Assembly (NCBI GenBank): GCA_040880425.1
Contig: JBBDIL010000020.1
Span: forward strand, 23,312 to 87,311
Direction: 5' to 3'
Length of the DNA: 64,000 bases
Origin: Burkholderiales bacterium
GTDB taxonomy: Bacteria; Pseudomonadota; Gammaproteobacteria; Burkholderiales; Eutrophovitaceae
The position numbers were made by a program, and so were the translations under genes. Positions within the stretch are counted from its first letter, which is position 1; each line of letters begins with the position of its first letter. The notes under the pieces were generated by a model. That model searched no databases, was not told the DNA's origin, and saw only the letters and a list, made by a program, of their open reading frames with translations. This document shows positions 1 through 64,000 of the stretch, one piece after another.

Positions 1-517
1 GGAAGGTTCCGAAGATATTGCGAGCCTGTTTGTGCATCTGCTGCTGCATTTCCAGAAACGCCGTCGCACTCTGCTCGAGGTAATTCGACATCAACCCCTG
101 CATTGCCGGCCCCTGCATTTTCACGAACTGGGACCAGGCCTCTGCGTTCACCGCCGGGTTCTCGCCGAATTTCGGAAGATTCTGCTCCTGCAGCTTGCGT
201 TGAATCTCGATGAAGGTCTGGATGTTTTTCTCGAGGTAATTGCCCATCATGCCCTGCATCGCGTTCCCGTAGAATCGGATGATCTGCGCGAGCATGGCCG
301 AGGTGAACATTGGCGCGCCGGCGCTTTCCTCTTCCAGGATGATCTGCATCAGGATGTTGCGGGTCAGGTCTTCCTCGGACTTTGCATCCACGACCTTGAA
401 TGCGACCTGGTCGAGCACGAGTTGTTTGACGTCAGCGAGCGTGATGTAACTGCTGGTCGCCGTGTCGTACAGGCGGCGGTTCGGGTACTTCTTGATCAGG
501 CGGATCTCTTCACTCAT
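1..517 (-). CDS. phaR: PHA synthesis repressor PhaR; the C-terminal end runs off the window edge
   Basis: It is absent from the ORF track because there is no stop codon in the window. My minus-strand translation from ATG 517..515 gives MSEEIRLIKKYPNRRLYDTATSSYITLADVKQLVLDQVAFKVVDAKSEEDLTRNILMQIILEEE, the conserved PhaR N-terminal region. The gene lies next to phaB and phaC. Confidence 0.85.
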   Translation of the reverse strand, partial: MSEEIRLIKKYPNRRLYDTATSSYITLADVKQLVLDQVAFKVVDAKSEEDLTRNILMQIILEEESAGAPMFTSAMLAQIIRFYGNAMQGMMGNYLEKNIQTFIEIQRKLQEQNLPKFGENPAVNAEAWSQFVKMQGPAMQGLMSNYLEQSATAFLEMQQQMHKQARNIFGTF

Positions 518-541
518 CTCTACGACCATCCCGAAAAGGTT

Positions 542-554
542 GCCGCAGTGCGGC
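542..554. promoter_or_regulatory. Perfect inverted repeat GCCGCA-G-TGCGGC in the phaR 5' leader; candidate PhaR operator
   Basis: Read directly from the sequence. Related half-site copies GCCGCA-N-TG occur at 586-598 and 801-813. The TGC-rich character resembles reported PhaR sites, but the assignment is an inference. Confidence 0.35.
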
Positions 555-606
555 GGGAAGCGGAACCCGGACTATAGCCGGGTCTGCCGCATTGCGTGAG
601 TGAGAA

Positions 607-633
607 AATATAACCTTTTGAATATCAGGTCAA
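607..633 (-). promoter_or_regulatory. Candidate sigma70 promoter of phaR (-35 TTGACC 633..628, -10 TATATT 612..607, spacer 15-16 nt)
   Basis: Hexamers read on the minus strand within the AT-rich island 600-790. The spacer is shorter than the optimum. Confidence 0.35.
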
Positions 634-665
634 AGGGAGGCTCATGCATTGCGCCAAATCCAGTG

Positions 666-694
666 TTGACTTTAGCGTTTCAGGCTTCTAGTAT
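666..694 (+). promoter_or_regulatory. Candidate sigma70 promoter P1 (-35 TTGACT 666-671, 17-nt spacer, -10 TAGTAT 689-694)
   Basis: Hexamers and spacing read directly. It points toward the ORF-free unit that ends at the 1220-1251 terminator. Confidence 0.4.
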
Positions 695-751
695 TGCCAT
701 TGTGCGATGCGGTAATTATGTTTGTCTAAAAATTAAGTTGACAATAATACC

Positions 752-780
752 TTATCAATATCAGTAAGATAATGTATAAT
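752..780 (+). promoter_or_regulatory. Candidate sigma70 promoter P2 (-35 TTATCA 752-757, 17-nt spacer, -10 TATAAT 775-780 preceded by TG)
   Basis: Consensus -10 hexamer in the AT-rich island. The predicted TSS is near 787. Confidence 0.45.
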
Positions 781-786
781 TTTCAA

Positions 787-1251
787 GCCCGATAGGCTTT
801 GCCGCACTGAAGCAGAAAGAGGCCTGAACAGGCTTTGGGATGCGACAGCGGTCGCAGTGAAGCAGGTCGACCGGCGCGCCATGGGGCAGCCAAAAAAAGG
901 CGGGCTGGTGACTGCCGGACTTTCAGATGGCCGGTTGGGTGGCATGGACGTTGGAACGAGAATTGCGTCCTATTGATGCAAGAGCAGATGTTGGCAGTGG
1001 GGAGTCGGGTTGGAATCGAGACTCCCGGGCGGGCTGGATGCCTTGAAGTCCCAGCAGGAATCCGGAACGGCTGCAGGAATGGCGGCCGGGCAGGCTGAAG
1101 CGGCGGCGATGAGAACCGTAACAGCAGCGGCGGAGGCGCTAGACGCCTCTGCGGGGAAGTAAGGTTAGCGCAAGTCTCCTCCCCCTTTACCTAAAGGTTT
1201 CGCCTTTAGTAAAGGTTCAGCCCCGGCGGGCAACCGCCGGGGCTTTTTTTT
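787..1251 (+). ncRNA. Orphan non-coding transcription unit, candidate structured sRNA of unknown family; the 5' end is uncertain (about 701 if P1 is used)
   Basis: It has promoters upstream and a strong intrinsic terminator at its 3' end. No protein-like ORF is present: the only track ORFs are 835..1098(+) and 733..945(-), and both translate to low-complexity sequence. There are many local hairpins and 12 GGA triplets between 838 and 1157, often as CAGGAAU, CUGGAUG or UUGGAAU. Confidence 0.5.
1220..1251 (+). terminator. Rho-independent terminator (10-bp GC stem GCCCCGGCGG/CCGCCGGGGC, GCAA loop, T8)
   Basis: Perfect stem with a GNRA-type tetraloop and T-run, read directly. The T-run is present only on the + strand. 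Confidence 0.85.
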
Positions 1252-1421
1252 CCTCGTTTCCGGACGCGCAGCGTCAACACATTGACGCGCTGCGTCACCG
1301 AATTCGTACGCGTGGCCGGACAGTCTTTGACCCGGTCTGCCTCAGGGATGCGTCCGGCATAAACCGGTATGGCCGCCGTCGATACCGGCGCCCATTCCGG
1401 CCGGCCAACCCGAGCGCGAAA

Positions 1422-2165
1422 TCAGAACATGTGCTGGCCGCCATTGATCGAGATATTGGCGCCGGTAACGAAGGCCGCTTCGTCGGATGCCAGGTAAATG
1501 ATCAATCCGGCAACCTCTTCTGGTTGTCCCAGCCGGCCGAGCGGGATCTGCGGAAGGATTTTCGAGTCGAGGATATCCTGCGGGATCGCGGTCACCATCC
1601 TGGTGCCAATGTATCCGGGCGAAATGGTGTTGACGGTGACGCCTTTTCTGGCCACTTCCAGCGCCAGCGCCTTGGTGAATCCGTGCATTCCGGCCTTGGC
1701 GGCCGAGTAGTTGGTCTGGCCGAACGCGCCTTTCTGGCCGTTAACCGAGGAAACATTGATTACCCGGCCCCAGCCGCGGTCGACCATGCCGTCCATCACG
1801 TGCTTGGTCATGTTGAACACGCTGTACAAGTTGGTGCGGATGACCGTGTCCCAGTCCTCCTTGCCCATTTTCTTGAACGTCATGTCGCGGGTGATGCCGG
1901 CGTTATTCACCAGGACGTCGACCGGGCCCACGTCCGATTCCACGGTCTTGACGCATTCTTCGCAGGAGTCGTAATCGGATACGTCTACCGGGTATGCATG
2001 AAACGCGTAGCCGCGCTCCTTCATCGATGCCAACCATGGCTTTGCATTCTTGTTGCCGGGCGAGTGCGTGGCGACGACGGTATAACCCTGGTCGGCCATT
2101 TTCGTGCAGATCGATTCGCCAAGTCCGCCCATGCCGCCGGTGACGACCACGATGCGTTTTGCCAT
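1422..2165 (-). CDS. phaB: Acetoacetyl-CoA reductase (SDR family)
   Basis: The ORF track 1422..2183 translation contains VVTGGMGGLG, NNAG and YSAAK motifs and resembles PhaB end to end. I prefer ATG 2165, which is preceded by AAGGGGGA, over TTG 2183. Confidence 0.9.
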   Translation of the reverse strand: MAKRIVVVTGGMGGLGESICTKMADQGYTVVATHSPGNKNAKPWLASMKERGYAFHAYPVDVSDYDSCEECVKTVESDVGPVDVLVNNAGITRDMTFKKMGKEDWDTVIRTNLYSVFNMTKHVMDGMVDRGWGRVINVSSVNGQKGAFGQTNYSAAKAGMHGFTKALALEVARKGVTVNTISPGYIGTRMVTAIPQDILDSKILPQIPLGRLGQPEEVAGLIIYLASDEAAFVTGANISINGGQHMF

Positions 2166-2207
2166 CTTTTCCCCCTTGTTCAATTTCGTGTTGGTGGTTG
2201 CCGTCGT

Positions 2208-3971
2208 TCAGCCCCTGCGTTCCTTCACATATCGGCCGGGCGCAGGCTCGGTCGGCTGATACTGCCTGCTCCCGGTCGCGCGTGGAGCGGGGCGGGTTTT
2301 CCCCGAACGCGCCGCGAGCCATGCGCTCCAGTGTCGCCACCAGCTTCCCGGCTGCCGTTGCGTCATGGCCTGCCATTGCCGGGGATCCCGAACCAGACTG
2401 CCACCGGTCCAGAACTCGCGCCGGTTAAGAGAGGCGGGATTCACCACGCCGGCAACATGCCCGCTCGCGCCAAGCACGAATTCGGTGCGAGGACCGAGCA
2501 ATCTCGCGGTGTGGTATGCGCTCTCCCACGGCACGATATGGTCTTCCCGCGCAGCGAACACGTAAGCCGGCAGCTGTAATTTGCCGAGATCCACGTCAGC
2601 GCCGCACAGGCGGAGTCTACCGGGAACCCTCAGATTGTTCTCGAGGTACATGTTGCGCAGGTAGAACGCGTACAGCGGGCCCGGCAGATTCGAACCGTCG
2701 GAATTCCAATAGAGCAGATCGAACGGCTTTGGTTCGCGGCCCATCAAATAGTTGTTCACCACGAAATTCCACACCAGATCATTGGCGCGCAGCGTTGCGA
2801 AAGTAGCAGCGAGCCGCGACCCGGGCATCAGACCGCCTGCCTGGTACTCTGCCTCGCAACGCTCGACGTACGCCTCATCCACATAGACGCTGATGTCGCC
2901 GGTATCCGAAAAGTCCAGCATGGTGGCGAGCAGCGAGAGGGAGTGAGCGCGCTTACGCCGCTTCGTGGCGAGTACCGCCAGTGCGGTTGCCAACAGGGTT
3001 CCGCCGACGCAAAAGCCGAGCGTGTTCACCGTGCGGCTGCCGGTGATCCGCGAGATTGCATCGAGCGGTGCGAATACGCCTTTCTCCATGTAATCCTCCC
3101 AGCCGAGCGCGCCGAGTTCTTCCGGGATATTGCGCCACGAGACGATGAAGGTGGTGAAGCCCTGTTCCACGCAATAGCGCACGAAGGAGTTTTGCGGCTG
3201 CAGATCCAGGATGTAGTACTTGTTGATGAATGGCGGCACGATCAGCAACGGACGCTCGTACACCTGATCCGTGGCCGGCGCGTACTGAATCAGTTGCATG
3301 ACTTCGTTCTCGAAAATCACGTCGCCGGGTGTGAGCGCCAGGTTGCGGCCGATTTCGAAAGCACTCTCGTCGGTCATCGAAATGCGACCGCGCGCGAGGT
3401 CGCGCGACAGGTGCTGCAGCCCGTGGGCAAGGCTTTCGCCACGCGTTTCGATCGCGGCCTTGATCACGTCCGGATTGGTCGGCGCATAGTTGTTGGGCGC
3501 CAGGGCATCGATGATCTGACGCGTGACGAACCGCAGTCGCTTGCGTTTTTCCGGTTCGAGCGTTGCCAGTTCGGCGATGTCGTGCAGGTAGGCCGCATGC
3601 AGTGCGTAGCCGCGATGGAGCAGGCGAAACCAGGGGATTTCACGCCATTCCGGGCTTTCGAAGCGACGGTCGACGGATTGGGTCCCGGGGGCATTGGTTG
3701 CGTCGACGTCGTTCCAGAGTGCAAGCCAGTCGCGATAGAAGCGGGACTGCAGGTCGGCGAGTTTTTCGCGCTGTGCGGCGCTGCCGGTCAGTGCCGAGAC
3801 CAGTTCCGCGTAATCCAGGCCTTGCGACGGCAGATCGCGCAGAAATGCGTCGACCAGCGCCTGTCCGGCGTCGGTCAGGGCACGGACGACGTCTGCCGGG
3901 TTGTCTTTCGGGGAATTCATCGGAAAGGGCGCGGCGCGCAGGTTGCGCGTTGCATCCATTCTTGGCGGCAT
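2208..3971 (-). CDS. phaC: Class I poly(3-hydroxyalkanoate) synthase
   Basis: The 587-aa ORF has the lipase-box GFCVGG and is similar to Cupriavidus-type PhaC throughout (KYYILDLQP, NLPGP, HIVPW). An alternative start is ATG 3920. Confidence 0.9.
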   Translation of the reverse strand: MPPRMDATRNLRAAPFPMNSPKDNPADVVRALTDAGQALVDAFLRDLPSQGLDYAELVSALTGSAAQREKLADLQSRFYRDWLALWNDVDATNAPGTQSVDRRFESPEWREIPWFRLLHRGYALHAAYLHDIAELATLEPEKRKRLRFVTRQIIDALAPNNYAPTNPDVIKAAIETRGESLAHGLQHLSRDLARGRISMTDESAFEIGRNLALTPGDVIFENEVMQLIQYAPATDQVYERPLLIVPPFINKYYILDLQPQNSFVRYCVEQGFTTFIVSWRNIPEELGALGWEDYMEKGVFAPLDAISRITGSRTVNTLGFCVGGTLLATALAVLATKRRKRAHSLSLLATMLDFSDTGDISVYVDEAYVERCEAEYQAGGLMPGSRLAATFATLRANDLVWNFVVNNYLMGREPKPFDLLYWNSDGSNLPGPLYAFYLRNMYLENNLRVPGRLRLCGADVDLGKLQLPAYVFAAREDHIVPWESAYHTARLLGPRTEFVLGASGHVAGVVNPASLNRREFWTGGSLVRDPRQWQAMTQRQPGSWWRHWSAWLAARSGKTRPAPRATGSRQYQPTEPAPGRYVKERRG

Positions 3972-4044
3972 GAGCGGTCAAGTCAAGCCGATGAACCGGC
4001 GTGGTTCCGGCGCGCGCGTCAAGCTGCCGTTGGCGACGCAACTC

Positions 4045-4824
4045 TCAGACCGGCACGTGTCCGAGAACGGCCTTGACCAGGGCGATGGAGGCAATCCCGG
4101 CGCCGATCAGCAGCACCTGTTCCAGCGTTGCGCGCAGCTCGGTCCGTCGGTGCAGGCCAGGTATCAGGTCGGCGATGGCCACGTAGATCATGCTCGCTGC
4201 GGCGAAGCCCAGCAGCGTCGGGATCCACGATTGCAGCGACTGCAGGGCGGCGTAGGCCAGCAGTCCGCCGATCAACGTGGCGCCGCTCGACATCAGGTTG
4301 AAAGCGAATGCCCTGGTGCGGGAATAGCCCGAATGCAGCAGTACCAGAAAATCGCCGACTTCCTGCGGAATCTCGTGCGCGATGATCGCCAGCGCGGTCA
4401 CGATGCCGAGTTCGATATCGATCAGGAATGCCGCCGCAATCAGGACGCCGTCGACAAAGTTATGCACCGTGTCGCCGATCAGGATCATCAGTCCGCTGCG
4501 GCCGTGGTCCGAATGTTGTTCGCGGACTTCATGGGCCTCGCAGACCTCATTGTGACAATGCCGCCACAGGATCAGCTTCTCGAGAATGAAAAACGCCAGG
4601 ATGCCCAGCAGCACGGTCATGGTCAGCGTACGGACGTTGTCCGTTGCTTCGACCGCATGCGGCAGGATCTCGAGGAATACCGCACCCAGCAGGGCGCCCA
4701 CCGCATAGCTGATCAGCGAAGAAATGCGTGCCGGCGATGCGCGCAGGGCGAACGCGGCGGCCGCGCATACGGACAAGACAGCGCCGGCGAAGGTTGTCAG
4801 GACAATCCAGGCAAGAGGCGACAT
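4045..4824 (-). CDS. ZIP-family divalent metal (zinc) transporter
   Basis: A 259-aa polytopic membrane protein with HNFVDG and HEIPQEVGDF signatures and a His-rich loop. Confidence 0.8.
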   Translation of the reverse strand: MSPLAWIVLTTFAGAVLSVCAAAAFALRASPARISSLISYAVGALLGAVFLEILPHAVEATDNVRTLTMTVLLGILAFFILEKLILWRHCHNEVCEAHEVREQHSDHGRSGLMILIGDTVHNFVDGVLIAAAFLIDIELGIVTALAIIAHEIPQEVGDFLVLLHSGYSRTRAFAFNLMSSGATLIGGLLAYAALQSLQSWIPTLLGFAAASMIYVAIADLIPGLHRRTELRATLEQVLLIGAGIASIALVKAVLGHVPV

Positions 4825-4907
4825 GAGAATGGAATGGGGAAGAAGCCGTCGAGTATAGCGGGCGTGTCAAGCTCATCGGTCGGGCGCAACCGGTATCGAG
4901 CGGCTGG

Positions 4908-5657
4908 TCAGGAGGTCAGCCAGACCAGCGCGGCCATCCTTCCGGTGACCTTGTCCCGGCGATGTGAAAAGAAGCGCCGCGGATCCGAGCAGGTACACAG
5001 GTCGCCGCCATGCACTGCGCCGACACCGGTCGCGGCGAGGCGCTGGCGCGCGAGCTGGAACAGGTCGGCCATCCATTTCCCGTGGACATGCGGTCGAAAC
5101 GCCCGGGCGGCTTGAGCGTCGCGGGCAACGAATGCCTGGTATACGTCTTCGCCGACCTCGAAGGCGTCCGGTCCGATCGCCGGTCCGAGAAAGGCGATCA
5201 ACTGTTCCGGCGGGCGTGCCATCGCTTCGATGGTGTTCTCGATCACGCCGGCGGCAAGGCCGCGCCAACCCGCGTGCGCTGCGGCAACGACGCTTCCCTT
5301 GCGGTCGGCGAGCAGTACCGGCAGGCAGTCCGCGACCAGCACCGCGCACACAGTGCCCGGACTGCGCGCGAAACTGGCATCGGCTTCCACCGGTGCCGTC
5401 CAGGTGTCGGCTTCCATCACCCGCGTGCCATGCACCTGGTTGAGCCACGCCGGTTCTGCCGGCAGCAGCGCGCGCAGCCGTGCGCGATTTGCCGCGACTG
5501 CCTCCGCCGAGTCGTTGACGTGATCGCCGAGATTCAGGCTCTGGTACGCGCCGCTGCTGTGGCCGCCGGCGCGTGTCGTGATCAGGGCCTGCACGCGCGC
5601 CGGGGCCGGCCAATCGGGTCGGATCCAGTCGGAAACCGGTTCACTCCGTGGGGCCAT
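4908..5657 (-). CDS. pgeF: YfiH/PgeF (DUF152) purine-nucleoside phosphorylase / laccase-domain protein
   Basis: Contains the family motifs LVADCLPVL, AHAGWRG and CTCSDPRRFFSHRR. It sits directly downstream of rluD, as in E. coli. I chose ATG 5657 (MAPRSEP...), which overlaps the rluD 3' end by 17 nt. Confidence 0.8.
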   Translation of the reverse strand: MAPRSEPVSDWIRPDWPAPARVQALITTRAGGHSSGAYQSLNLGDHVNDSAEAVAANRARLRALLPAEPAWLNQVHGTRVMEADTWTAPVEADASFARSPGTVCAVLVADCLPVLLADRKGSVVAAAHAGWRGLAAGVIENTIEAMARPPEQLIAFLGPAIGPDAFEVGEDVYQAFVARDAQAARAFRPHVHGKWMADLFQLARQRLAATGVGAVHGGDLCTCSDPRRFFSHRRDKVTGRMAALVWLTS

Positions 5658-6678
5658 GTTCCGATGCCTCGCCGCGAAGATCGGCAAGCAGTTGCGCCAT
5701 GTCGGAGGGCAGGTCCGATTCCCACGCGAGTGGCTGTTCCCCGCCCGGATGCAATAATGTCAGCCGTGCGGCATGTAAGGCCTGTCGCGGAAAACGGCGT
5801 GCAGCCTCGGGCAGGGTTGCCGCAGAGCGCCGCGAGCGGTACACGGGGTCGCCGAGCAACGGATGCCCGATCGACGTCAGATGGACGCGGATCTGATGCG
5901 TGCGTCCGGTTTCGAGCCGGCAGCGCAGCAAGGTCCAGCCCGCGCCATGCTCGATCACTTCGAAATGCGTGGCCGCGGGTTTGCCCTTTGCGACCACGGC
6001 CATGCGCGTGCGGGCGACCGGATCGCGTCCGATCGGTGCTTCGATGGTGCCGGATGTCGAAAGGGTTCCGTGCACCAGCGCGAGATACTCGCGGCCGACG
6101 CTGCGCGCCTGCAACTGCCTGACCAGACTGGTTTGCGACTGCAGGGTCTTGGCGACAACCAGCAGCCCGCTGGTGTCCTTGTCAAGGCGATGCACGATCC
6201 CCGCGCGCGGCAGCGTGCGCAGCGCCGGATCGTGCTCGAGCAGGGCATTCAGCAGCGTGCCGCTCCAGTTTCCGCTGCCGGGGTGAACCACCAGACCCGC
6301 GGGCTTGTCGACCACCAGGATGGTGTTGTCTTCGAATACGATCCTGAGCGGGATCGATTCGGCATGGAAGGCGAGCGCTTCGGCGTCGTGCTGCGGCAAG
6401 ACGGCGATGCGTTCACCGCCCCACACCCTGGCCTTCGCGGCAGCCGCGCGCCCATCCACGGTGATGTGTCCCTCGCGCATCCAGCGCTGCAGGCGGCTGC
6501 GGGAATATTCGGGGAGCAGGCGCGCGAGCGCCTGGTCGAGGCGCATTCCTGCGCAGTCCGGCGGAACAGTGAGTTCCCGGGGCGCTGTGTCCGGGGGGTT
6601 TACCTTATAATTCGCGAAATTTTTCTCGAGGTTCAATGTGCTGCGTAGTTTAGCTGTTATCGCCGTACTGGTGCTCAT
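5641..6678 (-). CDS. rluD: 23S rRNA pseudouridine synthase RluD
   Basis: S4 domain (RLDQALARLLPEYSRSRLQRWMREGHITVDG) plus the catalytic HRLDKDTSGLL motif. The start is uncertain: ATG 6678 overlaps the bamD start region, and TTG 6636 is an alternative. Confidence 0.85.
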   Translation of the reverse strand: MSTSTAITAKLRSTLNLEKNFANYKVNPPDTAPRELTVPPDCAGMRLDQALARLLPEYSRSRLQRWMREGHITVDGRAAAAKARVWGGERIAVLPQHDAEALAFHAESIPLRIVFEDNTILVVDKPAGLVVHPGSGNWSGTLLNALLEHDPALRTLPRAGIVHRLDKDTSGLLVVAKTLQSQTSLVRQLQARSVGREYLALVHGTLSTSGTIEAPIGRDPVARTRMAVVAKGKPAATHFEVIEHGAGWTLLRCRLETGRTHQIRVHLTSIGHPLLGDPVYRSRRSAATLPEAARRFPRQALHAARLTLLHPGGEQPLAWESDLPSDMAQLLADLRGEASEHGPTE

Positions 6679-7408
6679 AGGGTGCTCGCAGGCCCGGGAC
6701 GAGACGCGCGACTGGGGTCCGGACCGTCTCTACTATGCGGCGCGCGAGGAAATGGATGGCAAAAACTACCAAAAGGCGATCGGTTATTACCAGAAACTTG
6801 AATCGCGCTATCCGTACGGACGCTTCGCGCAGCAGGCGCAGCTCGACACCGCATACGCCTACTGGAAGGACGGCGATCCGGGACTGGCACTTGCCGCCTG
6901 CGACCGCTTCATCCGCGAGCATCCGAATCATGCGAACGTGGATTACGCCTACTATCTGAAAGGCAGGATCAATTTCAACGAGGACCTCGGCCTGCTGGGT
7001 TTCATCAGCCGCAAGGATCTGTCAGAGCGCGACCCGCTGGCGGCGCGCGAGGCGTTCGATGCGTTCAAGACCCTGGTGACCCGGTTTCCGCACAGCCGTT
7101 ATGCGAAGGACGCGGAAGCGCGCATGAAATACCTGGTGAATGCGCTGGCGGCACACGAGACGCATGTGGCCGAGTATTACTACCGGCGCGCGGCATACGT
7201 GGCGGCGGTGAACCGCGCGCAACTGGTGCTGACCACATATCCCCAGGCGCCGGCGATCGAGCGGGCGCTAGTGGTCATGGTCAAGTCCTACGACCAGATG
7301 GGCCTGGAGACGCTGCGCGACGATACGGAGCGCACACTTAAAGAAAATTTTCCAGACAGCAAACTGGCAGTTCGCGATAACCGCAGATCCTGGTGGATGT
7401 TCTGGTAA
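6638..7408 (+). CDS. bamD: Outer-membrane assembly lipoprotein BamD (YfiO/ComL)
   Basis: Lipoprotein signal peptide with lipobox LIGC and TPR-like repeats (YYQKLESRYPYGRFAQQAQLDTAYAY). It is divergent from rluD, as in E. coli. Confidence 0.85.
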   Translation: MLRSLAVIAVLVLIGCSQARDETRDWGPDRLYYAAREEMDGKNYQKAIGYYQKLESRYPYGRFAQQAQLDTAYAYWKDGDPGLALAACDRFIREHPNHANVDYAYYLKGRINFNEDLGLLGFISRKDLSERDPLAAREAFDAFKTLVTRFPHSRYAKDAEARMKYLVNALAAHETHVAEYYYRRAAYVAAVNRAQLVLTTYPQAPAIERALVVMVKSYDQMGLETLRDDTERTLKENFPDSKLAVRDNRRSWWMFW

Positions 7409-7432
7409 GCCTTTTCCCGGGCTGAAGCTTCG

Positions 7433-7738
7433 TCAGCGCGTAAATGCGCCGATCACGCTCATGAGTTCGTCGATGGCGGTGTCACCCTTGCCGGAACGCA
7501 CGGCATCCTGGACGCAGCCGTGCGTATGGTCGCGCAGCAGTTCCAGCGCCACCGCATCGAGCGCCGAACGCACGGCGGCGATCTGCGTCAGGATGTCCAC
7601 GCAGTAGCGGTCTTCCCCGACCATCCGGTTCAGTCCGCGCACCTGGCCTTCGATGCGATTCAGGCGGCGTACCAGCCCCGCCTTGTCCGCACGGTGTACA
7701 TGGCGGTGCGGTGCCTCAGCGCGCTTGGTAGCCGGCAT
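7433..7738 (-). CDS. csoR: CsoR/RcnR-family metal-sensing repressor (copper-type C-H-C ligands)
   Basis: A 101-aa protein with RIEGQVRGL, YCVDILTQ and HTHGC motifs. It is the last gene of the cop operon. Confidence 0.8.
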   Translation of the reverse strand: MPATKRAEAPHRHVHRADKAGLVRRLNRIEGQVRGLNRMVGEDRYCVDILTQIAAVRSALDAVALELLRDHTHGCVQDAVRSGKGDTAIDELMSVIGAFTR

Positions 7739-7922
7739 CCTCGATCGCTCCCCTGATTTGCGCCAGGCTGGCGAGTGCCGGGTCGAAGCTGACCCTGGCT
7801 TCGCCGCGCTCGAGCGATACGTCAGCAGACTTTACGCCCGGCACGGTCTCGAGCACGCGAGTCACACTGCGCACGCAGCCGCCGCAGGTCATGCCCTTTA
7901 CTTCGATCAACGTTGTTTCCAT
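7716..7922 (-). CDS. copZ: Copper chaperone CopZ (HMA domain)
   Basis: A 68-aa protein with the GMTCGGC metal-binding motif. Confidence 0.85.
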   Translation of the reverse strand: METTLIEVKGMTCGGCVRSVTRVLETVPGVKSADVSLERGEARVSFDPALASLAQIRGAIEDAGYQAR

Positions 7923-7937
7923 GAACGCTCCTTTAAG

Positions 7938-10370
7938 TTAAACATCTGCATGCGCAGATGCGTGCGACGCATCGGGTTTCCAGCGTTTCAGCATGAGCGA
8001 GTTCGTCACCACCGATACCGAGGACAATGCCATCGCTGCACCGGCAATGACCGGGTTGAGCAGGCCGAAAGCCGCCAGCGGAATGCCGAGCACGTTGTAG
8101 AAGAACGCGAAGAACAGGTTCTGGCGGATTTTTCCGAGCGTGGCCCGCGACAGCCGGATTGCATCCGCCACGCTCGCCAGGTCGTTGCGCATGAGTGTCA
8201 CGTCTGCAGCCTCGATGGCGATATCCGAACCGGCGGCAATGGCGAAACTGACGTCGGCAGCCGCCAGCGCCGGCGCATCGTTGATACCGTCGCCGGCCAT
8301 GCCGACCAGCCGGCCCGTCTGCTTCAGGCGGTTCACTTCGGCGGCCTTGTCGGCCGGCAGCACCTCTGCGCGGAAATCGGCAATGCCGAGCTGGCCGGCA
8401 ATGGCGGCCGCGGTTGCGCGGTTGTCTCCGGTCATCATCGTCACCTCGACGCCCATGGACTTGAAGCGGGAAACCGCGGCAGCCGAGGAAGGACGGGGTT
8501 GATCCGCGATTCCGAAATAAGCCAAGGGTGCCTGGGCGGCTGCCAGAACCGCGACGGTTTTGCCGCTGCCTGCGAGCCGGGCAACGGTGTCCTGGTCGAG
8601 GACGATACCGCGTGCGCGCAGGAAACCGGGTGACCCGAGCAGCAGCGCGCGGCCTTCGACGCGCCCGCTTACGCCCATTCCGGCTTCGGCTTTGAATTCC
8701 GAAACCGGTGGCAGGCTGAGGCCGTTGGCGTCAGCGCGTGCCAGCACTGCCTGTGCCAGCGGATGTTCGGAGTGCTGTTCCAGCGCTGCCGCCAGCCGCA
8801 ACATGTCGCGCTCATCATGGCCGGCCGTGGCAATGACATCCGTGACGGCCGGTTTTCCCATCGTGAGCGTGCCGGTCTTGTCCACCACCAGCACACGGAT
8901 CTTCTCCGCGCGTTCCAGTGCACCCGCGCTGCGGAACAGAATGCCGGACTGGGCGCCGCGCCCGGTGCCGACCATGATCGCAGTCGGCGTCGCCAGTCCG
9001 AGCGCACAGGGGCAGGCGATCACCAGCACGGCCACTGCGCTGATCAGCGCCTGCGGGAAATTGCCCGCAAACGCCCACCACGAAATAAAGGTCAGCACGG
9101 CGATCGATACCACGACCGGCACGAACACGCCCGACACGCGATCCGCAAGCCGCTGGATCGGCGCGCGGCTCGCCTGCGCATCCTCCACCAGCCGCACGAT
9201 CTCGGCGAGCTGGGTCTGGCTGCCCACGCCGGTGGCGCGCAGGCGCAGCGCCCCGGACTGGTTCTGGGTCGCGGCGTAGACGCGGCTGCCGGTGCGTTTT
9301 CCCACCGGCATGCTTTCGCCGGTGAGCATGCTTTCGTCGACGCTGGAATCGCCATCGATGACTTCGCCGTCCACTGCGATGCGCTCACCGGGTCTTGCGA
9401 TCACCACGTCGCCCGGAACCACTGCCGCGAGGTCGACTTCCTCCACGCGGCCGTTGCGTTCGACGCGGGCACGCTTCGGTTGCAGCTGCAGGAGCTGTTC
9501 GATGGCTGCCGACGTGCGCCCCTTGGCGCGCGCCTCCAGCAGTTTGCCCATCAGCACCAGGGTGATGATGACGGCGCTCGCTTCGAAATAGACGTGCTGC
9601 TCGTGCAGACCGAATATCGTGACGACTGCGCTGAAGAGCCACGCCATGGAAGTACCGAGCGCGACCAGCACGTCCATGTTCGCGCCGCCGCCGCGCAGCG
9701 CGTGCCATGCACCGATATAGAAGCGCTTGCCGATCCAGAACTGCACCGGCGTCGCAAACAGCATCTGCAGCCAGCGCGGCACCCATTCGACATGCTGACC
9801 GACCAGCATCGGCAGCATTCCCGCTACCAGCGGTGCACTCAGTGCCGCGGCAATCCAGAACCGGCGCAGTTCCCGCCGGTAGGTTTCGGCGTGGCGCGCC
9901 TTCTCGGCTGCCCGCGATCCTTCGGCGAGTTCGTGCGCGTCGTAACCTGCCTTGCGCACCACCGCGATCAACGCAGACAGATCGGTTGCGCCGGGGGGGA
10001 AATGCACCCGGGCGCGTTCGGTCGCCAGGTTCACGGTTGCGTTCACACCCGGCAGCGCGTTCAGCGCCTTCTCGATGCGGCCTGCGCACGCGGCACAGGT
10101 CATCCCTGAAAGTCCCAGTTCCACGGTCTGTGGCGGCACCCCATAGCCGGTCTTTTCGATGGTGCGCACCAGCGCGTCGGCTGGCGTCTGCGCCGGATCG
10201 AACAGCACCCGGGCGCGTTCGGTGGCGAAACTGACCGAGGCGGAAACCCCGGGCAGCTGGTTCAGTGCTCCCTGGATGCGGTTGGCGCACGCGGCGCAGG
10301 TCATGCCTTCGATGGGCAAATCGAGGTTGCGTGCGCCGGGGGCTGCAGATGGGCTGTTCATGCTGAGCAC
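7938..10370 (-). CDS. copA: Copper-translocating P1B-type ATPase
   Basis: Two N-terminal HMA domains (GMTCAAC twice), a CPC motif, DKTGTLT, and GDGINDAP. The start is either GTG 10370 or ATG 10361. Confidence 0.9.
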
Positions 10371-10373
10371 AAT

Positions 10374-10392
10374 AATACCCCATAGGGGTATT
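10374..10392. promoter_or_regulatory. Candidate CsoR operator AATACCCC-ATA-GGGGTATT inside the copA promoter
   Basis: Perfect 8-bp inverted repeat with C4/G4 tracts, as in known CsoR operators. On the minus strand it lies between TTGACT (-35) and TATTAT (10377..10372). Confidence 0.6.
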
Positions 10393-10587
10393 AGTCAAGA
10401 GCGGAAAGGGGTTGCCAAAGCGATCGGGCTTTGCGGGCCGCGGGAAGGCAGACGGTTCCGGGGAAAGGCTGTATTCGGGCTGACGTGCGGGTGGCGGGAC
10501 GGGTGGACCGCTGGGGTTTCTGCGCGGATCGCACCATCGCAGGCCGCGTTTCGTTCGTCGTCTATTGCCGGCTTGCGCGGGCCGCCA

Positions 10588-12555
<1,968 letters not shown>

Positions 12556-12590
12556 TTTGTACGAAAGGGTTCCCGGCCACGTATGCGTGG

Positions 12591-14096
12591 CTACTCGGGT
12601 CGCATGTGCGGAAACAGGATCACATCGCGGATCGACGGACTGTTGGTGAGCAGCATCACCAGCCGGTCGATGCCGATGCCTTCTCCGGCAGCCGGAGGCA
12701 GGCCGTATTCGAGTGCGCGAATGTAATCGGCGTCGTAGTGCATTGCTTCCTGGTCTCCCGCGTCCTTCTGCTGCGCCTGTTCGCGAAAGCGCTCGGCCTG
12801 GTCCTCCGGATCGTTCAGCTCGGAAAAACCGTTCGCGATCTCGCGTCCGGCGATGTACAGCTCGAAGCGGTCCGTGACGTCCGGGTTGGTCTCGCTGCGG
12901 CGGGCGAGCGGCGATACCTCTGCCGGGTACTCGACGATGAAGGTCGGCTGCACCAGAAGCTGCTCGGTCGTCGCCTCAAACAGGCTGAGTTGCAGGCCGC
13001 CAAGGCCGTCCTCGGGTTTGAACGCGATTTCACGCCGGCCGAATTCCGATACCAGGAACTTGCGGTCGTTCAACTGCTCCACCGAATACTCCGGGTGATA
13101 CTTGCGGATCGCCTCGACAATCGTCAGCCGGTCAAAGGGTTCTCCCAATTCTATGGTGTCACCCTGGTATTCGATGCGGGTGGTATCCAGTACCGCGCGG
13201 CATACCGTGGCCAGCAGGCGCTCGGTCAGGCTCATCAGGTAGCGGTAATCCTGATGCGCCTCGTAGAACTCGAGCATGGTGAATTCAGGGTTGTGGCGCG
13301 TGGAAATGCCTTCGTTGCGGAAGTTGCGGTTGATCTCGAACACCTTCTCGAATCCGCCGACCACCAGCCGCTTGAGGTACAGCTCCGGGGCGATGCGAAG
13401 GTACAGATTCATGTCCAGCGCGTTGTGGTGCGTGACGAAAGGCCGGGCGCTGGCGCCGCCCGGAATCGGCTGCATCATCGGCGTCTCGACTTCGAGGTAG
13501 CGCTCGGCCACGAAGAACTCGCGGATTGCCTGGATCACGCGCGAACGCAGCAGAAACGTACGCCGTGTATCTTCGCTGACGATGAGATCGACATAACGCT
13601 GGCGGTATTTCTGTTCCTGGTCCGCGAGGCCGTGAAACTTCTCCGGCAGCGGTCGCAGCGACTTGGTGAGCAGGCGAATGCGCGTCACTTTCACCGTGAG
13701 CTCACCGGTGCGGGTTTTGAACAGCGTGCCCTCGGCACCGAGGATGTCGCCCAGATCCCAGTGCTTGAAGGCGGCGTGCGATGCCTCGCCGATGGCATCG
13801 TTGCTGACATAGAGCTGGATGCGCCCGGACATGTCCTGCAGCGTGGCGAAGCTTGCCTTGCCCATCACCCGTTTCAGCATCATGCGCCCGGCAACGATGA
13901 CTGCGACCGGCGCAGCCTCCAGCGCCTCGTTGCTGCTGGCGCCGTGTTCGCCGTGCAGGTCCGCGGCGAGGTGTTCGCGGCGGAAATCGTTCGGAAAGGC
14001 ATTGCCCGTGGCACGCAGTTCGCGCAGCTTGGCGCGCCGCTCCTCGATGATCTGGTTGCTGTCGAGCGGCTGCGTGGTGTCGTTGTTGTCGTTCAT
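12591..14096 (-). CDS. lysS: Lysyl-tRNA synthetase, class II
   Basis: The 501-aa protein resembles LysS end to end ([24 protein letters not shown]). It lies downstream of prfB, as in E. coli. Confidence 0.95.
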
Positions 14097-14115
14097 TGGA
14101 ATGGCGCTCCGCGCC

Positions 14116-15220
14116 TTATACGCCCTGTTTCAGGCTCGCCTGTATGAAAGGATCCAGGTCGCCGTCCAGCACGGCCTGGGTATTGCCGATCTCGACATTG
14201 GTGCGCAGGTCCTTGATCCGCGACTGATCGAGCACATAGGAGCGGATCTGGTGGCCCCAGCCGATATCGCTCTTGGCGTCCTCCAGCTTCTGCTTTTCCG
14301 CTTCGCGCTTGCGCAGCTCCAGTTCGAACAGCCGCGACTTCAGCATCGCCATCGCCTCGGCGCGATTCTTGTGCTGCGAGCGGCCGGCCTGGCACTGGAC
14401 CACGACTCCGGTGGGCAAATGCGTGATACGTACGGCCGAGTCGGTGCGGTTGACGTGCTGGCCGCCGGCGCCGCTGGCGCGATAGGTGTCGATGCGCAGG
14501 TCCACCGGATTGATGTCGACCTCGATCGATTCGTCCACCTCCGGGTAGATGAAAACGCTGGCAAACGAAGTGTGCCGGCGCGCGTTGGAATCGAAAGGGG
14601 ATTTTCGCACCAGCCGGTGCACGCCGGTCTCGGTGCGCAGGGTGCCATAAGCATGGTCGCCCGTGACCTTGAGCACCGCGCTCTTGATGCCGGCTACTTC
14701 GGCCGGAGACTCTTCCAGCACCTCCACATCGAAGCCTTTGCGTTCGCAATAGCGCAGGTACATGCGTTCCAGCATCGCCGCCCAGTCCTGCGCTTCGGTA
14801 CCGCCGGTGCCGGACTGGATGTCGACGAAGCAGTTGCTCGGATCCATCGGATTGGAGAACATCCGGCGGAACTCCATCGTCGATACCGTCTTTTCGATCG
14901 AATCCAGATCGTTTTCGATCGCTGCCAGGGTGGCTTCGTCGTCTTCCGCGCGCGCGATCTCGAACAGTTCGCCGGCATCGCGCAGCCCGCTGTCCATCCG
15001 TTCGACGTTCAGTACCACGTCCTCCAGCGCCTTGCGTTCGCGCCCGATATCCTGCGCGCGTTTCGGGTCGTTCCAGATGTCGGGATCCTCGGTCAGCCGG
15101 ACGACTTCCGTCAGCCGGTCGTGTTTGGCATCGAAGTCAAAGATACCTCCGAATATCCCGGGCCCGCTGTCCGAGGTTCTCGATGCGGCCTTCAATCGCG
15201 TTCAGGCGTTCTGCGTCCAT
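14116..15220 (-). CDS. prfB: Peptide chain release factor 2, with programmed +1 frameshift
   Basis: Frame 0 runs from ATG 15220: [27 protein letters not shown], then an in-frame TGA (15139..15137) in the context GGAGG TAT CTT TGA C. A +1 shift joins DFDAKHDRL... and the rest of RF2, which carries the SPF and GGQ motifs. Confidence 0.95.
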
Positions 15221-15270
15221 TTGATTGTCCTGCATGAAAGCTGCGAATTCTAACCGAACCGCGTCCTGAT

Positions 15271-16527
15271 TCAGAGCAGCAGCAGTGCAGCCACCAGGCC
15301 GGCCGACACCGACGCGATGCCGATTCCGCAGCGCCAGAACAGCGCGCTGCCGCCCGCAACGCGGACCATCCCCAGCTTGAAGGCATTGTTGGCAAGAATT
15401 GCCAGAACCACGGCGGTCAGTGCCACCTCTGTCGACACCCGTTCAGCGAGGTACAGCCGCAGCGTGGAAAGTGTGATGGCGTCGACATCGGTCAACCCCG
15501 ACGCGAGTGCCACCGCATACAGTCCGGCGGACCCGGCGATGTCCGACAGCCATGCCGCCAGCAGCAGGACCACTGCGTATACCACGGCGAAGGTGAGCGC
15601 CGTGCGTAACTCGGTCGGGTTCTTGATGTCGGGCATCGGCGGTTCACCAACGCCGCCACCGCGCTTGTACAGATAGGCGAGACTGAGCAGGCCGGCGACG
15701 AATCCCGTGCCCAGCACCGGCACCAGCGAAGCCAGCAGCGACGGTGCGAGCACGCCCGTCAGCAGCGTCAGGCGGAGCATCAGCACCATGTTGGCCAGCA
15801 CGATGACGATGACGGCAAGGTTGCGCAGGGCCGGTTTGCTGCCTCCGTAGCGGGAATAGACCAGCGTGGTGGCGGTACTCGACACCATGCCGCCGAAGAA
15901 CCCGAGCAGCGGCGCGCCATGCCGCGCGCCAACCGCGCGCAACGCGACATAGCCTGCGAGGCTGACTCCCGAGATCAGCACCACGATGATCCACAGTTCG
16001 CGTGGATTGAGCACGTCGTAAGGGCCGTAGGTACGATCCGGCAGGATCGGCAGCACGATGAACATCAGCACACCGAACTGCAGCACCGAGATGAGGTCGC
16101 GCCGGTCCAGCCCCTGGGTGAAGCCGCGCAGTTCCGGCTTGAAATACAGGAGCATTACCGTGACCATCGCCAGCATCACCGCCGGTTGTGCATAGCCATA
16201 CCAGACCATTGCCGCCAGACCGTAGCAGACGAGTACCGCCGCCACCGTGGTGGTGCCAGGCTCGGGTTCCTCCTGCTGCACATAGGCGGCGATCATCATC
16301 GCGCCGACCAGGACCAGCCCCGCCGCCAGCGGCAGAGCAGAGCCGGCGTGCTCGGAAAGGAAGGCGGCCAGCGCACCGAACAAGGCCACCAGCGCAAAGG
16401 TCCGCAGACCGGCCTTGGCACCCGGGTGGCGCTCGCGTTCCAGTCCGATCAGAAGTCCGATCGCGAGTGCGGTCGCGAACGCCGGCAAGCGTTCCAGGTC
16501 GGTGCCCTGCAGCCAGGAAATCTCCAT
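15271..16527 (-). CDS. MgtC/SapB-family plus DUF4010 integral membrane protein
   Basis: A 418-aa polytopic protein. The N-terminus (AIGLLIGLERERH) is typical of MgtC/DUF4010 proteins. Confidence 0.65.
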   Translation of the reverse strand: MEISWLQGTDLERLPAFATALAIGLLIGLERERHPGAKAGLRTFALVALFGALAAFLSEHAGSALPLAAGLVLVGAMMIAAYVQQEEPEPGTTTVAAVLVCYGLAAMVWYGYAQPAVMLAMVTVMLLYFKPELRGFTQGLDRRDLISVLQFGVLMFIVLPILPDRTYGPYDVLNPRELWIIVVLISGVSLAGYVALRAVGARHGAPLLGFFGGMVSSTATTLVYSRYGGSKPALRNLAVIVIVLANMVLMLRLTLLTGVLAPSLLASLVPVLGTGFVAGLLSLAYLYKRGGGVGEPPMPDIKNPTELRTALTFAVVYAVVLLLAAWLSDIAGSAGLYAVALASGLTDVDAITLSTLRLYLAERVSTEVALTAVVLAILANNAFKLGMVRVAGGSALFWRCGIGIASVSAGLVAALLLL

Positions 16528-16535
16528 ATGCGCGT

Positions 16536-18245
16536 TCAGCCCCTTTCCGCCTTACACCACTGGATGATGAGTTGCGGCGTTCTCGCGCCGTTGTATTCGT
16601 TTGCCTGCAGCCTGTAAACCGCCTGCACCCGTGGCGACAGCGATGCCGTCTCGCCGAAGCGCATGGCGTCGATCGCCTGCCGGCTGCCCGGCTGGCTCAG
16701 CCGCAGCTTGAGGTGTTTGCCGCCCACCACGCGCTGATCGACCACTTCGAAGCTGTTGCAGAACAGGGGCTCGGGAAATCCCTGTCCCCAGACCTGTGCG
16801 GCCAGCAGGTCGGCGACCGGGAGCGAGACTTCTCCCGGAGCCAGCGCGCCGTCGGTTTCGATCAGCTGCTCGAGGTCTGCAGGCCCGACGAGCTCTTTGA
16901 CCACCGATTCGAACGCCTCGCCGAAGCGCGCGACGTCCGTCTGCGCCACGCTCAGTCCGGCGGCGGCAGCGTGACCGCCAAAGCGCAGAATCAGGCCGGG
17001 CTCGCGTTTCGCCACCAGGTCCAGCGCGTCGCGCAGGTGCAGGCCGCGGATCGAACGACCGGATCCCTTGGCCTCGCCGTCGTTTCCGGGCGCGAAAGCA
17101 ATGACCGGGCGATGAAAGCGTTCGCGCAAGCGCGCCGCCAGGATGCCGATCACGCCCGGGTGCCAGGCCGCATCGAACAGGGACAGACTGTATCGATCGC
17201 CGACCTCGATCTTACCGGCGATTGCCAGTGCGCTTTCCTGCATGTCCTGCTCGATCTCCCGGCGTTCACGATTGAGCGCATCCAGCTGTGCCGCGAGTTC
17301 TCCGGCACGCGCGGCATCCTGCGCAAGCAGGCATTCGATTCCCAGCGACATGTCGGTGAGTCGTCCCGCCGCGTTCAGGCGCGGCCCGGCGACGAAACCG
17401 AGATCGTAGGCCGAGGCCCTCGCGCAATCGCGCCCCGCGACCGTGAACAATGCGGCAATGCCGGGGCGTACGCGTCCGGCGCGAATGCGCTTCAGTCCCT
17501 GCGACACCAGCATGCGGTTGTTGTCGTCCAGGCGCACGACATCCGCCACCGTTCCTAGCGCAACCAGGTCGAGGGCTTCGGCCAGGTTCGGTTCACTACG
17601 GGTGGCGAACCAGTCGCGCCCGCGCAGGCATGCGCGCAACGCGCTCAGAACATAGAACATGACGCCGACGCCTGCCAGGTGCTTGCTCGGAAAGCCGCAG
17701 CCGGACTGGTTCGGGTTGACGATGCAGGCCGCGTCCGGCAACTGCGCGCCGGGCAGGTGGTGATCGGTGATCAGCACCCGCATGCCGCGATGGTTGGCGG
17801 CTGCGACGCCTTCGACGCTGGCGATACCGTTGTCCACCGTGATCAGCCAGTCGGGCGTGCGGCTGGCGGCGAGCTCGACGATCTCCGGAGTCAGGCCGTA
17901 GCCGTACTCGAAGCGATTCGGCACCAGATAATCGACCGTCGCGCCGAGCGCACGCAGCGTCGATACCGCGAGCGCACAGGCGGTCGCGCCGTCGGCGTCG
18001 TAGTCGGCAACGATCAGCAGGCGTTCCTTGCTTTCGATTGCGCTGGCCAGCAGCCCGGCGGCTTCGGTGCAATTCGCGAGCGGCTGGTATGGAAGCATCC
18101 GGTCCAGCGCAAGTTCGAGCCGGCTGGCATCGTCGATGCCGCGCGCGGCGAAAACGCGCGCCAGTACCGGATGCAATCCGCCGGCGAGCAGCGCGCGGTA
18201 TGCGGACTGCGGCACCGGCCGCTCGGCGATGCGCGGCGAGTTCAT
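16536..18245 (-). CDS. recJ: Single-stranded-DNA-specific exonuclease RecJ
   Basis: The DHH/DHHA1 family sequence begins at MNSPRIAERP (ATG 18245). Motifs include DYDADGATA, DHH and GGHAAAAG. The 771-aa track ORF is an artefactual 5' extension. Confidence 0.9.
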   Translation of the reverse strand: MNSPRIAERPVPQSAYRALLAGGLHPVLARVFAARGIDDASRLELALDRMLPYQPLANCTEAAGLLASAIESKERLLIVADYDADGATACALAVSTLRALGATVDYLVPNRFEYGYGLTPEIVELAASRTPDWLITVDNGIASVEGVAAANHRGMRVLITDHHLPGAQLPDAACIVNPNQSGCGFPSKHLAGVGVMFYVLSALRACLRGRDWFATRSEPNLAEALDLVALGTVADVVRLDDNNRMLVSQGLKRIRAGRVRPGIAALFTVAGRDCARASAYDLGFVAGPRLNAAGRLTDMSLGIECLLAQDAARAGELAAQLDALNRERREIEQDMQESALAIAGKIEVGDRYSLSLFDAAWHPGVIGILAARLRERFHRPVIAFAPGNDGEAKGSGRSIRGLHLRDALDLVAKREPGLILRFGGHAAAAGLSVAQTDVARFGEAFESVVKELVGPADLEQLIETDGALAPGEVSLPVADLLAAQVWGQGFPEPLFCNSFEVVDQRVVGGKHLKLRLSQPGSRQAIDAMRFGETASLSPRVQAVYRLQANEYNGARTPQLIIQWCKAERG

Positions 18246-19288
18246 GCGTCGGGCTGCGGCGATTCCAGCAGCGATGCGATCGAACGCGGCCGCCGCCACA
18301 CACGCCAGGCGGCGCGTCCGTTTACCGTGCACTCGAGCATGCCGGACGGCAGCTCGCATGCGAACCGCAACTGCCGCACCACGTCCGTGCGCAGGGCTGC
18401 CCACGCCTGCGCGATCCAGTTCCGCTCCAGCGACCGGAGCGCGTCGGACGCGCTGTCGCCATCCGCTGGCGCCAGCAGCACCAGCATGCGCTGTGCGGAC
18501 TGCGCGCGAATGGTCGTCACGAGATCTGCGGCATGGCTGCCCGTCTGCAGGTTCGACAGCATCGCCAGCGAGCGTCCCACCGGATCGGCGCCTGCGAACG
18601 CATCGAAATCCGTCGCCGACCGGGGCAGTCTGCCGCCGCCCCACAGCCAGATGGCGTTCACCGGCGCCTCGCCGCGTTCTTCGCGCGCAGCATTCACCGG
18701 GTGCGCATGCAGCAGCATCTGCGCTTCCGTGGCAATACGCATCCAGTACCCGGCATCTTCTCCGCGTGGCAGCAGAGCATCGATATCGCGGCCGCGTGCG
18801 GTCTGCAAGGGCTGGGTGACGAGGCGGCCGGGGTTGCCGGCGCGAACGCACCAGCGTGAAGGCGAAACGTAGGTAAAACGCAGGCCGTCCGTTGCGAAAT
18901 GCTCATCCAGCGCATCGGCCAGCTTGCGGCTTTCGAACTCCCGCAGGGCGATCTCGCGCGCTGATACCAGTATCAGACGCTCATGCCTGACTTGCAGGTG
19001 CACAGGGTCCGCGCACATGCAGAATTCGTTTCCAGGATCGGTGCCGGCGCCCAGCAGCGTCAGGGAGGCAATCGGGTCGTCGTGTCCGGCACCGACGGCG
19101 AAGCGCTGGCACAGCCAGCGGTCGGCGTCGAGGCTCTTCAGGATTCGGGTGTCGCCGCGGGCAAGCATCATTTCGAGCACCGGCAGCCGGGGAACGGCGG
19201 CCTGCGGATCGAAAAAACCTCGGGCGAACAGCGTGAGGGATTGCACGGTTGCGGTCTTGAATTGCGCATCGAGTTTAACACGCGTCAT
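18242..19288 (-). CDS. Conserved protein of unknown function, probably RpfE-type regulatory protein family
   Basis: A 348-aa soluble protein whose stop overlaps the recJ start (ATGA at 18242-18245). The family assignment is from memory of recJ-linked RpfE-like genes and has not been verified. Confidence 0.45.
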   Translation of the reverse strand: MTRVKLDAQFKTATVQSLTLFARGFFDPQAAVPRLPVLEMMLARGDTRILKSLDADRWLCQRFAVGAGHDDPIASLTLLGAGTDPGNEFCMCADPVHLQVRHERLILVSAREIALREFESRKLADALDEHFATDGLRFTYVSPSRWCVRAGNPGRLVTQPLQTARGRDIDALLPRGEDAGYWMRIATEAQMLLHAHPVNAAREERGEAPVNAIWLWGGGRLPRSATDFDAFAGADPVGRSLAMLSNLQTGSHAADLVTTIRAQSAQRMLVLLAPADGDSASDALRSLERNWIAQAWAALRTDVVRQLRFACELPSGMLECTVNGRAAWRVWRRPRSIASLLESPQPDA

Positions 19289-19368
19289 GAACGGCCCGGC
19301 TTAGTCATCGGCCCGGGGATGTGGCAGACTGCGCGGCGAATGAACCACAACCCGCCACCGCCTTCCGC

Positions 19369-20616
19369 ATGCTGACGCCTTACGAGCTGTTTGTCGGTCT
19401 TCGCTATACGCGTGCCAAGCGGCGCAACCATTTCATCTCGTTCATCTCGGTGACATCGATGGCGGGCATCGGGCTTGGCGTCGCGGCGCTGATCGTAGTG
19501 CTGTCGGTGATGAACGGGTTCCAGAAGGAACTGCGCGCCCGCATTCTTGGCGTGGCCTCGCATGTGCAGGTGGTGGGGCTGGGGGCGCCGCTGGACGACT
19601 GGCAGAACGTCCTGCAGCAGGCCTCGCAGCACCCGGACGTCGCCGCGGCGGCGCCTTACGTGATGGCGCAGGGACTGCTTTCGCATCGGCAATCCGTGCA
19701 GGGCACGGTGGTGCGCGGAATCGATCCGGCGGCCGAGGACCGGGTGGCGGATGTCGGCAGGCATATGCGCTACGGGGCGCTGGACGACCTGCAGCCAGGT
19801 GAGTTCCGCGTCGTGCTTGGCAACGAACTCGCACTTTCCCTGGGCGCGCGCGTCGGCGACCGGGTGGTGCTGATTGCACCGCAGGGACAGGTGACGCCGG
19901 CGGGCATCCTTCCGCGTCTGCGACAGTTCACCGTGGCCGGGATCTTCGAAGTCGGCATGTATGAATACGACGCCGGGCTCGCGTTCATCCATATCCGGGA
20001 TGCGCAGCGCCTGTACCGGCTGGATGACAGGGTTTCCGGCGTGCGGCTCAAACTGCGCGAACTGTTCGACGCGCCGCGGGTGGCGCGCGACCTCGCGGCA
20101 CAGCTCGATGACGATGTCTATGTCACCGATTGGACCCGCAGCCATGCCACGTTCTTCAGGGCGGTGCAGATCGAAAAACGCGTGATGTTCATCATCCTGC
20201 TTCTGATCGTGGCGGTGGCGGCATTCAACATCGTGTCGACGCTGGTGATGGCGGTGACCGACAAGCGCGCCGATATCGCGATTCTGCGCACGCTCGGCGC
20301 CGCGCCGCGCGACATCATGAAGATCTTCATCATCCAGGGTTCGCTCATCGGGCTGATCGGAACCATCGTCGGGGTCGCGGCCGGGGTGCTGCTTGCGGTC
20401 AATATCGACGTGCTGGTGCCGGCGATCGAACGGGCGCTCGGCATACAGTTCCTGGCAAAGGACGTTTACTACATCAGCGACCTGCCGTCCGACCTGCATG
20501 CGGTGGATGTTGCGACGGTCGGGATAACGGCGTTCGTGCTCAGTCTGCTGGCCACCATTTATCCCAGCCTGCGTGCTGCCGGCGTCAACCCAGCGGAGGC
20601 GCTGCGCTATGAGTGA
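19369..20616 (+). CDS. lolC: Lipoprotein-releasing ABC transporter permease (LolC/LolE family)
   Basis: The N-terminus ([23 protein letters not shown]) and the FtsX-like C-terminus match the family. I chose ATG 19369. Confidence 0.85.
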
Positions 20617-21322
20617 AGCCACCACTATCCCCGGCCGGCCGTACATGGACAGCGTGCTGTCCTGTCGCAACCTGCACAAGACTTTTCGCCAGGGCAGCTA
20701 TGCGGTGCCGGTGCTGGCAGGCGTGGATTTCTCGATCGCGCGTGGCGAGACGGTCGCCATCGTGGGCGCGTCCGGTTCCGGCAAGAGCACGCTGCTGCAT
20801 CTGCTGGGCGGTCTGGATGCGCCGACCGAAGGCCGGGTGAGCGTGCTCGGGCGCGAAATGGAAGCGCTTTCCGAACGCGAGCGTGGACATCTGCGAAACC
20901 ACGCGCTTGGCTTCGTGTACCAGTTCCATCATCTGCTGCCGGAGTTCACCGCGCTGGAGAACGTGGCCATGCCCTTGCTGATCCGGCGGCTCGGCGCGCA
21001 ACAGGCGCGTGACAGGGCGCGGCAAATGCTGGAGAGAGTGGGGCTGGGACCGAGGCTTACACACACGCCCGGCGAACTGTCCGGCGGGGAACGTCAGCGC
21101 GCGGCACTGGCGCGCGCATTGGTGACGGAGCCGGCATGCGTGCTGGCAGACGAACCGACCGGCAACCTCGACCGGCATACCGCCGACGGTGTTCTGGATC
21201 TGATGATGGAACTGAACCGCGAACTGGCCACCAGCCTGATTGTGGTGACCCACGACCAAGCGATCGCCGGCCGCATGCAACGGGTGGTAAGGCTGGAGGA
21301 CGGCAGATTGGGTCTGGACTGA
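20609..21322 (+). CDS. lolD: Lipoprotein-releasing ABC transporter ATP-binding protein
   Basis: Walker [10 protein letters not shown], signature LSGGERQR, Walker [12 protein letters not shown]. The start overlaps the lolC end by 8 nt. Confidence 0.9.
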
Positions 21323-21460
21323 GGACTGTGCAAAGGCGGGTGCCCAGTGCCGAGAAAGTTCTGATCCATCTCCGGTTTCCTCTGCGTCCTCCGCGTGCTC
21401 TGCGGTGAGGAATTCAAGGCCGGCCTTCGGCCGGCTTACTCAGCCCTCAGTCGTGCAGTC

Positions 21461-22078
21461 TCAGTATTCCACCGGAATCGGATCCAGCGATCGCCACAGA
21501 TACCAGGTGGCCACCGTGCGCCAGGGCTGCCATTCGTTGCCGATCGAGCGCATCTTGAGTTTGGACAGCGGTTTGCCGTCGTTGTAGTGCAGACTCATGG
21601 CGCGCTGCAGTCCGATATCGTCGATCGGCAGAATATTCGGGCGCATCATGAAGAAGATCAAAAACATCTCCGCCGTCCAGCGGCCGATGCCCTTGACCTT
21701 GGTGAGTTCCTCGATGAGTTGCTCGTCCTCGCGATCGCTCCAGTTCTCGATGTCCAGCGAACCGTCAAGGAAATGCTCGGCAAGGTCGAGCAGATAAGTG
21801 GATTTCTTGCTGGACAAGCCGCATGCGCGCAGGCGGGCCGGATCCATTCTCACAATGGTCGCGGGGCCGAGGCTGCCGACCGATTCCAGCAGCTTCTGCC
21901 ATACGCTTTCCGCCGCCTGAACCGAAATCTGCTGACCGATGATGGAACGCGCGAGCGTGACGAACGCGTCGCCGCGACTCTGCAGACTGGGACCGTCGTG
22001 ATTGCGGATCAGTACCCGCAGCACGTTGTCCTTCGAGGCAAGCGTGGAAGAGGCTTCAGCCCAATAGGATGGCGTCAT
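21461..22078 (-). CDS. DNA-3-methyladenine glycosylase II-like HhH-GPD base-excision enzyme
   Basis: A 205-aa protein with an HhH-GPD motif region (KVKGIGRWTAEMFLIF ... PIDDIGLQRA). Confidence 0.75.
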   Translation of the reverse strand: MTPSYWAEASSTLASKDNVLRVLIRNHDGPSLQSRGDAFVTLARSIIGQQISVQAAESVWQKLLESVGSLGPATIVRMDPARLRACGLSSKKSTYLLDLAEHFLDGSLDIENWSDREDEQLIEELTKVKGIGRWTAEMFLIFFMMRPNILPIDDIGLQRAMSLHYNDGKPLSKLKMRSIGNEWQPWRTVATWYLWRSLDPIPVEY

Positions 22079-22181
22079 AATGCAACGAAGGCGGGCTATG
22101 CTGCTGCACTGGACCCGAAAATGTCATGCGATGAATCTGCGCGAGTATACATGGCAATTTCCCGGAGCTGGGGGTCTCGCT

Positions 22182-22739
22182 TCAGCGCTTCACGTCGGCG
22201 AGCCGGTTGCGCTGCCGCTTGCGCCAGCTCCACCAGACATGAATGCGCCACGTCACGATGACAAGCACGTAGCCGGCAACGGCGAGAAGGATTGCGAGCA
22301 GGGACGCGCCGACAATGAAGGGTTTGCCCATGGAGGAAACCCAGCCGATCACCGCCGGGATCCAGTCGCTCACCGGCAGCGCCCAGAGATCGATCTGCCG
22401 GGGCGGTCGGGTCGGACCGGTGCCGATCACCATCTGCCCGAGCTTGTAGGCGCTGAAATACAACGGAACGATGGTGAACGGGTTGGTATAAAAAGTGGTA
22501 ATGGCAGCCACCGGAAGGTTGACCCGCAGAATCACGGCAATGATGGCTGCCGACACCATCTGCACCGGTCCGGGAATCATGCCGGCAAACATGCCGACGG
22601 CGACTCCGCCGGCGACCGACTTGCGATTCAGGTGCCAGAGATTGTGATGGTGAAGCGCCGTGCCGAGAAACCGAAGCCACCGGTTGTCGCGGATGCTTTC
22701 GTTGCTCGGGAGGTACTTGCGAAATAACTTGCGCGGCAT
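22182..22739 (-). CDS. DUF2062-family membrane protein
   Basis: Only the 3' 558 nt of track ORF 22182..23951 are protein-like (MPRKLFRKYLPSNESIRDNRWLRFLG..., 3-4 TM segments). The remainder is antisense to comEC. Confidence 0.65.
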   Translation of the reverse strand: MPRKLFRKYLPSNESIRDNRWLRFLGTALHHHNLWHLNRKSVAGGVAVGMFAGMIPGPVQMVSAAIIAVILRVNLPVAAITTFYTNPFTIVPLYFSAYKLGQMVIGTGPTRPPRQIDLWALPVSDWIPAVIGWVSSMGKPFIVGASLLAILLAVAGYVLVIVTWRIHVWWSWRKRQRNRLADVKR

Positions 22740-22766
22740 TAGGCGGCCGGATTGTACTGGAACTCG

Positions 22767-25124
22767 ATGAAGACCCTGGTTCTTGCAGTTGCGTTCGCCA
22801 TCGGCGCATGGACGCTGTATCAGCAGCCCATTCTCCCACCTTTGACCGCTTTCCCGGCGGTCGTTCCATTCGCGGTGTGCGCCTGGTTTCTCGGACGGCT
22901 GCGCGGTGTGACGTTCACGGTTCTGCGCTTCGCATGCGTGCTGGCGGCATTCGCGATCTGCGGATTCCTGTGGGCGGCCGGAGCCGCACAACTGCGGCTG
23001 GCCGAGTCCCTGCCGCATCACTGGCAGGGCCGCGATGTGGAGATCGAAGGCGTGGTCGCGGAAATGACCCAGCCCGGCGACCGATCCACACGGTTTGTGT
23101 TCGAGGTGGAGAAGACCTATACGCCCGGAGCCGCGATTCCACGCCGAATCTCGCTCAGCTGGTACGAGGACTCCCGGGCGATCGCTTCCGCGGCAAGCGC
23201 ATTGCGCGCGGGGCAGCGCTGGCGGATGACGGTACGCCTGCGGCGTCCGCATGGCAGCGCCAATCCACATGGTTTCGATGTCGAGGCATGGATGCTGGAA
23301 CGTGGCATACGTGCCAGCGGCTATGTCCGGAATGCGCCGGCGGGGCAACTGATCACGGGGCTGGTGCCGTACCCGGGATACCTGGTGCAGCGTGCGAGAG
23401 AGCAGGTGCGCTCGAGACTCGGGCGTTCGCTCGACGATAGGGAATACCGCGGAGTCATCGTCGCGCTGGCCATCGGCGACCAGCGAGCCATTCCACCCGC
23501 GCAGTGGAAAGTGTTCACGCGGACCGGAACCAACCATCTGGTCTCGATCTCCGGGCTGCATATCACCATGGTGGCCGGCCTGGTGTACGCGGTAATGATG
23601 CGTGTCTGGCGGCGTTTCGAGGGATTGTCGGCGCGTGTTCCGGCGATGCGGGCGGCGATCGCTTTCGGTGCCGCTGCGGCACTGGCCTATGCGACGCTGT
23701 CCGGATTCGCGGTGCCGGCGCAGCGTGCGATCTGCATGCTGATGGTCATTGCCGCGGCATTGTGGAGTGGATGGCGCTGGCCCTGGCCGACCATCCTCGG
23801 GCTGGCGCTGTTTGCGGTTCTCTTGTTCGACCCGATGGCGGTCAACGCCCCCGGGTTCTGGCTGTCCTTCGGTGCCGTCGCCGCCATCCTGATGACGGGC
23901 AGTTCCATACTGCAGCCGGGAAACTGGGCCCACACGCTCGTTCGCACACAATGGGCCGTGACCATCGCCCTCGCACCACTCCTTCTGGCGCTGTTCCAGC
24001 AGGTATCGATCGTGTCGCCAATTGCGAATGCGGTAGCTATACCGGTGGTCAGCCTGCTGGTGGCACCGATGGCGCTGCTAAGCATCGTATTGCCTTTCGA
24101 TGCGATTGCGCAGGCCGCGCACGTAGTGATGGCGCTATGCATGCGTTTTCTCGAGTTGCTGGCGGGTCTGCCGGACGCGGCCTGGCAACAGCATGCGCCG
24201 CCTGCCTGGTCGGTGCCGCTTGCACTGGCCGGCGCCGCCTGGATGCTGTTGCCGCGCGGATTCCCCGCGCGCTGGCTGGGGCTGGTCGCGCTCGCGCCGC
24301 TGTTCCTGGTCACGCCTTCGCGCCCCGGGCCCGGCGAGCTGTGGCTGACGGTGCTGGACGTGGGGCAGGGCATGGCGGTGGTTGCGCGGACCCGTTCGCA
24401 CGCTTTGCTGTACGACACCGGACCGGCGTTCTCCGCTTCCACCGACGCCGGCGAGCGGATCGTCGTGCCCTACCTGCGCGGAGACGGCGTAAGGCGTCTG
24501 GATTCGCTGCTGGTGAGCCACGACGATACCGATCACAGCGGAGGCGCCGTGGCAGTGCTGTCTGCGCTGCCGGTGGCGCGGCTGCGCTCGTCGCTGCCCG
24601 CATCGCACCCAGCGCATGGTTTTGCAGCGGCGTCGGAACCTTGCGCGCAGGGGCAATCCTGGGTATGGGACGGGGTAGGTTTCGAGGTCCTGCATCCGCG
24701 GACCGGCAGCTATAATGAAACGCGCATACGCGACAACGACCGCAGCTGCGTGCTGCATATCTCATCGGCGCATGGCAGCGTGCTGATCCCCGGCGACATC
24801 GAAATGCGTTCTGAACTGGAGCTGCTGCGCAACCGGCGCGGTGCGCTGGCGGCCGACATCCTGCTGGCGCCGCATCATGGCAGCCGCACGTCGTCCTCGG
24901 AGAGATTCGTCGCGGAAGTGGGCGCGCGCCATGTCGTCTTCGCGGTCGGTCATCGCAACCGCTTCGGTCATCCGCATCCGCAGGTGGTGGCGCGCTATCG
25001 CGCGCGCGGTGCGCAGCTGCACCGTACCGACGTCGCCGGTGCGGTGACGTTCAGGCTGACCAAGGGCGGTATCGAGACCTCGCACTGGCGTACGCAGGCG
25101 CCGCGGTTCTGGCACGGCCAATGA
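22767..25124 (+). CDS. comEC: DNA internalization-related competence protein ComEC/Rec2
   Basis: Multi-TM competence domain plus a C-terminal metallo-beta-lactamase fold (VSHDDTDHSGG, APHHGS). I chose ATG 22767. Confidence 0.85.
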   Translation: MKTLVLAVAFAIGAWTLYQQPILPPLTAFPAVVPFAVCAWFLGRLRGVTFTVLRFACVLAAFAICGFLWAAGAAQLRLAESLPHHWQGRDVEIEGVVAEMTQPGDRSTRFVFEVEKTYTPGAAIPRRISLSWYEDSRAIASAASALRAGQRWRMTVRLRRPHGSANPHGFDVEAWMLERGIRASGYVRNAPAGQLITGLVPYPGYLVQRAREQVRSRLGRSLDDREYRGVIVALAIGDQRAIPPAQWKVFTRTGTNHLVSISGLHITMVAGLVYAVMMRVWRRFEGLSARVPAMRAAIAFGAAAALAYATLSGFAVPAQRAICMLMVIAAALWSGWRWPWPTILGLALFAVLLFDPMAVNAPGFWLSFGAVAAILMTGSSILQPGNWAHTLVRTQWAVTIALAPLLLALFQQVSIVSPIANAVAIPVVSLLVAPMALLSIVLPFDAIAQAAHVVMALCMRFLELLAGLPDAAWQQHAPPAWSVPLALAGAAWMLLPRGFPARWLGLVALAPLFLVTPSRPGPGELWLTVLDVGQGMAVVARTRSHALLYDTGPAFSASTDAGERIVVPYLRGDGVRRLDSLLVSHDDTDHSGGAVAVLSALPVARLRSSLPASHPAHGFAAASEPCAQGQSWVWDGVGFEVLHPRTGSYNETRIRDNDRSCVLHISSAHGSVLIPGDIEMRSELELLRNRRGALAADILLAPHHGSRTSSSERFVAEVGARHVVFAVGHRNRFGHPHPQVVARYRARGAQLHRTDVAGAVTFRLTKGGIETSHWRTQAPRFWHGQ

Positions 25125-27298
25125 GCATTCCCCGGACGAAGGCGGCCGAATCCGCATTGGAACCTGAGCGCTGGCTGGATGCGCTGACCGTCAGGCTGCC
25201 GGAGGCCGAACGCGACCTGGTGGCGCGCGCGCATGCGTATGCAAGTCGCGCGTACGGCGAGGGAGGCAGGATGATGGCTCACGCACGCGGTGTCGCCGGA
25301 GTCCTGGGAGCGTTGCGCATGGACGGTGAGTCGTTGGCCGCCGCCCTGCTGCTCGGCGTCGACCTTGAAAAGCGTCAGCAGCGGGAGGCGTTGGAAAAGG
25401 CGGTGGGCAGCGACGTGCTGCCGTTACTGGACGGCGTTGCCCGCATGGCGCCGATACAGGCGCTGCGGGAATGTGCGCAGACCGCGGCGCGCTCCTCCGA
25501 CAAGGCGGCCCAGCTCGAAGCGCTGCGCAAGATGCTGCTGGCCATGGTGCAGGACGTGCGGGTGGTGCTGGTCAGACTCGCCGACCAGGTGCAGTTGTTG
25601 CGCGAACTGGCGGCGGGCGGCAGCGAACAGGAGCGGCAGGACGCCGCCGGCGATGCGCTGGAACTGCTCGCGCCGCTCGCCAACCGGCTTGGCGTCTGGC
25701 AGCTCAAATGGGAACTCGAGGACCTCGCGTTCCGCTGTCTCGAGCCGGATACCTACAAGAGCATCGCCCGCAAGCTGGACGAGAAACGCATCGACCGCGA
25801 AGCGTATATCGGCGAAGTGACGGAAGTGCTCAGGGAAGCGCTTGCGCAGGCCGGAATCCGCGCCGACGTCATGGGCCGGCCGAAGCACATCTACAGCATC
25901 TTCCGGAAAATGCAGCGCAAGAACGTCGGCTTCGAGGACCTGTCCGACGTGCGCGCCGTGCGCGTGCTGGTGGAAGACACTCGCGATTGCTATGCGGTGC
26001 TGGGACTGGCGCATCAGTTGTGGACGCCGATTCCGGGTGAGTTCGACGATTACATCGCCAAGCCGAAGGCGAACGACTACCGCTCGTTGCATACCGCGGT
26101 GGTGGGGCCGGAGAGCCGTGTACTGGAGGTGCAGATCCGCACCCGCGAGATGCACCGGCACGCAGAGCTCGGGGTGGCGGCGCACTGGCGGTACAAGGAG
26201 TCGGCGCGGCCGGATCCACGCTACGACCGCAAGCTGTCCTGGCTGCGCAGCATTCTCGACTGGCGCGAAGATCTGGCGGATGCCGCCGATCTCGCCGAAT
26301 CCTTTCGTGGCGAGCTGCTGGAAGACAGCGTCTACCTGCTGACGCCGCAGGGCCGGGTGATCGACCTGCCGCAGGGCGCGACGCCGGTAGATTTTGCCTA
26401 TCGCGTGCATACCGATCTCGGGCATCGCTGTCGCGGCGCGCGGGTGAACGGACAGATGGTGCCGCTCAACTTCACGCTGTCGAACGGGCAGGTGGTTGAG
26501 ATCGTTGCGGCGAAGGAGGGCGGACCGTCCAGGGACTGGTTGAACCCGGCGCTCGGATTCCTGCGCGGCAATCGCGCGCGTACCAAGGTCAGGCAGTGGT
26601 TCAACAGCCAGGCGCTGGACGATGTCGTCGCGCAGGGACGGGCCGCGCTGGAAAAGGAACTGCACCGGCTGGGCGCGTCCGGACTGGGTTTCGAGGAACT
26701 TGCATCCCGGCTGGGTCATGCCCGTCCGGAAGACCTGTTCGCGGCCTACCTGCGGGGCGACATCAGCAGCCGGCAGATGCAGATTGCCGTTCGCGGAGAA
26801 GAACAACCCGCACCGCCGGCGCCTTCGCCGCCGGCAACCTCCAGCGAGTCGCGCAGTGCAGGCGCGCCCGGCGTGCTGATCGTCGGCGTGGACAAGTTGC
26901 TGACCGCGCTCGGCCGCTGCTGCAAACCCGCGCCGCCGGACCCGATCGTGGGGTTTGTCACCCGCGGCAAAGGCGTGACGGTGCATCGAAGGTCATGCAG
27001 TAATTTGAAGCGGCTTCCGGGCGAAAGGCTGATTGCGGCCGGCTGGAGTGAGGACACCCGGGAGGCGCGATTCCCGGTCGATGTCGAGATCGAGGCAGGC
27101 GGTCAGCAAGAAGTGATGCAGGCCGTGCTGGATATGTTGTCCAGGGAGAAGGTGAAGGTACTCGGCAGCCGCTGGCAACTGCACGATCTGAACCTGCGTA
27201 TCGGCTACACGCTGGAAGTGACCGGGCTCGATCAGCTCACCCGCCTGCTGGCGCAGATCCGCGGGGTGCCGGGCGTCCTCGGCGCGAGGCGGCGCTAG
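25121..27298 (+). CDS. relA: GTP pyrophosphokinase RelA ((p)ppGpp synthetase I)
   Basis: RelA/SpoT synthetase core (RPKHIYSIFRKM, YRSLHT, EVQIRT), TGS and ACT regions. The hydrolase HD motif is degenerate (AALLLGV). ATGA overlap with comEC. Confidence 0.85.
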   Translation: MSIPRTKAAESALEPERWLDALTVRLPEAERDLVARAHAYASRAYGEGGRMMAHARGVAGVLGALRMDGESLAAALLLGVDLEKRQQREALEKAVGSDVLPLLDGVARMAPIQALRECAQTAARSSDKAAQLEALRKMLLAMVQDVRVVLVRLADQVQLLRELAAGGSEQERQDAAGDALELLAPLANRLGVWQLKWELEDLAFRCLEPDTYKSIARKLDEKRIDREAYIGEVTEVLREALAQAGIRADVMGRPKHIYSIFRKMQRKNVGFEDLSDVRAVRVLVEDTRDCYAVLGLAHQLWTPIPGEFDDYIAKPKANDYRSLHTAVVGPESRVLEVQIRTREMHRHAELGVAAHWRYKESARPDPRYDRKLSWLRSILDWREDLADAADLAESFRGELLEDSVYLLTPQGRVIDLPQGATPVDFAYRVHTDLGHRCRGARVNGQMVPLNFTLSNGQVVEIVAAKEGGPSRDWLNPALGFLRGNRARTKVRQWFNSQALDDVVAQGRAALEKELHRLGASGLGFEELASRLGHARPEDLFAAYLRGDISSRQMQIAVRGEEQPAPPAPSPPATSSESRSAGAPGVLIVGVDKLLTALGRCCKPAPPDPIVGFVTRGKGVTVHRRSCSNLKRLPGERLIAAGWSEDTREARFPVDVEIEAGGQQEVMQAVLDMLSREKVKVLGSRWQLHDLNLRIGYTLEVTGLDQLTRLLAQIRGVPGVLGARRR

Positions 27299-27326
27299 CG
27301 GAAACGCGGTCGCGTGGGCGAAGAGT

Positions 27327-27356
27327 TTGATGCCGCAAAAGGTTTTCGGATAGAAT
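27327..27356 (+). promoter_or_regulatory. Candidate stable-RNA promoter for tRNA-Val (-35 TTGATG, 18-nt spacer, -10 TAGAAT, GC-rich discriminator CCGCCGC)
   Basis: Hexamers read directly. The GC-rich discriminator between the -10 and the tRNA 5' end is typical of stringently controlled promoters. Confidence 0.5.
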
Positions 27357-27368
27357 CCGCCGCTCGAC

Positions 27369-27445
27369 AGGCGCGTAGCTCAGCTGGTTAGAGCATCACC
27401 TTGACATGGTGGGGGTCGTTGGTTCGAGTCCAATCGCGCCTACCA
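27369..27445 (+). tRNA. tRNA-Val (anticodon GAC)
   Basis: I folded the cloverleaf manually: acceptor AGGCGCG/CGCGCCT, D-arm GCTC..GAGC, anticodon loop TTGACAT, T-arm GTTGG-TTCGAGT-CCAAT, encoded CCA. Confidence 0.9.
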
Positions 27446-27459
27446 ACATCCAGGACAGA

Positions 27460-27501
27460 ATGAACATGAGCGGGTTTCGAACGACCGAGACGGGTTGCTA
27501 G
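27460..27501 (+). other. Candidate 13-codon leader ORF MNMSGFRTTETGC* (three Thr codons) upstream of thrS
   Basis: AGGA at 27452-27455, ATG at 27460, Thr codons ACG ACC (GAG) ACG at 27481-27492, TAG at 27499-27501. It overlaps the left arm of the following hairpin. Confidence 0.35.
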
Positions 27502-27524
27502 CCAGGCAGTCGAACCCATTTTTT
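27472..27524 (+). terminator. Imperfect hairpin (27472-27485 pairs with 27509-27517) followed by A-T6
   Basis: About 9 bp with bulges, read by eye, with a U-rich tract immediately 3'. Confidence 0.4.
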
Positions 27525-27541
27525 CGTTTGTTTTGTCGGAG

Positions 27542-27570
27542 AAAGTGCGGTTTAACCGCACTTTTTTTTT
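27542..27570 (+). terminator. Rho-independent terminator (9-bp stem AAAGTGCGG/CCGCACTTT, 5-nt loop, T9), 15 nt upstream of the thrS ATG
   Basis: Perfect stem and T-run, read directly. Confidence 0.8.
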
Positions 27571-27584
27571 AGCCAGATCAATTC

Positions 27585-29498
27585 ATGCCTAATGTTCGTC
27601 TGCCAGACGGCGCGGTGAAGCGCTTCGATAAACCGGTGACGGTAGCTGAAATCGCTGCCGAAATCGGTCCTGGTCTGGCGCGCGCGGCGGTTGCCGGGCG
27701 CGTCGACGGCAAGCTGGTCGATACGTCTCACGTTGTCGATCGGGACGCCGATATCGCGATCGTCACGCCTGGCGATACCGATGGGCTCGAGATCCTCCGG
27801 CATTCCACCGCGCACCTGCTCGCGCATGCGGTGAAGGAGTTGTTTCCCGATGCGCAGGTGACGATCGGGCCGGTGATCGAAGACGGTTTCTATTACGACT
27901 TCTCGTACAAGCGCCCCTTCACGCCGGAGGACCTGACGGCAATCGAGAAGCGCATGGCGGACATCGCCAAGCGCGATTACCCGGTCAGCCGCAAGCTGAT
28001 GGAGCGCACCGATGCGATCAATCTGTTCAAGAACCAGGGTGAGCACTACAAAGCGCAGATCATCGAGGCGATTCCAAGCGAAGAGCCGATATCGCTTTAC
28101 GGGCAGGGTGAGTTCGTCGATCTGTGCCGTGGGCCGCACGTGCCCTCGACCGGCAAGCTCAAGGTTTTCAAGCTGCTGAAAGTGGCCGGCGCCTACTGGC
28201 GCGGCGACTCGAAGAACGAAATGCTGCAGCGGATCTATGGCACCGCCTGGGCCAGGAAAGAAGATCTGGACGCCTACCTGTACCGGCTGGAGGAAGCCGA
28301 GAAACGCGACCATCGGCGTCTAGGCCGGCAGCTTGACCTGTTTCACACCCAGGATGAGGCGCCCGGCATGGTCTTCTGGCATCCGAAGGGCTGGACCATC
28401 TGGCAGCAAGTCGAGCAGTACATGCGGCGGGCCCAGGAACAGCGCGGTTACCGGGAGGTGCGTACCCCGCAGGTGATGGACCGCTCTCTGTGGGAGAAAT
28501 CCGGTCACTGGGAAAACTACCGGGACCTGATGTTCACCACCGAGTCGGAGAAGCGCGATTACGCGGTGAAACCGATGAACTGCCCCGGACATGTGCAGAT
28601 CTACAACCAGGGCGTTCGCAGTTACCGGGATCTGCCGCTGCGTCTGGCGGAATTCGGTTCCTGCCATCGCAACGAGCCGTCCGGCGCGCTGCACGGGATC
28701 ATGCGCGTCCGGGCCTTTACCCAGGACGATGGCCATATTTTCTGCAAGCCGGAGCAGATCGAGCCCGAGGTGATGGATTTCCACCGTTTCGCCCTCAAGG
28801 TCTACTCGGATTTCGGCTTCGAGGATGTCAAGGTCAAGCTCGCGCTACGGCCCGAGAAACGCCTCGGCGGCGACGCTGTCTGGGACCATGCGGAGGCTGC
28901 GCTGCGCAAGGCGCTCGCTGGCTGCGGAGTGAAATGGGAAGAATTGCCCGGGGAGGGTGCCTTCTACGGGCCCAAGATCGAGTATCACCTGAAGGACAGC
29001 ATCGGCCGGGCCTGGCAGTGCGGCACCATGCAGGTGGACTTCATGATGCCCGAGCGCCTGGGCGCGGAATACGTAGACGAAGACAATTCCCGCAAGGTGC
29101 CGGTGATGCTGCACCGGGCGATCGTCGGATCGCTGGAGCGCTTCATCGGCATGCTGATCGAGCATTACTCGGGCGCATTGCCGCTTTGGCTCGCGCCCCA
29201 GCAGGTGGTGGTCATGAACATCTCGGAAGGGCAGGCTGCCTATGCCCGGGACATCGCCACCCGGTTGCAGGGTTCGGGCCTCAGGGCCTTCGCCGACTTG
29301 AGGAACGAGAAAATAACCTATAAAATCCGCGAACATAGTTTGCAAAAGCTGCCATACCAGCTGATCGTTGGGGACAAGGAAGTGGCAGCGAACATGGTCG
29401 CCGTGCGAACCCGAGGAGGTGGCGATCTCGGTCAGATGCCGTTCGAGACATTTCTGGAGCGCATCCGGTCCGAGGCTGCCGTGGGCGGTGCGGCGTAA
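27585..29498 (+). CDS. thrS: Threonyl-tRNA synthetase
   Basis: The 637-aa protein is collinear with E. coli ThrRS (MPNVRLPDG..., [22 protein letters not shown]). Confidence 0.95.
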
Positions 29499-29522
29499 TT
29501 TTTTTGTGAAGGAGGACTGCCG

Positions 29523-30041
29523 ATAGCTCAGGATAAGGATGCAAGGATCAACGGCGAGATCAACGCGCCGCAGATCCGCTTGATCGGGACCAAAGGCGAG
29601 CAGATCGGGATCGTGCCGATCGACAAGGCGCTCGCGATGGCGGAAGAACAGGAAATCGACCTGGTCGAGATTGCGCCGACCGCGGAACCTCCGGTTTGCC
29701 GGCTGATGGATTACGGCAAATTCAAGTACAACGAGGCGAAGAAGCGGCACGAGGCCAAGCTCAAGCAGAAGCAGATCCAGGTCAAGGAAGTCAAATTCCG
29801 GCCGGGTACTGACGAGGGCGACTACCAAATCAAGCTCCGCAACCTCGTTCGTTTTCTGGATGAGGGAGACAAGGCCAAGGTTACGTTGCGTTTTCGCGGG
29901 CGAGAGATGGCGCACCAGGAGTTCGGCATACGGCTTCTCGAGCGTGTCAGGTCGGATCTGGAAGAGCACGGCGTAGTCGAGCAGTTTCCAAAGATGGAAG
30001 GCCGGCAACTGGTGATGGTGATCGGCCCGAAAAAGAAGTAG
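29523..30041 (+). CDS. infC: Translation initiation factor IF-3, with a non-canonical ATA start
   Basis: Track ORF 29580..30041 lacks the conserved N-terminus. The in-frame extension gives (I)[21 protein letters not shown].... GGAGG at 29511-29515 lies 7 nt before ATA 29523. Rare starts (AUU in E. coli) are a known IF3 autoregulatory feature. Confidence 0.85.
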
Positions 30042-30215
30042 CGCAACACAGGTAGCAGTGACCGGAGGCCGGGTTGCCGGTTCACGGACAGTAGAAGCAG
30101 CAACGGTCGCGGCAAAACTCGAATGCCGCAGATCAGGATTTCCATTACAAGTGATTTCCAGGCACTGAAGCGCCCCGCCGGGGACGCCTGGAGTCAGGCT
30201 AAAACAGGAGTAGTC

Positions 30216-30413
30216 ATGCCCAAGCTCAAGACCAAGAGCGGCGCGGCGAAGCGCTTCCGCTTCACCGGAAGCGGCGGAATAAAACGCTCGCGCGCCTTTC
30301 TGCGCCATATCCTCACGAAGAAGTCGACCAAGCGCAAGCGTCACCTGCGCGGGACGACACTGGTCAACGCATCGGACAAGCGCGCAATCCGCGCGATGTT
30401 GCCCAATTCGTAA
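30216..30413 (+). CDS. rpmI: 50S ribosomal protein L35
   Basis: [20 protein letters not shown]..., with the SD ACAGGAG upstream of ATG 30216. Confidence 0.9.
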
Positions 30414-30425
30414 GGAGGCGAAGCC

Positions 30426-30785
30426 ATGCCAAGAGTAAAGCGCGGAGTAACCGCAAGGGCGCGTCATAAGAAAGTTCTCGAACAGGCGAAAGGATTCCGC
30501 GGGCGGCGCAAGAACGTCTACCGCGTCGCCAAGCAGGCGGTGATGAAGGCGGGGCAGTACGCTTATCGCGACCGCCGCAACAAAAAGCGCGAATTTCGTG
30601 CATTGTGGATCGTGCGGATCAACGCCGCGGCCCGCGAATTCGGGTTGACCTACAGCACGCTGATAAACGGATTGAAGAAGGCGCAGGTCGAGGTGGATCG
30701 CAAGGTTCTGGCGGACATCGCGGTTTTCGACCGGGCCGCGTTCGAGAAGATCGCGACACAGGCGAAAGCGAGCCTCGCAGCCTAG
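30426..30785 (+). CDS. rplT: 50S ribosomal protein L20
   Basis: [18 protein letters not shown]... over 119 aa. Confidence 0.95.
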
Positions 30786-30801
30786 GCCGCCGGAGGGGAG
30801 C

Positions 30802-30829
30802 AAAAGGAGGCTTGCGGGCCTCCTTTTTT
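30802..30829 (+). terminator. Hairpin (AAAAGGAGGC/GCCTCCTTTT, 6-nt loop) with T6 between rplT and pheS
   Basis: Read directly. It lies 35 nt upstream of the pheS ATG. Confidence 0.65.
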
Positions 30830-30864
30830 GTTGGCGGACGGGATATCTGCCGGAATAGTGAGAG

Positions 30865-31866
30865 ATGAGCCAGCTGGAACAGATTGTCGCTGACGCAAGA
30901 GCCGCTTTTGCAGGCGCGTCCGATATGGCGCGCCTGGAGCAGACCAAGGCAAGGTTTCTCGGCAAGAATGGCGCACTGACCGAATTGCTGAAAGGCCTCG
31001 GCAAGCTCCCCGCAGAAGAACGCCGCACCGCAGGTGCCGGTATCAACCAGGCGAAGGAAACGATAGAACGCCTGCTGTCCGAACGCCGCGAGGAAATCGA
31101 GGCGCAATCGCTGGAAACCGAGTTGTCCCGGCAGGCTTTGGACGTCACTCTTCCCGGACGCGGCCGCGGACGCGGCGGAATTCATCCTGTCATTCGCACG
31201 TGGCAGCGGGTCGAATCGATTTTCCGCTCGATCGGCTTCGAGATCGCGGACGGTCCCGAGATCGAAACCGACTGGTACAACTTCACGGCGCTGAATCAGC
31301 CGGAAAATCATCCGGCGCGTTCGATGCACGATACGTTCTATGTGGAGGGCGGCTTCCTGCTGAGAACGCATACCAGCCCGATCCAGGTACGCCATGCGCG
31401 CTCGCATACGCCGCCGATCAAGGTAATCGCGCCGGGCAGGACCTATCGGGTGGACAGCGATGCCACGCACTCGCCGATGTTCCACCAGGTTGAGGGCTTG
31501 TGGATCGACGAGCACATCAGCTTCGCCAACCTGAAGGGCGTGTATACGGATTTTTTGCGCTGCTTCTTCGAGACCGATGAACTGCAGGTGCGATTCCGGC
31601 CATCGTTTTTCCCGTTCACCGAACCGTCGGCCGAGATCGATATGGCCTTCTCGAGCGGACCGCTGCGCGGTAAATGGCTCGAAATTTCAGGCGCCGGCCA
31701 GGTTCATCCGAACGTGGTTCGCAATTTCGGCCTCGACCCCGAGCAGCATATCGGATTTGCTTTCGGCAGCGGCCTCGAGCGGTTGACGATGCTCCGTTAT
31801 GGCATTAACGATCTGCGCCTGTTTTTCGAGGGCGATCTGCGTTTCCTGAAGCAGTTCAACCAATAA
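30865..31866 (+). CDS. pheS: Phenylalanyl-tRNA synthetase alpha subunit
   Basis: A 333-aa protein with class II motifs ([19 protein letters not shown]). Confidence 0.95.
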
Positions 31867-31867
31867 C

Positions 31868-34282
31868 ATGCAATTTTCCGAAAGCTGGCTGCGATCGCTG
31901 GTCAATCCGTCTCTGTCCACGGACGAACTCGCTCATCTGCTGACGATGTCGGGCCTTGAGGTGGAAGAAAGCCGCCGGGTCGCGCCGCCATTTTCCGACG
32001 TGGTGGTCGGTGAAATCCTCAGGGCCGAGAAGCACCCGAACGCCGACCGGTTGACGGTGTGTGAGGTCGATACCGGCAAGCGCGGACGGTTCAGCATCGT
32101 CTGTGGAGCGCCGAACGCCGCAGCCGGAATGAAAGTGGCATGCGCACTGGTCGGCGCAAGGCTTCCCGGCGAGACACCGGACAAACCGTTCGTGATCAAG
32201 ACCGCCGCCATGCGTGGCGTGGAGAGCCGCGGCATGCTCTGCTCGGCGCGCGAACTGGGCCTGTCGGACGACCACAGCGGATTGCTGAAACTCCCGGAGG
32301 ACGCTGCGCTTGGGCGCGACGTGCGCGAAGTCCTGGAACTGGATGACACCGTTTTCATCATCAAGCTCACGCCCAACCGCGCCGACTGCCTCTCGGTGCT
32401 CGGCATCGCCCGGGAGGTTTCGGCGCTGACCGGTACTCCCCTGCGGGCGCTTCGGATCCCGCAGGTACCGGCTGCAATCGATGCCGTGTTCCCGGTGCGC
32501 ATTTCCGACCCGGACGGATGCGGTCGTTTCACCGGCCGCGTGGTACGCGGCGTGAACGCAGCCGCGGCCACACCGGAATGGATGAAGCGGCGGCTGGAAG
32601 CGGCAGGGCAGCGTTCCATCTCGGCACTGGTCGACGTCACCAACTACGTCATGCTCGAACTCGGCCGGCCATTGCATGTTTACGATCTGTCCCGGCTGCG
32701 CGAGGGCATCGACGTGCGTTTCGGGCGCAAAGGCGAAAGCCTGAAGCTGCTGAACGAACAGACGGTCGAGCTGGACGAAGACGTGCTTGCGATCACCGAT
32801 GCCAGCGGTCCGATCGGGCTCGCCGGCATCATGGGCGGAGACAGCACCAAGGCGGAACTCGATACCCGCGATGTGTTCCTGGAGGCGGCATTCTTCTTTC
32901 CCGACGCGATTGCCGGACGGGCGCGCCGCTACAACTTCACCAGCGACGCATCGCACCGTTTCGAGCGCGGTGTGGATTTCGAGAATAACGTCGACGGCAT
33001 CGAACGCGTGACACGGCTCATCCTCGATATCTGCGGCGGCGAACCGGGTCCGGTAACGGACACCGTGGCGCGGTTGCCGAAACGGCAGCCGGTGCGGCTG
33101 CGGGCGAAGCGCGCAAGGAAGGTGATCGGCGTGCCGGTCGAAGCGCAGGAAATCGCCGGCATGCTCGAGCGGCTCCAGCTCGGGTTCACGCGCGATGGCT
33201 CCGCGGGGGATGAGATTTTCACGGTGACTCCGCCTTCGTATCGCTTCGACATCGAAATCGAGGAAGATCTGATCGAGGAGGTTGCGCGCCTGTACGGTTA
33301 CGAGCGCATTCCGGCCGCGCCTCCACTGGTGCCGGCACGCATGCTGCGGGATCGTGAAACTTGCCGGTCTCAACACGACCTGCGGTTCCTGCTGGCGGCT
33401 GCCGACTACCAGGAGGTGGTCAATTACAGTTTCGTGGACGCAGCGTGGGAGTCGGACCTCGCCGGCAACGGCGATCCAATCCGGCTGCTCAATCCGATCG
33501 CGAGCCAGTTGGCGATGATGCGTTCATCGCTCATCGGCGGGCTGCTTGCCAACATACGCTACAACCTGAACCGCAAGCTCGCGCGGATAAGAGTGTTCGA
33601 GATCGGGCGCGTGTTTCTGCGCGATCCGTCCGTTGCGGAAAGCGGGTTGGAAGTATCCGGGATTCGGCAGCCAACACGGCTGGCAGCCGCCGCATACGGG
33701 CCGCTGATGGAAGAGCAATGGGGGGCGCCGACGCGGACGGTGGACTTCTTCGACGTCAAGTCCGACCTCGAAACCCTGCTGGCGCCTCGCAATGTCGAAT
33801 TCGAGCCGGCTTTGCACCCTGCATTGCATCCCGGCCGCAGCGCGAAAGTGCTGTTCGAGAACGAGCCTATCGGCTGGATCGGCGAACTTCATCCCAGATG
33901 GCAGAAGAAATACGAGCTTCCGGAGTCGGTCGTGCTGTTCGAACTGGATGCGGCACCCTTGCTGTCAGTGGCGCTGCCTCGATACTGGGAGGTGTCGAAG
34001 TATCCACCGGTGCGACGCGATATTGCCGTCGTGATCGACGAAAATGTCCCGGTCCAGAGCCTTTTGAGTGGTCTGACCAGGGTCCGGGCTGACATTGTCG
34101 AGGACATTTCCGTGTTCGATGTGTATCGTGGGAAAGGGATCGAGCAGGGAAAAAAAGGTCTTGCTTTCCGTGTGTTATTGCAAGATACTCAAAAAACTCT
34201 CACCGATTCCGAGGTGGACGCCGCGGTTGCGCGTCTGCGTGAGGTCCTGGAAAAAGAATACGGTGCCGAGCTCAGAAAATAA
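31868..34282 (+). CDS. pheT: Phenylalanyl-tRNA synthetase beta subunit
   Basis: An 804-aa protein with an N-terminal tRNA-binding domain (MQFSESWLR...) and B3/4, B5 and FDX-ACB regions. Confidence 0.95.
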   Translation: MQFSESWLRSLVNPSLSTDELAHLLTMSGLEVEESRRVAPPFSDVVVGEILRAEKHPNADRLTVCEVDTGKRGRFSIVCGAPNAAAGMKVACALVGARLPGETPDKPFVIKTAAMRGVESRGMLCSARELGLSDDHSGLLKLPEDAALGRDVREVLELDDTVFIIKLTPNRADCLSVLGIAREVSALTGTPLRALRIPQVPAAIDAVFPVRISDPDGCGRFTGRVVRGVNAAAATPEWMKRRLEAAGQRSISALVDVTNYVMLELGRPLHVYDLSRLREGIDVRFGRKGESLKLLNEQTVELDEDVLAITDASGPIGLAGIMGGDSTKAELDTRDVFLEAAFFFPDAIAGRARRYNFTSDASHRFERGVDFENNVDGIERVTRLILDICGGEPGPVTDTVARLPKRQPVRLRAKRARKVIGVPVEAQEIAGMLERLQLGFTRDGSAGDEIFTVTPPSYRFDIEIEEDLIEEVARLYGYERIPAAPPLVPARMLRDRETCRSQHDLRFLLAAADYQEVVNYSFVDAAWESDLAGNGDPIRLLNPIASQLAMMRSSLIGGLLANIRYNLNRKLARIRVFEIGRVFLRDPSVAESGLEVSGIRQPTRLAAAAYGPLMEEQWGAPTRTVDFFDVKSDLETLLAPRNVEFEPALHPALHPGRSAKVLFENEPIGWIGELHPRWQKKYELPESVVLFELDAAPLLSVALPRYWEVSKYPPVRRDIAVVIDENVPVQSLLSGLTRVRADIVEDISVFDVYRGKGIEQGKKGLAFRVLLQDTQKTLTDSEVDAAVARLREVLEKEYGAELRK

Positions 34283-34291
34283 GGGGAACCC

Positions 34292-34618
34292 ATGACTCTC
34301 ACCAAGGCTGATCTGGCGGATCTGCTGTTTGAGAAAGTCGGCTTGAACAAGCGGGAAGCGAAGGACATGGTCGAATCCTTTTTCGAGGAAGTGCGCTCCG
34401 CTCTGGAGCGGGGAGAGGGGGTGAAGCTGTCGGGCTTTGGCAATTTCCAGTTGCGGGACAAGCCGCAGCGGCCCGGGCGCAATCCTAAGACTGGGGAAGA
34501 GATTCCAATCACGGCGCGTCGCGTCGTCACCTTCCACGCCAGCCAGAAACTCAAGGCGATGGTGGAAAAGAACTATGATGGAGAGCAGCAGCAACCACAG
34601 CACCAGCAACAGCCGTAA
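34292..34618 (+). CDS. ihfA: Integration host factor alpha subunit
   Basis: [28 protein letters not shown]...[12 protein letters not shown], with a Gln-rich C-terminal tail. Confidence 0.9.
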
Positions 34619-34961
34619 GACGCCGCTGCCTCCCATCCCCGCCAAGCGTTACTTCACGATCGGCGAAGTGAGCGAATTGTGTGGCGTGAAGCCGCACGTG
34701 CTTCGCTACTGGGAACAGGAGTTCACGCAGCTCAAACCGGTAAAGCGCCGAGGCAACCGGCGCTATTATCAGCACCACGAAGTGTTGCTGATCCGCCGTA
34801 TCCGTGAACTACTGTACGAGCAGGGCTTCACCATCAGCGGCGCGCGCGCGCGGCTGGATCAGGCAGGCAGTCCGGACAAGGCGGGCGTCGCCGGCGCAGG
34901 CATCTCTCCATCCCATCTGCGCAGGGAAATCCAGACCATTCTCGAGCTGTTCCGCGCCTGA
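34575..34961 (+). CDS. MerR-family HTH transcriptional regulator
   Basis: [25 protein letters not shown] is a MerR-type HTH. ATG 34575 overlaps the ihfA 3' end by 44 nt. Confidence 0.75.
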
Positions 34962-35008
34962 TACTGCGGCGTTGCGCAGAAACCGTCTGTTATAATCGAG
35001 CGTCTTCT

Positions 35009-35085
35009 CGGGGCGTAGCGCAGCCTGGTAGCGTACCTGCATGGGGTGCAGGTGGTCGCAGGTTCAAATCCTGCCGCCCCGACCA
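35009..35085 (+). tRNA. tRNA-Pro (anticodon GGG)
   Basis: I folded the cloverleaf manually: acceptor CGGGGCG/CGCCCCG, anticodon stem CCTGC/GCAGG, loop ATGGGGT, T-loop TTCAAAT, encoded CCA. TATAAT at 34991-34996 lies upstream. Confidence 0.9.
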
Positions 35086-35211
35086 ATCCGCCACTGCGAG
35101 GCGAGAAAAGCCGTTTGACGACGCGAGGAATGATCAGACAGAAAAGTACTTGCCCGGGTCTGTCGTTGGTCGCATCGTTCGATATTCCGCCGCTGCGTAT
35201 CCTGCTTCGCA

Positions 35212-35982
35212 ATGCGTGTACTCCTCAGTAACGACGACGGTTATTTCGCTCCCGGGCTTGCCGCGCTGGCAGAAGCGATCTCGCGACTTGCCGAGGTGAT
35301 TGTGGTCGCACCTGAACGCGATCGCAGCGGTGCCAGCAATTCCCTGACCCTGGACCGGCCGCTCGCCGTCAAACGCTCCCACAGCGGATTCTTCTACGTC
35401 AACGGTACGCCGACCGACTGCGTGCACCTTGCCGTTACCGGGCTGCTCGACCGCTTGCCCGACATGGTCGTATCCGGAATCAATCACGGCGCCAACATGG
35501 GCGACGACACCATCTATTCCGGGACGGTGGCAGCCGCCACCGAGGGATTTCTGCTGGGTATTCCCTCGATCGCAGTTTCGCTCGCCAGCAAGCAGGGCGG
35601 AAACTATCCGGCAGCGGCACGCGTCGCCTGCGAGCTGATAGAGCGGTTCCAGCGCAGTCCCATACCGTTTCCGGTGCTGTTCAACGTAAACGTGCCGGAT
35701 ATTCCCTACGAGAACTTCAAGGGTGTCGACGTCACCCGCCTGGGCCGCCGGCACAAGGCGGAAGGTGTAGTCAAGACCGTGAACCCGCGCGGCGAGACGG
35801 TGTACTGGATCGGCGCAGCCGGAGACGCGCAGGACGCCGGCGAGGGCACGGATTTCCATGCCGTCGTCAGTAATCGGGTGTCGATTACGCCGCTGCAGGT
35901 GGACCTGACCCAGTACGCGAACCTGGACAGCGTGCGCCAGTGGCTGAAGGAGCCGCATGCAGAACCGGCGGCAGCGCGATGA
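35212..35982 (+). CDS. surE: 5'/3'-nucleotidase SurE
   Basis: [16 protein letters not shown]... and [21 protein letters not shown]. Confidence 0.9.
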
Positions 35983-36638
35983 ACACGCGCCTGTCCGGAA
36001 TCGGCATGACCTCGCAGCGAACCCGCCTGCGGATGATCGAGCGGCTGCGGGAGCAGGGGATCGTGGACGAAGTGGTCCTGGACGCGATGGGCGAAGTCCC
36101 GCGGCACATCTTTGTCGACGAGGCGCTCGCGAGCCGCGCCTACGACGACGTGTCGCTGCCGATCGGTTTCGGCCAGACCATTTCCAATCCGTTCACGGTT
36201 GCGCGCCAGGTCGAGGTCGCACGTGCGGGACAGGCGATCGGAAAGGTACTCGAGATCGGCACCGGTTGCGGCTATCAGACCGCGGTGCTGTCGCGGGTAG
36301 CGCGCGAAGTGTATTCGATCGAACGCATCGCCGGTTTGCTGCGGCGTGCGCGCGTGCGGCTTCGCGAACTGAACTGCCGCAATGTCAGGGTGAAGCATGG
36401 CGACGGGCGCATCGGTTTCAGCGATGCAGGACCTTTCGATGCCATCGTGTTGTCTGCAGCCGCAGCGCACATTCCTGAAGAACTGATCGAACAGCTGGTC
36501 GACGGCGGACGCCTGGTGCTGCCATTGGGCACCCGCGACCAGCGGCTGGTGCTGGTGACGCGAACCCCGGGCGGTTTCGAGCAGTCTGTACTGGACGAGG
36601 TCAATTTCGTGCCACTGCTGGCCGGTACTTCTGCATGA
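35979..36638 (+). CDS. pcm: Protein-L-isoaspartate O-methyltransferase
   Basis: [11 protein letters not shown] and [14 protein letters not shown] motifs. ATGA overlap with surE. Confidence 0.9.
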
Positions 36639-37795
36639 TCGGATTTTCTTCATGGCTGCGCGCATTCGCGGGCGTCGGGCTTCTGTTGCTGGCGGCATGC
36701 GCGTCCACGCATGTGGCGGCACCCATCGTGGATCGCTCCGCCTCGCCGGTTGACGAGTCAGGCACACAGAGCGTCCAGTCGGCGGTCGCAACGCCGAAGC
36801 CGGCGCCACCCGCCCCTGCGCCCGCCCCTGCACCTGCGCCTGCGCCCGTAAAGCGCGAGCAAGCAGCTGCGCCGACCGTGCGAGCGGTGCAGGAAACCGC
36901 GGTGCGCGAAGTGGCGGCGCCACGTCCCGCGCCCTCGCGTGAAGTCGAGAGACCGGTCATACGCCCGTATCGCGAAGGCGACTGGCGCCCCGAGTTTTAC
37001 ACCGTCAAGCGCGGAGATACGCTGTACAGCATCGCGCTGGATCACGGGCAGGATTACCGCGATCTTGCCGCCTGGAACAGCCTTGCCGATCCGGCCTACA
37101 TCCAGATTGGCCAGCGGCTGCGGTTGTTTCCTGCGGGTGGGACGGCCGAACCGGTTTCACCCGAGCCCGTGGCACTGCCGCCGGCGAGCCTGCCTGCGGC
37201 AGCGGTGGCGGAACAGGTCGCACGGGAAATCCCGTCGTTCAGCGAACCGAAGGTCCGCAAGCTGCCTTATTCAGAACAGGCTGTCGCCGAGCTCGGTGCG
37301 CCGCATACGGCGAAACCCGCTCCCGCTGTCGCCGCGGCACCGAAGCCGGAACCGCCCAGGGCCGCCGCACCGGTCGCGCCGGCGCAGGTGCAAGCCGGTG
37401 TAAGCGGAATGCGCGACGAACGGCTCGCCTGGGAATGGCCCGCAAACGGCAGGATTCGCTACGGCTTTGGGCAGGGATCGAACCAGAAAGGCGTCGGCAT
37501 CGACGGCACGAAAGGACAGCCGGTCGTCGCCAGTGCGCCGGGGCGTGTCGTTTACAGCGGCAGCGGACTGAGAGGCTACGGCAATCTTGTTATCATCAAG
37601 CACAATCCGACTTACCTGAGCGTATACGCGCACAATAGCCAGCTGCTGGTGAAGGAAGGCCAGTCCGTGGCACAGGGACAGAAGATCGCAGAAATGGGAG
37701 ATTCCGACAGCGACCGCGTTACGCTGCATTTCGAGATCCGGCGGCTCGGCAAACCGGTTGATCCGCTGCGGCATCTGCCGAAGAATGCTTCATGA
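36635..37795 (+). CDS. nlpD: LysM/M23-peptidase lipoprotein NlpD
   Basis: Lipobox LLAAC, a Pro-Ala linker (36800-36847), a LysM domain ([13 protein letters not shown]), and an M23 domain at the C-terminus. ATGA overlap with pcm. Confidence 0.85.
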
Positions 37796-38712
37796 ACGAT
37801 GACGACCTGCCGACCGGGCTAGAGGAAGAAGAAACGGACGGGCCTGAGAAAGGCGAGCGCGAAAATTTTCCAAGCGCGGATCTGCTGCGCGATGTCACTC
37901 AGCTCTACTTCAACGACATCGGCCAGAACCACCTGCTGACGATCGACGAAGAGCAGGCCTACGCGCGGCTTGCCAGGGGCGGCGATTTCGATGCCCGGCA
38001 GAAGATGATCGAGCACAACCTGCGGCTGGTGGTCAACGTGGCGAAACACTACTCGGGCCGCGGCCTGCAGCTCCTGGACCTGATCGAGGAAGGAAATCTC
38101 GGGCTGATCCATGCGCTGGAAAAATTCGACCCCGAGCGCGGATTCCGTTTCTCCACCTACGCCACCTGGTGGATCAGGCAATCGATCGAGCGCGCGATCA
38201 TGTACCAGTCGCGCACCATCCGCCTTCCCGTGCACGTTATCAAGGAACTGAATACCGTGTTGCGCGCCGCACGGCATCTGGAGACGCATTCCGCGCGCGA
38301 AGCATCGCCGGAAGACGTGGCGCACCTGCTCGGCTGGGAAGTCACGGAGGTCAGACGGCTGCTGTCCCTGAACGAGCGCATGGCTTCGCTCGATGCGCCG
38401 CTGGATGTCGATCCGATGCTTTCGGTGGGGGAGGCGATCGCGGACGACAATATGCTCGGCCCGGACGTCCAGCTCGAGAATGAAGAGATTGCTGAATACA
38501 TCAGGACCTGGCTCGGCCAGCTTTCCGATCGGCATCGCAGCGTGATCGAACAGCGCTATGGACTGAATGGTGCCGAGGTTCTGACCCTGGAGCAACTCGC
38601 GCAGCGCCTGGACCTGACCCGCGAGCGGGTACGGCAGATCCAGATCGAGGCGCTGACCAGCCTGCGCAGGATCCTCAAGCGCTTCGGCATGTCGCGCGAC
38701 ACGCTGCTCTAG
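37792..38712 (+). CDS. rpoS: Stationary-phase sigma factor RpoS
   Basis: Sigma70-family regions 1.2-4. The position after nlpD and the 306-aa size fit RpoS. Confidence 0.85.
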
Positions 38713-38841
38713 CGGGTTGCACCGGGATTGCTAGAGGCTGGATGCACCACCAGGGTGCCAAGGCATCAGGTTAAATCAGACAGACTGAATCACCCGGCGT
38801 CGTTGTGATTCCGGCACATTCCGTACGCCCTTCGTTTCAGC

Positions 38842-40791
38842 TCACCGCGCATCCACGGCTTTGCGCAACTGCTCGAGCTGGCGCGCATCCCGCTGTCCGC
38901 CGTAGCGCAGGCGGATATAGAGCGAGCCGATGCGCTCGATACGCTCCCGTGTCTCCGGAAACTGCGCGGCAATGCGCGCAGTGAAATCCCGCGGTCCCTC
39001 CCAGCTCCTCCGCGGTACGCCGCGCGCTGCCATCGTGTCGCAGAATTTCTGCCATGCGCGCTGCGCCGGATCGGAAGTGCGCCGTGCCAGCTTGCGCAGC
39101 ATGCCGAAAGCAAACACCAGCAGGATCGCGCCCGTAGCAAAAAACAGCACGATCACCATGTCACGCCAGGTAACGTTCGGCAGGCCGATGGAGGCGAAGA
39201 ACTGCGACTGGCGTTCCCTCGAATAGCCGAGTACCCACTGGTTCCAGGAATTGGTGACCGCGTCCCATGTGTGCCGGGCGGAACGCAGCCAGTTCACGCC
39301 AGTGCGGCGCAGCAGCGGCAGCGGGTCGGTCTCCGGTACCGCCCGCGAAACCCCGAACGAAACGCGGAACGGGGACACGACCGCGGTCGGATCGATGCGC
39401 ACCCAGCCCGCGCCTTCCAGCCAGACTTCCGTCCAGGCATGTGCCTCGGCCTGCCTTACCACGAGATAATCGTCCACCGGATTCATTTCGCCGCCGAGAT
39501 AGCCGGTGACGATACGCGTCGGGATGCCGGCCGCGCGCATCAGCACCGCGAAACTCGACGCATAGTGTTCGCAGAACCCGCTGCGCGTCTCGAACAGAAA
39601 CTGATCCACCGGATCGCCAGTGAGTTCCGGCGGCGCCAGCGTGTAGATGAAAGGCTGGTCGCGAAACATCTGCAACGCGCGCTCGATGATGGCGCGATCG
39701 TCGTCGGTTTCCGCGCGCCAGCTTTCGGCAAGCGCGCGTGCGCGGAGCGCGGCATCCGGCGGCAGTTGCAGTGCGCGCTGCAGTTGCCCGGGAACGGTTT
39801 CCTTGCCGATGCGGTACGCGAGCACCGACTGGCCGTCGTAGCGCCTGCGTTCGCGTACCGGACGGATCGACAGCACCTGGTAGTCGCGCGTCAGCACGCT
39901 GCCGGGCGGAAGCTGCGAGGGCAGATCGATCAGGAATAGCCACCGCTCCTCGTGCGGTTCCATGGTCACCGTATACCGCAGCGTGGGGCCCAGTGCCTCA
40001 TGCGCCGGCTCCGACATGGTGACCGGCGATCCGGTGCGCCAGGTGCGGCCGTCGTACGACCACATCACCGGCCCCCGCCAGTACAGTTCCGCCGGATTGT
40101 CCGGCGTGTCTTCGAACTGCACGCGGAACGCGATCTCGTCAGACAGCGATAGATCGGTGATGCTGCCGGGCGACATCGTGTCCGACAGACCGCTGCGTGC
40201 GGAGATCTGCGTCTGCGGCAGCCCCCACAAAGGACCCTGCACGCGCGGGAAGAGGATGAACAGCACCAGCATCACCGGCACCGACTGCATCAGCAGGGTG
40301 CCGGAGCCGCGGAACACGGTGCCGAACCGCGGAGGTGCGGCCGCATGCTGCAAGCTGACCATGGTGGCGGTGATCACCCAGATGGCGACGAGCGAATAGA
40401 TCGCGGTGACGATCGTCTGGCTATAGAAGAAGTTGGTGATGGTCAGGAAGTAAGCGAGCAGCACCACGATGAACACATCGCGCGAGCGCCGCATCTCCAG
40501 CAGCTTGAGCGATACCATTACCAGCAGCAGCGCCACCCCGGAATCGCGCCCGAACAGCGTGCGGTACGAGAGCAGTACGCCTCCGACCGCCAGCGCGGCT
40601 GCCAGCATGACCAGCCAGCCGGCGGGAAGTTTTCGCTGCTGCCAGCCGAGGTAGAAACGCAGCAGCAATGCAGTACTGCAGAATGCGACGATCCATCCCG
40701 GCACTCGCCCGGCATGCGGTGCCAGCACCACTGCAACGCTGACCAGTATTGCGGCCAGGTTATGCAGCGCGAGCGGTTTGTTGTCGTTCAT
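38842..40791 (-). CDS. Membrane transglutaminase-like protein (DUF3488 N-terminal TM region, Cys-His-Asp core, DUF4129-like C-terminus)
   Basis: It starts at MNDNKPLAL (ATG 40791). There are about 6 N-terminal TM helices, a catalytic region (SGFCEHYASSF ... AHAWTEVW ... RIDPT), and a C-terminal TM. The upstream part of the 795-aa track ORF overlaps the DUF58 gene in another frame. Confidence 0.75.
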   Translation of the reverse strand: MNDNKPLALHNLAAILVSVAVVLAPHAGRVPGWIVAFCSTALLLRFYLGWQQRKLPAGWLVMLAAALAVGGVLLSYRTLFGRDSGVALLLVMVSLKLLEMRRSRDVFIVVLLAYFLTITNFFYSQTIVTAIYSLVAIWVITATMVSLQHAAAPPRFGTVFRGSGTLLMQSVPVMLVLFILFPRVQGPLWGLPQTQISARSGLSDTMSPGSITDLSLSDEIAFRVQFEDTPDNPAELYWRGPVMWSYDGRTWRTGSPVTMSEPAHEALGPTLRYTVTMEPHEERWLFLIDLPSQLPPGSVLTRDYQVLSIRPVRERRRYDGQSVLAYRIGKETVPGQLQRALQLPPDAALRARALAESWRAETDDDRAIIERALQMFRDQPFIYTLAPPELTGDPVDQFLFETRSGFCEHYASSFAVLMRAAGIPTRIVTGYLGGEMNPVDDYLVVRQAEAHAWTEVWLEGAGWVRIDPTAVVSPFRVSFGVSRAVPETDPLPLLRRTGVNWLRSARHTWDAVTNSWNQWVLGYSRERQSQFFASIGLPNVTWRDMVIVLFFATGAILLVFAFGMLRKLARRTSDPAQRAWQKFCDTMAARGVPRRSWEGPRDFTARIAAQFPETRERIERIGSLYIRLRYGGQRDARQLEQLRKAVDAR

Positions 40792-41800
40792 CCGATGCAG
40801 TGTTGAACAGCGCGAGCGTTTCCAGCGCCAGCGCGCGTTGCGTTTCGCCGGCAGCCAGCGGCAATTCCGCGCCCGGCAGCCGCAGCCCATAGCGGTAGCC
40901 GGCCTGATGCGCGTCGACCACCCATCGCGCAAGCCGCGACAGGCGACCTTCCATACCGAGCGATTCCGGCGTGTCCGAATAATCCAGCCAGATTTCCGCA
41001 CCGGAAGAGCCCGAGAACTGCTTGGTGAAGAATCCCTGGCCCCGCGCCGTCGCTTTCCAAGCGATGCGCTTGGGCGGGTCGCCGGCATGGTAGGTGCGCA
41101 GGCCTGAGAAATCCTCGTCCCCGGTGCCGCTCGCCGAGCCGTCGCCCGAGGCTGCGACCGGCTGCGGCAACGGAACCGTTCCGGCTTCCGGGCGAGGATA
41201 GACGAGGCAGGCAAGCTCGAGTTCGACATTTGCCCAAGAATGGAACAGTCCCAGAGGATACGTGGTGTAGATGCGGAATCGTCCGGGACGGAACAGGCCG
41301 CGGCGCGAGGCGGTCAATGCCACTTCCACCTCGGTACTGCCTGCGGCAGGAACATCGAAACACGTCTGCAGGCGATCGCCAAAAGCGATCCACAGGCTGA
41401 CACGTGAAACCTGTCCGGGATTCTCGACCAGGATTCTGAATCGCGCGACGTCGCCCAGGAATGTCGGCTCGGATTTCCCGGCGCGCAGCCGCACGTGTGC
41501 AAGATTGCGCCAGGTATGCAGAATCGAGACGATGCCGGTGCCTGCCAGCAGGAAAGCGAGTCCGTAACCCAGTGCGAGGTTGTAGTTGATCGACCCGATC
41601 AGCATCAGTACCAGTGTCGCGGCAAACATCAGCCCGGCAGCCGTGGGCAGAATGTAGACGCGACGCTGCGTGAGTTGCACCGCGCCCGACTCGGGTCCCT
41701 TTGGTGGAAAGATCCAGTCGCCGATGCGATCGCGGATACCGAACGACGGCCATCGCGGCAGCAGGCCCAACGCAGAACCCAGAGAACCGGTTTTCTTCAT
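40760..41800 (-). CDS. DUF58-family protein (vWA-like fold, two N-terminal TM helices)
   Basis: A 346-aa protein with the motif region FSGLRTYHAGDPPKRIAWKATAR, typical of DUF58. It lies between the moxR and transglutaminase genes. Confidence 0.7.
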   Translation of the reverse strand: MKKTGSLGSALGLLPRWPSFGIRDRIGDWIFPPKGPESGAVQLTQRRVYILPTAAGLMFAATLVLMLIGSINYNLALGYGLAFLLAGTGIVSILHTWRNLAHVRLRAGKSEPTFLGDVARFRILVENPGQVSRVSLWIAFGDRLQTCFDVPAAGSTEVEVALTASRRGLFRPGRFRIYTTYPLGLFHSWANVELELACLVYPRPEAGTVPLPQPVAASGDGSASGTGDEDFSGLRTYHAGDPPKRIAWKATARGQGFFTKQFSGSSGAEIWLDYSDTPESLGMEGRLSRLARWVVDAHQAGYRYGLRLPGAELPLAAGETQRALALETLALFNTASDERQQTARAA

Positions 41801-41831
41801 GCGTACGCCCTGTTGAAAACAGCCGTTGCGC

Positions 41832-42749
41832 TCAGGGGATCGCGACTTCTTCGATCAGGCGTTGTGCGAGGTCCATGCCGTCAAGCGACGCATAGCCGTT
41901 TACCGGATGCAGCCGATGGCCCGCGACGCTCGGCAGCACCGACTGTAGATCCTCGGGAATCACTTCCCTGCGACCGTCCATGAATGCCCAGGCGCGCCCG
42001 GCATTCAGCAGGTACAGGCCCGCGCGCGGGCTCAGACCGTTCACGAAGTCCGGGGATTGCCGGGTATAGGCCAGCAGCGCCTGCAGGTAGTCGATCAGCG
42101 CCGGCGCAGTATGCAGGTCGCGCACCCGCTTCTGCAGCGAAAGCAGTTCCGGCGTGGTCAGTGCCGGCTCGAGATCGGAAATCATGTCCCGGCGTTCGCG
42201 CCCTTCGAGCAGCACACGTTCCGCCGCGCTGTCCGGGTAGCCCAGATGGATGCGCATCAGGAAACGGTCGAGCTGCGATTCCGGCAGCGGGAAGGTGCCG
42301 ACCTGGTGCGACGGATTCTGCGTGGCGATGACGAAGAACGGTTCCGGAAGCGGGCGCGTTTCGCCTTCGGCGGTGACCTGGTGTTCTTCCATCGCTTCCA
42401 GCAGCGCACTCTGGGCTTTCGGTGTGGCGCGATTGACTTCGTCCGCCAGGATCACCTGCGAGAAGACCGGCCCCGGATGGAACTTGAAAGTCGAGCTGTC
42501 CCGGTCGAACACCGATATGCCGAGGATGTCAGCCGGCAGCAGGTCACTGGTGAACTGGATGCGTTGAAAATCCAGTCCGAGAGTTCTGGCGAGCGCGTGC
42601 GCGAGCGTGGTTTTCCCCACGCCGGGCAGATCCTCGATCAGCAGATGCCCGCGCGCAAGCACGCACGCCAGGGTCAGTCTGATTTGATGCTCCTTGCCGA
42701 GGATGATGCGGCTGATCTGGCCGATAACAGGATCTAGCGGATGGGACAT
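41832..42749 (-). CDS. MoxR-family AAA+ ATPase
   Basis: A 305-aa protein with Walker A GVGKTT, Walker B ILADEVNR, and ATQNP. Confidence 0.85.
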   Translation of the reverse strand: MSHPLDPVIGQISRIILGKEHQIRLTLACVLARGHLLIEDLPGVGKTTLAHALARTLGLDFQRIQFTSDLLPADILGISVFDRDSSTFKFHPGPVFSQVILADEVNRATPKAQSALLEAMEEHQVTAEGETRPLPEPFFVIATQNPSHQVGTFPLPESQLDRFLMRIHLGYPDSAAERVLLEGRERRDMISDLEPALTTPELLSLQKRVRDLHTAPALIDYLQALLAYTRQSPDFVNGLSPRAGLYLLNAGRAWAFMDGRREVIPEDLQSVLPSVAGHRLHPVNGYASLDGMDLAQRLIEEVAIP

Positions 42750-42859
42750 GACGGAACGGTAAAGGAATGATTTGACGTACGTGCAATCAGGCAGCGCAGG
42801 AGGCGCGAAGTTTCACGTTGCCCCGAAGTGTAACCCAAGCCGCCACGGCCCCCGCAGGC

Positions 42860-45541
42860 TCAGGACGGCACCAGGGTCTTGACCAGGTGTTTGAGGGTGG
42901 GATCGTTCGGATCCGTGCGCGCACTGAAGCCGAGCGCCGTCATCAGCCGCAGCATCCTGTCATTGTTGTGCAGGACGTAGCCTTCCATGGTCTTCAGACC
43001 TTTTTCGCGAGCGGCATCGAACAGCGCGTGCATCAGCCGCGATCCAATGCCCCTGCCCTGCCAGCCGTCGGCGACTACGATGGCGAACTCACAGCTATCG
43101 CCGTCCGGATTGATGGCGTAGCGTGCGACGCCGATCTGCGTGGCCCTGCCATTTTCTTCGGCGATGGCGACGAGCGCCATCTCGCGGTCGTAGTCGATCT
43201 GGGTAAACCGCACCAGCATGCGCTCCGACAGCTCGCGCAGCGCGCTGATGAAGCGGAAATACTTGGATTCCTCCGACAGTCCGGCGACGAAAGCCTTCTC
43301 TGTTTCGGCATCCTCGGGGCGGATCGGGCGCACGACGATGGCGACGCCGTCGTCAAAGGTCCAGCGTTGCTCGAGGTGGGCGGGGTAGGGATGGATCGCC
43401 ATATGGGCATAGCGCTGCCCCGGCAGCGGGCGCTCCACGCGGGTCACCACGACGCGCGCGTCGGTTGCGACTGCGCCGTTGCCATCCACCGTCAACGGAT
43501 TGATATCGAGTTCCTGCAGGCCCGGCAGCTCGCAGGCCATCTCCGACACGCGCAACAGGACGGTTTCCAGCGCCTGCATGCCGCCGGCACCGGTCTGCTC
43601 CAGCAACGGCGCGACCCGCGTGCGCGCCACCATGTCGTGGGCCAGAAACCTGTTCAGCGGCGGCAGCGAGACGGCGCGGTCGCCGATCAGCTCGACCTGC
43701 GCGCCGCCTGCGCCGAACGCGATCACCGGCCCGAACAACGGATCGGTGAACAGACCCACCAGCAGTTCGAGGCCGTCGGGCTTGTCCACCATCGGTTCCA
43801 CTGCAATGCCGTCGATCTTCGCGTCCGGTGCCGACCTGCCGACTGCGACAAGAATCTGTTCGAATGCCGCATGCACTTCCTCGACGCTTCGCACATGCAG
43901 CCGTACGCCACCGGCCGCACGCTTGTGGGGGACATCGGCCGAACTGATCTTCATCGCTACCGGAAAACCGATCCTCTGCGCGATCGCCGACGCCTCACCG
44001 GCGGTGCGCGCAACTTCCGCCGCCACCACCGGAATCCTGAAGGCGGCGAGCAGGGCTTTCGATTCGTGCTCCGTGAGCACCTCGCGGCCCTGCGCCAGCA
44101 CCGAATCGATCAACGATTGCGCGGCCTCGATGTCCGGCGGTTCCTGGTGCGCGAGCGGGCCCGGCACCTGCATCAGCAGGCGCTGGTTGCGATAGAACGA
44201 AGCGACATTGGCGAACGCCTCGACCGCGGGCTCAGGCGTGCGAAACACCGGGATGCGGGCGTCGGTTAGCAGCGCGCGAGCCTGCTCCACCGTGCGGTCG
44301 CCCATCCAGCAGGCGAACAGCTGCTTGCTGCTGTCGCGCGCGAGATCGATCACGGTCTTCGCCACCTCGACCGGCTCGGTCATCAACTGCGGCGTAAGGA
44401 TCACCAGCAGTCCGTCCGCGCGCGGATCTTCCAGGCAGGCATGCACCGCTGCGCGATAGCGGCTGGTGTCGGCGTCCTCCAGCAGGTCCACCGGATTGTC
44501 GCGAGACCAGTCGGGCGGCAGCACGCGGTCCAGCCGGGCGATGGTCTGGCCGGACAGTTCCGGGACTTCTACCCCGATCTGGTTCGCCCAGTCCGCGGCC
44601 ATCACGCCGGGCCCGCCGCCGTTGGTGATGATGGCAAGCTGGTTGCCTACCGGCCGATAGCGCGAAGACAGGCACTTGGCGGCGGAGAACAACTGGATGA
44701 AGGTGCGCACACGTACCGCGCCGGCACGCCGGAGCGCGGCATCCGAAACCTCGTCTCGCCCGGCGAGCGAACGCGTGTGCGTAATCGCAGCGCGCAGCCC
44801 CGCGGCCTCCCGGCCCGACTTGAGCACGATCACCGGCTTGGCGCGGGCAGCGGCGCGCAGGGCGCTCATGAATTTCCTGGCGTTGCGGATGCCTTCCACG
44901 TACAGCACGATGCTTTCAGTGGCGGGATCCAGCGTGAGGAAATCCAGCACGTCGGCAAAATCGACGTCCAGCTTGTTACCGAGCGACACCACGCTTGAGA
45001 AACCGACCTCGTCGCTGTATGCCCAGTCGAGCACGGCGGAAACCAGTGCGCCGGATTGCGCCACCAGCGCCACCGAACCCGCACTGGCGCGGCTGGACGC
45101 AAAGGTGGCGTTCAGTCCGCTCGCCGGGCGCATGACCCCGAGCGAATTCGGACCGAGCACCCGTATGCGATGCCGCCTGGCCGAATCTGCCACCGCCTGC
45201 AGGTGTTTTGCGCCCGCCGGGGTTGCGTCGGTCAATCCCGATGACACGATCGCCACCGCGCGCACGCCGCGGGCGCCGCAGTCCTCGACGATTCCCGGGA
45301 TCGACTCGGCCCGCGTGGCGATCACTGCCAGATCGACCGCTTCGGGAAGTTCGCGCACGGTGGCATACACGGTGGCGCCGAAGGCGGCAGTACGACGTGG
45401 GTTGACCGCGTACAACCGGCCGCCGAAACCATCGAGCAGATGCCGCATCAGCGCCGCGCCCACGCTGGCGGGGTCCTCACTGGCGCCGACCACCGCGACG
45501 GAAGCCGGCATGAGCAGCGGGGCGAGGGGATGATTTTTCAC
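42860..45541 (-). CDS. Pat/YfiQ-type protein lysine acetyltransferase (NDP-forming acyl-CoA synthetase-like region plus C-terminal GNAT)
   Basis: An 893-aa protein with N-terminal CoA-binding (VAVVGAS), succinyl-CoA-synthetase-like and ATP-grasp regions, and a C-terminal GNAT motif (WQGRGIGSRLM). Confidence 0.8.
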   Translation of the reverse strand: MKNHPLAPLLMPASVAVVGASEDPASVGAALMRHLLDGFGGRLYAVNPRRTAAFGATVYATVRELPEAVDLAVIATRAESIPGIVEDCGARGVRAVAIVSSGLTDATPAGAKHLQAVADSARRHRIRVLGPNSLGVMRPASGLNATFASSRASAGSVALVAQSGALVSAVLDWAYSDEVGFSSVVSLGNKLDVDFADVLDFLTLDPATESIVLYVEGIRNARKFMSALRAAARAKPVIVLKSGREAAGLRAAITHTRSLAGRDEVSDAALRRAGAVRVRTFIQLFSAAKCLSSRYRPVGNQLAIITNGGGPGVMAADWANQIGVEVPELSGQTIARLDRVLPPDWSRDNPVDLLEDADTSRYRAAVHACLEDPRADGLLVILTPQLMTEPVEVAKTVIDLARDSSKQLFACWMGDRTVEQARALLTDARIPVFRTPEPAVEAFANVASFYRNQRLLMQVPGPLAHQEPPDIEAAQSLIDSVLAQGREVLTEHESKALLAAFRIPVVAAEVARTAGEASAIAQRIGFPVAMKISSADVPHKRAAGGVRLHVRSVEEVHAAFEQILVAVGRSAPDAKIDGIAVEPMVDKPDGLELLVGLFTDPLFGPVIAFGAGGAQVELIGDRAVSLPPLNRFLAHDMVARTRVAPLLEQTGAGGMQALETVLLRVSEMACELPGLQELDINPLTVDGNGAVATDARVVVTRVERPLPGQRYAHMAIHPYPAHLEQRWTFDDGVAIVVRPIRPEDAETEKAFVAGLSEESKYFRFISALRELSERMLVRFTQIDYDREMALVAIAEENGRATQIGVARYAINPDGDSCEFAIVVADGWQGRGIGSRLMHALFDAAREKGLKTMEGYVLHNNDRMLRLMTALGFSARTDPNDPTLKHLVKTLVPS

Positions 45542-45663
45542 GGCACTGGCACGAACGCGGGAATCTAAGTTAGGTTATCGGAAGTGCGCTGCCGAGCCAA
45601 ACCGTGAATAATCGCGGCGGCGAACGCAAGCAGACAATCATCCGTTTCATTATTCATTACAGC

Positions 45664-46587
45664 ATGCCCACCGCCTTCTTTCATCACAGCGACTGCCGCC
45701 TGCACGACATGGGCACGCATCACCCGGAAAGTCCCGCGCGTCTGACCGGAATCGAAGACCACCTGCTGGCGACCGGTGTGCTGCCGCACCTGCTGGAAAG
45801 GGAGGCGCCGCTGGCGTCTCGTGAAGCGCTTATCCGGGTGCACGAAGCCGATTACGTGGACATGCTCAAGGCGGCGATCCCCGAGCAGGGGATCATGCAC
45901 CTGGATCCGGATACCGCCATGTGCCCGCATACGCACCAGGCGGCGCTGCGGGCTGCCGGCGCTGCGGTGGCGGCGACCGACATGGTGATCGGCGGCGAGG
46001 CAGACAACGCTTTCTGCAACGTGCGCCCGCCCGGACATCACGCCGAGCGCCGGCGCGCGATGGGTTTCTGTTTTTTCAACAACGTCGCAGTCGCTGCCGC
46101 ACATGCGCTGGAAGCACACGGCCTGTCGCGGGTTGCGATCATCGACTTCGACGTGCACCACGGCAACGGCACGGAGGAGATCTTTGCCGGCGACGGGCGC
46201 GTGATGATGGCATCGACCTTCCAGCATCCGTTCTACCCTTACAGCGGAGCTGAAGGGCGGTCCGAGCGCATGGTCAACGTGCCGCTCGCAGCCTATGCCG
46301 GCAGCCGGGAGTTCCGCGAAGCGGTGGATCATGCATGGATGCCTGCACTCGGAAATTTCCGTCCGGAGATGATCTTCGTGTCGGCCGGATTCGACGCCCA
46401 CCGGGAAGACGATTTGGCCATGCTGGCCTTGACCGAGGCCGATTACGGCTGGGTCACCGCCCGCATCAAGCAGATCGCCGACCTGTCTGCCGGCGGCCGT
46501 ATCGTTTCCAGCCTGGAAGGCGGCTACCACATCGAGGCGCTGGCGCGCAGCGTGGCCGCGCACATCCGCGTGCTGGCTGACCTCTGA
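45664..46587 (+). CDS. Histone-deacetylase-family (class II / AcuC-like) zinc amidohydrolase
   Basis: HPESPAR, RPPGHHA and DFDVHHGNGT motifs. I chose ATG 45664. Confidence 0.85.
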   Translation: MPTAFFHHSDCRLHDMGTHHPESPARLTGIEDHLLATGVLPHLLEREAPLASREALIRVHEADYVDMLKAAIPEQGIMHLDPDTAMCPHTHQAALRAAGAAVAATDMVIGGEADNAFCNVRPPGHHAERRRAMGFCFFNNVAVAAAHALEAHGLSRVAIIDFDVHHGNGTEEIFAGDGRVMMASTFQHPFYPYSGAEGRSERMVNVPLAAYAGSREFREAVDHAWMPALGNFRPEMIFVSAGFDAHREDDLAMLALTEADYGWVTARIKQIADLSAGGRIVSSLEGGYHIEALARSVAAHIRVLADL

Positions 46588-46918
46588 TCACTGCTGTCCC
46601 GCTGCATTGGCGGTACGGCAGCTTTCGCGAATCGACATCCCCCGTTCGTCACGCCACCGTGTTCCCGGCTGCGGGAGCTGATCCTCACGCCGTCCGGGTT
46701 CCAGCCGGGCAATGCAGGAACTCGCACCCGCATTGACCTTTGATCGCAACGAAGCGGCTTAAGGTATTTCGCGCCCCTGACTAGGGAAAACCCCGATTTT
46801 TCCTTGCGTGACGGGCTGTTAACGTTGCATCCATGTTGAAACCCATCCTCGCTTCAGGCGTTTGCCCCTGCATGCCCAGGATGAATGGATTCGCGTACCC
46901 AGAGGATTGGATACAGGA

Positions 46919-47290
46919 ATGGGCAGCCCAAGAGTTCTGCTGATAGACGACAACACCGCGTTTCTTGCGGCAGCGTCACAGTATCTGACGGATTTCTGCG
47001 ACGCGACGGTCGTGGGCACTGCGCAGTCCGGTGCAGAGGGCGTGCAGTTGGCGGAAACGCTGCGGCCGGATGTGGTGCTGCTCGATTTCAGGATGCCTGG
47101 CATGGACGGGCTGGAAGCGACCCGCCGCATCAAGGCGCTCCCGCGGCCTCCGATCGTCATCATGGCATCGCTGAACGCCGAAACCCGGGAGCAAAGCCTG
47201 GCGGAGGGCTGCGATGCCTTCCTCTCCAAGCCGGCTTTCACCGATGAGATCGGGCCGCTGCTCACAACGTTACTGCAGGCCGAGAGCTGA
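46919..47290 (+). CDS. Single-domain CheY-like response regulator
   Basis: The 123-aa protein begins at MGSPRVLLIDDN. It has the phospho-acceptor context VVLLDFRMPGMDG and the conserved Lys in FLSKP. There is no output domain. Confidence 0.85.
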   Translation: MGSPRVLLIDDNTAFLAAASQYLTDFCDATVVGTAQSGAEGVQLAETLRPDVVLLDFRMPGMDGLEATRRIKALPRPPIVIMASLNAETREQSLAEGCDAFLSKPAFTDEIGPLLTTLLQAES

Positions 47291-47340
47291 CGGAAGGTCC
47301 TGCTCCGCAGTTACCAGGAAACAGGTTCACTCGCCACATT

Positions 47341-48804
47341 ATGAATACACCGCGCATTTCGATCGGCATTTCCGGACTGGATGAAATCGTCAGCGGCGGT
47401 TTGCCCGAACGACGGAGCTATCTGGTCGTCGGCAGCGCCGGCAGCGGCAAGACCATTCTGTCCCTGCAGTTTCTGATGGAAGGACAACGCCGCGGCGAGC
47501 GCACGGTTTACGTGACGCTGGCGGAACCGTCCAGCGACATCGCGCGCGATGCCGACAGTTTCGGCTGGTCGCTGGACGGCATCGAGTTCGTCGACCTGCT
47601 GAGCGACCGCGGCCCCACCGGCGGCGACGAGTATCACGTGTTCAGGGCTTCCGAAGTCGAGCATGTTCCGGTATGGCAGGGCATTTACGACACGGTAGCC
47701 CGCTGCCGCCCGCAGCGCCTCGTCATCGATTCGCTGACGCACCTGCGCTTCATCAGTACCGACGAGTACCAGTTCCGAAAACAGATTCTGACGCTGATCA
47801 ATCACCTGAGCGCATCGGGCTGCACCTCGCTGATGACTTACGAACCCGCCGAACTCGAACGCGAGGCGGCGGTCGGCCTGGCGACCGATGGCGTCATTCG
47901 CCTGAACAACACGATTTCCGCCGGAGTTGGCGCCGGTCTGCGCAGCGTGCAGGTGGAGAAGCTGCGCGGGTCCGATTTCCTTTCGGGCCGGCACCCGCTG
48001 CGCATCCGACCGAGCGGCATCGAGGTGCATCCGCACTGGGTGGAGCAGCCCGGCAGGACCCATCCGGGCCAGGTGCAGATCCCTTCCGGCATCGCGGCGC
48101 TGGACGAGTTGCTGGGCGGCGGGCTGGACAGCGGCACCACCACTTTGCTGAGCGGCCCCGCGGGCGTAGGCAAGAGTTCGCTCGGGCTGCAGTTCCTCGT
48201 GCGCAAAGTGGCAGAGGGCGGATCCTCGGTGATGTACACCTTCGAGGAATCGGAAGATTCCGTACTGGCCCGCAGCCGGGGCATCGGCATCCCCGTCGAG
48301 GATGCAATCAGGGCGGGGCGCCTGCGTATCGTGCGGGTAAATCCGATCGAGTTCTATCCGGACGAGTTTCTCGGTATGGTGCGCCGCGCGGTGGAACAGG
48401 GTGGCGTTTCCACCGTCATGGTGGACAGCCTGCGCGGGTACGAACTGGCGATGGAAGAGTTCGGCATGGCGAAGGCGCACATCCATAATCTGGTGGCCTA
48501 TCTTTCCGGACGCGGCGTGACCACGGTGCTGGTGAGCGAGGTGGAATACATCACCAGCGCCGATCTGCCCATCACCGACCAGGGCGTGAGTCATCTCGCC
48601 GACACCGTGCTGTTGCTGCGCTACGCGGAGACCGGGGGCGAGATCATCAAGGTCGTCAGCTGCCTGAAGAAGCGCGTGAGCGGTTTCCAGCCCGAGTTGC
48701 GGCAACTGACCGTGGACGCCGCCGGCATTCATGTCGGCGAAAAGCTCCGGCATCTGCGCGGCGTGCTGTCGGGTGCGCCTTCGATCCAGGTGCAACGGGA
48801 ATGA
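47341..48804 (+). CDS. KaiC-like double RecA-domain ATPase
   Basis: A 487-aa protein with two tandem halves. Each has GLDEx(3)GG and a Walker A (GSAGSGKT at the N-terminus; GPAGVGKS in the second half). The acidic motifs are TLAEP and TFEESED, and the Walker B is LVIDSL / VMVDSL. Confidence 0.8.
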   Translation: MNTPRISIGISGLDEIVSGGLPERRSYLVVGSAGSGKTILSLQFLMEGQRRGERTVYVTLAEPSSDIARDADSFGWSLDGIEFVDLLSDRGPTGGDEYHVFRASEVEHVPVWQGIYDTVARCRPQRLVIDSLTHLRFISTDEYQFRKQILTLINHLSASGCTSLMTYEPAELEREAAVGLATDGVIRLNNTISAGVGAGLRSVQVEKLRGSDFLSGRHPLRIRPSGIEVHPHWVEQPGRTHPGQVQIPSGIAALDELLGGGLDSGTTTLLSGPAGVGKSSLGLQFLVRKVAEGGSSVMYTFEESEDSVLARSRGIGIPVEDAIRAGRLRIVRVNPIEFYPDEFLGMVRRAVEQGGVSTVMVDSLRGYELAMEEFGMAKAHIHNLVAYLSGRGVTTVLVSEVEYITSADLPITDQGVSHLADTVLLLRYAETGGEIIKVVSCLKKRVSGFQPELRQLTVDAAGIHVGEKLRHLRGVLSGAPSIQVQRE

Positions 48805-51800
48805 TCGTCAGAGCTGAAGGCCCGGAGGCGACCATCGGCCTGCTGATCGGCGAGCGGGCCGATCGCGATCTGCTGGAAGCGTTCTTCGGCGAACTCGGCT
48901 ACCGCGTCACCGGCGGGCCGGTAAACACCCTCGACCCGGCGCAACTCGACACCGCATCCCTGCTCATCGTGGACGAACAGGCAGCACAGTCGTTTGCCGA
49001 TCCGTTGCTGGCACTCAAGCGTGCCATGGAGCCGGTGGTGCTGCCGATCCTGGTGCTGGTGCCCGAGCGCGCCCGTATCGGCGACTGGATCCGCCGCGGA
49101 TTCGACGATGTGCTGCGGGCACCGCTTGGCAAGGATGAGCTGCTCGCGCGGGTCGAGGCGCATCTGCGCCTGCGTGCCATCTCGGTCAGGGCGGCGCGCG
49201 ACAGCGCGGAGAAATTCAGGCAGACCTTCGATCTGGCACCATCCGGCATCGCGCATACCGCAATGGACAGCACGATACTGCTCGTCAATGCGCGGTTGTG
49301 CGACATGTTTGGTTATACCGAGCAGGAGCTTTGCCGGTTGAAACTGGTGGACCTGGTGTTCTCCGCCGAGCTCGACTCGACACTGGGTTTCCGGCGCAGA
49401 CTCGTGGAAGGAAGCTCGCAGCGTGAAGTCGTGGAGAAATCCTATCTGCGCAAGGACGGCACGGTCCTGTGGGCGGAGCAGGTAATGACGCTGGTGCGCG
49501 ACACTGCAGGGCAGCCGTCCTATTTCATATCGATAATCAACGACATTACCGACCGAAAGAAGCTTGAAACGGACATGCGCGCGGCCATACGGGCACGCGC
49601 GTTTGCGGCCCACTCCAACCGCGTATTGGTTCACGCCATGGGCGAACAGCAGTTGTTCGATGACATGTGCAAGGCCGCGGTCGAAAGCGGCGGCTACCGG
49701 ATGGCGTGGATCGGAATCCCGCAGCAAGACGAGGGAAGGACAATTCGAGTCGCGGCGGGCGCCGGCGTCGGTCTCGATTATCTCGATGCCATGCGCGTCA
49801 CATGGCGTGACGGCGACGAACGCGCGCAGAGCGCTGCGGGGACCGCGGTACGCACCGGTGTGACGACCATCATCGCCGACACGGCACGCGATCCCCGTAT
49901 GGCACCATGGCGGCTGGCGCTTATGGCGAACGGATTCCGCTCGATTATCGGCTTGCCCTTGGTCTCCACGGGCAGAGTGCTGGGCGTTCTGGTATTGCAT
50001 GCCGGCGAACCAGACGCCTTTTCGCGCGAGGAAGTGGCGTTGCTGGAGGAATTGGCCGCCGATACGGCATATGGCGTGGCGGCGTTGCGCAACCGTGATG
50101 CGCGCCTCGCGGCGGAGCGGGCGTTGGAAGAGTCGGCGCGGTTTGCCATTGCGACCATCGATGCTCTGTCGAATCATGTCTGCGTCCTAGACGAAAGCGG
50201 CACTATTCTGGCTGTAAACCGCGCCTGGCGCGCGTTTGCCGAAAGCAACGGCGGACTGCAGAGCGACTCGATGTTCGAGGGCGGCAACTATCTGGAAGTG
50301 TGCGACCGCGCCGCCGGCGCCCACGCCGATGAGGCGCCGATCGTAGCTGAAGCGCTGCGCGGGATCATCGCCGGCACCCGCGACGAGTTTTCGATCGAGT
50401 ATCCGTGTCATGGCCCGGAGAACGAACGCTGGTTTTTGATGACCGTTTCGCGGTTCGCAGGCGAAGGCCCAACGCGCGTGGTGGTTACTCATGAAGACAT
50501 TACGGCGAACAAGCAGGCCGACCGTGAACTGCGCGAAAGCGAGGAACGCTTCCGCAGCCTGACCGAACTGTCGTCCGACTGGTACTGGGAGCAGGACGAG
50601 AACTACAGATTCATTCGCCTGCCCGGCGGTACCGAACGTGTCAACCCGAGCGACCACATCGGCAAGACCCGCTGGGAGATCGGCTACGCCAACATGACGG
50701 AGGCCGACTGGGCCGGACACAGGGCGATGCTGGATGCGCGGCAACCGTTCCGTGACCTGGTGTTCTCGCGCACCCGCGCCGACGGCGGGACGTATTTCGT
50801 AAGCATTAGCGGCGAGCCGATTTTCGACGAACGGGGCAACTTCAAGGGTTATCGCGGCGTGGGACGCGACATCACGCTGCAGAAAGAAGCGGAAGCCGCG
50901 CTGCGGGATAACGAGGAGCGCCTGCGCTCGACGCTGGATGCGGCGCTCGATTGCGTGATCTCGATCGATGTCGCGGGTCGCATCATCGACTTCAATCCCG
51001 CCGCCGAAAAAACCTTCGGCTACTCACGTGCCGAGGCGCTCGGGCAGGACATGGCGTCGCTGATGATTCCGGAGCGGTATCGCGAGGCGCATTTCCGCGG
51101 CATGACCCGGCACCTCGAGAACCCGGATTTCCATGCGCTGAACCGGCGCCGCGAAGTGCAGGCGCTGCGACGCGACGGCAGCGAGTTTCCCGCGGAGATC
51201 GCTGTGGTCTCGACGCGTACGCATGATCAGACCGTATTCACCGCGTTTCTGCGCGACGTCAGCGAACGCAAGGCCGCCGAGACCCGTCTGCTGCACATGG
51301 CGCATTACGACAGCCTGACCGATCTGCCCAACCGCGTGCTGATCCAGGATCGCCTGCGGCAGGCGGTGGCGCAGGCATTGCGCAGCAACCGGCCCGGCGC
51401 CTTGCTGTTCATCGATCTCGACCGCTTCAAGTGGGTGAACGATACGCTCGGGCATCCGGTTGGCGACAGGCTGCTCAAGGAGGTCTCGGCGCGTCTGGAA
51501 CAGTGCCTGCGTTCCGGCGATACCGTCGGCCGCCTCGGCGGGGACGAGTTCGCGGTGATCCTTTCCAACCTGTCGAAAGCACAGGATGCGCAGATCGTGG
51601 CGCAGAACATCATGTGCGCATTCGACCGGCCGTTCGAGAGCAAGGGGCACGAGACCTTCGTGACCGTCAGCGTCGGCATCACGGTGTTTCCGAACGACGG
51701 ACAGGACGCCGACACCCTGATCCGCAATGCGGATGCCGCGATGTACCGGGCCAAGGACGACGGCCGCAATACCTTCGCCTTGTTTACCAGCGACATGAAT

Positions 51801-52607
51801 GCCAGGGCGACCGATCGCCTGAAGCTGGAAAGTGACCTGCGCCGCGCGCTGGAGCGCAGGGAATTCCGACTGCACTATCAGCCGCGGGTCGACGCGACTT
51901 CCGGCCGCATTGTCGGCGTGGAAGCGCTGCTGCGCTGGCAGCGGTCGGACGGCACCATGGTTTCTCCTGGCGAATTCGTGCCGCTGCTGGAGGAGACCGG
52001 ACTCATCCTGCCGGTAGGCGACTGGGTTATGGAGGAAGCCTGCCGGCAGCACCGGGCGTGGACGGAGGCCTGCAGGCAACCGCTGCCGGTCGCGGTCAAC
52101 CTGTCGCCGCGCCAGCTGCACAACCATGCCCTGACAACGCGCGTGCGCAGTCTGATCGAAACCTATGCTATTGCGCCGGATATGCTGGAGCTGGAGATCA
52201 CCGAAAGCTCGCTGATGCGCAATTCGGACGAAGCGGTGCGGATGCTCACGGAGATTCGCGAACTCGGCGTGCGCATCGCGATCGACGACTTCGGCACCGG
52301 CTACTCCAGCCTGAGCTATCTCAAACGCTTCCCGGTGGACTACCTGAAGATCGACCAGAGCTTCGTGCGCGATGTCACGGCCGATGCCGACGATGCCGCG
52401 ATCGCGCGCACCATCATCATCATGGCGCATCAGCTCGGCCTGAAAGTGATCGCCGAGGGCGTGGAAACCGCGGAACAGTTGGCCTTCCTGCAGGCGTACG
52501 ACTGCGACGAGGCGCAGGGCTACCTGTTCTCGCGTCCGGTACCGGCGGACGCAATCGCCACGCTGCTGCAGGACGCGCGTTCGGGGAAGGTCGCGCGCGC
52601 GGCCTAG
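48801..52607 (+). CDS. Multidomain c-di-GMP enzyme: degenerate receiver, PAS, GAF, three PAS, GGDEF, EAL
   Basis: A 1268-aa protein. GGDEF is intact with an I-site (RSGD-x5-GGDEF). EAL is intact (VEALLRW, DDFGTGYSSL, KIDQSFV, EGVE). ATGA overlap with the kaiC-like gene. Confidence 0.85.
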   Translation: MIVRAEGPEATIGLLIGERADRDLLEAFFGELGYRVTGGPVNTLDPAQLDTASLLIVDEQAAQSFADPLLALKRAMEPVVLPILVLVPERARIGDWIRRGFDDVLRAPLGKDELLARVEAHLRLRAISVRAARDSAEKFRQTFDLAPSGIAHTAMDSTILLVNARLCDMFGYTEQELCRLKLVDLVFSAELDSTLGFRRRLVEGSSQREVVEKSYLRKDGTVLWAEQVMTLVRDTAGQPSYFISIINDITDRKKLETDMRAAIRARAFAAHSNRVLVHAMGEQQLFDDMCKAAVESGGYRMAWIGIPQQDEGRTIRVAAGAGVGLDYLDAMRVTWRDGDERAQSAAGTAVRTGVTTIIADTARDPRMAPWRLALMANGFRSIIGLPLVSTGRVLGVLVLHAGEPDAFSREEVALLEELAADTAYGVAALRNRDARLAAERALEESARFAIATIDALSNHVCVLDESGTILAVNRAWRAFAESNGGLQSDSMFEGGNYLEVCDRAAGAHADEAPIVAEALRGIIAGTRDEFSIEYPCHGPENERWFLMTVSRFAGEGPTRVVVTHEDITANKQADRELRESEERFRSLTELSSDWYWEQDENYRFIRLPGGTERVNPSDHIGKTRWEIGYANMTEADWAGHRAMLDARQPFRDLVFSRTRADGGTYFVSISGEPIFDERGNFKGYRGVGRDITLQKEAEAALRDNEERLRSTLDAALDCVISIDVAGRIIDFNPAAEKTFGYSRAEALGQDMASLMIPERYREAHFRGMTRHLENPDFHALNRRREVQALRRDGSEFPAEIAVVSTRTHDQTVFTAFLRDVSERKAAETRLLHMAHYDSLTDLPNRVLIQDRLRQAVAQALRSNRPGALLFIDLDRFKWVNDTLGHPVGDRLLKEVSARLEQCLRSGDTVGRLGGDEFAVILSNLSKAQDAQIVAQNIMCAFDRPFESKGHETFVTVSVGITVFPNDGQDADTLIRNADAAMYRAKDDGRNTFALFTSDMNARATDRLKLESDLRRALERREFRLHYQPRVDATSGRIVGVEALLRWQRSDGTMVSPGEFVPLLEETGLILPVGDWVMEEACRQHRAWTEACRQPLPVAVNLSPRQLHNHALTTRVRSLIETYAIAPDMLELEITESSLMRNSDEAVRMLTEIRELGVRIAIDDFGTGYSSLSYLKRFPVDYLKIDQSFVRDVTADADDAAIARTIIIMAHQLGLKVIAEGVETAEQLAFLQAYDCDEAQGYLFSRPVPADAIATLLQDARSGKVARAA

Positions 52608-52612
52608 CGAGC

Positions 52613-55233
52613 ATGAATACGCCGGGCGCTGCAATGCAGGGCAGGAGCAAGGCCGGCAAGGCGGACGGCGTTCAATCCTGGCCACGCAAGCGATGGCCTT
52701 TGCGCCTGCGGCTGTACGCTATGGCGCTGGTAGTGGCCGTGCCTGCCGGTATCTACGTGGCACACGATATCGCGAATCACATCGCTGACGAGTTCAGGGA
52801 AGCGCGGCGGGAGATGCTGACCCTGGCACAGGTCACCGCAATCGACACGGCGGAATTCCTCGGAGATTCGGGTGACATGCTCACGCGCTTCGCGCGGCGC
52901 ATGGTGATCGGCGAGGCAGAGCGCGGCGATTGCGGGCTGGTGCGTGAATTTTCGCTACTGCAGGCGCGGTTCGCCAACATGGGCCTGGCCAACCTCGAGG
53001 GCAGGCTGGTGTGTACTTCTCTGCCGGTGGCAAATGGCAGATCGATATCGATCGCGCACCGCGGGTGGTTCAGGGCGGTAAGCGCCGGCAGCCCGTTCGC
53101 GATCGGCGAGGTCATGGTCGACCTGGTCACAGGTACAAGGGCGGTGGCATTCGGCGTGCCGGTACGTGACGCAAACGGGACGCTGAGCGGGGCGCTGGGC
53201 ATCAGCCTGAGCCTCGCCGGCTACCAACCGGTGACTGCTGGCGCAACGCACCGGCCGGGCAGTATCGTTGCGCTGGTCGATGGCGACGGCTTAGTGATCT
53301 CCAGTTCGATCCAACCGGAGCGGTTCGCCGGGACGAGCGTGCGCGACTCGCAGGTCATGCAGGCAGTTTCCGGGCGGCAGCAGGGCGTCATGCGCGCCGC
53401 CGCCTTCGACGGCATCGAGCGCGTATATGGCTACACCCGCGTCCATGGCAGCGATTGGTACGCGCTGGCCGGCCTGCCCGTGCAGGCGGTGCACGCCACG
53501 GCACTTGCCGATGTTTGGCGCAAGATAGTGTTCCTGTCGACAATCGTCTTCTTGCTCGGAGTGTTGGCCTGACGTCTCGGACGCAGCATCGAGCGGCCGG
53601 TGCGGGCAATCGCGGAGCCGCGCGGGAGGTGGCCGCCGGCAAGCTCGACAGGCGGATTGCAGTCCACGGCCTTGCCGAGGTCGAAGACGTTGCGCGCGCG
53701 CTAAACGAAATGCTTGACGTGCGAACCAGCACCGAAGCGGCGTTGCGTGAAAGCGAGGCACAGCGGGCAGGCATCATCGATTCGGCAATGGATGCGATCG
53801 TCACCGTGGACGACAGGCAGAACATCGTGATCTTCAACAAGGCCGCGGAACGCATGTTCCGTAATCCGGCAAGCGCGTGCGTTGGAGAACCGGTGCAACG
53901 CTTTTTCGCCTCAGCCGACCGGGCGGCGTACCGCCGGCAAATCGAAACCCTGGACAGGGCGGACGGCGACGCCCGGTCGGCGGAATTACTCACCGGCATG
54001 AGCGCGCTGCGCGCCGACGGCGAGACATTTCCGGTCGAGGTAACGGTCTCGCGCACGACCGCTGCAGGCAAGACCTTGTACACGGTGATTCTGCGCGATA
54101 TCACCGAGCGCAAACGTGCGCAGCAGCAGATCGAGAAGCTGGCGACGAACCTGGAAAAGAGAGTCGCCGAGCGCACGCTGCAACTCGAGACCGCCAACGT
54201 CAGGCTGCAGCGTTACGCGAAAGAGTTGACGCAGCTTGGAGAAATCAGCAACCGCTTTCAAGCCTGCACCAGCGTGAAGGAAGCTGCGTGTGCGGCGGCG
54301 CAGTTTTTGCGGCGGCTGGCGGACGCCGGCGGTGTGTTCCTGGTGGATTCTTCTCGCAAACTGGTTGAGGCCGTCTCCTGCTGGGGCGATGTCAGCGCTG
54401 AAGAACAGTTGTTCAGACAGGGGGAATGCCTGGCGCTGCTGCTGGGCAAAATGATCGTGGCGGATGGCTCGCGCGAGCAGCCGCGCTGCCGTCACGTCAG
54501 GCACGACGGTCCTTACCTGTGCGCACCAATAGTCGCACAGGGAGAGACGCTGGGCATCCTGCATTTGAGCGGAGAGTGGGGTAACGCCGGACATGACATC
54601 GGGGAAGACCGGTCCGAGTTCCTGCGTATCGTTCAGACAGTGGCGGAACGGACGAATCTTGCCTTGGTCAACCTGAGGCTTCGCGAGACGCTGCGCGCGC
54701 AATCGATCCGCGATCCGCTGACGCATCTGTACAACCGGCGTTTCCTGGAAGAAACACTGGACATGCAGGAAAGCCTGGCCCGGCGCAAGGGCACTTCGAT
54801 CGGACTGATGATGATCGACGTGGATCACTTCAAGGCGTTCAACGATACCCACGGCCACGATGCCGGCGACCAGGTGTTGCGCGAACTGGCAAAGGTGCTG
54901 CAGACACACACGCGCACCGAGGACGTGGCCTGCCGCTACGGCGGAGAAGAGCTGTGCGTGGTACTGCCGGGGGCATCACCCGGGATCACGCGGGGACGCG
55001 CCGACCAGCTGCGCCGCTCGGTAGCGGAACTGCCGCTGGAACGCGCAGGCACGTCTCTTGGGCAAGTGACCATCTCGATTGGCGTGTCGAGCTTCCCCGA
55101 TCATGGGGCGAACTGGCATGAGGTGCTGAAGGCTGCGGATACTGCCCTGTACCGGGCCAAGCAGCAGGGCAGAAACCGGGTTGCGGTCGCCGGATCGCCG
55201 CCTGGCAATCAGGACAAGTTGTCGGGCAGCTAG
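52613..55233 (+). pseudogene. Cache-type periplasmic sensor / HAMP / PAS / GAF / GGDEF diguanylate cyclase gene, interrupted by an in-frame TGA (53570-53572) and a 1-nt frameshift (about 53617)
   Basis: Track ORFs 52058..53572 (real start ATG 52613, MNTPGAAMQ...) and 53455..55233 are in different frames. The HAMP sequence RLGRSIERPVRAIAE | AAREVAAGKLDRRIAVHGLAEVEDVARALNEML is split across the stop and the frame change. The C-terminal half has RTED-x5-GGEEL. Confidence 0.7.
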
Positions 55234-55598
55234 AGCAGCAATGCCGCGGCGACTTTACGGTCTTCCGCGACCAGGATGTTGTAGGTGCGGCAGGCGGCGG
55301 CGGTGTCCATCACCTCGACGCCGGTGCCTGCCGCGTACAGGGGCTGCAGCAGCCGCGGATGCGGGAAGCGCAACCTGGCCCCGGTTCCCAGCAGGACGAT
55401 TTCGACATCGAGCGCGGCCAGCTCGCCAACCGCTGTTTCGTTCAGTGCGTCGAATCCGGAAACATTCCAGTCCTCCAGCAACTGGTCCGGCAGCACCACG
55501 AGGCTCTGCTCGTAACGCACCCGGTTCACCATGACGTAGCCCGCGCCATAGCCGGTTACGGCATTGCGGCCTTGAGGTCTGGAGATATGCAGTTTCAA
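55230..55598 (-). CDS. Mth938-like / DUF498 small protein
   Basis: A 122-aa protein whose pattern (ITGYG...VLLGTG...[14 protein letters not shown]) is typical of this family. Confidence 0.6.
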
Positions 55599-55690
55599 GC
55601 GCGGCTCTTTTGCTGGGCGGTGTGCGATCCGGTACGATTATATCTTTTCGCGTTCCGACAAACGCTTACCCCGGTTCGAGCCTGCCCAGA

Positions 55691-56899
55691 ATGAGAGAGT
55701 TCCCGCGCATCAAACGGCTGCCGCAGTACGTCTTCAATATCACCGGGGACCTGAAAATGGCCGCGCGCCGCCGGGGCGAGGACATCATCGACCTGTCGAT
55801 GGGCAACCCGGACGGACCGACGCCGAAGCATATCGTCGACAAGCTGGTGGAAACGGTGCAGCGGCCGAACACGCACGGTTACTCCGTTTCGAAAGGCATT
55901 CCGCGACTGCGCAAGGCGATCTGCGGCTGGTATCGGCGGCGCTACGGTGTGGAGCTGGACCCTGACGCGGAGGCCATCGTCACCATCGGTTCCAAGGAAG
56001 GCATCGCGCATCTGGCGCTGGCCACGCTGGAACGCGGCGACATCGTACTGGTGCCGAACCCGAGCTACCCGATCCACATCTACGGGCCGGTGATCGCCGG
56101 CGCCGACATCCGCCATGTGCGCAATACGCCCGAGGTGGATTTCTTCGATGAGCTGGAACGCGCGATCAAGGAGTCGTTCCCGAAACCGAAGATGCTGATC
56201 ATCAACTTCCCCGGCAATCCAACCACGCAGTGCGTGGAACTGCCGTTCTTCGAGCGCATCGTTGCGCTGGCGCGGGAGCATGGCATTTTCGTGGTGCACG
56301 ACCTGGCTTATGCCGACATCGTGTTCGACGGCTACAAGGCGCCTTCGATCATGCAGGTGCCAGGTGCGCGGGAGGTGGCGGTGGAATTCTTCACCATGTC
56401 GAAGAGCTACAACATGGCCGGCTGGCGCATCGGCTTCATGGTCGGCAACCGCGAGCTGGTCAATGCGCTCGCGCGCATCAAGAGCTACCACGACTACGGC
56501 ATGTTCACGCCGGTCCAGGTAGCGTCGATCATCGCCCTGGAAGGACCGCAGGATTGCGTGGAAGATATCCGCCTGACCTATCAGAAGCGTCGCGACGTGA
56601 TGGTCAAGGGACTGCGGGAAGCCGGCTGGATGGTGGATAACCCGAAAGCGGCGATGTATATCTGGGCGCGTATCCCGCAGTTCTACGCAGGGCTCGGCTC
56701 GCTGGAGTTTTCCAAGAAACTGCTGGCGGACGCCAAAGTGGCGGTATCGCCCGGTATCGGCTTCGGCGAGTACGGCGATGATTACGTGCGCCTGGCGCTG
56801 ATCGAGAACGAAGCCCGCATCCGGCAGGCGATCCGCGGAATCAAGGAAATGTTCCGCAGGGACGGGGCGCAGAACGGCCTGCTGCGCGCCGCAGGCTGA
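55691..56899 (+). CDS. Class I/II pyridoxal-phosphate aminotransferase (AlaC / aspartate aminotransferase-like)
   Basis: [16 protein letters not shown]..., [12 protein letters not shown] (PLP-lysine motif). It lies upstream of hom-thrC. I chose ATG 55691. Confidence 0.8.
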
Positions 56900-57037
56900 C
56901 GCGGAACCTCTTGATTCGAGCCGGCAGGACAATCCGAAGAAGGCGATCCGGTGCCGCGACCCCGGTCCGCGGGGCGCACGGCGCTGAGGGATTGCGAGTG
57001 TGTTTTCAACTACTGAACTGAACGGAAATCAACTTTG

Positions 57038-58354
57038 ATGAAACCGATCCAGGTCGGCCTGCTCGGCGTCGGCACCGTCGGCGGCGGAACTTACACCGTG
57101 CTCAAGCGCAACCGCGAGGAGATCGCGCGCCGCGCCGGCCGGGAGATCGTGGTCAGGATGGCGGCGGTGCGCGACGTCGACAAGGCGCGCAGACTGGTCG
57201 GAAAGGAAATCGACCTGGTGACCGATCCGTTCCAGGTGGTGCGGGATCCCGGCATCGACATCGTGGTCGAGCTGATCGGCGGCACCACGATTGCCAGGGA
57301 ACTGATGCTGGCAGCGATCGAGAACGGCAAGCACGTGGTGACCGCCAACAAGGCGTTGCTGGCGAAGCACGGCAACGAGATTTTTCTGGCCGCACAGGGA
57401 AAGGGTGTAATGGTCGCTTTCGAGGCGGCAGTGGCGGGAGGAATCCCGATCATCAAGGCTTTGCGCGAAGGCTTGACTGCGAACCGTATCGAATGGATCG
57501 CCGGCATCATCAACGGCACCACGAACTTCATCCTCAGCGAGATGCGGGACAAGGGCGCGGGCTTCGCAGAGGTTCTGAAGCAGGCGCAGGAACTCGGCTA
57601 CGCGGAAGCCGATCCGACCTTCGACATCGAGGGGATCGACGCCGCGCACAAGCTCACCATCATGGCCGCACTCGCGTTCGGTGTGCCGATGCAGCTGGAC
57701 AAGGCGTACACCGAGGGCATCGCCGGGCTGACGCGAGAGGACATCCGTTACGCCGAAGAATTCGGCTACCGGATCAAGTTGCTCGGCATCACCAAGCGGG
57801 TGGCGGAAGGGATCGAACTGCGCGTGCACCCGACGCTGATTCCTTATCGGCGGCTGATTGCCAATGTGGAAGGCGCAATGAACGCGATCGTGGTGAAAGG
57901 CGACGCGGTTGGGCCGACCCTGTATTACGGCGCCGGCGCCGGCGCCGAGCCGACTGCATCGGCGGTGGTGGCCGATCTGGTGGACGTCACGCGTATGCAT
58001 ACCGCCGATCCCGAACACCGGGTGCCGCATCTCGCCTTCCGGCCGGATCGCTTGTCGGATACGCCGATCCTGCCGATGAGCGAGGTGCAGTCGGCGTATT
58101 ACCTGCGACTGCGGGTGCTGGATCAGCCCGGGGTGCTGGCCGACATCACCCGCATACTTGCCGACCTGTCGATATCGATCGAGGCCATGCTCCAGCGCGA
58201 GCCGGTCGAAGGCGAAGAGGCGGTGGATATCATCATCCTGACCCACATGAGCCGCGAGAAGAACGTCGACGCCGCGATCCAGCGCGTGGAGGCGCTGCCG
58301 GTGGTTGCCGGCCGGGTCACGCGCATTCGTATCGAATCTTTGGACGGGAAATGA
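57038..58354 (+). CDS. hom: Homoserine dehydrogenase
   Basis: NAD-binding [11 protein letters not shown], the catalytic domain, and a C-terminal ACT domain. Confidence 0.9.
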
Positions 58355-58355
58355 A

Positions 58356-59498
58356 ATGGCGGCAGACGCTGCAGGCAAACCACATTACACCGGGCTGATA
58401 GAGCGCTATCGCGATCGGCTGCCGGTCGGCCCGGAGACACCGGTCATCACACTGAACGAGGGCAACACGCCGCTGATCGAGCTGCGCAACCTGCCGGCGC
58501 GCACAGGCCGCAAGGTGCGCATCTTCTGCAAGTTCGAGGGATTGAACCCGACCGGGTCGTTCAAGGACCGCGGCATGACCATGGCGGTCACCAAGGCGGT
58601 GGAAGGCGGGTCGCGCGCGATCATCTGCGCCTCCACCGGGAACACGTCGGCCGCTGCGGCAGCCTATGCGGCGCGCGCGGGCATCACCTGTTTCGTGCTG
58701 ATCCCCGAGGGCAAGATCGCGCTCGGCAAGCTCTCGCAGGCGATGATGCATGGATCCGAGGTGATCCAGATCCGCGGCAACTTCGATGACGGCATGCGCC
58801 TGGTGCAGGAGGTCGCGGAAAAATTGCCGGTGAACATCGTCAATTCGATCAATCCCTACCGGCTGCAGGGCCAGAAGACGATCGCCTTCGAGATCGTCGA
58901 GGCACTGGGCGATGCGCCCGACTATCACGCGTTGCCGGTGGGCAACGCCGGCAATATTTCTGCGCACTGGATCGGTTACAGCGAAGCGGTCGGCATGACC
59001 ACCAAAAGCTGCAACCACTGCAACGGAATCTGCAGGTTCGATGCTCCCAAGCTCGCCAGCCAGCGTCCGATCATGATCGGCTACCAGGCCGCGAACGCGG
59101 CGCCATTCCTGCGCGGCAAAATGGTCGACGAACCGGAAACCGTGGCCACCGCGATCCGCATTGGCCACCCGGTATCCTGGGATCTGGCGTGGGCGGCGAA
59201 GAACGAGTCGGGCGGCTGGTTCAACGAGTGCACCGACGACGAGATCCTCGCTGCACAAAAGCTGCTGGCGGAGACCGAGGGCATTTTCTGCGAGCCGGCG
59301 TCCGCAGCCTCCATAGCCGGGCTGCTCAAGGATCTGGCGCGCGGCGTGATCGGCGCAGGCTCGACGATCGTATGCACGCTGACAGGGCACGGGTTGAAGG
59401 ATCCGGATACGGCAATTGCCCAGAGCACGAAACCGGTGGTGGTGGATGCCACACGTGCGGCGATCGAGGACATCATCGCCGGCAAACTGCCTGACTGA
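58356..59498 (+). CDS. thrC: Threonine synthase
   Basis: The PLP-lysine motif [10 protein letters not shown] and collinearity with short-type ThrC. ATG 58356 lies 1 nt after the hom stop. Confidence 0.9.
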
Positions 59499-59500
59499 GG

Positions 59501-60346
59501 TCAGCGGGCGTCGAAGCGCATCGAAAAATCTGCCGCCTGGATATCTTTCGTCAGTGAACCGATCGAGATCCGGTCGACGCCGGTCTCGGCGATTTCGCGC
59601 ACGTTGTCCAGGGTAATTCCGCCCGAAGCCTCGAGCTCGGCCCTGCCGGCAGCGGCACGCACGGCGTCGCGCAGGCCGGCGACATCGAAGTTGTCCAGCA
59701 GGATCAGCTTCGCCCCATGCTCGATCGCTTCCGCGAGTTGCGCGATCGATTCCACCTCGATCTGTACCGGCGTGCCGCCGGCGGCCTTGCGCGCCGCAGC
59801 CATGACCTGCGGGATTCCGCCGGCCGCGGCGATATGGTTCTCCTTGATCAGGACGCCGTCGTAGAGTCCCATGCGGTGGTTCGTTCCGCCACCGGTTCGT
59901 ACCGCATACTTGAGCGCCTGCCGCAGTCCGGGCAGCGTCTTGCGGGTATCGAGAATGCGCGCGCGCGTGCCCGCAACCGCTTCCACGAAGTACCGCGTGC
60001 GGGTGGAAACGGCGGACAGCGTCTGCAGAAAATTCAGCGCCGTGCGTTCCCCGGTCAGCAGCGACCGGGCGGAGCCCCGGATCTCGCACACGGTTGCGCC
60101 GGTCTCGGCGAACTGACCTTCGTCCATGCGCCACTGCACCACGACCGAGGGGTCGATCTGCCGGTACACCGCCTCAAACCAGGGCGCGCCGCAGATGACC
60201 GCTTCCGATTTCGCAACCACGCGCGCACGGCTGAGTTCGCCGGAGGGCACCAGTTCGGCGGTGCGGTCGCCGCTGCCGATATCTTCGTTCAGCGCTGCCG
60301 CGACGTTGCGCGCGATATCGTCCGCCAGGTTCATTGCCTGTTCCAT
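59501..60346 (-). CDS. nadC: Nicotinate-nucleotide pyrophosphorylase (carboxylating)
   Basis: A 281-aa protein with family motifs (LTGERTALNFLQ, DTRKT, ASGGI). Confidence 0.9.
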   Translation of the reverse strand: MEQAMNLADDIARNVAAALNEDIGSGDRTAELVPSGELSRARVVAKSEAVICGAPWFEAVYRQIDPSVVVQWRMDEGQFAETGATVCEIRGSARSLLTGERTALNFLQTLSAVSTRTRYFVEAVAGTRARILDTRKTLPGLRQALKYAVRTGGGTNHRMGLYDGVLIKENHIAAAGGIPQVMAAARKAAGGTPVQIEVESIAQLAEAIEHGAKLILLDNFDVAGLRDAVRAAAGRAELEASGGITLDNVREIAETGVDRISIGSLTKDIQAADFSMRFDAR

Positions 60347-60414
60347 ATCGGTTGATCGCGTGATTCTATCGCCTGCTCGCCGGGCCCGGCGCGGGACGCG
60401 TCAGCGGGGCAGGG

Positions 60415-61086
60415 TCAGGTTTTCGCGACGTCCGCGAGATCATTCAGATTGCGCAGGATTGCCTCAGGCGCGATGCCGAGTTCCTCCGGCGGATTGTCGG
60501 CCCGATTGATCCAGTACGCGTGGAAGCCGAACGCCGCGGCGCCGCACACATCCCAGTAGTTGGAAGACACGAAACCGATCTGCATCCTGTCGACGCCCAG
60601 ACGGGGCGGAACCAGCGCGTAGACCGACGGGTGGGGTTTGAAAATGCGCAGTGTATCGACACTGATGACATCGTCCAGCAGGCCGCGAAGCGCGGAATTG
60701 TCAACGACGGCATCCAGCATGCGCGGCGATCCGTTCGAGAGAATCGCCCGCTTGTGCCCGGAAAGTCGCCCCAGCGCCACTTTCACTTCGGGGAATGCGT
60801 GCAGCACGAGGTAAGCCTGCATCAGGCGAGATTCGTTGGTCTCCGACGAGCTCAGGGACAGTGCGCGGGAGGCTGCGCGCAGTGCGTCCAGGGTCACGGA
60901 CTCGAAATCCCGGTACCGGTCCATGAGGCTGCGCAACCAGGTGTATTCGAGTTGTTTGTGGCGCCAAAGACGCGAAAGCGCATCGCCTTTTCCAGGATAC
61001 AGCGCCTCGCATTCGTCTCTGACCGAATACACGTCGAACAATGTCCCGTAAGCATCGAAAACCCATGCCCGGATATCGCGCGTCAT
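60415..61086 (-). CDS. Haloacid dehalogenase type II (HAD superfamily)
   Basis: It starts at MTRDIRAWVFDAYGTLFDV (ATG 61086), with SNGS and FKPHP motifs. The longer 350-aa track ORF is an artefactual extension. Confidence 0.75.
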   Translation of the reverse strand: MTRDIRAWVFDAYGTLFDVYSVRDECEALYPGKGDALSRLWRHKQLEYTWLRSLMDRYRDFESVTLDALRAASRALSLSSSETNESRLMQAYLVLHAFPEVKVALGRLSGHKRAILSNGSPRMLDAVVDNSALRGLLDDVISVDTLRIFKPHPSVYALVPPRLGVDRMQIGFVSSNYWDVCGAAAFGFHAYWINRADNPPEELGIAPEAILRNLNDLADVAKT

Positions 61087-61112
61087 CCTGTTCTGCAATG
61101 GGGTCGGCCGGG

Positions 61113-61691
61113 CTAGTGCCTGGGCTGCAGAGGCGTTTTGATGCTGACGGCGCCGCGAATCTCGCCGGCGGCGTAGCCGACAGCGCGATCGTGGGGATAC
61201 TCGGCGGCCAGCCTGGCCCTGACACCCTCGGACACGGTCTCCGCGGTACCGTGACAGGCGAGGCACAAGGGCTGAACCGGCAGCGCCTTCATGTAGCGTG
61301 CATATCGGCCGCCCGGTTCGCTCACGATCTCGGAATACTCGAGGGCATCCGGCTTGACCCCGGCGGCTGCACGACGATCGAATTGCGCGAGGACGCGCTG
61401 CTCCCAGGCGTCCGGCTGTCCCAGCATCGGATTGCGCGGGCGCAGGCTGACCCGCGAAACTTTCCATCCGGTTGATCGCGAGAGTTCCCCGGCAATTGCC
61501 GGCGCAACATCCTTACAGACTTCAACCGCGCCTTCCGGCCCGGATTGCCCCAGTTCCTGTTTAAGAGCCGCGCCGAGCTGCTGTACCAGTTCACCGGCGA
61601 CGCGGCGATGTTCGGATATATAGTCATCCGCATGCGCGACGCCCCAGCCTTGCAGGGCAATGGCGCAAACCGCACAGAAGAGCTTGTTCAT
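61113..61691 (-). CDS. Secreted DUF3365-type c-type haem protein
   Basis: A signal peptide begins at MNKLFCAV (ATG 61691, GGAG 5 nt upstream), and there is a single CLACH haem-binding motif. Confidence 0.6.
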   Translation of the reverse strand: MNKLFCAVCAIALQGWGVAHADDYISEHRRVAGELVQQLGAALKQELGQSGPEGAVEVCKDVAPAIAGELSRSTGWKVSRVSLRPRNPMLGQPDAWEQRVLAQFDRRAAAGVKPDALEYSEIVSEPGGRYARYMKALPVQPLCLACHGTAETVSEGVRARLAAEYPHDRAVGYAAGEIRGAVSIKTPLQPRH

Positions 61692-61804
61692 GTGTACTCC
61701 GTTCCGGCTCAAGATCAGATCCCCGACTTTGCCATGCATAAGCGACCCCTGGTCCCGGGATCAGGACAAATGGTCGCGTCCGGCGCCATTTATGGCGCAA
61801 ACAG

Positions 61805-61832
61805 TTGAAACCACGGCACCTATGCCCAATGT
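61805..61832 (+). promoter_or_regulatory. Candidate sigma32 heat-shock promoter of clpB (TTGAAA, 14-nt spacer, CCCAATGT)
   Basis: It matches the CTTGAAA / CCCCATNT consensus at most positions and lies 30 nt upstream of the clpB ATG. Confidence 0.5.
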
Positions 61833-61862
61833 AATGCAAACATCGGAACAAAAGGAATTGCA

Positions 61863-64000
<2,138 letters not shown>

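Follow-up and report, generated by a model that had tools for sequence, protein, structure and literature searches.

A probable small regulatory RNA at the 3' end of a decayed phasin gene in the pha cluster of an uncultured Burkholderiales lineage

The window analysed here, a stretch of 64,000 nucleotides from a Burkholderiales contig, contains between the divergent gene phaR and the convergent gene phaB a unit that is best read as a decayed gene for a phasin (a storage-granule protein), which has kept its promoter, of the PhaR type, together with an 80-base tail whose conservation is very strong. In appearance the tail is a small regulatory RNA (sRNA) that mimics the ribosomal anti-Shine-Dalgarno (anti-SD) sequence, rather than like a sponge for CsrA. 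We propose, at a probability of about 0.58, that a transcript under the control of PhaR arises from the unit and works through its 3' end, a double-hairpin sRNA with an anti-SD seed; in function, this would be an analogue of MmgR.

Results

The locus and its relatives

The minus-strand gene phaR runs off the start of the window, so that the N-terminal 172 codons are present (2-517, with the ATG at 517); its product is 95% identical to PhaR of the closest relative, the sister locus L001, and on a contig identical to that of the window (L199) phaR matches the Pfam families PHB_acc_N/PHB_acc. Beyond the unit, likewise on the minus strand, follow phaB for acetoacetyl-CoA reductase (1422-2165) and, upstream of it, phaC for PHA synthase (2208-3971). 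The initial annotation had described the intervening sequence as a promoter-to-terminator non-coding unit divergent from phaR, and this description is borne out. With a predicted transcription start near 701 and a U-tail that ends at 1251, the transcript would measure ~550 nt, in keeping with the size estimated there, and the small open reading frames (ORFs) of the unit lack any Pfam match. On the independent record of the identical contig no gene is called between phaB and phaR. A hidden or frameshifted phasin ORF was considered and rejected, as no frame yielded a match to a phasin HMM or to Pfam, and a phasin HMM run against the six-frame translation of the window found nothing.

The comparisons drew on 140 related Burkholderiales pha loci, on a set of 80 loci selected by PhaR and on loci obtained from a pattern scan of metagenomes. 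The suggestion that the unit lies where related clusters hold a PhaR-controlled phasin gene proved correct: an intact phasin gene of ~180 aa (Pfam Phasin_2) occupies the same position in 77 of the 140 loci, a partial one in 19, and none is found in 44. Matches to Phasin_2 (PF09361) in relatives reach E=2e-19 and 2e-15; the frame in the window has no match. At the nucleotide level, two traces of phaP can be aligned on the plus strand. The first (763-827) covers the relic of the ribosome-binding site, the start codon and the N-terminus, in which FAALKQKEA, followed by TGA at 825-827, aligns to F-V/A-A-L-N-K-K-Q. The second (1082-1162) corresponds to the 3' end of the gene; it contains a hairpin, GCGGAGGCG-CTAGA-CGCCTCTGC (1128-1150), and closes with a TAA stop (1160-1162). 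In nhmmer searches, positions 34-81 of the phaP profile match 763-811 (E=0.042) and positions 512-583 match 1082-1153 (E=0.041); each match is weak alone, and the two are collinear and located at the correct ends of phaP. The corresponding values are 1.9e-5 in the sister locus and down to 2e-9 in other phasin-less loci, and the surviving pieces differ between lineages. We therefore file the locus as a probable phasin relic, not a gene, on the basis of this weak collinear similarity and of its flanks, which are the same as those of intact genes (promoter with boxes on one side, 3' element on the other).

Both flanks are kept in every phasin-less lineage. A neighbour-joining tree of PhaR and PhaB, calculated without bootstrap, requires at least 8 changes of phasin state, which suggests, within the limits of an unbootstrapped tree, that the 3' element has outlived at least about 8 independent phasin losses. 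The association with pha genes is exclusive: in a context-blind pattern scan of metagenomes, 117 of 118 matches have a divergent phaR on one side and a convergent phaB/phaC on the other. The same 117 show the convergent arrangement, with the phaB stop ~15-270 nt past the U-tail. The sole match elsewhere (L188) is a chance hit inside an unrelated low-GC coding region and lacks a terminator.

Promoters and PhaR-like boxes

The AT-rich island reported at the start of the unit was confirmed (GC 0.355 at 601-800), and seven promoter-like sites were found versus 0.5 expected. The plus-strand site TTGACT-17-TAGTAT (666-694) stands as a promoter-like site; it is of the σ70 type, is aligned in all relatives and is the putative ancestral phaP promoter. 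For the minus-strand promoter of phaR a candidate was found at 633-605 (TTGACC-17-TATTTT), in a region that is conserved in relatives, whose minus-strand -10 element reads TATAAT. A further plus-strand site proposed as a second promoter, TTATCA-17-TATAAT (752-780), is indeed present as a promoter-like sequence (10 of 12 positions match) but is not conserved: it is lineage-specific, and its position corresponds to the 5'UTR and Shine-Dalgarno (SD) sequence of phaP in relatives.

The conserved promoter is enclosed by two sequences that match YGCRNYGCR, the upstream box TGCATTGCG (645-653) and the downstream box TGCGATGCG (703-711), the latter overlapping the predicted transcription start. Additional matches at 544 and 588 accompany an inverted repeat in the phaR leader (544-596) with a PhaR-box-like motif in each arm (CGCAGTGCG, CGCATTGCG). 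YGCRNYGCR is the core motif of PhaR as defined in Sinorhizobium meliloti, where PhaR directly represses the sRNA gene mmgR (PMC12542648). The promoter pattern TTGACN-16..18-NANNNT was detected in 121 of the 140 loci, and in all 121, phasin gene present or not, the layout is box, -35, -10, box, with the upstream box 15-31 nt (mode 19) before the start of the -35 element and the downstream box 7-9 nt past the -10 element. By match to a motif that stems from an alphaproteobacterium, and by their conservation, the boxes are putative PhaR operators. A different stretch, 801-813, which the initial annotation had regarded as PhaR-box-like, did not hold up as such and is a relic of conserved phasin N-terminal codons (F-A-A-L-K).

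The conserved 3' element

In the phaR-phaB gap (904 bp), only positions 1170-1253 are conserved, with 70-96% identity in ~55 of the 80 PhaR-selected loci, and in every matching locus the element is antisense to phaR. The candidate anti-SD double-hairpin sRNA (1170-1251, plus strand) consists of the seed CUCCUCCCCCUUUA (1176-1189), which is single-stranded up to 1183, the AU-rich hairpin P1 (1184-1215) and a terminator stem (1219-1244) with a U8 tail that extends to 1251; the AU hairpin and the terminator had both been recognised before and are confirmed. Folding of the 89-nt 3' end gives -43 kcal/mol (z=-5.4), and whether the 89-nt or the 551-nt RNA is folded, the seed is predicted to remain unpaired. 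The 14-mer CTCCTCCCCCTTTA occurs exactly in 53 loci, with one copy in each. Within the PhaR-selected set, the only unbiased one, since the metagenome loci were fetched by a pattern containing the seed and are invariant there by construction, the pairwise identity of the seed is 0.990, as opposed to 0.63 in the 5' flank, 0.35 in the terminator loop and 0.49 at fourfold sites of phaB.

The check for covariation proposed at the outset supports both helices: 15 of 23 pairs show compensatory changes, and 93% of the cells are paired among 82 distinct sequences. None of 500 shuffles performed as well, and slid controls scored far lower. The distal part of P1 has been swapped for three different perfect hairpins among relatives. 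The phasin stop codon lies 10-15 nt before the element in the 77 relatives with an intact gene, and the relic stop of the window is the one at 1160-1162.

Comparison with the sister locus, for which identity at fourfold sites is 59-63%, separates the parts of the unit: the promoter with its boxes is 72-86% identical, the 3' element 96%, and the body between them ~40%. The part under selection is the last ~80 nt, composed of the AU hairpin, the terminator and a CU-rich seed to which the initial annotation had drawn no attention, and not the GGA-rich body. The prediction of a regulatory RNA product is upheld as probable. No σ70-like site is visible directly upstream of the seed, so a short sRNA would need a processing step, which we assume.

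A covariance model of the element (R1) detects a single copy in the 64-kb window (95.5 bits). A repeat or mobile element was rejected, as the 64 kb contain one such match and each related locus one copy, and a plasmid collection contained no match to the element. Between the element and the phaB stop lies an imperfect palindrome of 15 nt (1263-1296) that is conserved in the sister locus. A small minus-strand ORF driven by the complement of GGGGGAGGAG was rejected as well; the sequence reads TTG-CGC-TAA and leaves no ORF.

The G-rich body

The initial annotation had raised, as a speculative assignment, the possibility that the unit is a Csr/Rsm-type sponge. Its count of GGA triplets is exact (12 in 838-1157), and the local hairpins that it cited are found in the predicted fold, shifted by 1-2 nt. 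The richness in GGA, however, is not a signal: dinucleotide shuffles of the segment contain 11.1±2.3 triplets (P=0.43) and mononucleotide shuffles 11.1±2.6. The count is high relative to the rest of the window (5.3±2.5; by GGA density the segment ranks among the top 1.2% of all 320-nt windows of the 64 kb) because the segment is 41% G. Only two AGGA and one ANGGA occur in it, and the folding of the body (790-1165) is modestly better than that of shuffles (z=-2.3).

Most of the GGA triplets fall within 828-1081 (plus strand), the unconserved G-rich body of the decayed gene, for which blastn finds no match in relatives. For 800-1093 there is no blastn match in any of the 80 related loci, and even in the closest relative ~718-1033 is not conserved. 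The skew of G over C in the body resembles that of the coding strand of intact phaP. Thus the sponge interpretation did not survive on two counts, GGA being no commoner than in shuffles and the body being an unconserved, decayed phasin gene; the GGA/CsrA reading arose as an artefact of composition, from the G-rich coding strand of a gene in decay. A scan with Rfam gave no Csr/Rsm family at the gathering threshold or at E≤10. A tblastn search for CsrA-like sequences had no match within the 64-kb window, a result uninformative for the genome as a whole. Nor would a connection between Csr/Rsm and PHA have been new, given that control of phbR by Gac-Rsm in Azotobacter vinelandii has already been reviewed (PMC8401924). 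With CsrB, RsmY and RsmZ the unit shares its non-coding nature, its extent from promoter to terminator and the presence of GGA triplets; it differs from these sponge RNAs in that GGA is not in excess over composition, conservation and an Rfam match are lacking, and hairpin loops with A(N)GGA do not recur.

Discussion

Likeness to known RNAs

The element remains below threshold for every Rfam family. Among the closest known systems is RF02278, the toxic or double-hairpin sRNAs of Betaproteobacteria, which include ncS03/05/27/62 of B. cenocepacia (the bdhR family) and S17S of B. pertussis. Members of this family begin with an unpaired CU-rich stretch, after which come a small hairpin and then a Rho-independent terminator hairpin and its U-tail (PMC5688073), and they total ~60-90 nt. 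The element displays this architecture in its folds and covariation counts; in several relatives, as in the window, its CU stretch is (U)GUCUCCUC. A second CU-rich site is situated in the first loop of some members; variants at three related loci (L051, L060 and L069) possess the same in the loop of hairpin 1. Ribosome-binding sites are the predicted place where the CU-rich stretches of the family pair, covering them. Longer precursors give rise to ncS27 and S17 by cleavage (S17L to S17S via RNase E). Membership was nevertheless rejected, with 29.6 bits in the window and 30.7-33.9 in relatives as against a gathering threshold of 50, and RF02278 gave no match in the three loci with a second CU-rich site. 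The alignment comprises the 5' 9-10 nt and the terminator only. In contrast to RF02278, the seed of the element runs into a C5U3A stretch and makes the base of hairpin 1, and the element is fixed in the phaP 3'UTR or phaR-phaB gap behind a promoter with PhaR-like boxes. Known members exist as 3-5 dispersed intergenic copies per genome in Burkholderia; of the element, one copy was found in the 64-kb window and one in each related locus.

Two other families were rejected in the same manner. RF02837 (Burkholderia anti-hemB, ncS04; 26.7-33.8 bits, gathering 49.5) shares a CUCCUCC motif, a small hairpin and a terminator, but has its CU motif within a hairpin loop, and the element has no such loop. 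RF00519 ('suhB', MmgR, αr8) reaches 29.0 bits with a gathering threshold of 41, in an alignment that rests on hairpin and terminator and does not place CU motif on CU motif. MmgR of S. meliloti is likewise a small RNA with an anti-SD motif of the CCUCCC type and a terminator. It limits PHB accumulation and phasin levels. Its gene is repressed by PhaR and has a PhaR (AniA) box in the promoter (PMC12542648); for the window such an operator is indicated, at the level of sequence, by the boxes at 645-653 and 703-711. The order of modules differs, being hairpin, CU motif, terminator in MmgR and seed, hairpin, terminator here, and MmgR is a stand-alone alphaproteobacterial gene while the element is tied to the phasin 3'UTR position. 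We regard the relation as analogy rather than as demonstrated homology.

In terms of origin, the element is comparable to sRNAs derived from mRNA 3'UTRs, such as CpxQ, which is released from the 3'UTR of cpxP mRNA and belongs to the same regulon. In the 77 relatives with an intact gene it forms the mRNA 3' end and uses the common terminator. As in sRNAs of the CpxQ type, promoter and terminator are common with a response protein gene, no own promoter is visible, and conservation of the 3'UTR exceeds that of neutral sites. The difference is that a third of the loci, the window included, no longer have the parental ORF, which leaves what would be a dedicated non-coding precursor.

Proposed mechanism and candidate targets

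In the proposed model, the unit once served to transcribe phaP, within a cluster of the type phaC-phaB / phaP / phaR that belongs to an uncultured lineage of Burkholderiales. In the genome of the window the phasin frame has decayed past recognition, and two parts have stayed under strong selection: the σ70 promoter at 666-694 between two PhaR-operator-like boxes, and the ~80-nt 3' module (1170-1251) with an exposed CU-rich anti-SD seed, CUCCUCCCCC, a hairpin, a Rho-independent terminator and a U-tail. PhaR would repress the promoter until it is titrated off by PHA granules, whereupon the ~550-nt transcript would be made. Its 3' module may then act in trans as a probably Hfq-dependent sRNA, either within the long RNA or after endonucleolytic release as a species of ~75-80 nt, and lower translation by pairing with G-rich ribosome-binding sites. 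The whole would constitute an RNA arm of the PhaR regulon.

The convergent neighbour phaB is one candidate target. Part of the seed, UCCCCCUU, is complementary to the SD region of phaB (2170-2177, AAGGGGGA), and pairing of the seed with phaB translation-initiation regions is stronger in element-bearing loci (-14.3 vs -11.0 kcal/mol, p=0.0013, in a statistic that ignores kinship); with the generic 16S tail, the phaB regions of element-bearing loci pair no better. The SDs of phaB are ordinary GGAGG types in all loci. A scan of the 64-kb window by duplex energy was uninformative, its top matches lying off plausible translation-initiation regions. The SD of phaP itself was rejected as a privileged target, the complementarity being generic. 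The anti-SD seed is generic, and singles out no particular target.

Alternative explanations

The element could instead act in cis, as part of the phasin mRNA, setting its stability or folding back on its own SD, as the icaR 3'UTR of S. aureus does, in which case the copy in the window would be a leftover that has not yet been erased. In 77 loci it is indeed the phaP 3'UTR and has its terminator in common with the gene, and the SDs of phaP (GAGG/GGAGG) are complementary to CCUCC. We consider this explanation unlikely, as the element persists with an invariant seed in the 44 ORF-less loci, distributed over at least 8 lineages, where the adjoining sequence has diverged beyond the neutral level, and as the complementarity to phaP translation-initiation regions is of the generic kind just mentioned. 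Slightly less likely still is a device of antisense or convergent transcription, in which readthrough from phaCB would lead to duplex formation or polymerase collision and so tie the plus-strand promoter to the fate of phaCB mRNA. In its favour are the convergence of phaB in 117 of the 118 matches and the result that no terminator-like site was seen on the minus strand from 1421 to 1252. Antisense pairing, however, needs no particular sequence, and this explanation therefore fails to account for the invariant 14-nt seed, the covarying hairpins and the plus-strand U-tail.

A pseudogene without any function, whose promoter, terminator and tail are left over passively from a phasin gene now dead, agrees with the loss of the ORF and with a body that evolves at or beyond the neutral rate. 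It appears improbable in view of the identities to the sister locus, which for promoter, boxes and element are far above those at fourfold sites, and of the retention of these same two parts in every phasin-less lineage. We would attach the least credence to titration of CsrA/RsmA by the GGA-rich body (800-1160). It can draw on the 12 triplets, some of them in predicted loops, and on their density relative to the window, but the number equals the expectation from composition, A(N)GGA contexts are few, Csr/Rsm families of Rfam do not match, the G-richness is that of a phasin coding strand, and not even the sister locus shows conservation of the body, which in relatives is missing or replaced, a phasin ORF taking up its space.

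Conclusions

To our knowledge, alphaproteobacterial MmgR is the sole PhaR-controlled sRNA known so far. In a review from 2021, riboregulation of PHB synthesis in Cupriavidus necator, the model producer, was called 'undeciphered' (PMC8401924). A conserved anti-SD module on a PhaR-type promoter inside a pha cluster offers a concrete candidate, open to testing, for how Betaproteobacteria may control PHA storage after transcription. Among the 140 loci there is every grade from an intact phasin gene with tail through frameshifted genes and relics to promoter and tail only. This series shows a path by which the 3'UTR of an mRNA turns into a dedicated sRNA gene, a path hitherto mostly proposed on principle. 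In its widest form, which we put forward as a tentative idea that may well prove wrong, the PhaR regulon of an uncultured Burkholderiales clade would have an undescribed RNA arm: an anti-SD sRNA family, absent from Rfam, that was born in the phasin 3'UTR, was repeatedly (at least about 8 times) turned into a stand-alone PhaR-operated gene as the ORF decayed, and feeds back on PHA metabolism, for instance on the translation of phaB. If true, it would be the betaproteobacterial counterpart of MmgR, and would present a natural series from 3'UTR to independent sRNA gene.

Organization of the locus

The unit under study lies on the plus strand of the 904-bp gap between phaB (1422-2165) and phaR (ATG at 517, truncated by the window start), both of which, like phaC (2208-3971), are encoded on the minus strand; it is oriented away from phaR and towards phaB. 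The order phaC-phaB-element-phaR is common to relatives, and no gene is called in the gap on the contig that is 100% identical to the window (L199, SRA run SRR27977663). Neither candidate ATG of phaC (3959-3971) is preceded by a Shine-Dalgarno (SD) sequence, and on the identical contig the gene caller set the start four codons later (583 aa versus the 587-aa ORF). The neighbours of phaC (~4045-5115; L199 1-1121) are a ZIP-family metal transporter gene (PF02535) and a Cu-oxidase_4 gene.

The initial annotation described a promoter-to-terminator unit without a protein-like ORF, and the ORFs of the region indeed gave zero Pfam matches. The AT-rich island at its start has a GC content of 0.355, the terminator was found at 1219-1244 plus a U8 tail, directly preceded by the AU hairpin (predicted folding energy of the final 89 nt -43 kcal/mol, z=-5.4), and the local hairpins are seen in the predicted fold.

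A conserved double-hairpin element

PhaR protein was used as query to fetch 80 loci from species-representative genomes, all of them metagenome-assembled genomes (MAGs) of uncultured Burkholderiales/Betaproteobacteria. Apart from the phaR-proximal promoter region, blastn of the whole gap against these loci revealed a single conserved block (1170-1253; ~55 loci, 70-96% identity), invariably opposite in strand to phaR in the loci that it matches; 800-1093 was matched in none. In an alignment of 51 distinct copies of this 3' element (1170-1251), 30 columns are invariant, including C-T-C-C-T-C-C-C-C-C-T-T-T-A. RNAalifold and single-sequence folds concur in an unpaired CU-rich 5' part, a first hairpin (hairpin P1, 1184-1215) and the terminator; the CU-rich seed (1176-1189) is also unpaired in the predicted fold of the full 551-nt RNA. 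The base of hairpin P1 is invariant (CCUUU/AAAGG), and its distal part occurs in three forms, namely two long hairpins of differing sequence and a short one with a GAAA/GCAA tetraloop.

After realignment of 90 copies with a covariance model of the element, paired cells make up 93%, compensatory changes occur in 15 of 23 pairs, and the covariation score is 0.263 versus 0.129 in shuffles (0/500 reach it) and far lower values in slid controls, although fitting the copies to the model biases this alignment somewhat towards the structure. In the unbiased set, made up of the PhaR-selected loci alone, mean pairwise identity is 0.990 in the seed, 0.90 on the 3' side of the hairpin P1 base, 0.63 in the 5' flank and 0.35 in the terminator loop, with 0.49 at phaB fourfold sites. 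With this model a single copy is detected in the 64-kb window (95.5 bits), and diverged versions in L069 (5133-5217) and L051 (483-564), both missed by blastn; these and the diverged element of L060 (5126-5207), all on the minus strand of related pha loci, have an additional CU-rich motif (CUCCUCCUCC / CCCCCUCCU) within the hairpin P1 loop.

The minus strand between phaB and the element (1252-1421) showed no site resembling an intrinsic terminator at which the phaCB operon could end, so that transcripts running on from phaCB would be antisense to the element. The stretch from the terminator of the element to the phaB stop contains an imperfect 15-nt palindrome (GACGCGCAGCGTCAA / TTGACGCGCTGCGTC, 1263-1296); it includes the box-like CGCGCTGCG, and its conservation extends to the sister locus L001. 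Many relatives have a motif GGTGCGYAAAA / AGTGCACAAAA 10-20 nt past the U-tail that is absent from the window.

A decayed phasin gene upstream of the element

In many relatives the element is preceded by an ORF of ~180 aa, with its stop codon 10-15 nt before the element, that encodes a phasin (Pfam Phasin_2, E=2e-19 and 2e-15); the unit therefore occupies the phaP slot. The G-rich body between promoter and element is not a frameshifted phasin gene, since a phasin HMM had no significant match in any frame of the window. A DNA profile built from 72 intact phaP genes gave two matches, each marginal alone: profile 34-81 at 763-811 (E=0.042) and profile 512-583 at 1082-1153 (E=0.041), weak, collinear and at the expected ends of the gene. 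The same profile reaches E=1.9e-5 in the sister locus and down to 2e-9 in other phasin-less loci. In an alignment of the phaR-proximal 340 nt, window 798-827 (TTTGCCGCACTGAAGCAGAAAGAGGCC-TGA, FAALKQKEA*) corresponds to the conserved phasin N-terminus F-V/A-A-L-N-K-K-Q, and what had been taken for a PhaR-box-like sequence at 801-813 is a relic of these codons. The underlying motif TTGCNGCRCTGAAsMA (799-815; also in the related loci L009, L038, L042, L043, L048 and L073) is still recognisable in most phasin-less loci, where the rest of the ORF is gone; its persistence may reflect recent loss or a role at the RNA or DNA level.

Compared with the sister locus, the window retains 95% identity in PhaR protein and 93% in PhaB, 59-63% at fourfold-degenerate sites, 72-86% at 518-717 and 96% in the element, and only ~40%, with indels, at 718-1033. 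G/C skew is +0.25 in the window body, +0.14 on intact phaP coding strands and +0.165 in other relics, and the body appears to owe its high G content to the phasin coding strand.

This bears on the proposal that the unit is a Csr/Rsm-type sponge RNA. The 12 GGA triplets counted at 838-1157 are exactly there, but they are not enriched (shuffles 11.1±2.6 mono- and 11.1±2.3 dinucleotide, P≈0.43); that they are more numerous than elsewhere in the window (5.3±2.5 per 320 nt) is due solely to a G content of 41% in this segment. The body (790-1165) folds just modestly better than shuffles (z=-2.3) and lacks conservation; judged by these comparisons, it is what neutral evolution has left of a dead phasin gene, and we reject the CsrA sponge. 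Nor would a Csr-PHA link be new, a Gac-Rsm link to PHB being known in Azotobacter (PMC8401924). The remainder of the proposal, a non-coding and likely regulatory RNA in the phasin slot under probable PhaR control, is retained. Part of the original observation is confirmed, and the original interpretation has partial support.

A PhaR-type promoter

Both promoter-like sites reported for the unit are present (7 sites found versus 0.5 expected), but the second (P2, 752-780) falls in the phaP 5'UTR/SD of relatives and is not conserved. Promoter P1 (TTGACT-17-TAGTAT, 666-694) aligns in every relative, and TTGACN-16..18-NANNNT occurs at its place in 121 of 140 pooled loci. In all 121, one YGCRNYGC[A/G/C] box precedes the start of the -35 by 15-31 nt (mode 19) and a second follows the -10 at 7-9 nt, covering the predicted start site, whether or not a phasin gene is present. 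The PhaR-operator-like boxes of the window are TGCATTGCG (645-653) and TGCGATGCG (703-711), and two further boxes lie in the phaR leader at 544 and 588, giving 4 in 200 nt versus 1.27 per kb window-wide. In C. necator, PhaR protects phaP1 at two sites, one upstream of the -35 and one over the start site. The YGCRNYGCR core is the EMSA-verified PhaR-binding palindrome defined in S. meliloti, where one copy is found at the sRNA gene mmgR and two, on either side of the -35, at phaP1 and phaP2 (PMC12542648). The non-coding unit in the phasin slot is probably under PhaR control, as judged from these motifs. An 11-nt inverted repeat in the phaR leader (CGCAGTGCGGC / GCCGCATTGCG, 544-596), each arm with a PhaR-box-like YGCRNYGCR motif, may serve in autoregulation of phaR or fold into a leader hairpin.

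Possible mode of action

The seed CUCCUCCCCC is an extended copy of the anti-SD core and would pair with G-rich ribosome-binding sites. Base-pairing sRNAs that depend on Hfq commonly have a single-stranded seed next to a hairpin, followed by a terminator with a U-tail, and by its predicted layout the element may belong with them. The unit likely makes a regulatory RNA, and the 80-nt anti-SD tail is the functional candidate. Just upstream of the seed no σ70-like promoter was found in the window or in relatives, so that a short RNA would have to be cut from the long transcript. Related RNAs are known to be processed in this way: RNase E cuts B. pertussis S17L to S17S, and B. cenocepacia ncS27 is cut as well (PMC11722255, PMC5688073).

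Among candidate targets the one hint is phaB: in the window, all eight nucleotides of its SD region AAGGGGGA (2170-2177) are complementary to the seed. When loci are compared, pairing between the seed and phaB initiation regions is stronger with the element (-14.3 kcal/mol) than without it (-11.0 kcal/mol; p=0.0013, uncorrected for phylogeny), and the initiation regions of element-bearing loci pair no better with a generic 16S tail. The initiation regions of phaP itself show only generic complementarity to the seed. The phaB SD regions of element-bearing loci (window 2166-2185 and relatives) are rich in G-runs (GGGGAGG, GGGGGGA, GGGAGGAGG).

Relation to known RNAs and evolution of the unit

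At gathering thresholds Rfam yielded nothing at this unit; the only such matches in 64 kb are tRNA genes at 27369-27442 and 35009-35082. In permissive scans the element stays below threshold for RF02278 (toxic / double-hairpin sRNAs; 29.6-33.9 bits, gathering 50), RF02837 (anti-hemB; 26.7-33.8, gathering 49.5) and RF00519 (mmgR; 29.0, gathering 41). It shares module order and a similar (U)GUCUCCUC start with RF02278 members, but fails the membership score and differs in genomic embedding; layouts with two CU-rich sites, like those of the three diverged elements, are described for ncS03 and S17S. MmgR resembles it in logic, a PhaR-box promoter (boxes identified here by motif) driving an anti-SD RNA within the PHA regulon, but module order and lineage differ and the relation is therefore one of analogy. 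In the searchable literature we came across no phasin-linked sRNA from Betaproteobacteria, and a 2021 review termed riboregulation of PHB synthesis in C. necator undeciphered (PMC8401924).

A scan of metagenome contigs with a context-blind DNA pattern (seed, 3' base of hairpin P1 and terminator start) yielded 118 matches, 117 of them between divergent phaR (340-890 nt upstream) and convergent phaB/phaC; the sole exception is a chance match inside an unrelated coding region. Among 140 pooled loci with a defined phaR start, 77 have an intact phasin (phaR-to-seed distance ~800 nt), 19 a partial one (671-820 nt) and 44, the window (658 nt) included, no detectable one (341-790 nt). Phasin presence or absence requires at least 8 changes on an unbootstrapped neighbour-joining tree of PhaR+PhaB, and the retained relic pieces differ between lineages, a pattern that speaks for independent decay. 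In the shortest loci, L038 and L040, the promoter with its boxes is followed by ~200 nt and the element, and nothing more. By its layout the element would fit the class of 3'UTR-derived sRNAs, with the twist that the parental ORF has repeatedly been lost. As its context is exclusive and the phasin ORF dispensable, it is the combination of PhaR-type promoter and CU-rich double hairpin, and not the protein, that selection keeps.

What the first reader, a model, noticed from the sequence alone, without database searches (positions are those of the whole stretch)
46919..55233. Kinase-less operon: CheY-like receiver, KaiC-like ATPase and two c-di-GMP enzymes
Seen in sequence: four same-strand genes are packed as one unit. 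The REC gene (46919..47290) is followed by a 50-nt gap and the KaiC-like gene (47341..48804). An ATGA start/stop overlap at 48801-48804 leads into the 1268-aa degenerate-REC/PAS/GAF/3xPAS/GGDEF/EAL gene, which runs to 52607. A 5-nt gap precedes a Cache/HAMP/PAS/GAF/GGDEF gene. The KaiC-like protein has two RecA-type halves, each with its own Walker A (GSAGSGKT; GPAGVGKS) and acidic motif (TLAEP; TFEESED). In my from-memory alignment to S. elongatus KaiC, ITDQGVSHLADTVLLLRYAE matches ITDSHISTITDTIILLQYVE. That keeps the Ser431 and Thr426 equivalents but replaces Thr432 with His. The cluster contains no KaiA, KaiB, SasA/CikA-like or any other histidine kinase, yet the REC protein keeps its acidic pocket, phospho-acceptor Asp and Lys. 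Established knowledge: cyanobacterial KaiC state is read out by proteins that dock through KaiB-like or pseudo-receiver domains. Inference: here a KaiC-family ATPase/autokinase may be coupled directly to c-di-GMP synthesis and hydrolysis through REC and pseudo-REC modules. I do not recognise this as a described pathway.
Basis: partly seen in the sequence, partly recalled or inferred. Interest (0 to 1): 0.8.

Follow-up and report, generated by a model that had tools for sequence, protein, structure and literature searches.

The report
KaiC-like ATPase paired with c-di-GMP enzyme
A clock-protein relative (KaiC-like ATPase) in a Burkholderiales genome sits in one operon with a c-di-GMP-making and -breaking enzyme that starts with a dead receiver domain; this pairing recurs in many bacteria, so it is probably a variant of the known KaiC-plus-histidine-kinase signalling modules that acts through c-di-GMP instead.

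Summary
The genes are real, and three of the four are as described. They are a canonical stand-alone receiver (46919-47290), a two-domain KaiC-family ATPase (47341-48804) and, overlapping it by ATGA, a 1268-aa PAS/GAF/PAS/GGDEF/EAL protein. The fourth gene is not intact: it has an in-frame TGA (53570-53572) and a -1 frameshift (~53617).

Residues 8-126 of the GGDEF-EAL protein form a pseudo-receiver ("PsR-A"). No Pfam family covers it, the AF2 model has pLDDT 91.5, and Foldseek hits receiver domains at probability 1.0. It keeps Asp58 but lacks the acidic pair, the Thr/Ser and the Lys.

In 79 of 80 evaluable genomes, a KaiC-like gene is followed at once by a gene that opens with a pseudo-receiver. 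For PsR-A, the output is GGDEF(-EAL) in 10 loci and a histidine kinase in 7. HD-GYP outputs also occur. The upstream receiver and the fourth gene are not conserved partners.

KaiB-less kaiC followed by a kinase with a receiver-like N-terminus was described in 2011. KaiC–kinase binding was shown in Pseudomonas in 2022. This cluster is therefore a c-di-GMP output variant of a known kind. The coupling is inferred, not demonstrated.

The parts
46919..47290 (+). Stand-alone canonical receiver (123 aa; D10, D11, D56, S84, K104)
   Evidence: Pfam Response_reg E 1.7e-22. Residues read from the sequence. No orthologue at other KaiC-like loci; the best matches are NarL-type receivers at 59 bits.
47341..48804 (+). 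KaiC-like double RecA-type ATPase (487 aa). The CI half has Walker A but only one catalytic Glu (A61/E62). The CII half has Walker A, E302/E303, T412, S417 and H418
   Evidence: PF06745 E 4e-82 with two stretches. PDB KaiC chains E 4e-63 to 1e-48 over residues 5-481. Scores fall below the NCBIfam circadian KaiC cut-offs (260 vs 408; 170 vs 546). Motifs surveyed in 89 homologues.
48801..48804 (+). ATGA start/stop overlap between the KaiC-like gene and the GGDEF-EAL gene
   Evidence: Read from the ORF list. Junctions are equally tight (-4 to about +30 nt) at other loci with reliable starts.
48822..49178 (+). PsR-A: N-terminal pseudo-receiver domain (aa 8-126) of the GGDEF-EAL protein. Asp58 is kept; the acidic pair, Thr/Ser and Lys are missing
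   Evidence: No Pfam or NCBIfam hit. The profile hits PDB receivers, best the PleD D2 adaptor at E 5e-11. AF2 pLDDT 91.5 with a (beta-alpha)5 fold. Foldseek PDB top hits are all receivers, probability 1.0, TM about 0.7. 210 representative clusters, nearly all with the domain at the extreme N-terminus.
48801..52607 (+). 1268-aa PsR-A / PAS / GAF / PAS x3 / GGDEF / EAL protein. I-site RSGD plus GGDEF at aa 904-917. EAL catalytic motifs are all present
   Evidence: Pfam GGDEF E 6e-53 (aa 834-990) and EAL E 2e-80 (aa 1012-1246), plus PAS and GAF. Motifs confirmed.
52613..53572 (+). Front part of gene 4: dCache_1 sensor between two transmembrane segments, ending in an in-frame TGA (53570-53572)
   Evidence: Pfam dCache_1 E 2.5e-15. 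Translations.
53573..55233 (+). Rear part of gene 4: HAMP (split by a -1 frameshift at about 53617), PAS, GAF and GGDEF (motif GGEEL, I-site RTED)
   Evidence: Three-frame translations. Pfam HAMP, PAS and GAF, and GGDEF at E 5e-50 on ORF 53455-55233. Motif confirmed.

Best explanation
This is a KaiA- and KaiB-independent member of the KaiC ATPase family. It is co-transcribed and probably translationally coupled with a multi-sensor GGDEF-EAL enzyme.

The most likely mechanism has three steps. First, the KaiC-like protein forms a hexamer. Second, its nucleotide or autophosphorylation state (Ser417 in the intact CII site) is read by direct binding of the enzyme's N-terminal pseudo-receiver (PsR-A). 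Third, this shifts the balance between c-di-GMP synthesis (GGDEF) and hydrolysis (EAL), which the PAS and GAF sensor domains also modulate.

It is the c-di-GMP-output version of the KaiC / histidine kinase / response regulator modules known from Ramlibacter and Pseudomonas. PsR-A acts as a portable adaptor that is also found in front of histidine kinases and HD-GYP phosphodiesterases. The upstream canonical receiver is probably an accessory input or partner, as single-domain regulators are in Pseudomonas, and is phosphorylated by a kinase encoded elsewhere. The disrupted Cache-HAMP-PAS-GAF-GGDEF gene is a neighbouring cyclase, not a core part.

Shown here: domain identities, motifs, the pseudo-receiver fold, gene order and its conservation. 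Inferred: hexamer formation, autophosphorylation, binding through PsR-A, and the effect on enzyme activity.
For: - Full-length KaiC homology with an intact CII catalytic site and Ser417.
- ATGA overlap with the downstream gene.
- The N-terminal domain is a receiver-fold pseudo-receiver.
- Forward survey of 80 GTDB genome loci plus 4 others: 79 of 80 evaluable KaiC-like genes are followed on the same strand by a gene opening with a pseudo-receiver. PsR-A occurs in 22 loci (10 GGDEF(-EAL), 7 kinase, 5 undetermined). A second type, PsR-B, occurs in 57 loci, with a kinase as the only output detected (53 of the 55 typed).
- Reverse survey seeded on the PsR-A motif: 10 of 15 metagenome loci with enough upstream DNA have a KaiC-like gene directly upstream.
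- In 150 representative proteins, PsR-A almost always sits at the extreme N-terminus, in front of kinase, GGDEF-EAL or HD-GYP outputs.
- The type of pseudo-receiver tracks the KaiC clade.
- No KaiB was found in any locus.
- Literature on sister systems: co-transcription of kaiC with its kinase in Ramlibacter, and the proposal that the kinase's receiver-like N-terminus is the KaiC-binding module (PMC3164672); KaiC binding to its kinase and a single-domain regulator by two-hybrid and co-immunoprecipitation, and KaiC phosphorylation, in Pseudomonas (bioRxiv 10.1101/2022.01.26.477890).
Against: - No interaction, ATPase, phosphorylation or c-di-GMP data exist for this clade.
- In P. putida, the kinase's PAS domain, not a receiver-like domain, was sufficient for KaiC binding. 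The contact could therefore be the PAS domain next to PsR-A.
- Five of 15 PsR-A loci lack an adjacent KaiC-like gene.
- PsR-A and PsR-B each resemble canonical receivers more than each other (hhalign probability 95% and 90%, versus 61% to each other). A single dedicated KaiC-docking family is therefore not shown.
- The best PDB match of PsR-A is the PleD D2 adaptor, whose role is dimerisation.
- The CI half lacks one catalytic Glu in the whole family, so ATPase behaviour may differ from clock KaiC.
Confidence: 0.6

Rival explanations
1. The two genes are functional partners, but PsR-A is only a dimerisation or adaptor domain like PleD D2. KaiC contacts the neighbouring PAS domain or acts indirectly, for example as a chaperone or assembly ATPase for the large sensor enzyme.
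For: The best PDB match of the PsR-A profile is the non-phosphorylated D2 adaptor of PleD. In P. putida, the PAS domain of the kinase sufficed for KaiC binding. A PAS domain follows PsR-A directly in the window protein and in many relatives.
Against: PsR-A is the only element shared by all the different output proteins encoded after this KaiC clade. Some partners have no PAS between PsR-A and the kinase core, for example L006 (400 aa) and L018 (351 aa). The pseudo-receiver type changes together with the KaiC clade.
Confidence: 0.2
2. The stand-alone receiver is the real control point. An orphan histidine kinase encoded elsewhere phosphorylates it, and it regulates the KaiC-like protein or the GGDEF-EAL enzyme. 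The cluster is then an ordinary two-component branch with a distant kinase.
For: The receiver has every residue needed for phosphorylation. Close relatives L006, L009 and L015 carry a complete kinase plus NarL-type regulator just upstream of the KaiC-like gene, and those receivers are its best matches. Single-domain regulators accompany KaiC homologues in Pseudomonas and bind KaiC in P. putida. Canonical receivers are fused to the C-terminus of PsR-A-GGDEF-EAL proteins in L090, L097 and P0231.
Against: A stand-alone receiver lies within about 500 nt upstream in only 7 of 84 loci and is not orthologous between them. It cannot explain the near-universal link between KaiC-like genes and pseudo-receiver genes.
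Confidence: 0.12
3. The KaiC-like protein is itself a phosphodonor. Phosphate taken up on Ser417, possibly passed through His418, is transferred to the Asp of the canonical receiver or to Asp58 of PsR-A, giving a phosphorelay without a histidine kinase.
For: The cluster and the 64-kb window contain no kinase. Asp58 is nearly invariant in PsR-A. His replaces the T432 equivalent in 17 of 89 homologues. Kinase-less relatives also carry canonical receivers.
Against: No KaiC-family protein is known to transfer phosphate to another protein (my knowledge of the family). PsR-A lacks the metal-binding acidic pair and the Lys needed for receiver phosphorylation chemistry. His418-type KaiC proteins also pair with ordinary kinases (L006, L010, L014, L016, L018). 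Most of the family has Tyr or Phe at that position.
Confidence: 0.05
4. The adjacency has no functional meaning. The KaiC-like protein is a RecA/RadA-type DNA-repair ATPase that happens to lie among signalling genes.
For: It gives weak sub-threshold hits to the RadA, RecA and DnaB families.
Against: The same gene order holds in 79 of 80 loci across many phyla. The junctions overlap or are tight. Sister systems have experimental evidence of interaction. Full-length similarity is to KaiC, not to RadA.
Confidence: 0.03

Closest known systems
KaiB-less kaiC followed by an 'Nt_HK' histidine kinase (Ramlibacter tataouinensis Rta_04330/Rta_04340 and relatives; De Luca et al. 2011, PMC3164672)
   Same: A two-domain KaiC homologue without kaiA or kaiB. 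A co-oriented signalling gene lies immediately downstream, and its product begins with a conserved receiver-like domain proposed to bind KaiC. Phosphosite variants SY, TY, SF and SH occur. That paper already noted GGDEF/EAL proteins next to some kaiC genes.
   Different: Here the output is a GGDEF-EAL enzyme, not a kinase. The N-terminal domain (PsR-A) is a different pseudo-receiver subfamily from the one on the kinases of the SY/TY clade (PsR-B; hhalign probability only 61%). The paper's suggested likeness to the KaiB-like fold of SasA does not hold for PsR-A, which has a receiver fold.
Pseudomonas KaiC / histidine kinase / single-domain response regulator network (Terrettaz et al., bioRxiv 10.1101/2022.01.26.477890)
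   Same: KaiC homologues without KaiB, in operons with signalling proteins including a single-domain receiver. KaiC binds these partners and is phosphorylated. The function is stress adaptation rather than a circadian clock.
   Different: Those systems signal through a kinase; none was reported with a c-di-GMP enzyme as the direct partner. In P. putida the contact was mapped to a PAS domain. The phosphosites are TY/SY or SS rather than SH.
Cyanobacterial KaiABC clock output through SasA, CikA and KaiB
   Same: A KaiC hexamer whose state is read by docking of signalling proteins. One of these, CikA, uses a pseudo-receiver domain.
   Different: No KaiA or KaiB is present. CikA's pseudo-receiver binds KaiB, not KaiC directly (as summarised in PMC12632262). 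Scores fall below the NCBIfam clock KaiC cut-offs. The E77 equivalent is lost and T432 is His. There is no C-terminal tail beyond the core. No CikA or KaiA pseudo-receiver appears among the top 50 Foldseek hits.
PleD-type response regulator diguanylate cyclases (REC / adaptor pseudo-receiver / GGDEF)
   Same: A receiver-fold module controls a GGDEF domain. The PsR-A profile matches the PleD D2 adaptor best. An I-site is present.
   Different: PleD is switched on by phosphorylation of a true receiver by a histidine kinase. Here the only N-terminal module is non-phosphorylatable and is genetically tied to a KaiC-like ATPase.
Archaeal KaiC-like ATPases proposed as signal transduction hubs (Makarova, Galperin and Koonin 2017, as cited in PMC5847659)
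   Same: KaiC-family ATPases linked by fusion or neighbourhood to varied signalling domains, including KaiC-REC fusions.
   Different: Those are mostly single-domain archaeal proteins with other partners. This is a bacterial two-domain protein with a dedicated pseudo-receiver partner and a c-di-GMP output.

Membership tests
KaiC family (PF06745, two-domain form) | Two tandem RecA-type domains, each with a Walker A motif, aligned along the full length of KaiC | tested here: met
   PF06745 E 4e-82 with two stretches. Aligned over residues 5-481 to PDB KaiC chains at E 4e-63 to 1e-48. GSAGSGKT and GPAGVGKS are present.
Circadian clock KaiC (NCBIfam equivalogs NF006799, TIGR02655) | Score above the curated equivalog cut-off | tested here: not met
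   260 bits against a cut-off of 408, and 170 against 546.
Circadian clock KaiC | Catalytic Glu pair in CI (E77/E78) and in CII (E318/E319) | tested here: not met
   CI reads L-A-E (A61, E62), so the E77 equivalent is lost. This holds in all 89 homologues surveyed, which read TLxE[PST]. The CII pair E302/E303 is kept.
Circadian clock KaiC | Phosphosite pair S431/T432 plus T426 | tested here: not met
   T412 and S417 are kept, but the T432 equivalent is His418. 17 of 89 homologues have SH; the rest have S/T followed by Y or F.
Circadian clock KaiC | KaiB (and KaiA) partner genes | tested here: not met
The test is limited by that query and by the 64-kb window.
KaiB-less KaiC signalling modules (De Luca 2011; Terrettaz 2022) | A co-oriented signalling gene immediately downstream of kaiC | tested here: met
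   ATGA overlap in the window. 79 of 80 evaluable loci show the same order.
KaiB-less KaiC signalling modules | The partner protein begins with a conserved receiver-like domain | tested here: met
   PsR-A at aa 8-126, with a receiver fold by profile, AF2 and Foldseek. It is a different subfamily from the pseudo-receiver on the SY-clade kinases.
KaiB-less KaiC signalling modules | The partner is a histidine kinase | tested here: not met
   The partner carries GGDEF and EAL and has no HisKA or HATPase domain. Ten PsR-A loci share this output.
KaiB-less KaiC signalling modules | Physical interaction of KaiC with the partner, and co-transcription | not testable with these tools
   Known only from sister systems. 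No multimer prediction or expression data were available.
Receiver domain (PF00072), phosphorylatable | Acidic pair, acceptor Asp, Thr/Ser and Lys | tested here: met
   For the stand-alone REC: D10/D11, D56, S84 and K104; Pfam E 1.7e-22.
Pseudo-receiver | Receiver fold with missing catalytic residues | tested here: met
   (beta-alpha)5 model at pLDDT 91.5, with receivers as the top Foldseek hits. In the alignment to PleD, Ile/Gly stand at the acidic pair, there is no Thr/Ser on strand 4, and Ala stands at the Lys position. Asp58 is retained.
Active GGDEF diguanylate cyclase and EAL phosphodiesterase | GG[DE]EF with I-site; EAL, N, ExxE, DDFGTG, KxD, EGVE and QG motifs | tested here: met
   Gene 3 has RSGD...GGDEF at aa 904-917, EAL 1041, N1100, ELEITE 1130, DDFGTG 1162, KID 1183, EGVE 1219 and QG 1239. 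These are motifs only; activity was not tested. Gene 4 has GGEEL and is disrupted.

The most novel reading that the evidence does not exclude
The KaiC-like protein works as a phosphodonor that is not a histidine kinase. Phosphate taken up on Ser417, perhaps relayed by the clade-specific His418, passes to the canonical receiver that recurs in kinase-less versions of the system (stand-alone here; fused to the C-terminus of the GGDEF-EAL protein in L090, L097 and P0231). This would be a new type of phosphorelay, driven by a RecA-fold autokinase, that sets c-di-GMP levels.
Probability: 0.05. Interest if true: 0.9.

Novelty: new variant of a known kind. Interest (0 to 1): 0.5.

Why it matters
KaiC homologues without KaiA or KaiB are very common outside cyanobacteria. 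More than 1300 close relatives of this one were found. What they sense and how they signal is largely unknown.

This work suggests that a whole clade hands its state to a portable pseudo-receiver that no Pfam family covers. That domain sits in front of interchangeable outputs: histidine kinases, GGDEF-EAL enzymes and HD-GYP phosphodiesterases.

If the coupling is real, it links an ATP-driven, slowly cycling or energy-sensing switch directly to c-di-GMP, and so to biofilm and motility decisions. That includes the pathogen Legionella longbeachae.

It also offers simple test systems. The output is an enzyme activity that can be measured in vitro with and without the KaiC-like protein.

Tried and rejected
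- Word-indexed protein searches with the N-terminal domain, alone and as a profile, returned only one and two short fragments. The exhaustive representative search replaced them.
- Iterating the PsR-A HMM drifted into canonical C-terminal receivers from round 2. This shows homology to receivers but made the iterated model useless for classification. Only the first-round model and a separate PsR-B model were used.
Architectures were instead assigned with my own phmmer queries, plus one Pfam scan of 10 proteins.
- Exact-sequence look-ups of gene 3 and of the front of gene 4 found no record. The gene 4 lesions could therefore not be checked in an independent assembly.
- The Rfam scan of 46000-56000 gave only a sub-threshold HgcC hit. 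PADLOC gave no meaningful defence hit. The promoter and terminator scan was at chance level.
- An orthologue of the stand-alone REC at other loci was looked for and not found.
- Likeness of PsR-A to the KaiB-like fold of SasA, suggested in 2011 for the related kinase domain, was rejected on the predicted fold.
- The Makarova 2017 paper is not held in the library.

Full report
**What is in the sequence.**
The window comes from a Burkholderiales MAG: the KaiC-like protein is 100% identical to an NCBI "MAG: Burkholderiales bacterium" entry. Four plus-strand reading frames lie between an HDAC-family gene (45604-46587) and an aminotransferase gene (55610-56899). GC content matches the surroundings.
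- The first gene (46919-47290) is a canonical stand-alone receiver with D10/D11, D56, S84 and K104.
- After 50 nt comes a 487-aa protein that matches the Pfam KaiC family in both halves (E 4e-82). It aligns end to end with solved KaiC structures (E 4e-63 to 1e-48).
- Its stop overlaps, as ATGA, the start of a 1268-aa protein carrying PAS, GAF, three more PAS, GGDEF and EAL domains.
- That protein has an I-site plus GGDEF and a full set of EAL catalytic motifs.

**Correction to the observation.**
The fourth gene is not one ORF. The dCache-plus-transmembrane frame that starts at 52613 ends at TGA 53570-53572. A good HAMP sequence begins in the same frame straight after the stop. It then continues in another frame from about 53617, where GAG GCC appears as GAGCC. 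From there it runs through PAS, GAF and a GGDEF domain with motif GGEEL to 55233. Two lesions within 48 nt mean a pseudogene or a MAG assembly error. I could not check this in an independent assembly.

**The KaiC-like protein.**
T412 and S417 match T426 and S431 of S. elongatus KaiC, and His418 replaces T432. The CII catalytic pair is kept (E302/E303).

Both features are family traits, not local decay. In 89 homologues, CI always reads TLxE[PST]. The Ser/Thr at the 431 position is invariant. The next residue is His in 17 homologues (this clade) and Tyr or Phe in the rest.

The protein scores well below the NCBIfam cut-offs for clock KaiC. It ends where the KaiC core ends. No KaiB was found in the window or in any related locus. 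It is therefore a KaiC-family ATPase, not a clock KaiC.

**The N-terminal domain of the GGDEF-EAL protein.**
Residues 1-130 hit no Pfam or NCBIfam model. Even so, they align at 31-40% identity with the N-termini of the proteins encoded after KaiC-like genes in Actimicrobium, Paucimonas, a Pyrinomonadaceae genome and an Anaerolineae genome. This holds whether the partner is a GGDEF-EAL enzyme or a histidine kinase.
- A profile of 49 such domains matches solved receiver domains, best the non-phosphorylated D2 adaptor of PleD (E 5e-11).
- The AlphaFold2 model (pLDDT 91.5) is a five-stranded beta-alpha receiver fold.
- Its Foldseek hits in the PDB are all receivers, at probability 1.0 and TM about 0.7.
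- In the alignment to PleD, the acidic pair, the Thr/Ser and the Lys are absent, while Asp58 sits at the acceptor position.

I call this domain PsR-A; it is a pseudo-receiver. An exhaustive search of 1.84 billion representative proteins found 210 clusters. The domain is almost always at the extreme N-terminus. It sits in front of histidine kinases (about 78 of 150), GGDEF(-EAL) (15 of 150) or HD-GYP domains.

**Is the association conserved?**

*Forward test.* Eighty genome loci were seeded with the KaiC-like family and four more came from exact look-ups.
- Of 80 loci with enough sequence, 79 have a same-strand gene that begins at or near the KaiC stop and opens with a pseudo-receiver.
- PsR-A occurs in 22 loci: 10 GGDEF(-EAL), 7 kinase and 5 truncated or unassigned.
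- A second, distinct pseudo-receiver (PsR-B) occurs in 57 loci. A kinase is the only output detected there (53 of the 55 loci typed).
- The GGDEF-EAL version occurs in several Oxalobacteraceae and other Burkholderiales, Legionella longbeachae NCTC11477, Halospina denitrificans DSM 15505 and a Marinobacter MAG. A Bacillota MAG has it with GGDEF only.
- An unbootstrapped NJ tree of the KaiC proteins places these versions in at least two or three lineages interleaved with kinase outputs.

*Reverse test.* In loci seeded on the PsR-A motif, 10 of 15 with at least 1.4 kb of upstream DNA have a KaiC-like gene directly upstream and five do not.

*The other two genes.* The stand-alone receiver is not conserved as an orthologue. 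Its best matches are NarL-type receivers of complete two-component pairs that sit upstream of KaiC in three close relatives. Canonical receivers do recur in other forms: stand-alone upstream in 7 of 84 loci, fused to hybrid kinases, and fused to the C-terminus of PsR-A-GGDEF-EAL proteins in three kinase-less relatives. The Cache-type cyclase gene is not a conserved neighbour.

**How it probably works.**
The tight, conserved order strongly indicates a two-protein signalling unit. So do the overlapping junction, the restriction of PsR-A to the N-terminus of the downstream partner, and the way the pseudo-receiver type follows the KaiC clade.

The most likely mechanism is that PsR-A docks on the KaiC-like hexamer. 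It would then convey the hexamer's nucleotide or Ser417-phosphorylation state to the GGDEF and EAL domains. The hexamer, the phosphorylation and the docking are inferred by analogy.

The analogies come from two papers. De Luca et al. 2011 proposed the same role for the receiver-like N-terminus of kinases encoded after KaiB-less kaiC genes, and they showed co-transcription in Ramlibacter. Terrettaz et al. showed that Pseudomonas KaiC homologues bind their kinase and a single-domain regulator and are phosphorylated.

Several points weigh against the docking detail:
- The P. putida contact mapped to a PAS domain.
- PsR-A resembles the PleD dimerisation adaptor.
- PsR-A and PsR-B are each closer to ordinary receivers than to each other.
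- One third of PsR-A loci lack an adjacent KaiC-like gene.

**Comparison and novelty.**
The general kind is already described: a KaiB-less KaiC homologue with an adjacent signalling partner that has a receiver-like N-terminus. The 2011 paper even lists GGDEF/EAL neighbours and SH-type sites.

Four things are new here:
- PsR-A is a receiver-fold pseudo-receiver that no Pfam family covers.
- It is a portable module in front of kinase, GGDEF-EAL and HD-GYP outputs.
- The c-di-GMP output version is common and phylogenetically scattered within one KaiC clade.
- The CI catalytic Glu is lost throughout the family.

I rate this a new variant of a known kind, of moderate interest.

Noticed in passing
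window 53570-53572 and ~53617: Gene 4 (Cache-HAMP-PAS-GAF-GGDEF) carries an in-frame TGA just after its second transmembrane segment. It also has a -1 frameshift 45 nt later, inside HAMP (GAG GCC read as GAGCC). This is either a pseudogene or a MAG assembly error.
   Followed up: partly
window 54913-54954 (aa 487-500 of ORF 53455-55233): The GGDEF motif of gene 4 is GGEEL (Phe replaced by Leu), preceded by an intact I-site, RTED.
   Followed up: no
window 47521-47526 and 89 homologues in loci L001-L088: The first catalytic Glu of the CI half (E77 of S. elongatus KaiC) is replaced by Ala, Ser, Cys, Thr, Gly or Val in every member of this KaiB-less family, which reads TLxE[PST]. The CII pair is kept. 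CI ATPase chemistry may therefore differ from clock KaiC.
   Followed up: partly
window 42860-45541 (-) and 45604-46587 (+): A divergent gene pair lies just upstream of the cluster. One gene is a Pat-like ADP-forming acyl-CoA synthetase fused to a GNAT acetyltransferase. The other is an HDAC-family deacetylase. Together they could form a protein acetylation/deacetylation pair. A MoxR-type AAA ATPase lies at 41832-42749 (-).
   Followed up: no
loci L028-L088 (e.g. L060 8423-9706, L076 8452-10011): A second pseudo-receiver family (PsR-B) opens the histidine kinases encoded after the SY/TY-type KaiC clade. Its consensus is VLVLAPxGRDA ... AEEAL ... WSDxPxIVLT ... LLERPxR. This is probably the 'RtaNt' domain of De Luca 2011.
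   Followed up: partly
proteins P0187, P0208, P0238: PsR-A also sits in front of GAF/PAS plus HD-GYP (HD_5) domains. These are a second class of c-di-GMP phosphodiesterase output.
   Followed up: partly
L090 3986-7018, L097 131-3070, P0231: These are PsR-A-GGDEF-EAL proteins with a canonical receiver (DD, D, S, K all present) fused at the C-terminus. L090 has a KaiC-like gene directly upstream and no kinase nearby.
   Followed up: partly
L091 3737-7783, L094 3974-8344, L096 3974-4351, L101, L109: These PsR-A proteins have no KaiC-like gene directly upstream. Three of them have a receiver ORF upstream instead. Their KaiC partner may be encoded elsewhere or be absent.
   Followed up: no
L006 5062-11343; L009 265-4748; L015 3980-8971: In three close relatives, a complete kinase plus NarL-type regulator pair sits directly upstream of the KaiC-like gene on the same strand. 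The window's stand-alone receiver is most similar to those regulators' receivers, so it may be a remnant of such a pair.
   Followed up: partly
protein P0121: A 145-aa PsR-A fragment is annotated as an unnamed protein of the alga Phaeothamnion confervicola. It is most likely bacterial contamination in that assembly.
   Followed up: no
L020 8500-9946: This is the only evaluable locus with no recognisable pseudo-receiver gene after the KaiC-like gene. The downstream DNA has no long plus-strand ORF, so the partner may be degraded or the sequence may carry frameshift errors.
   Followed up: no
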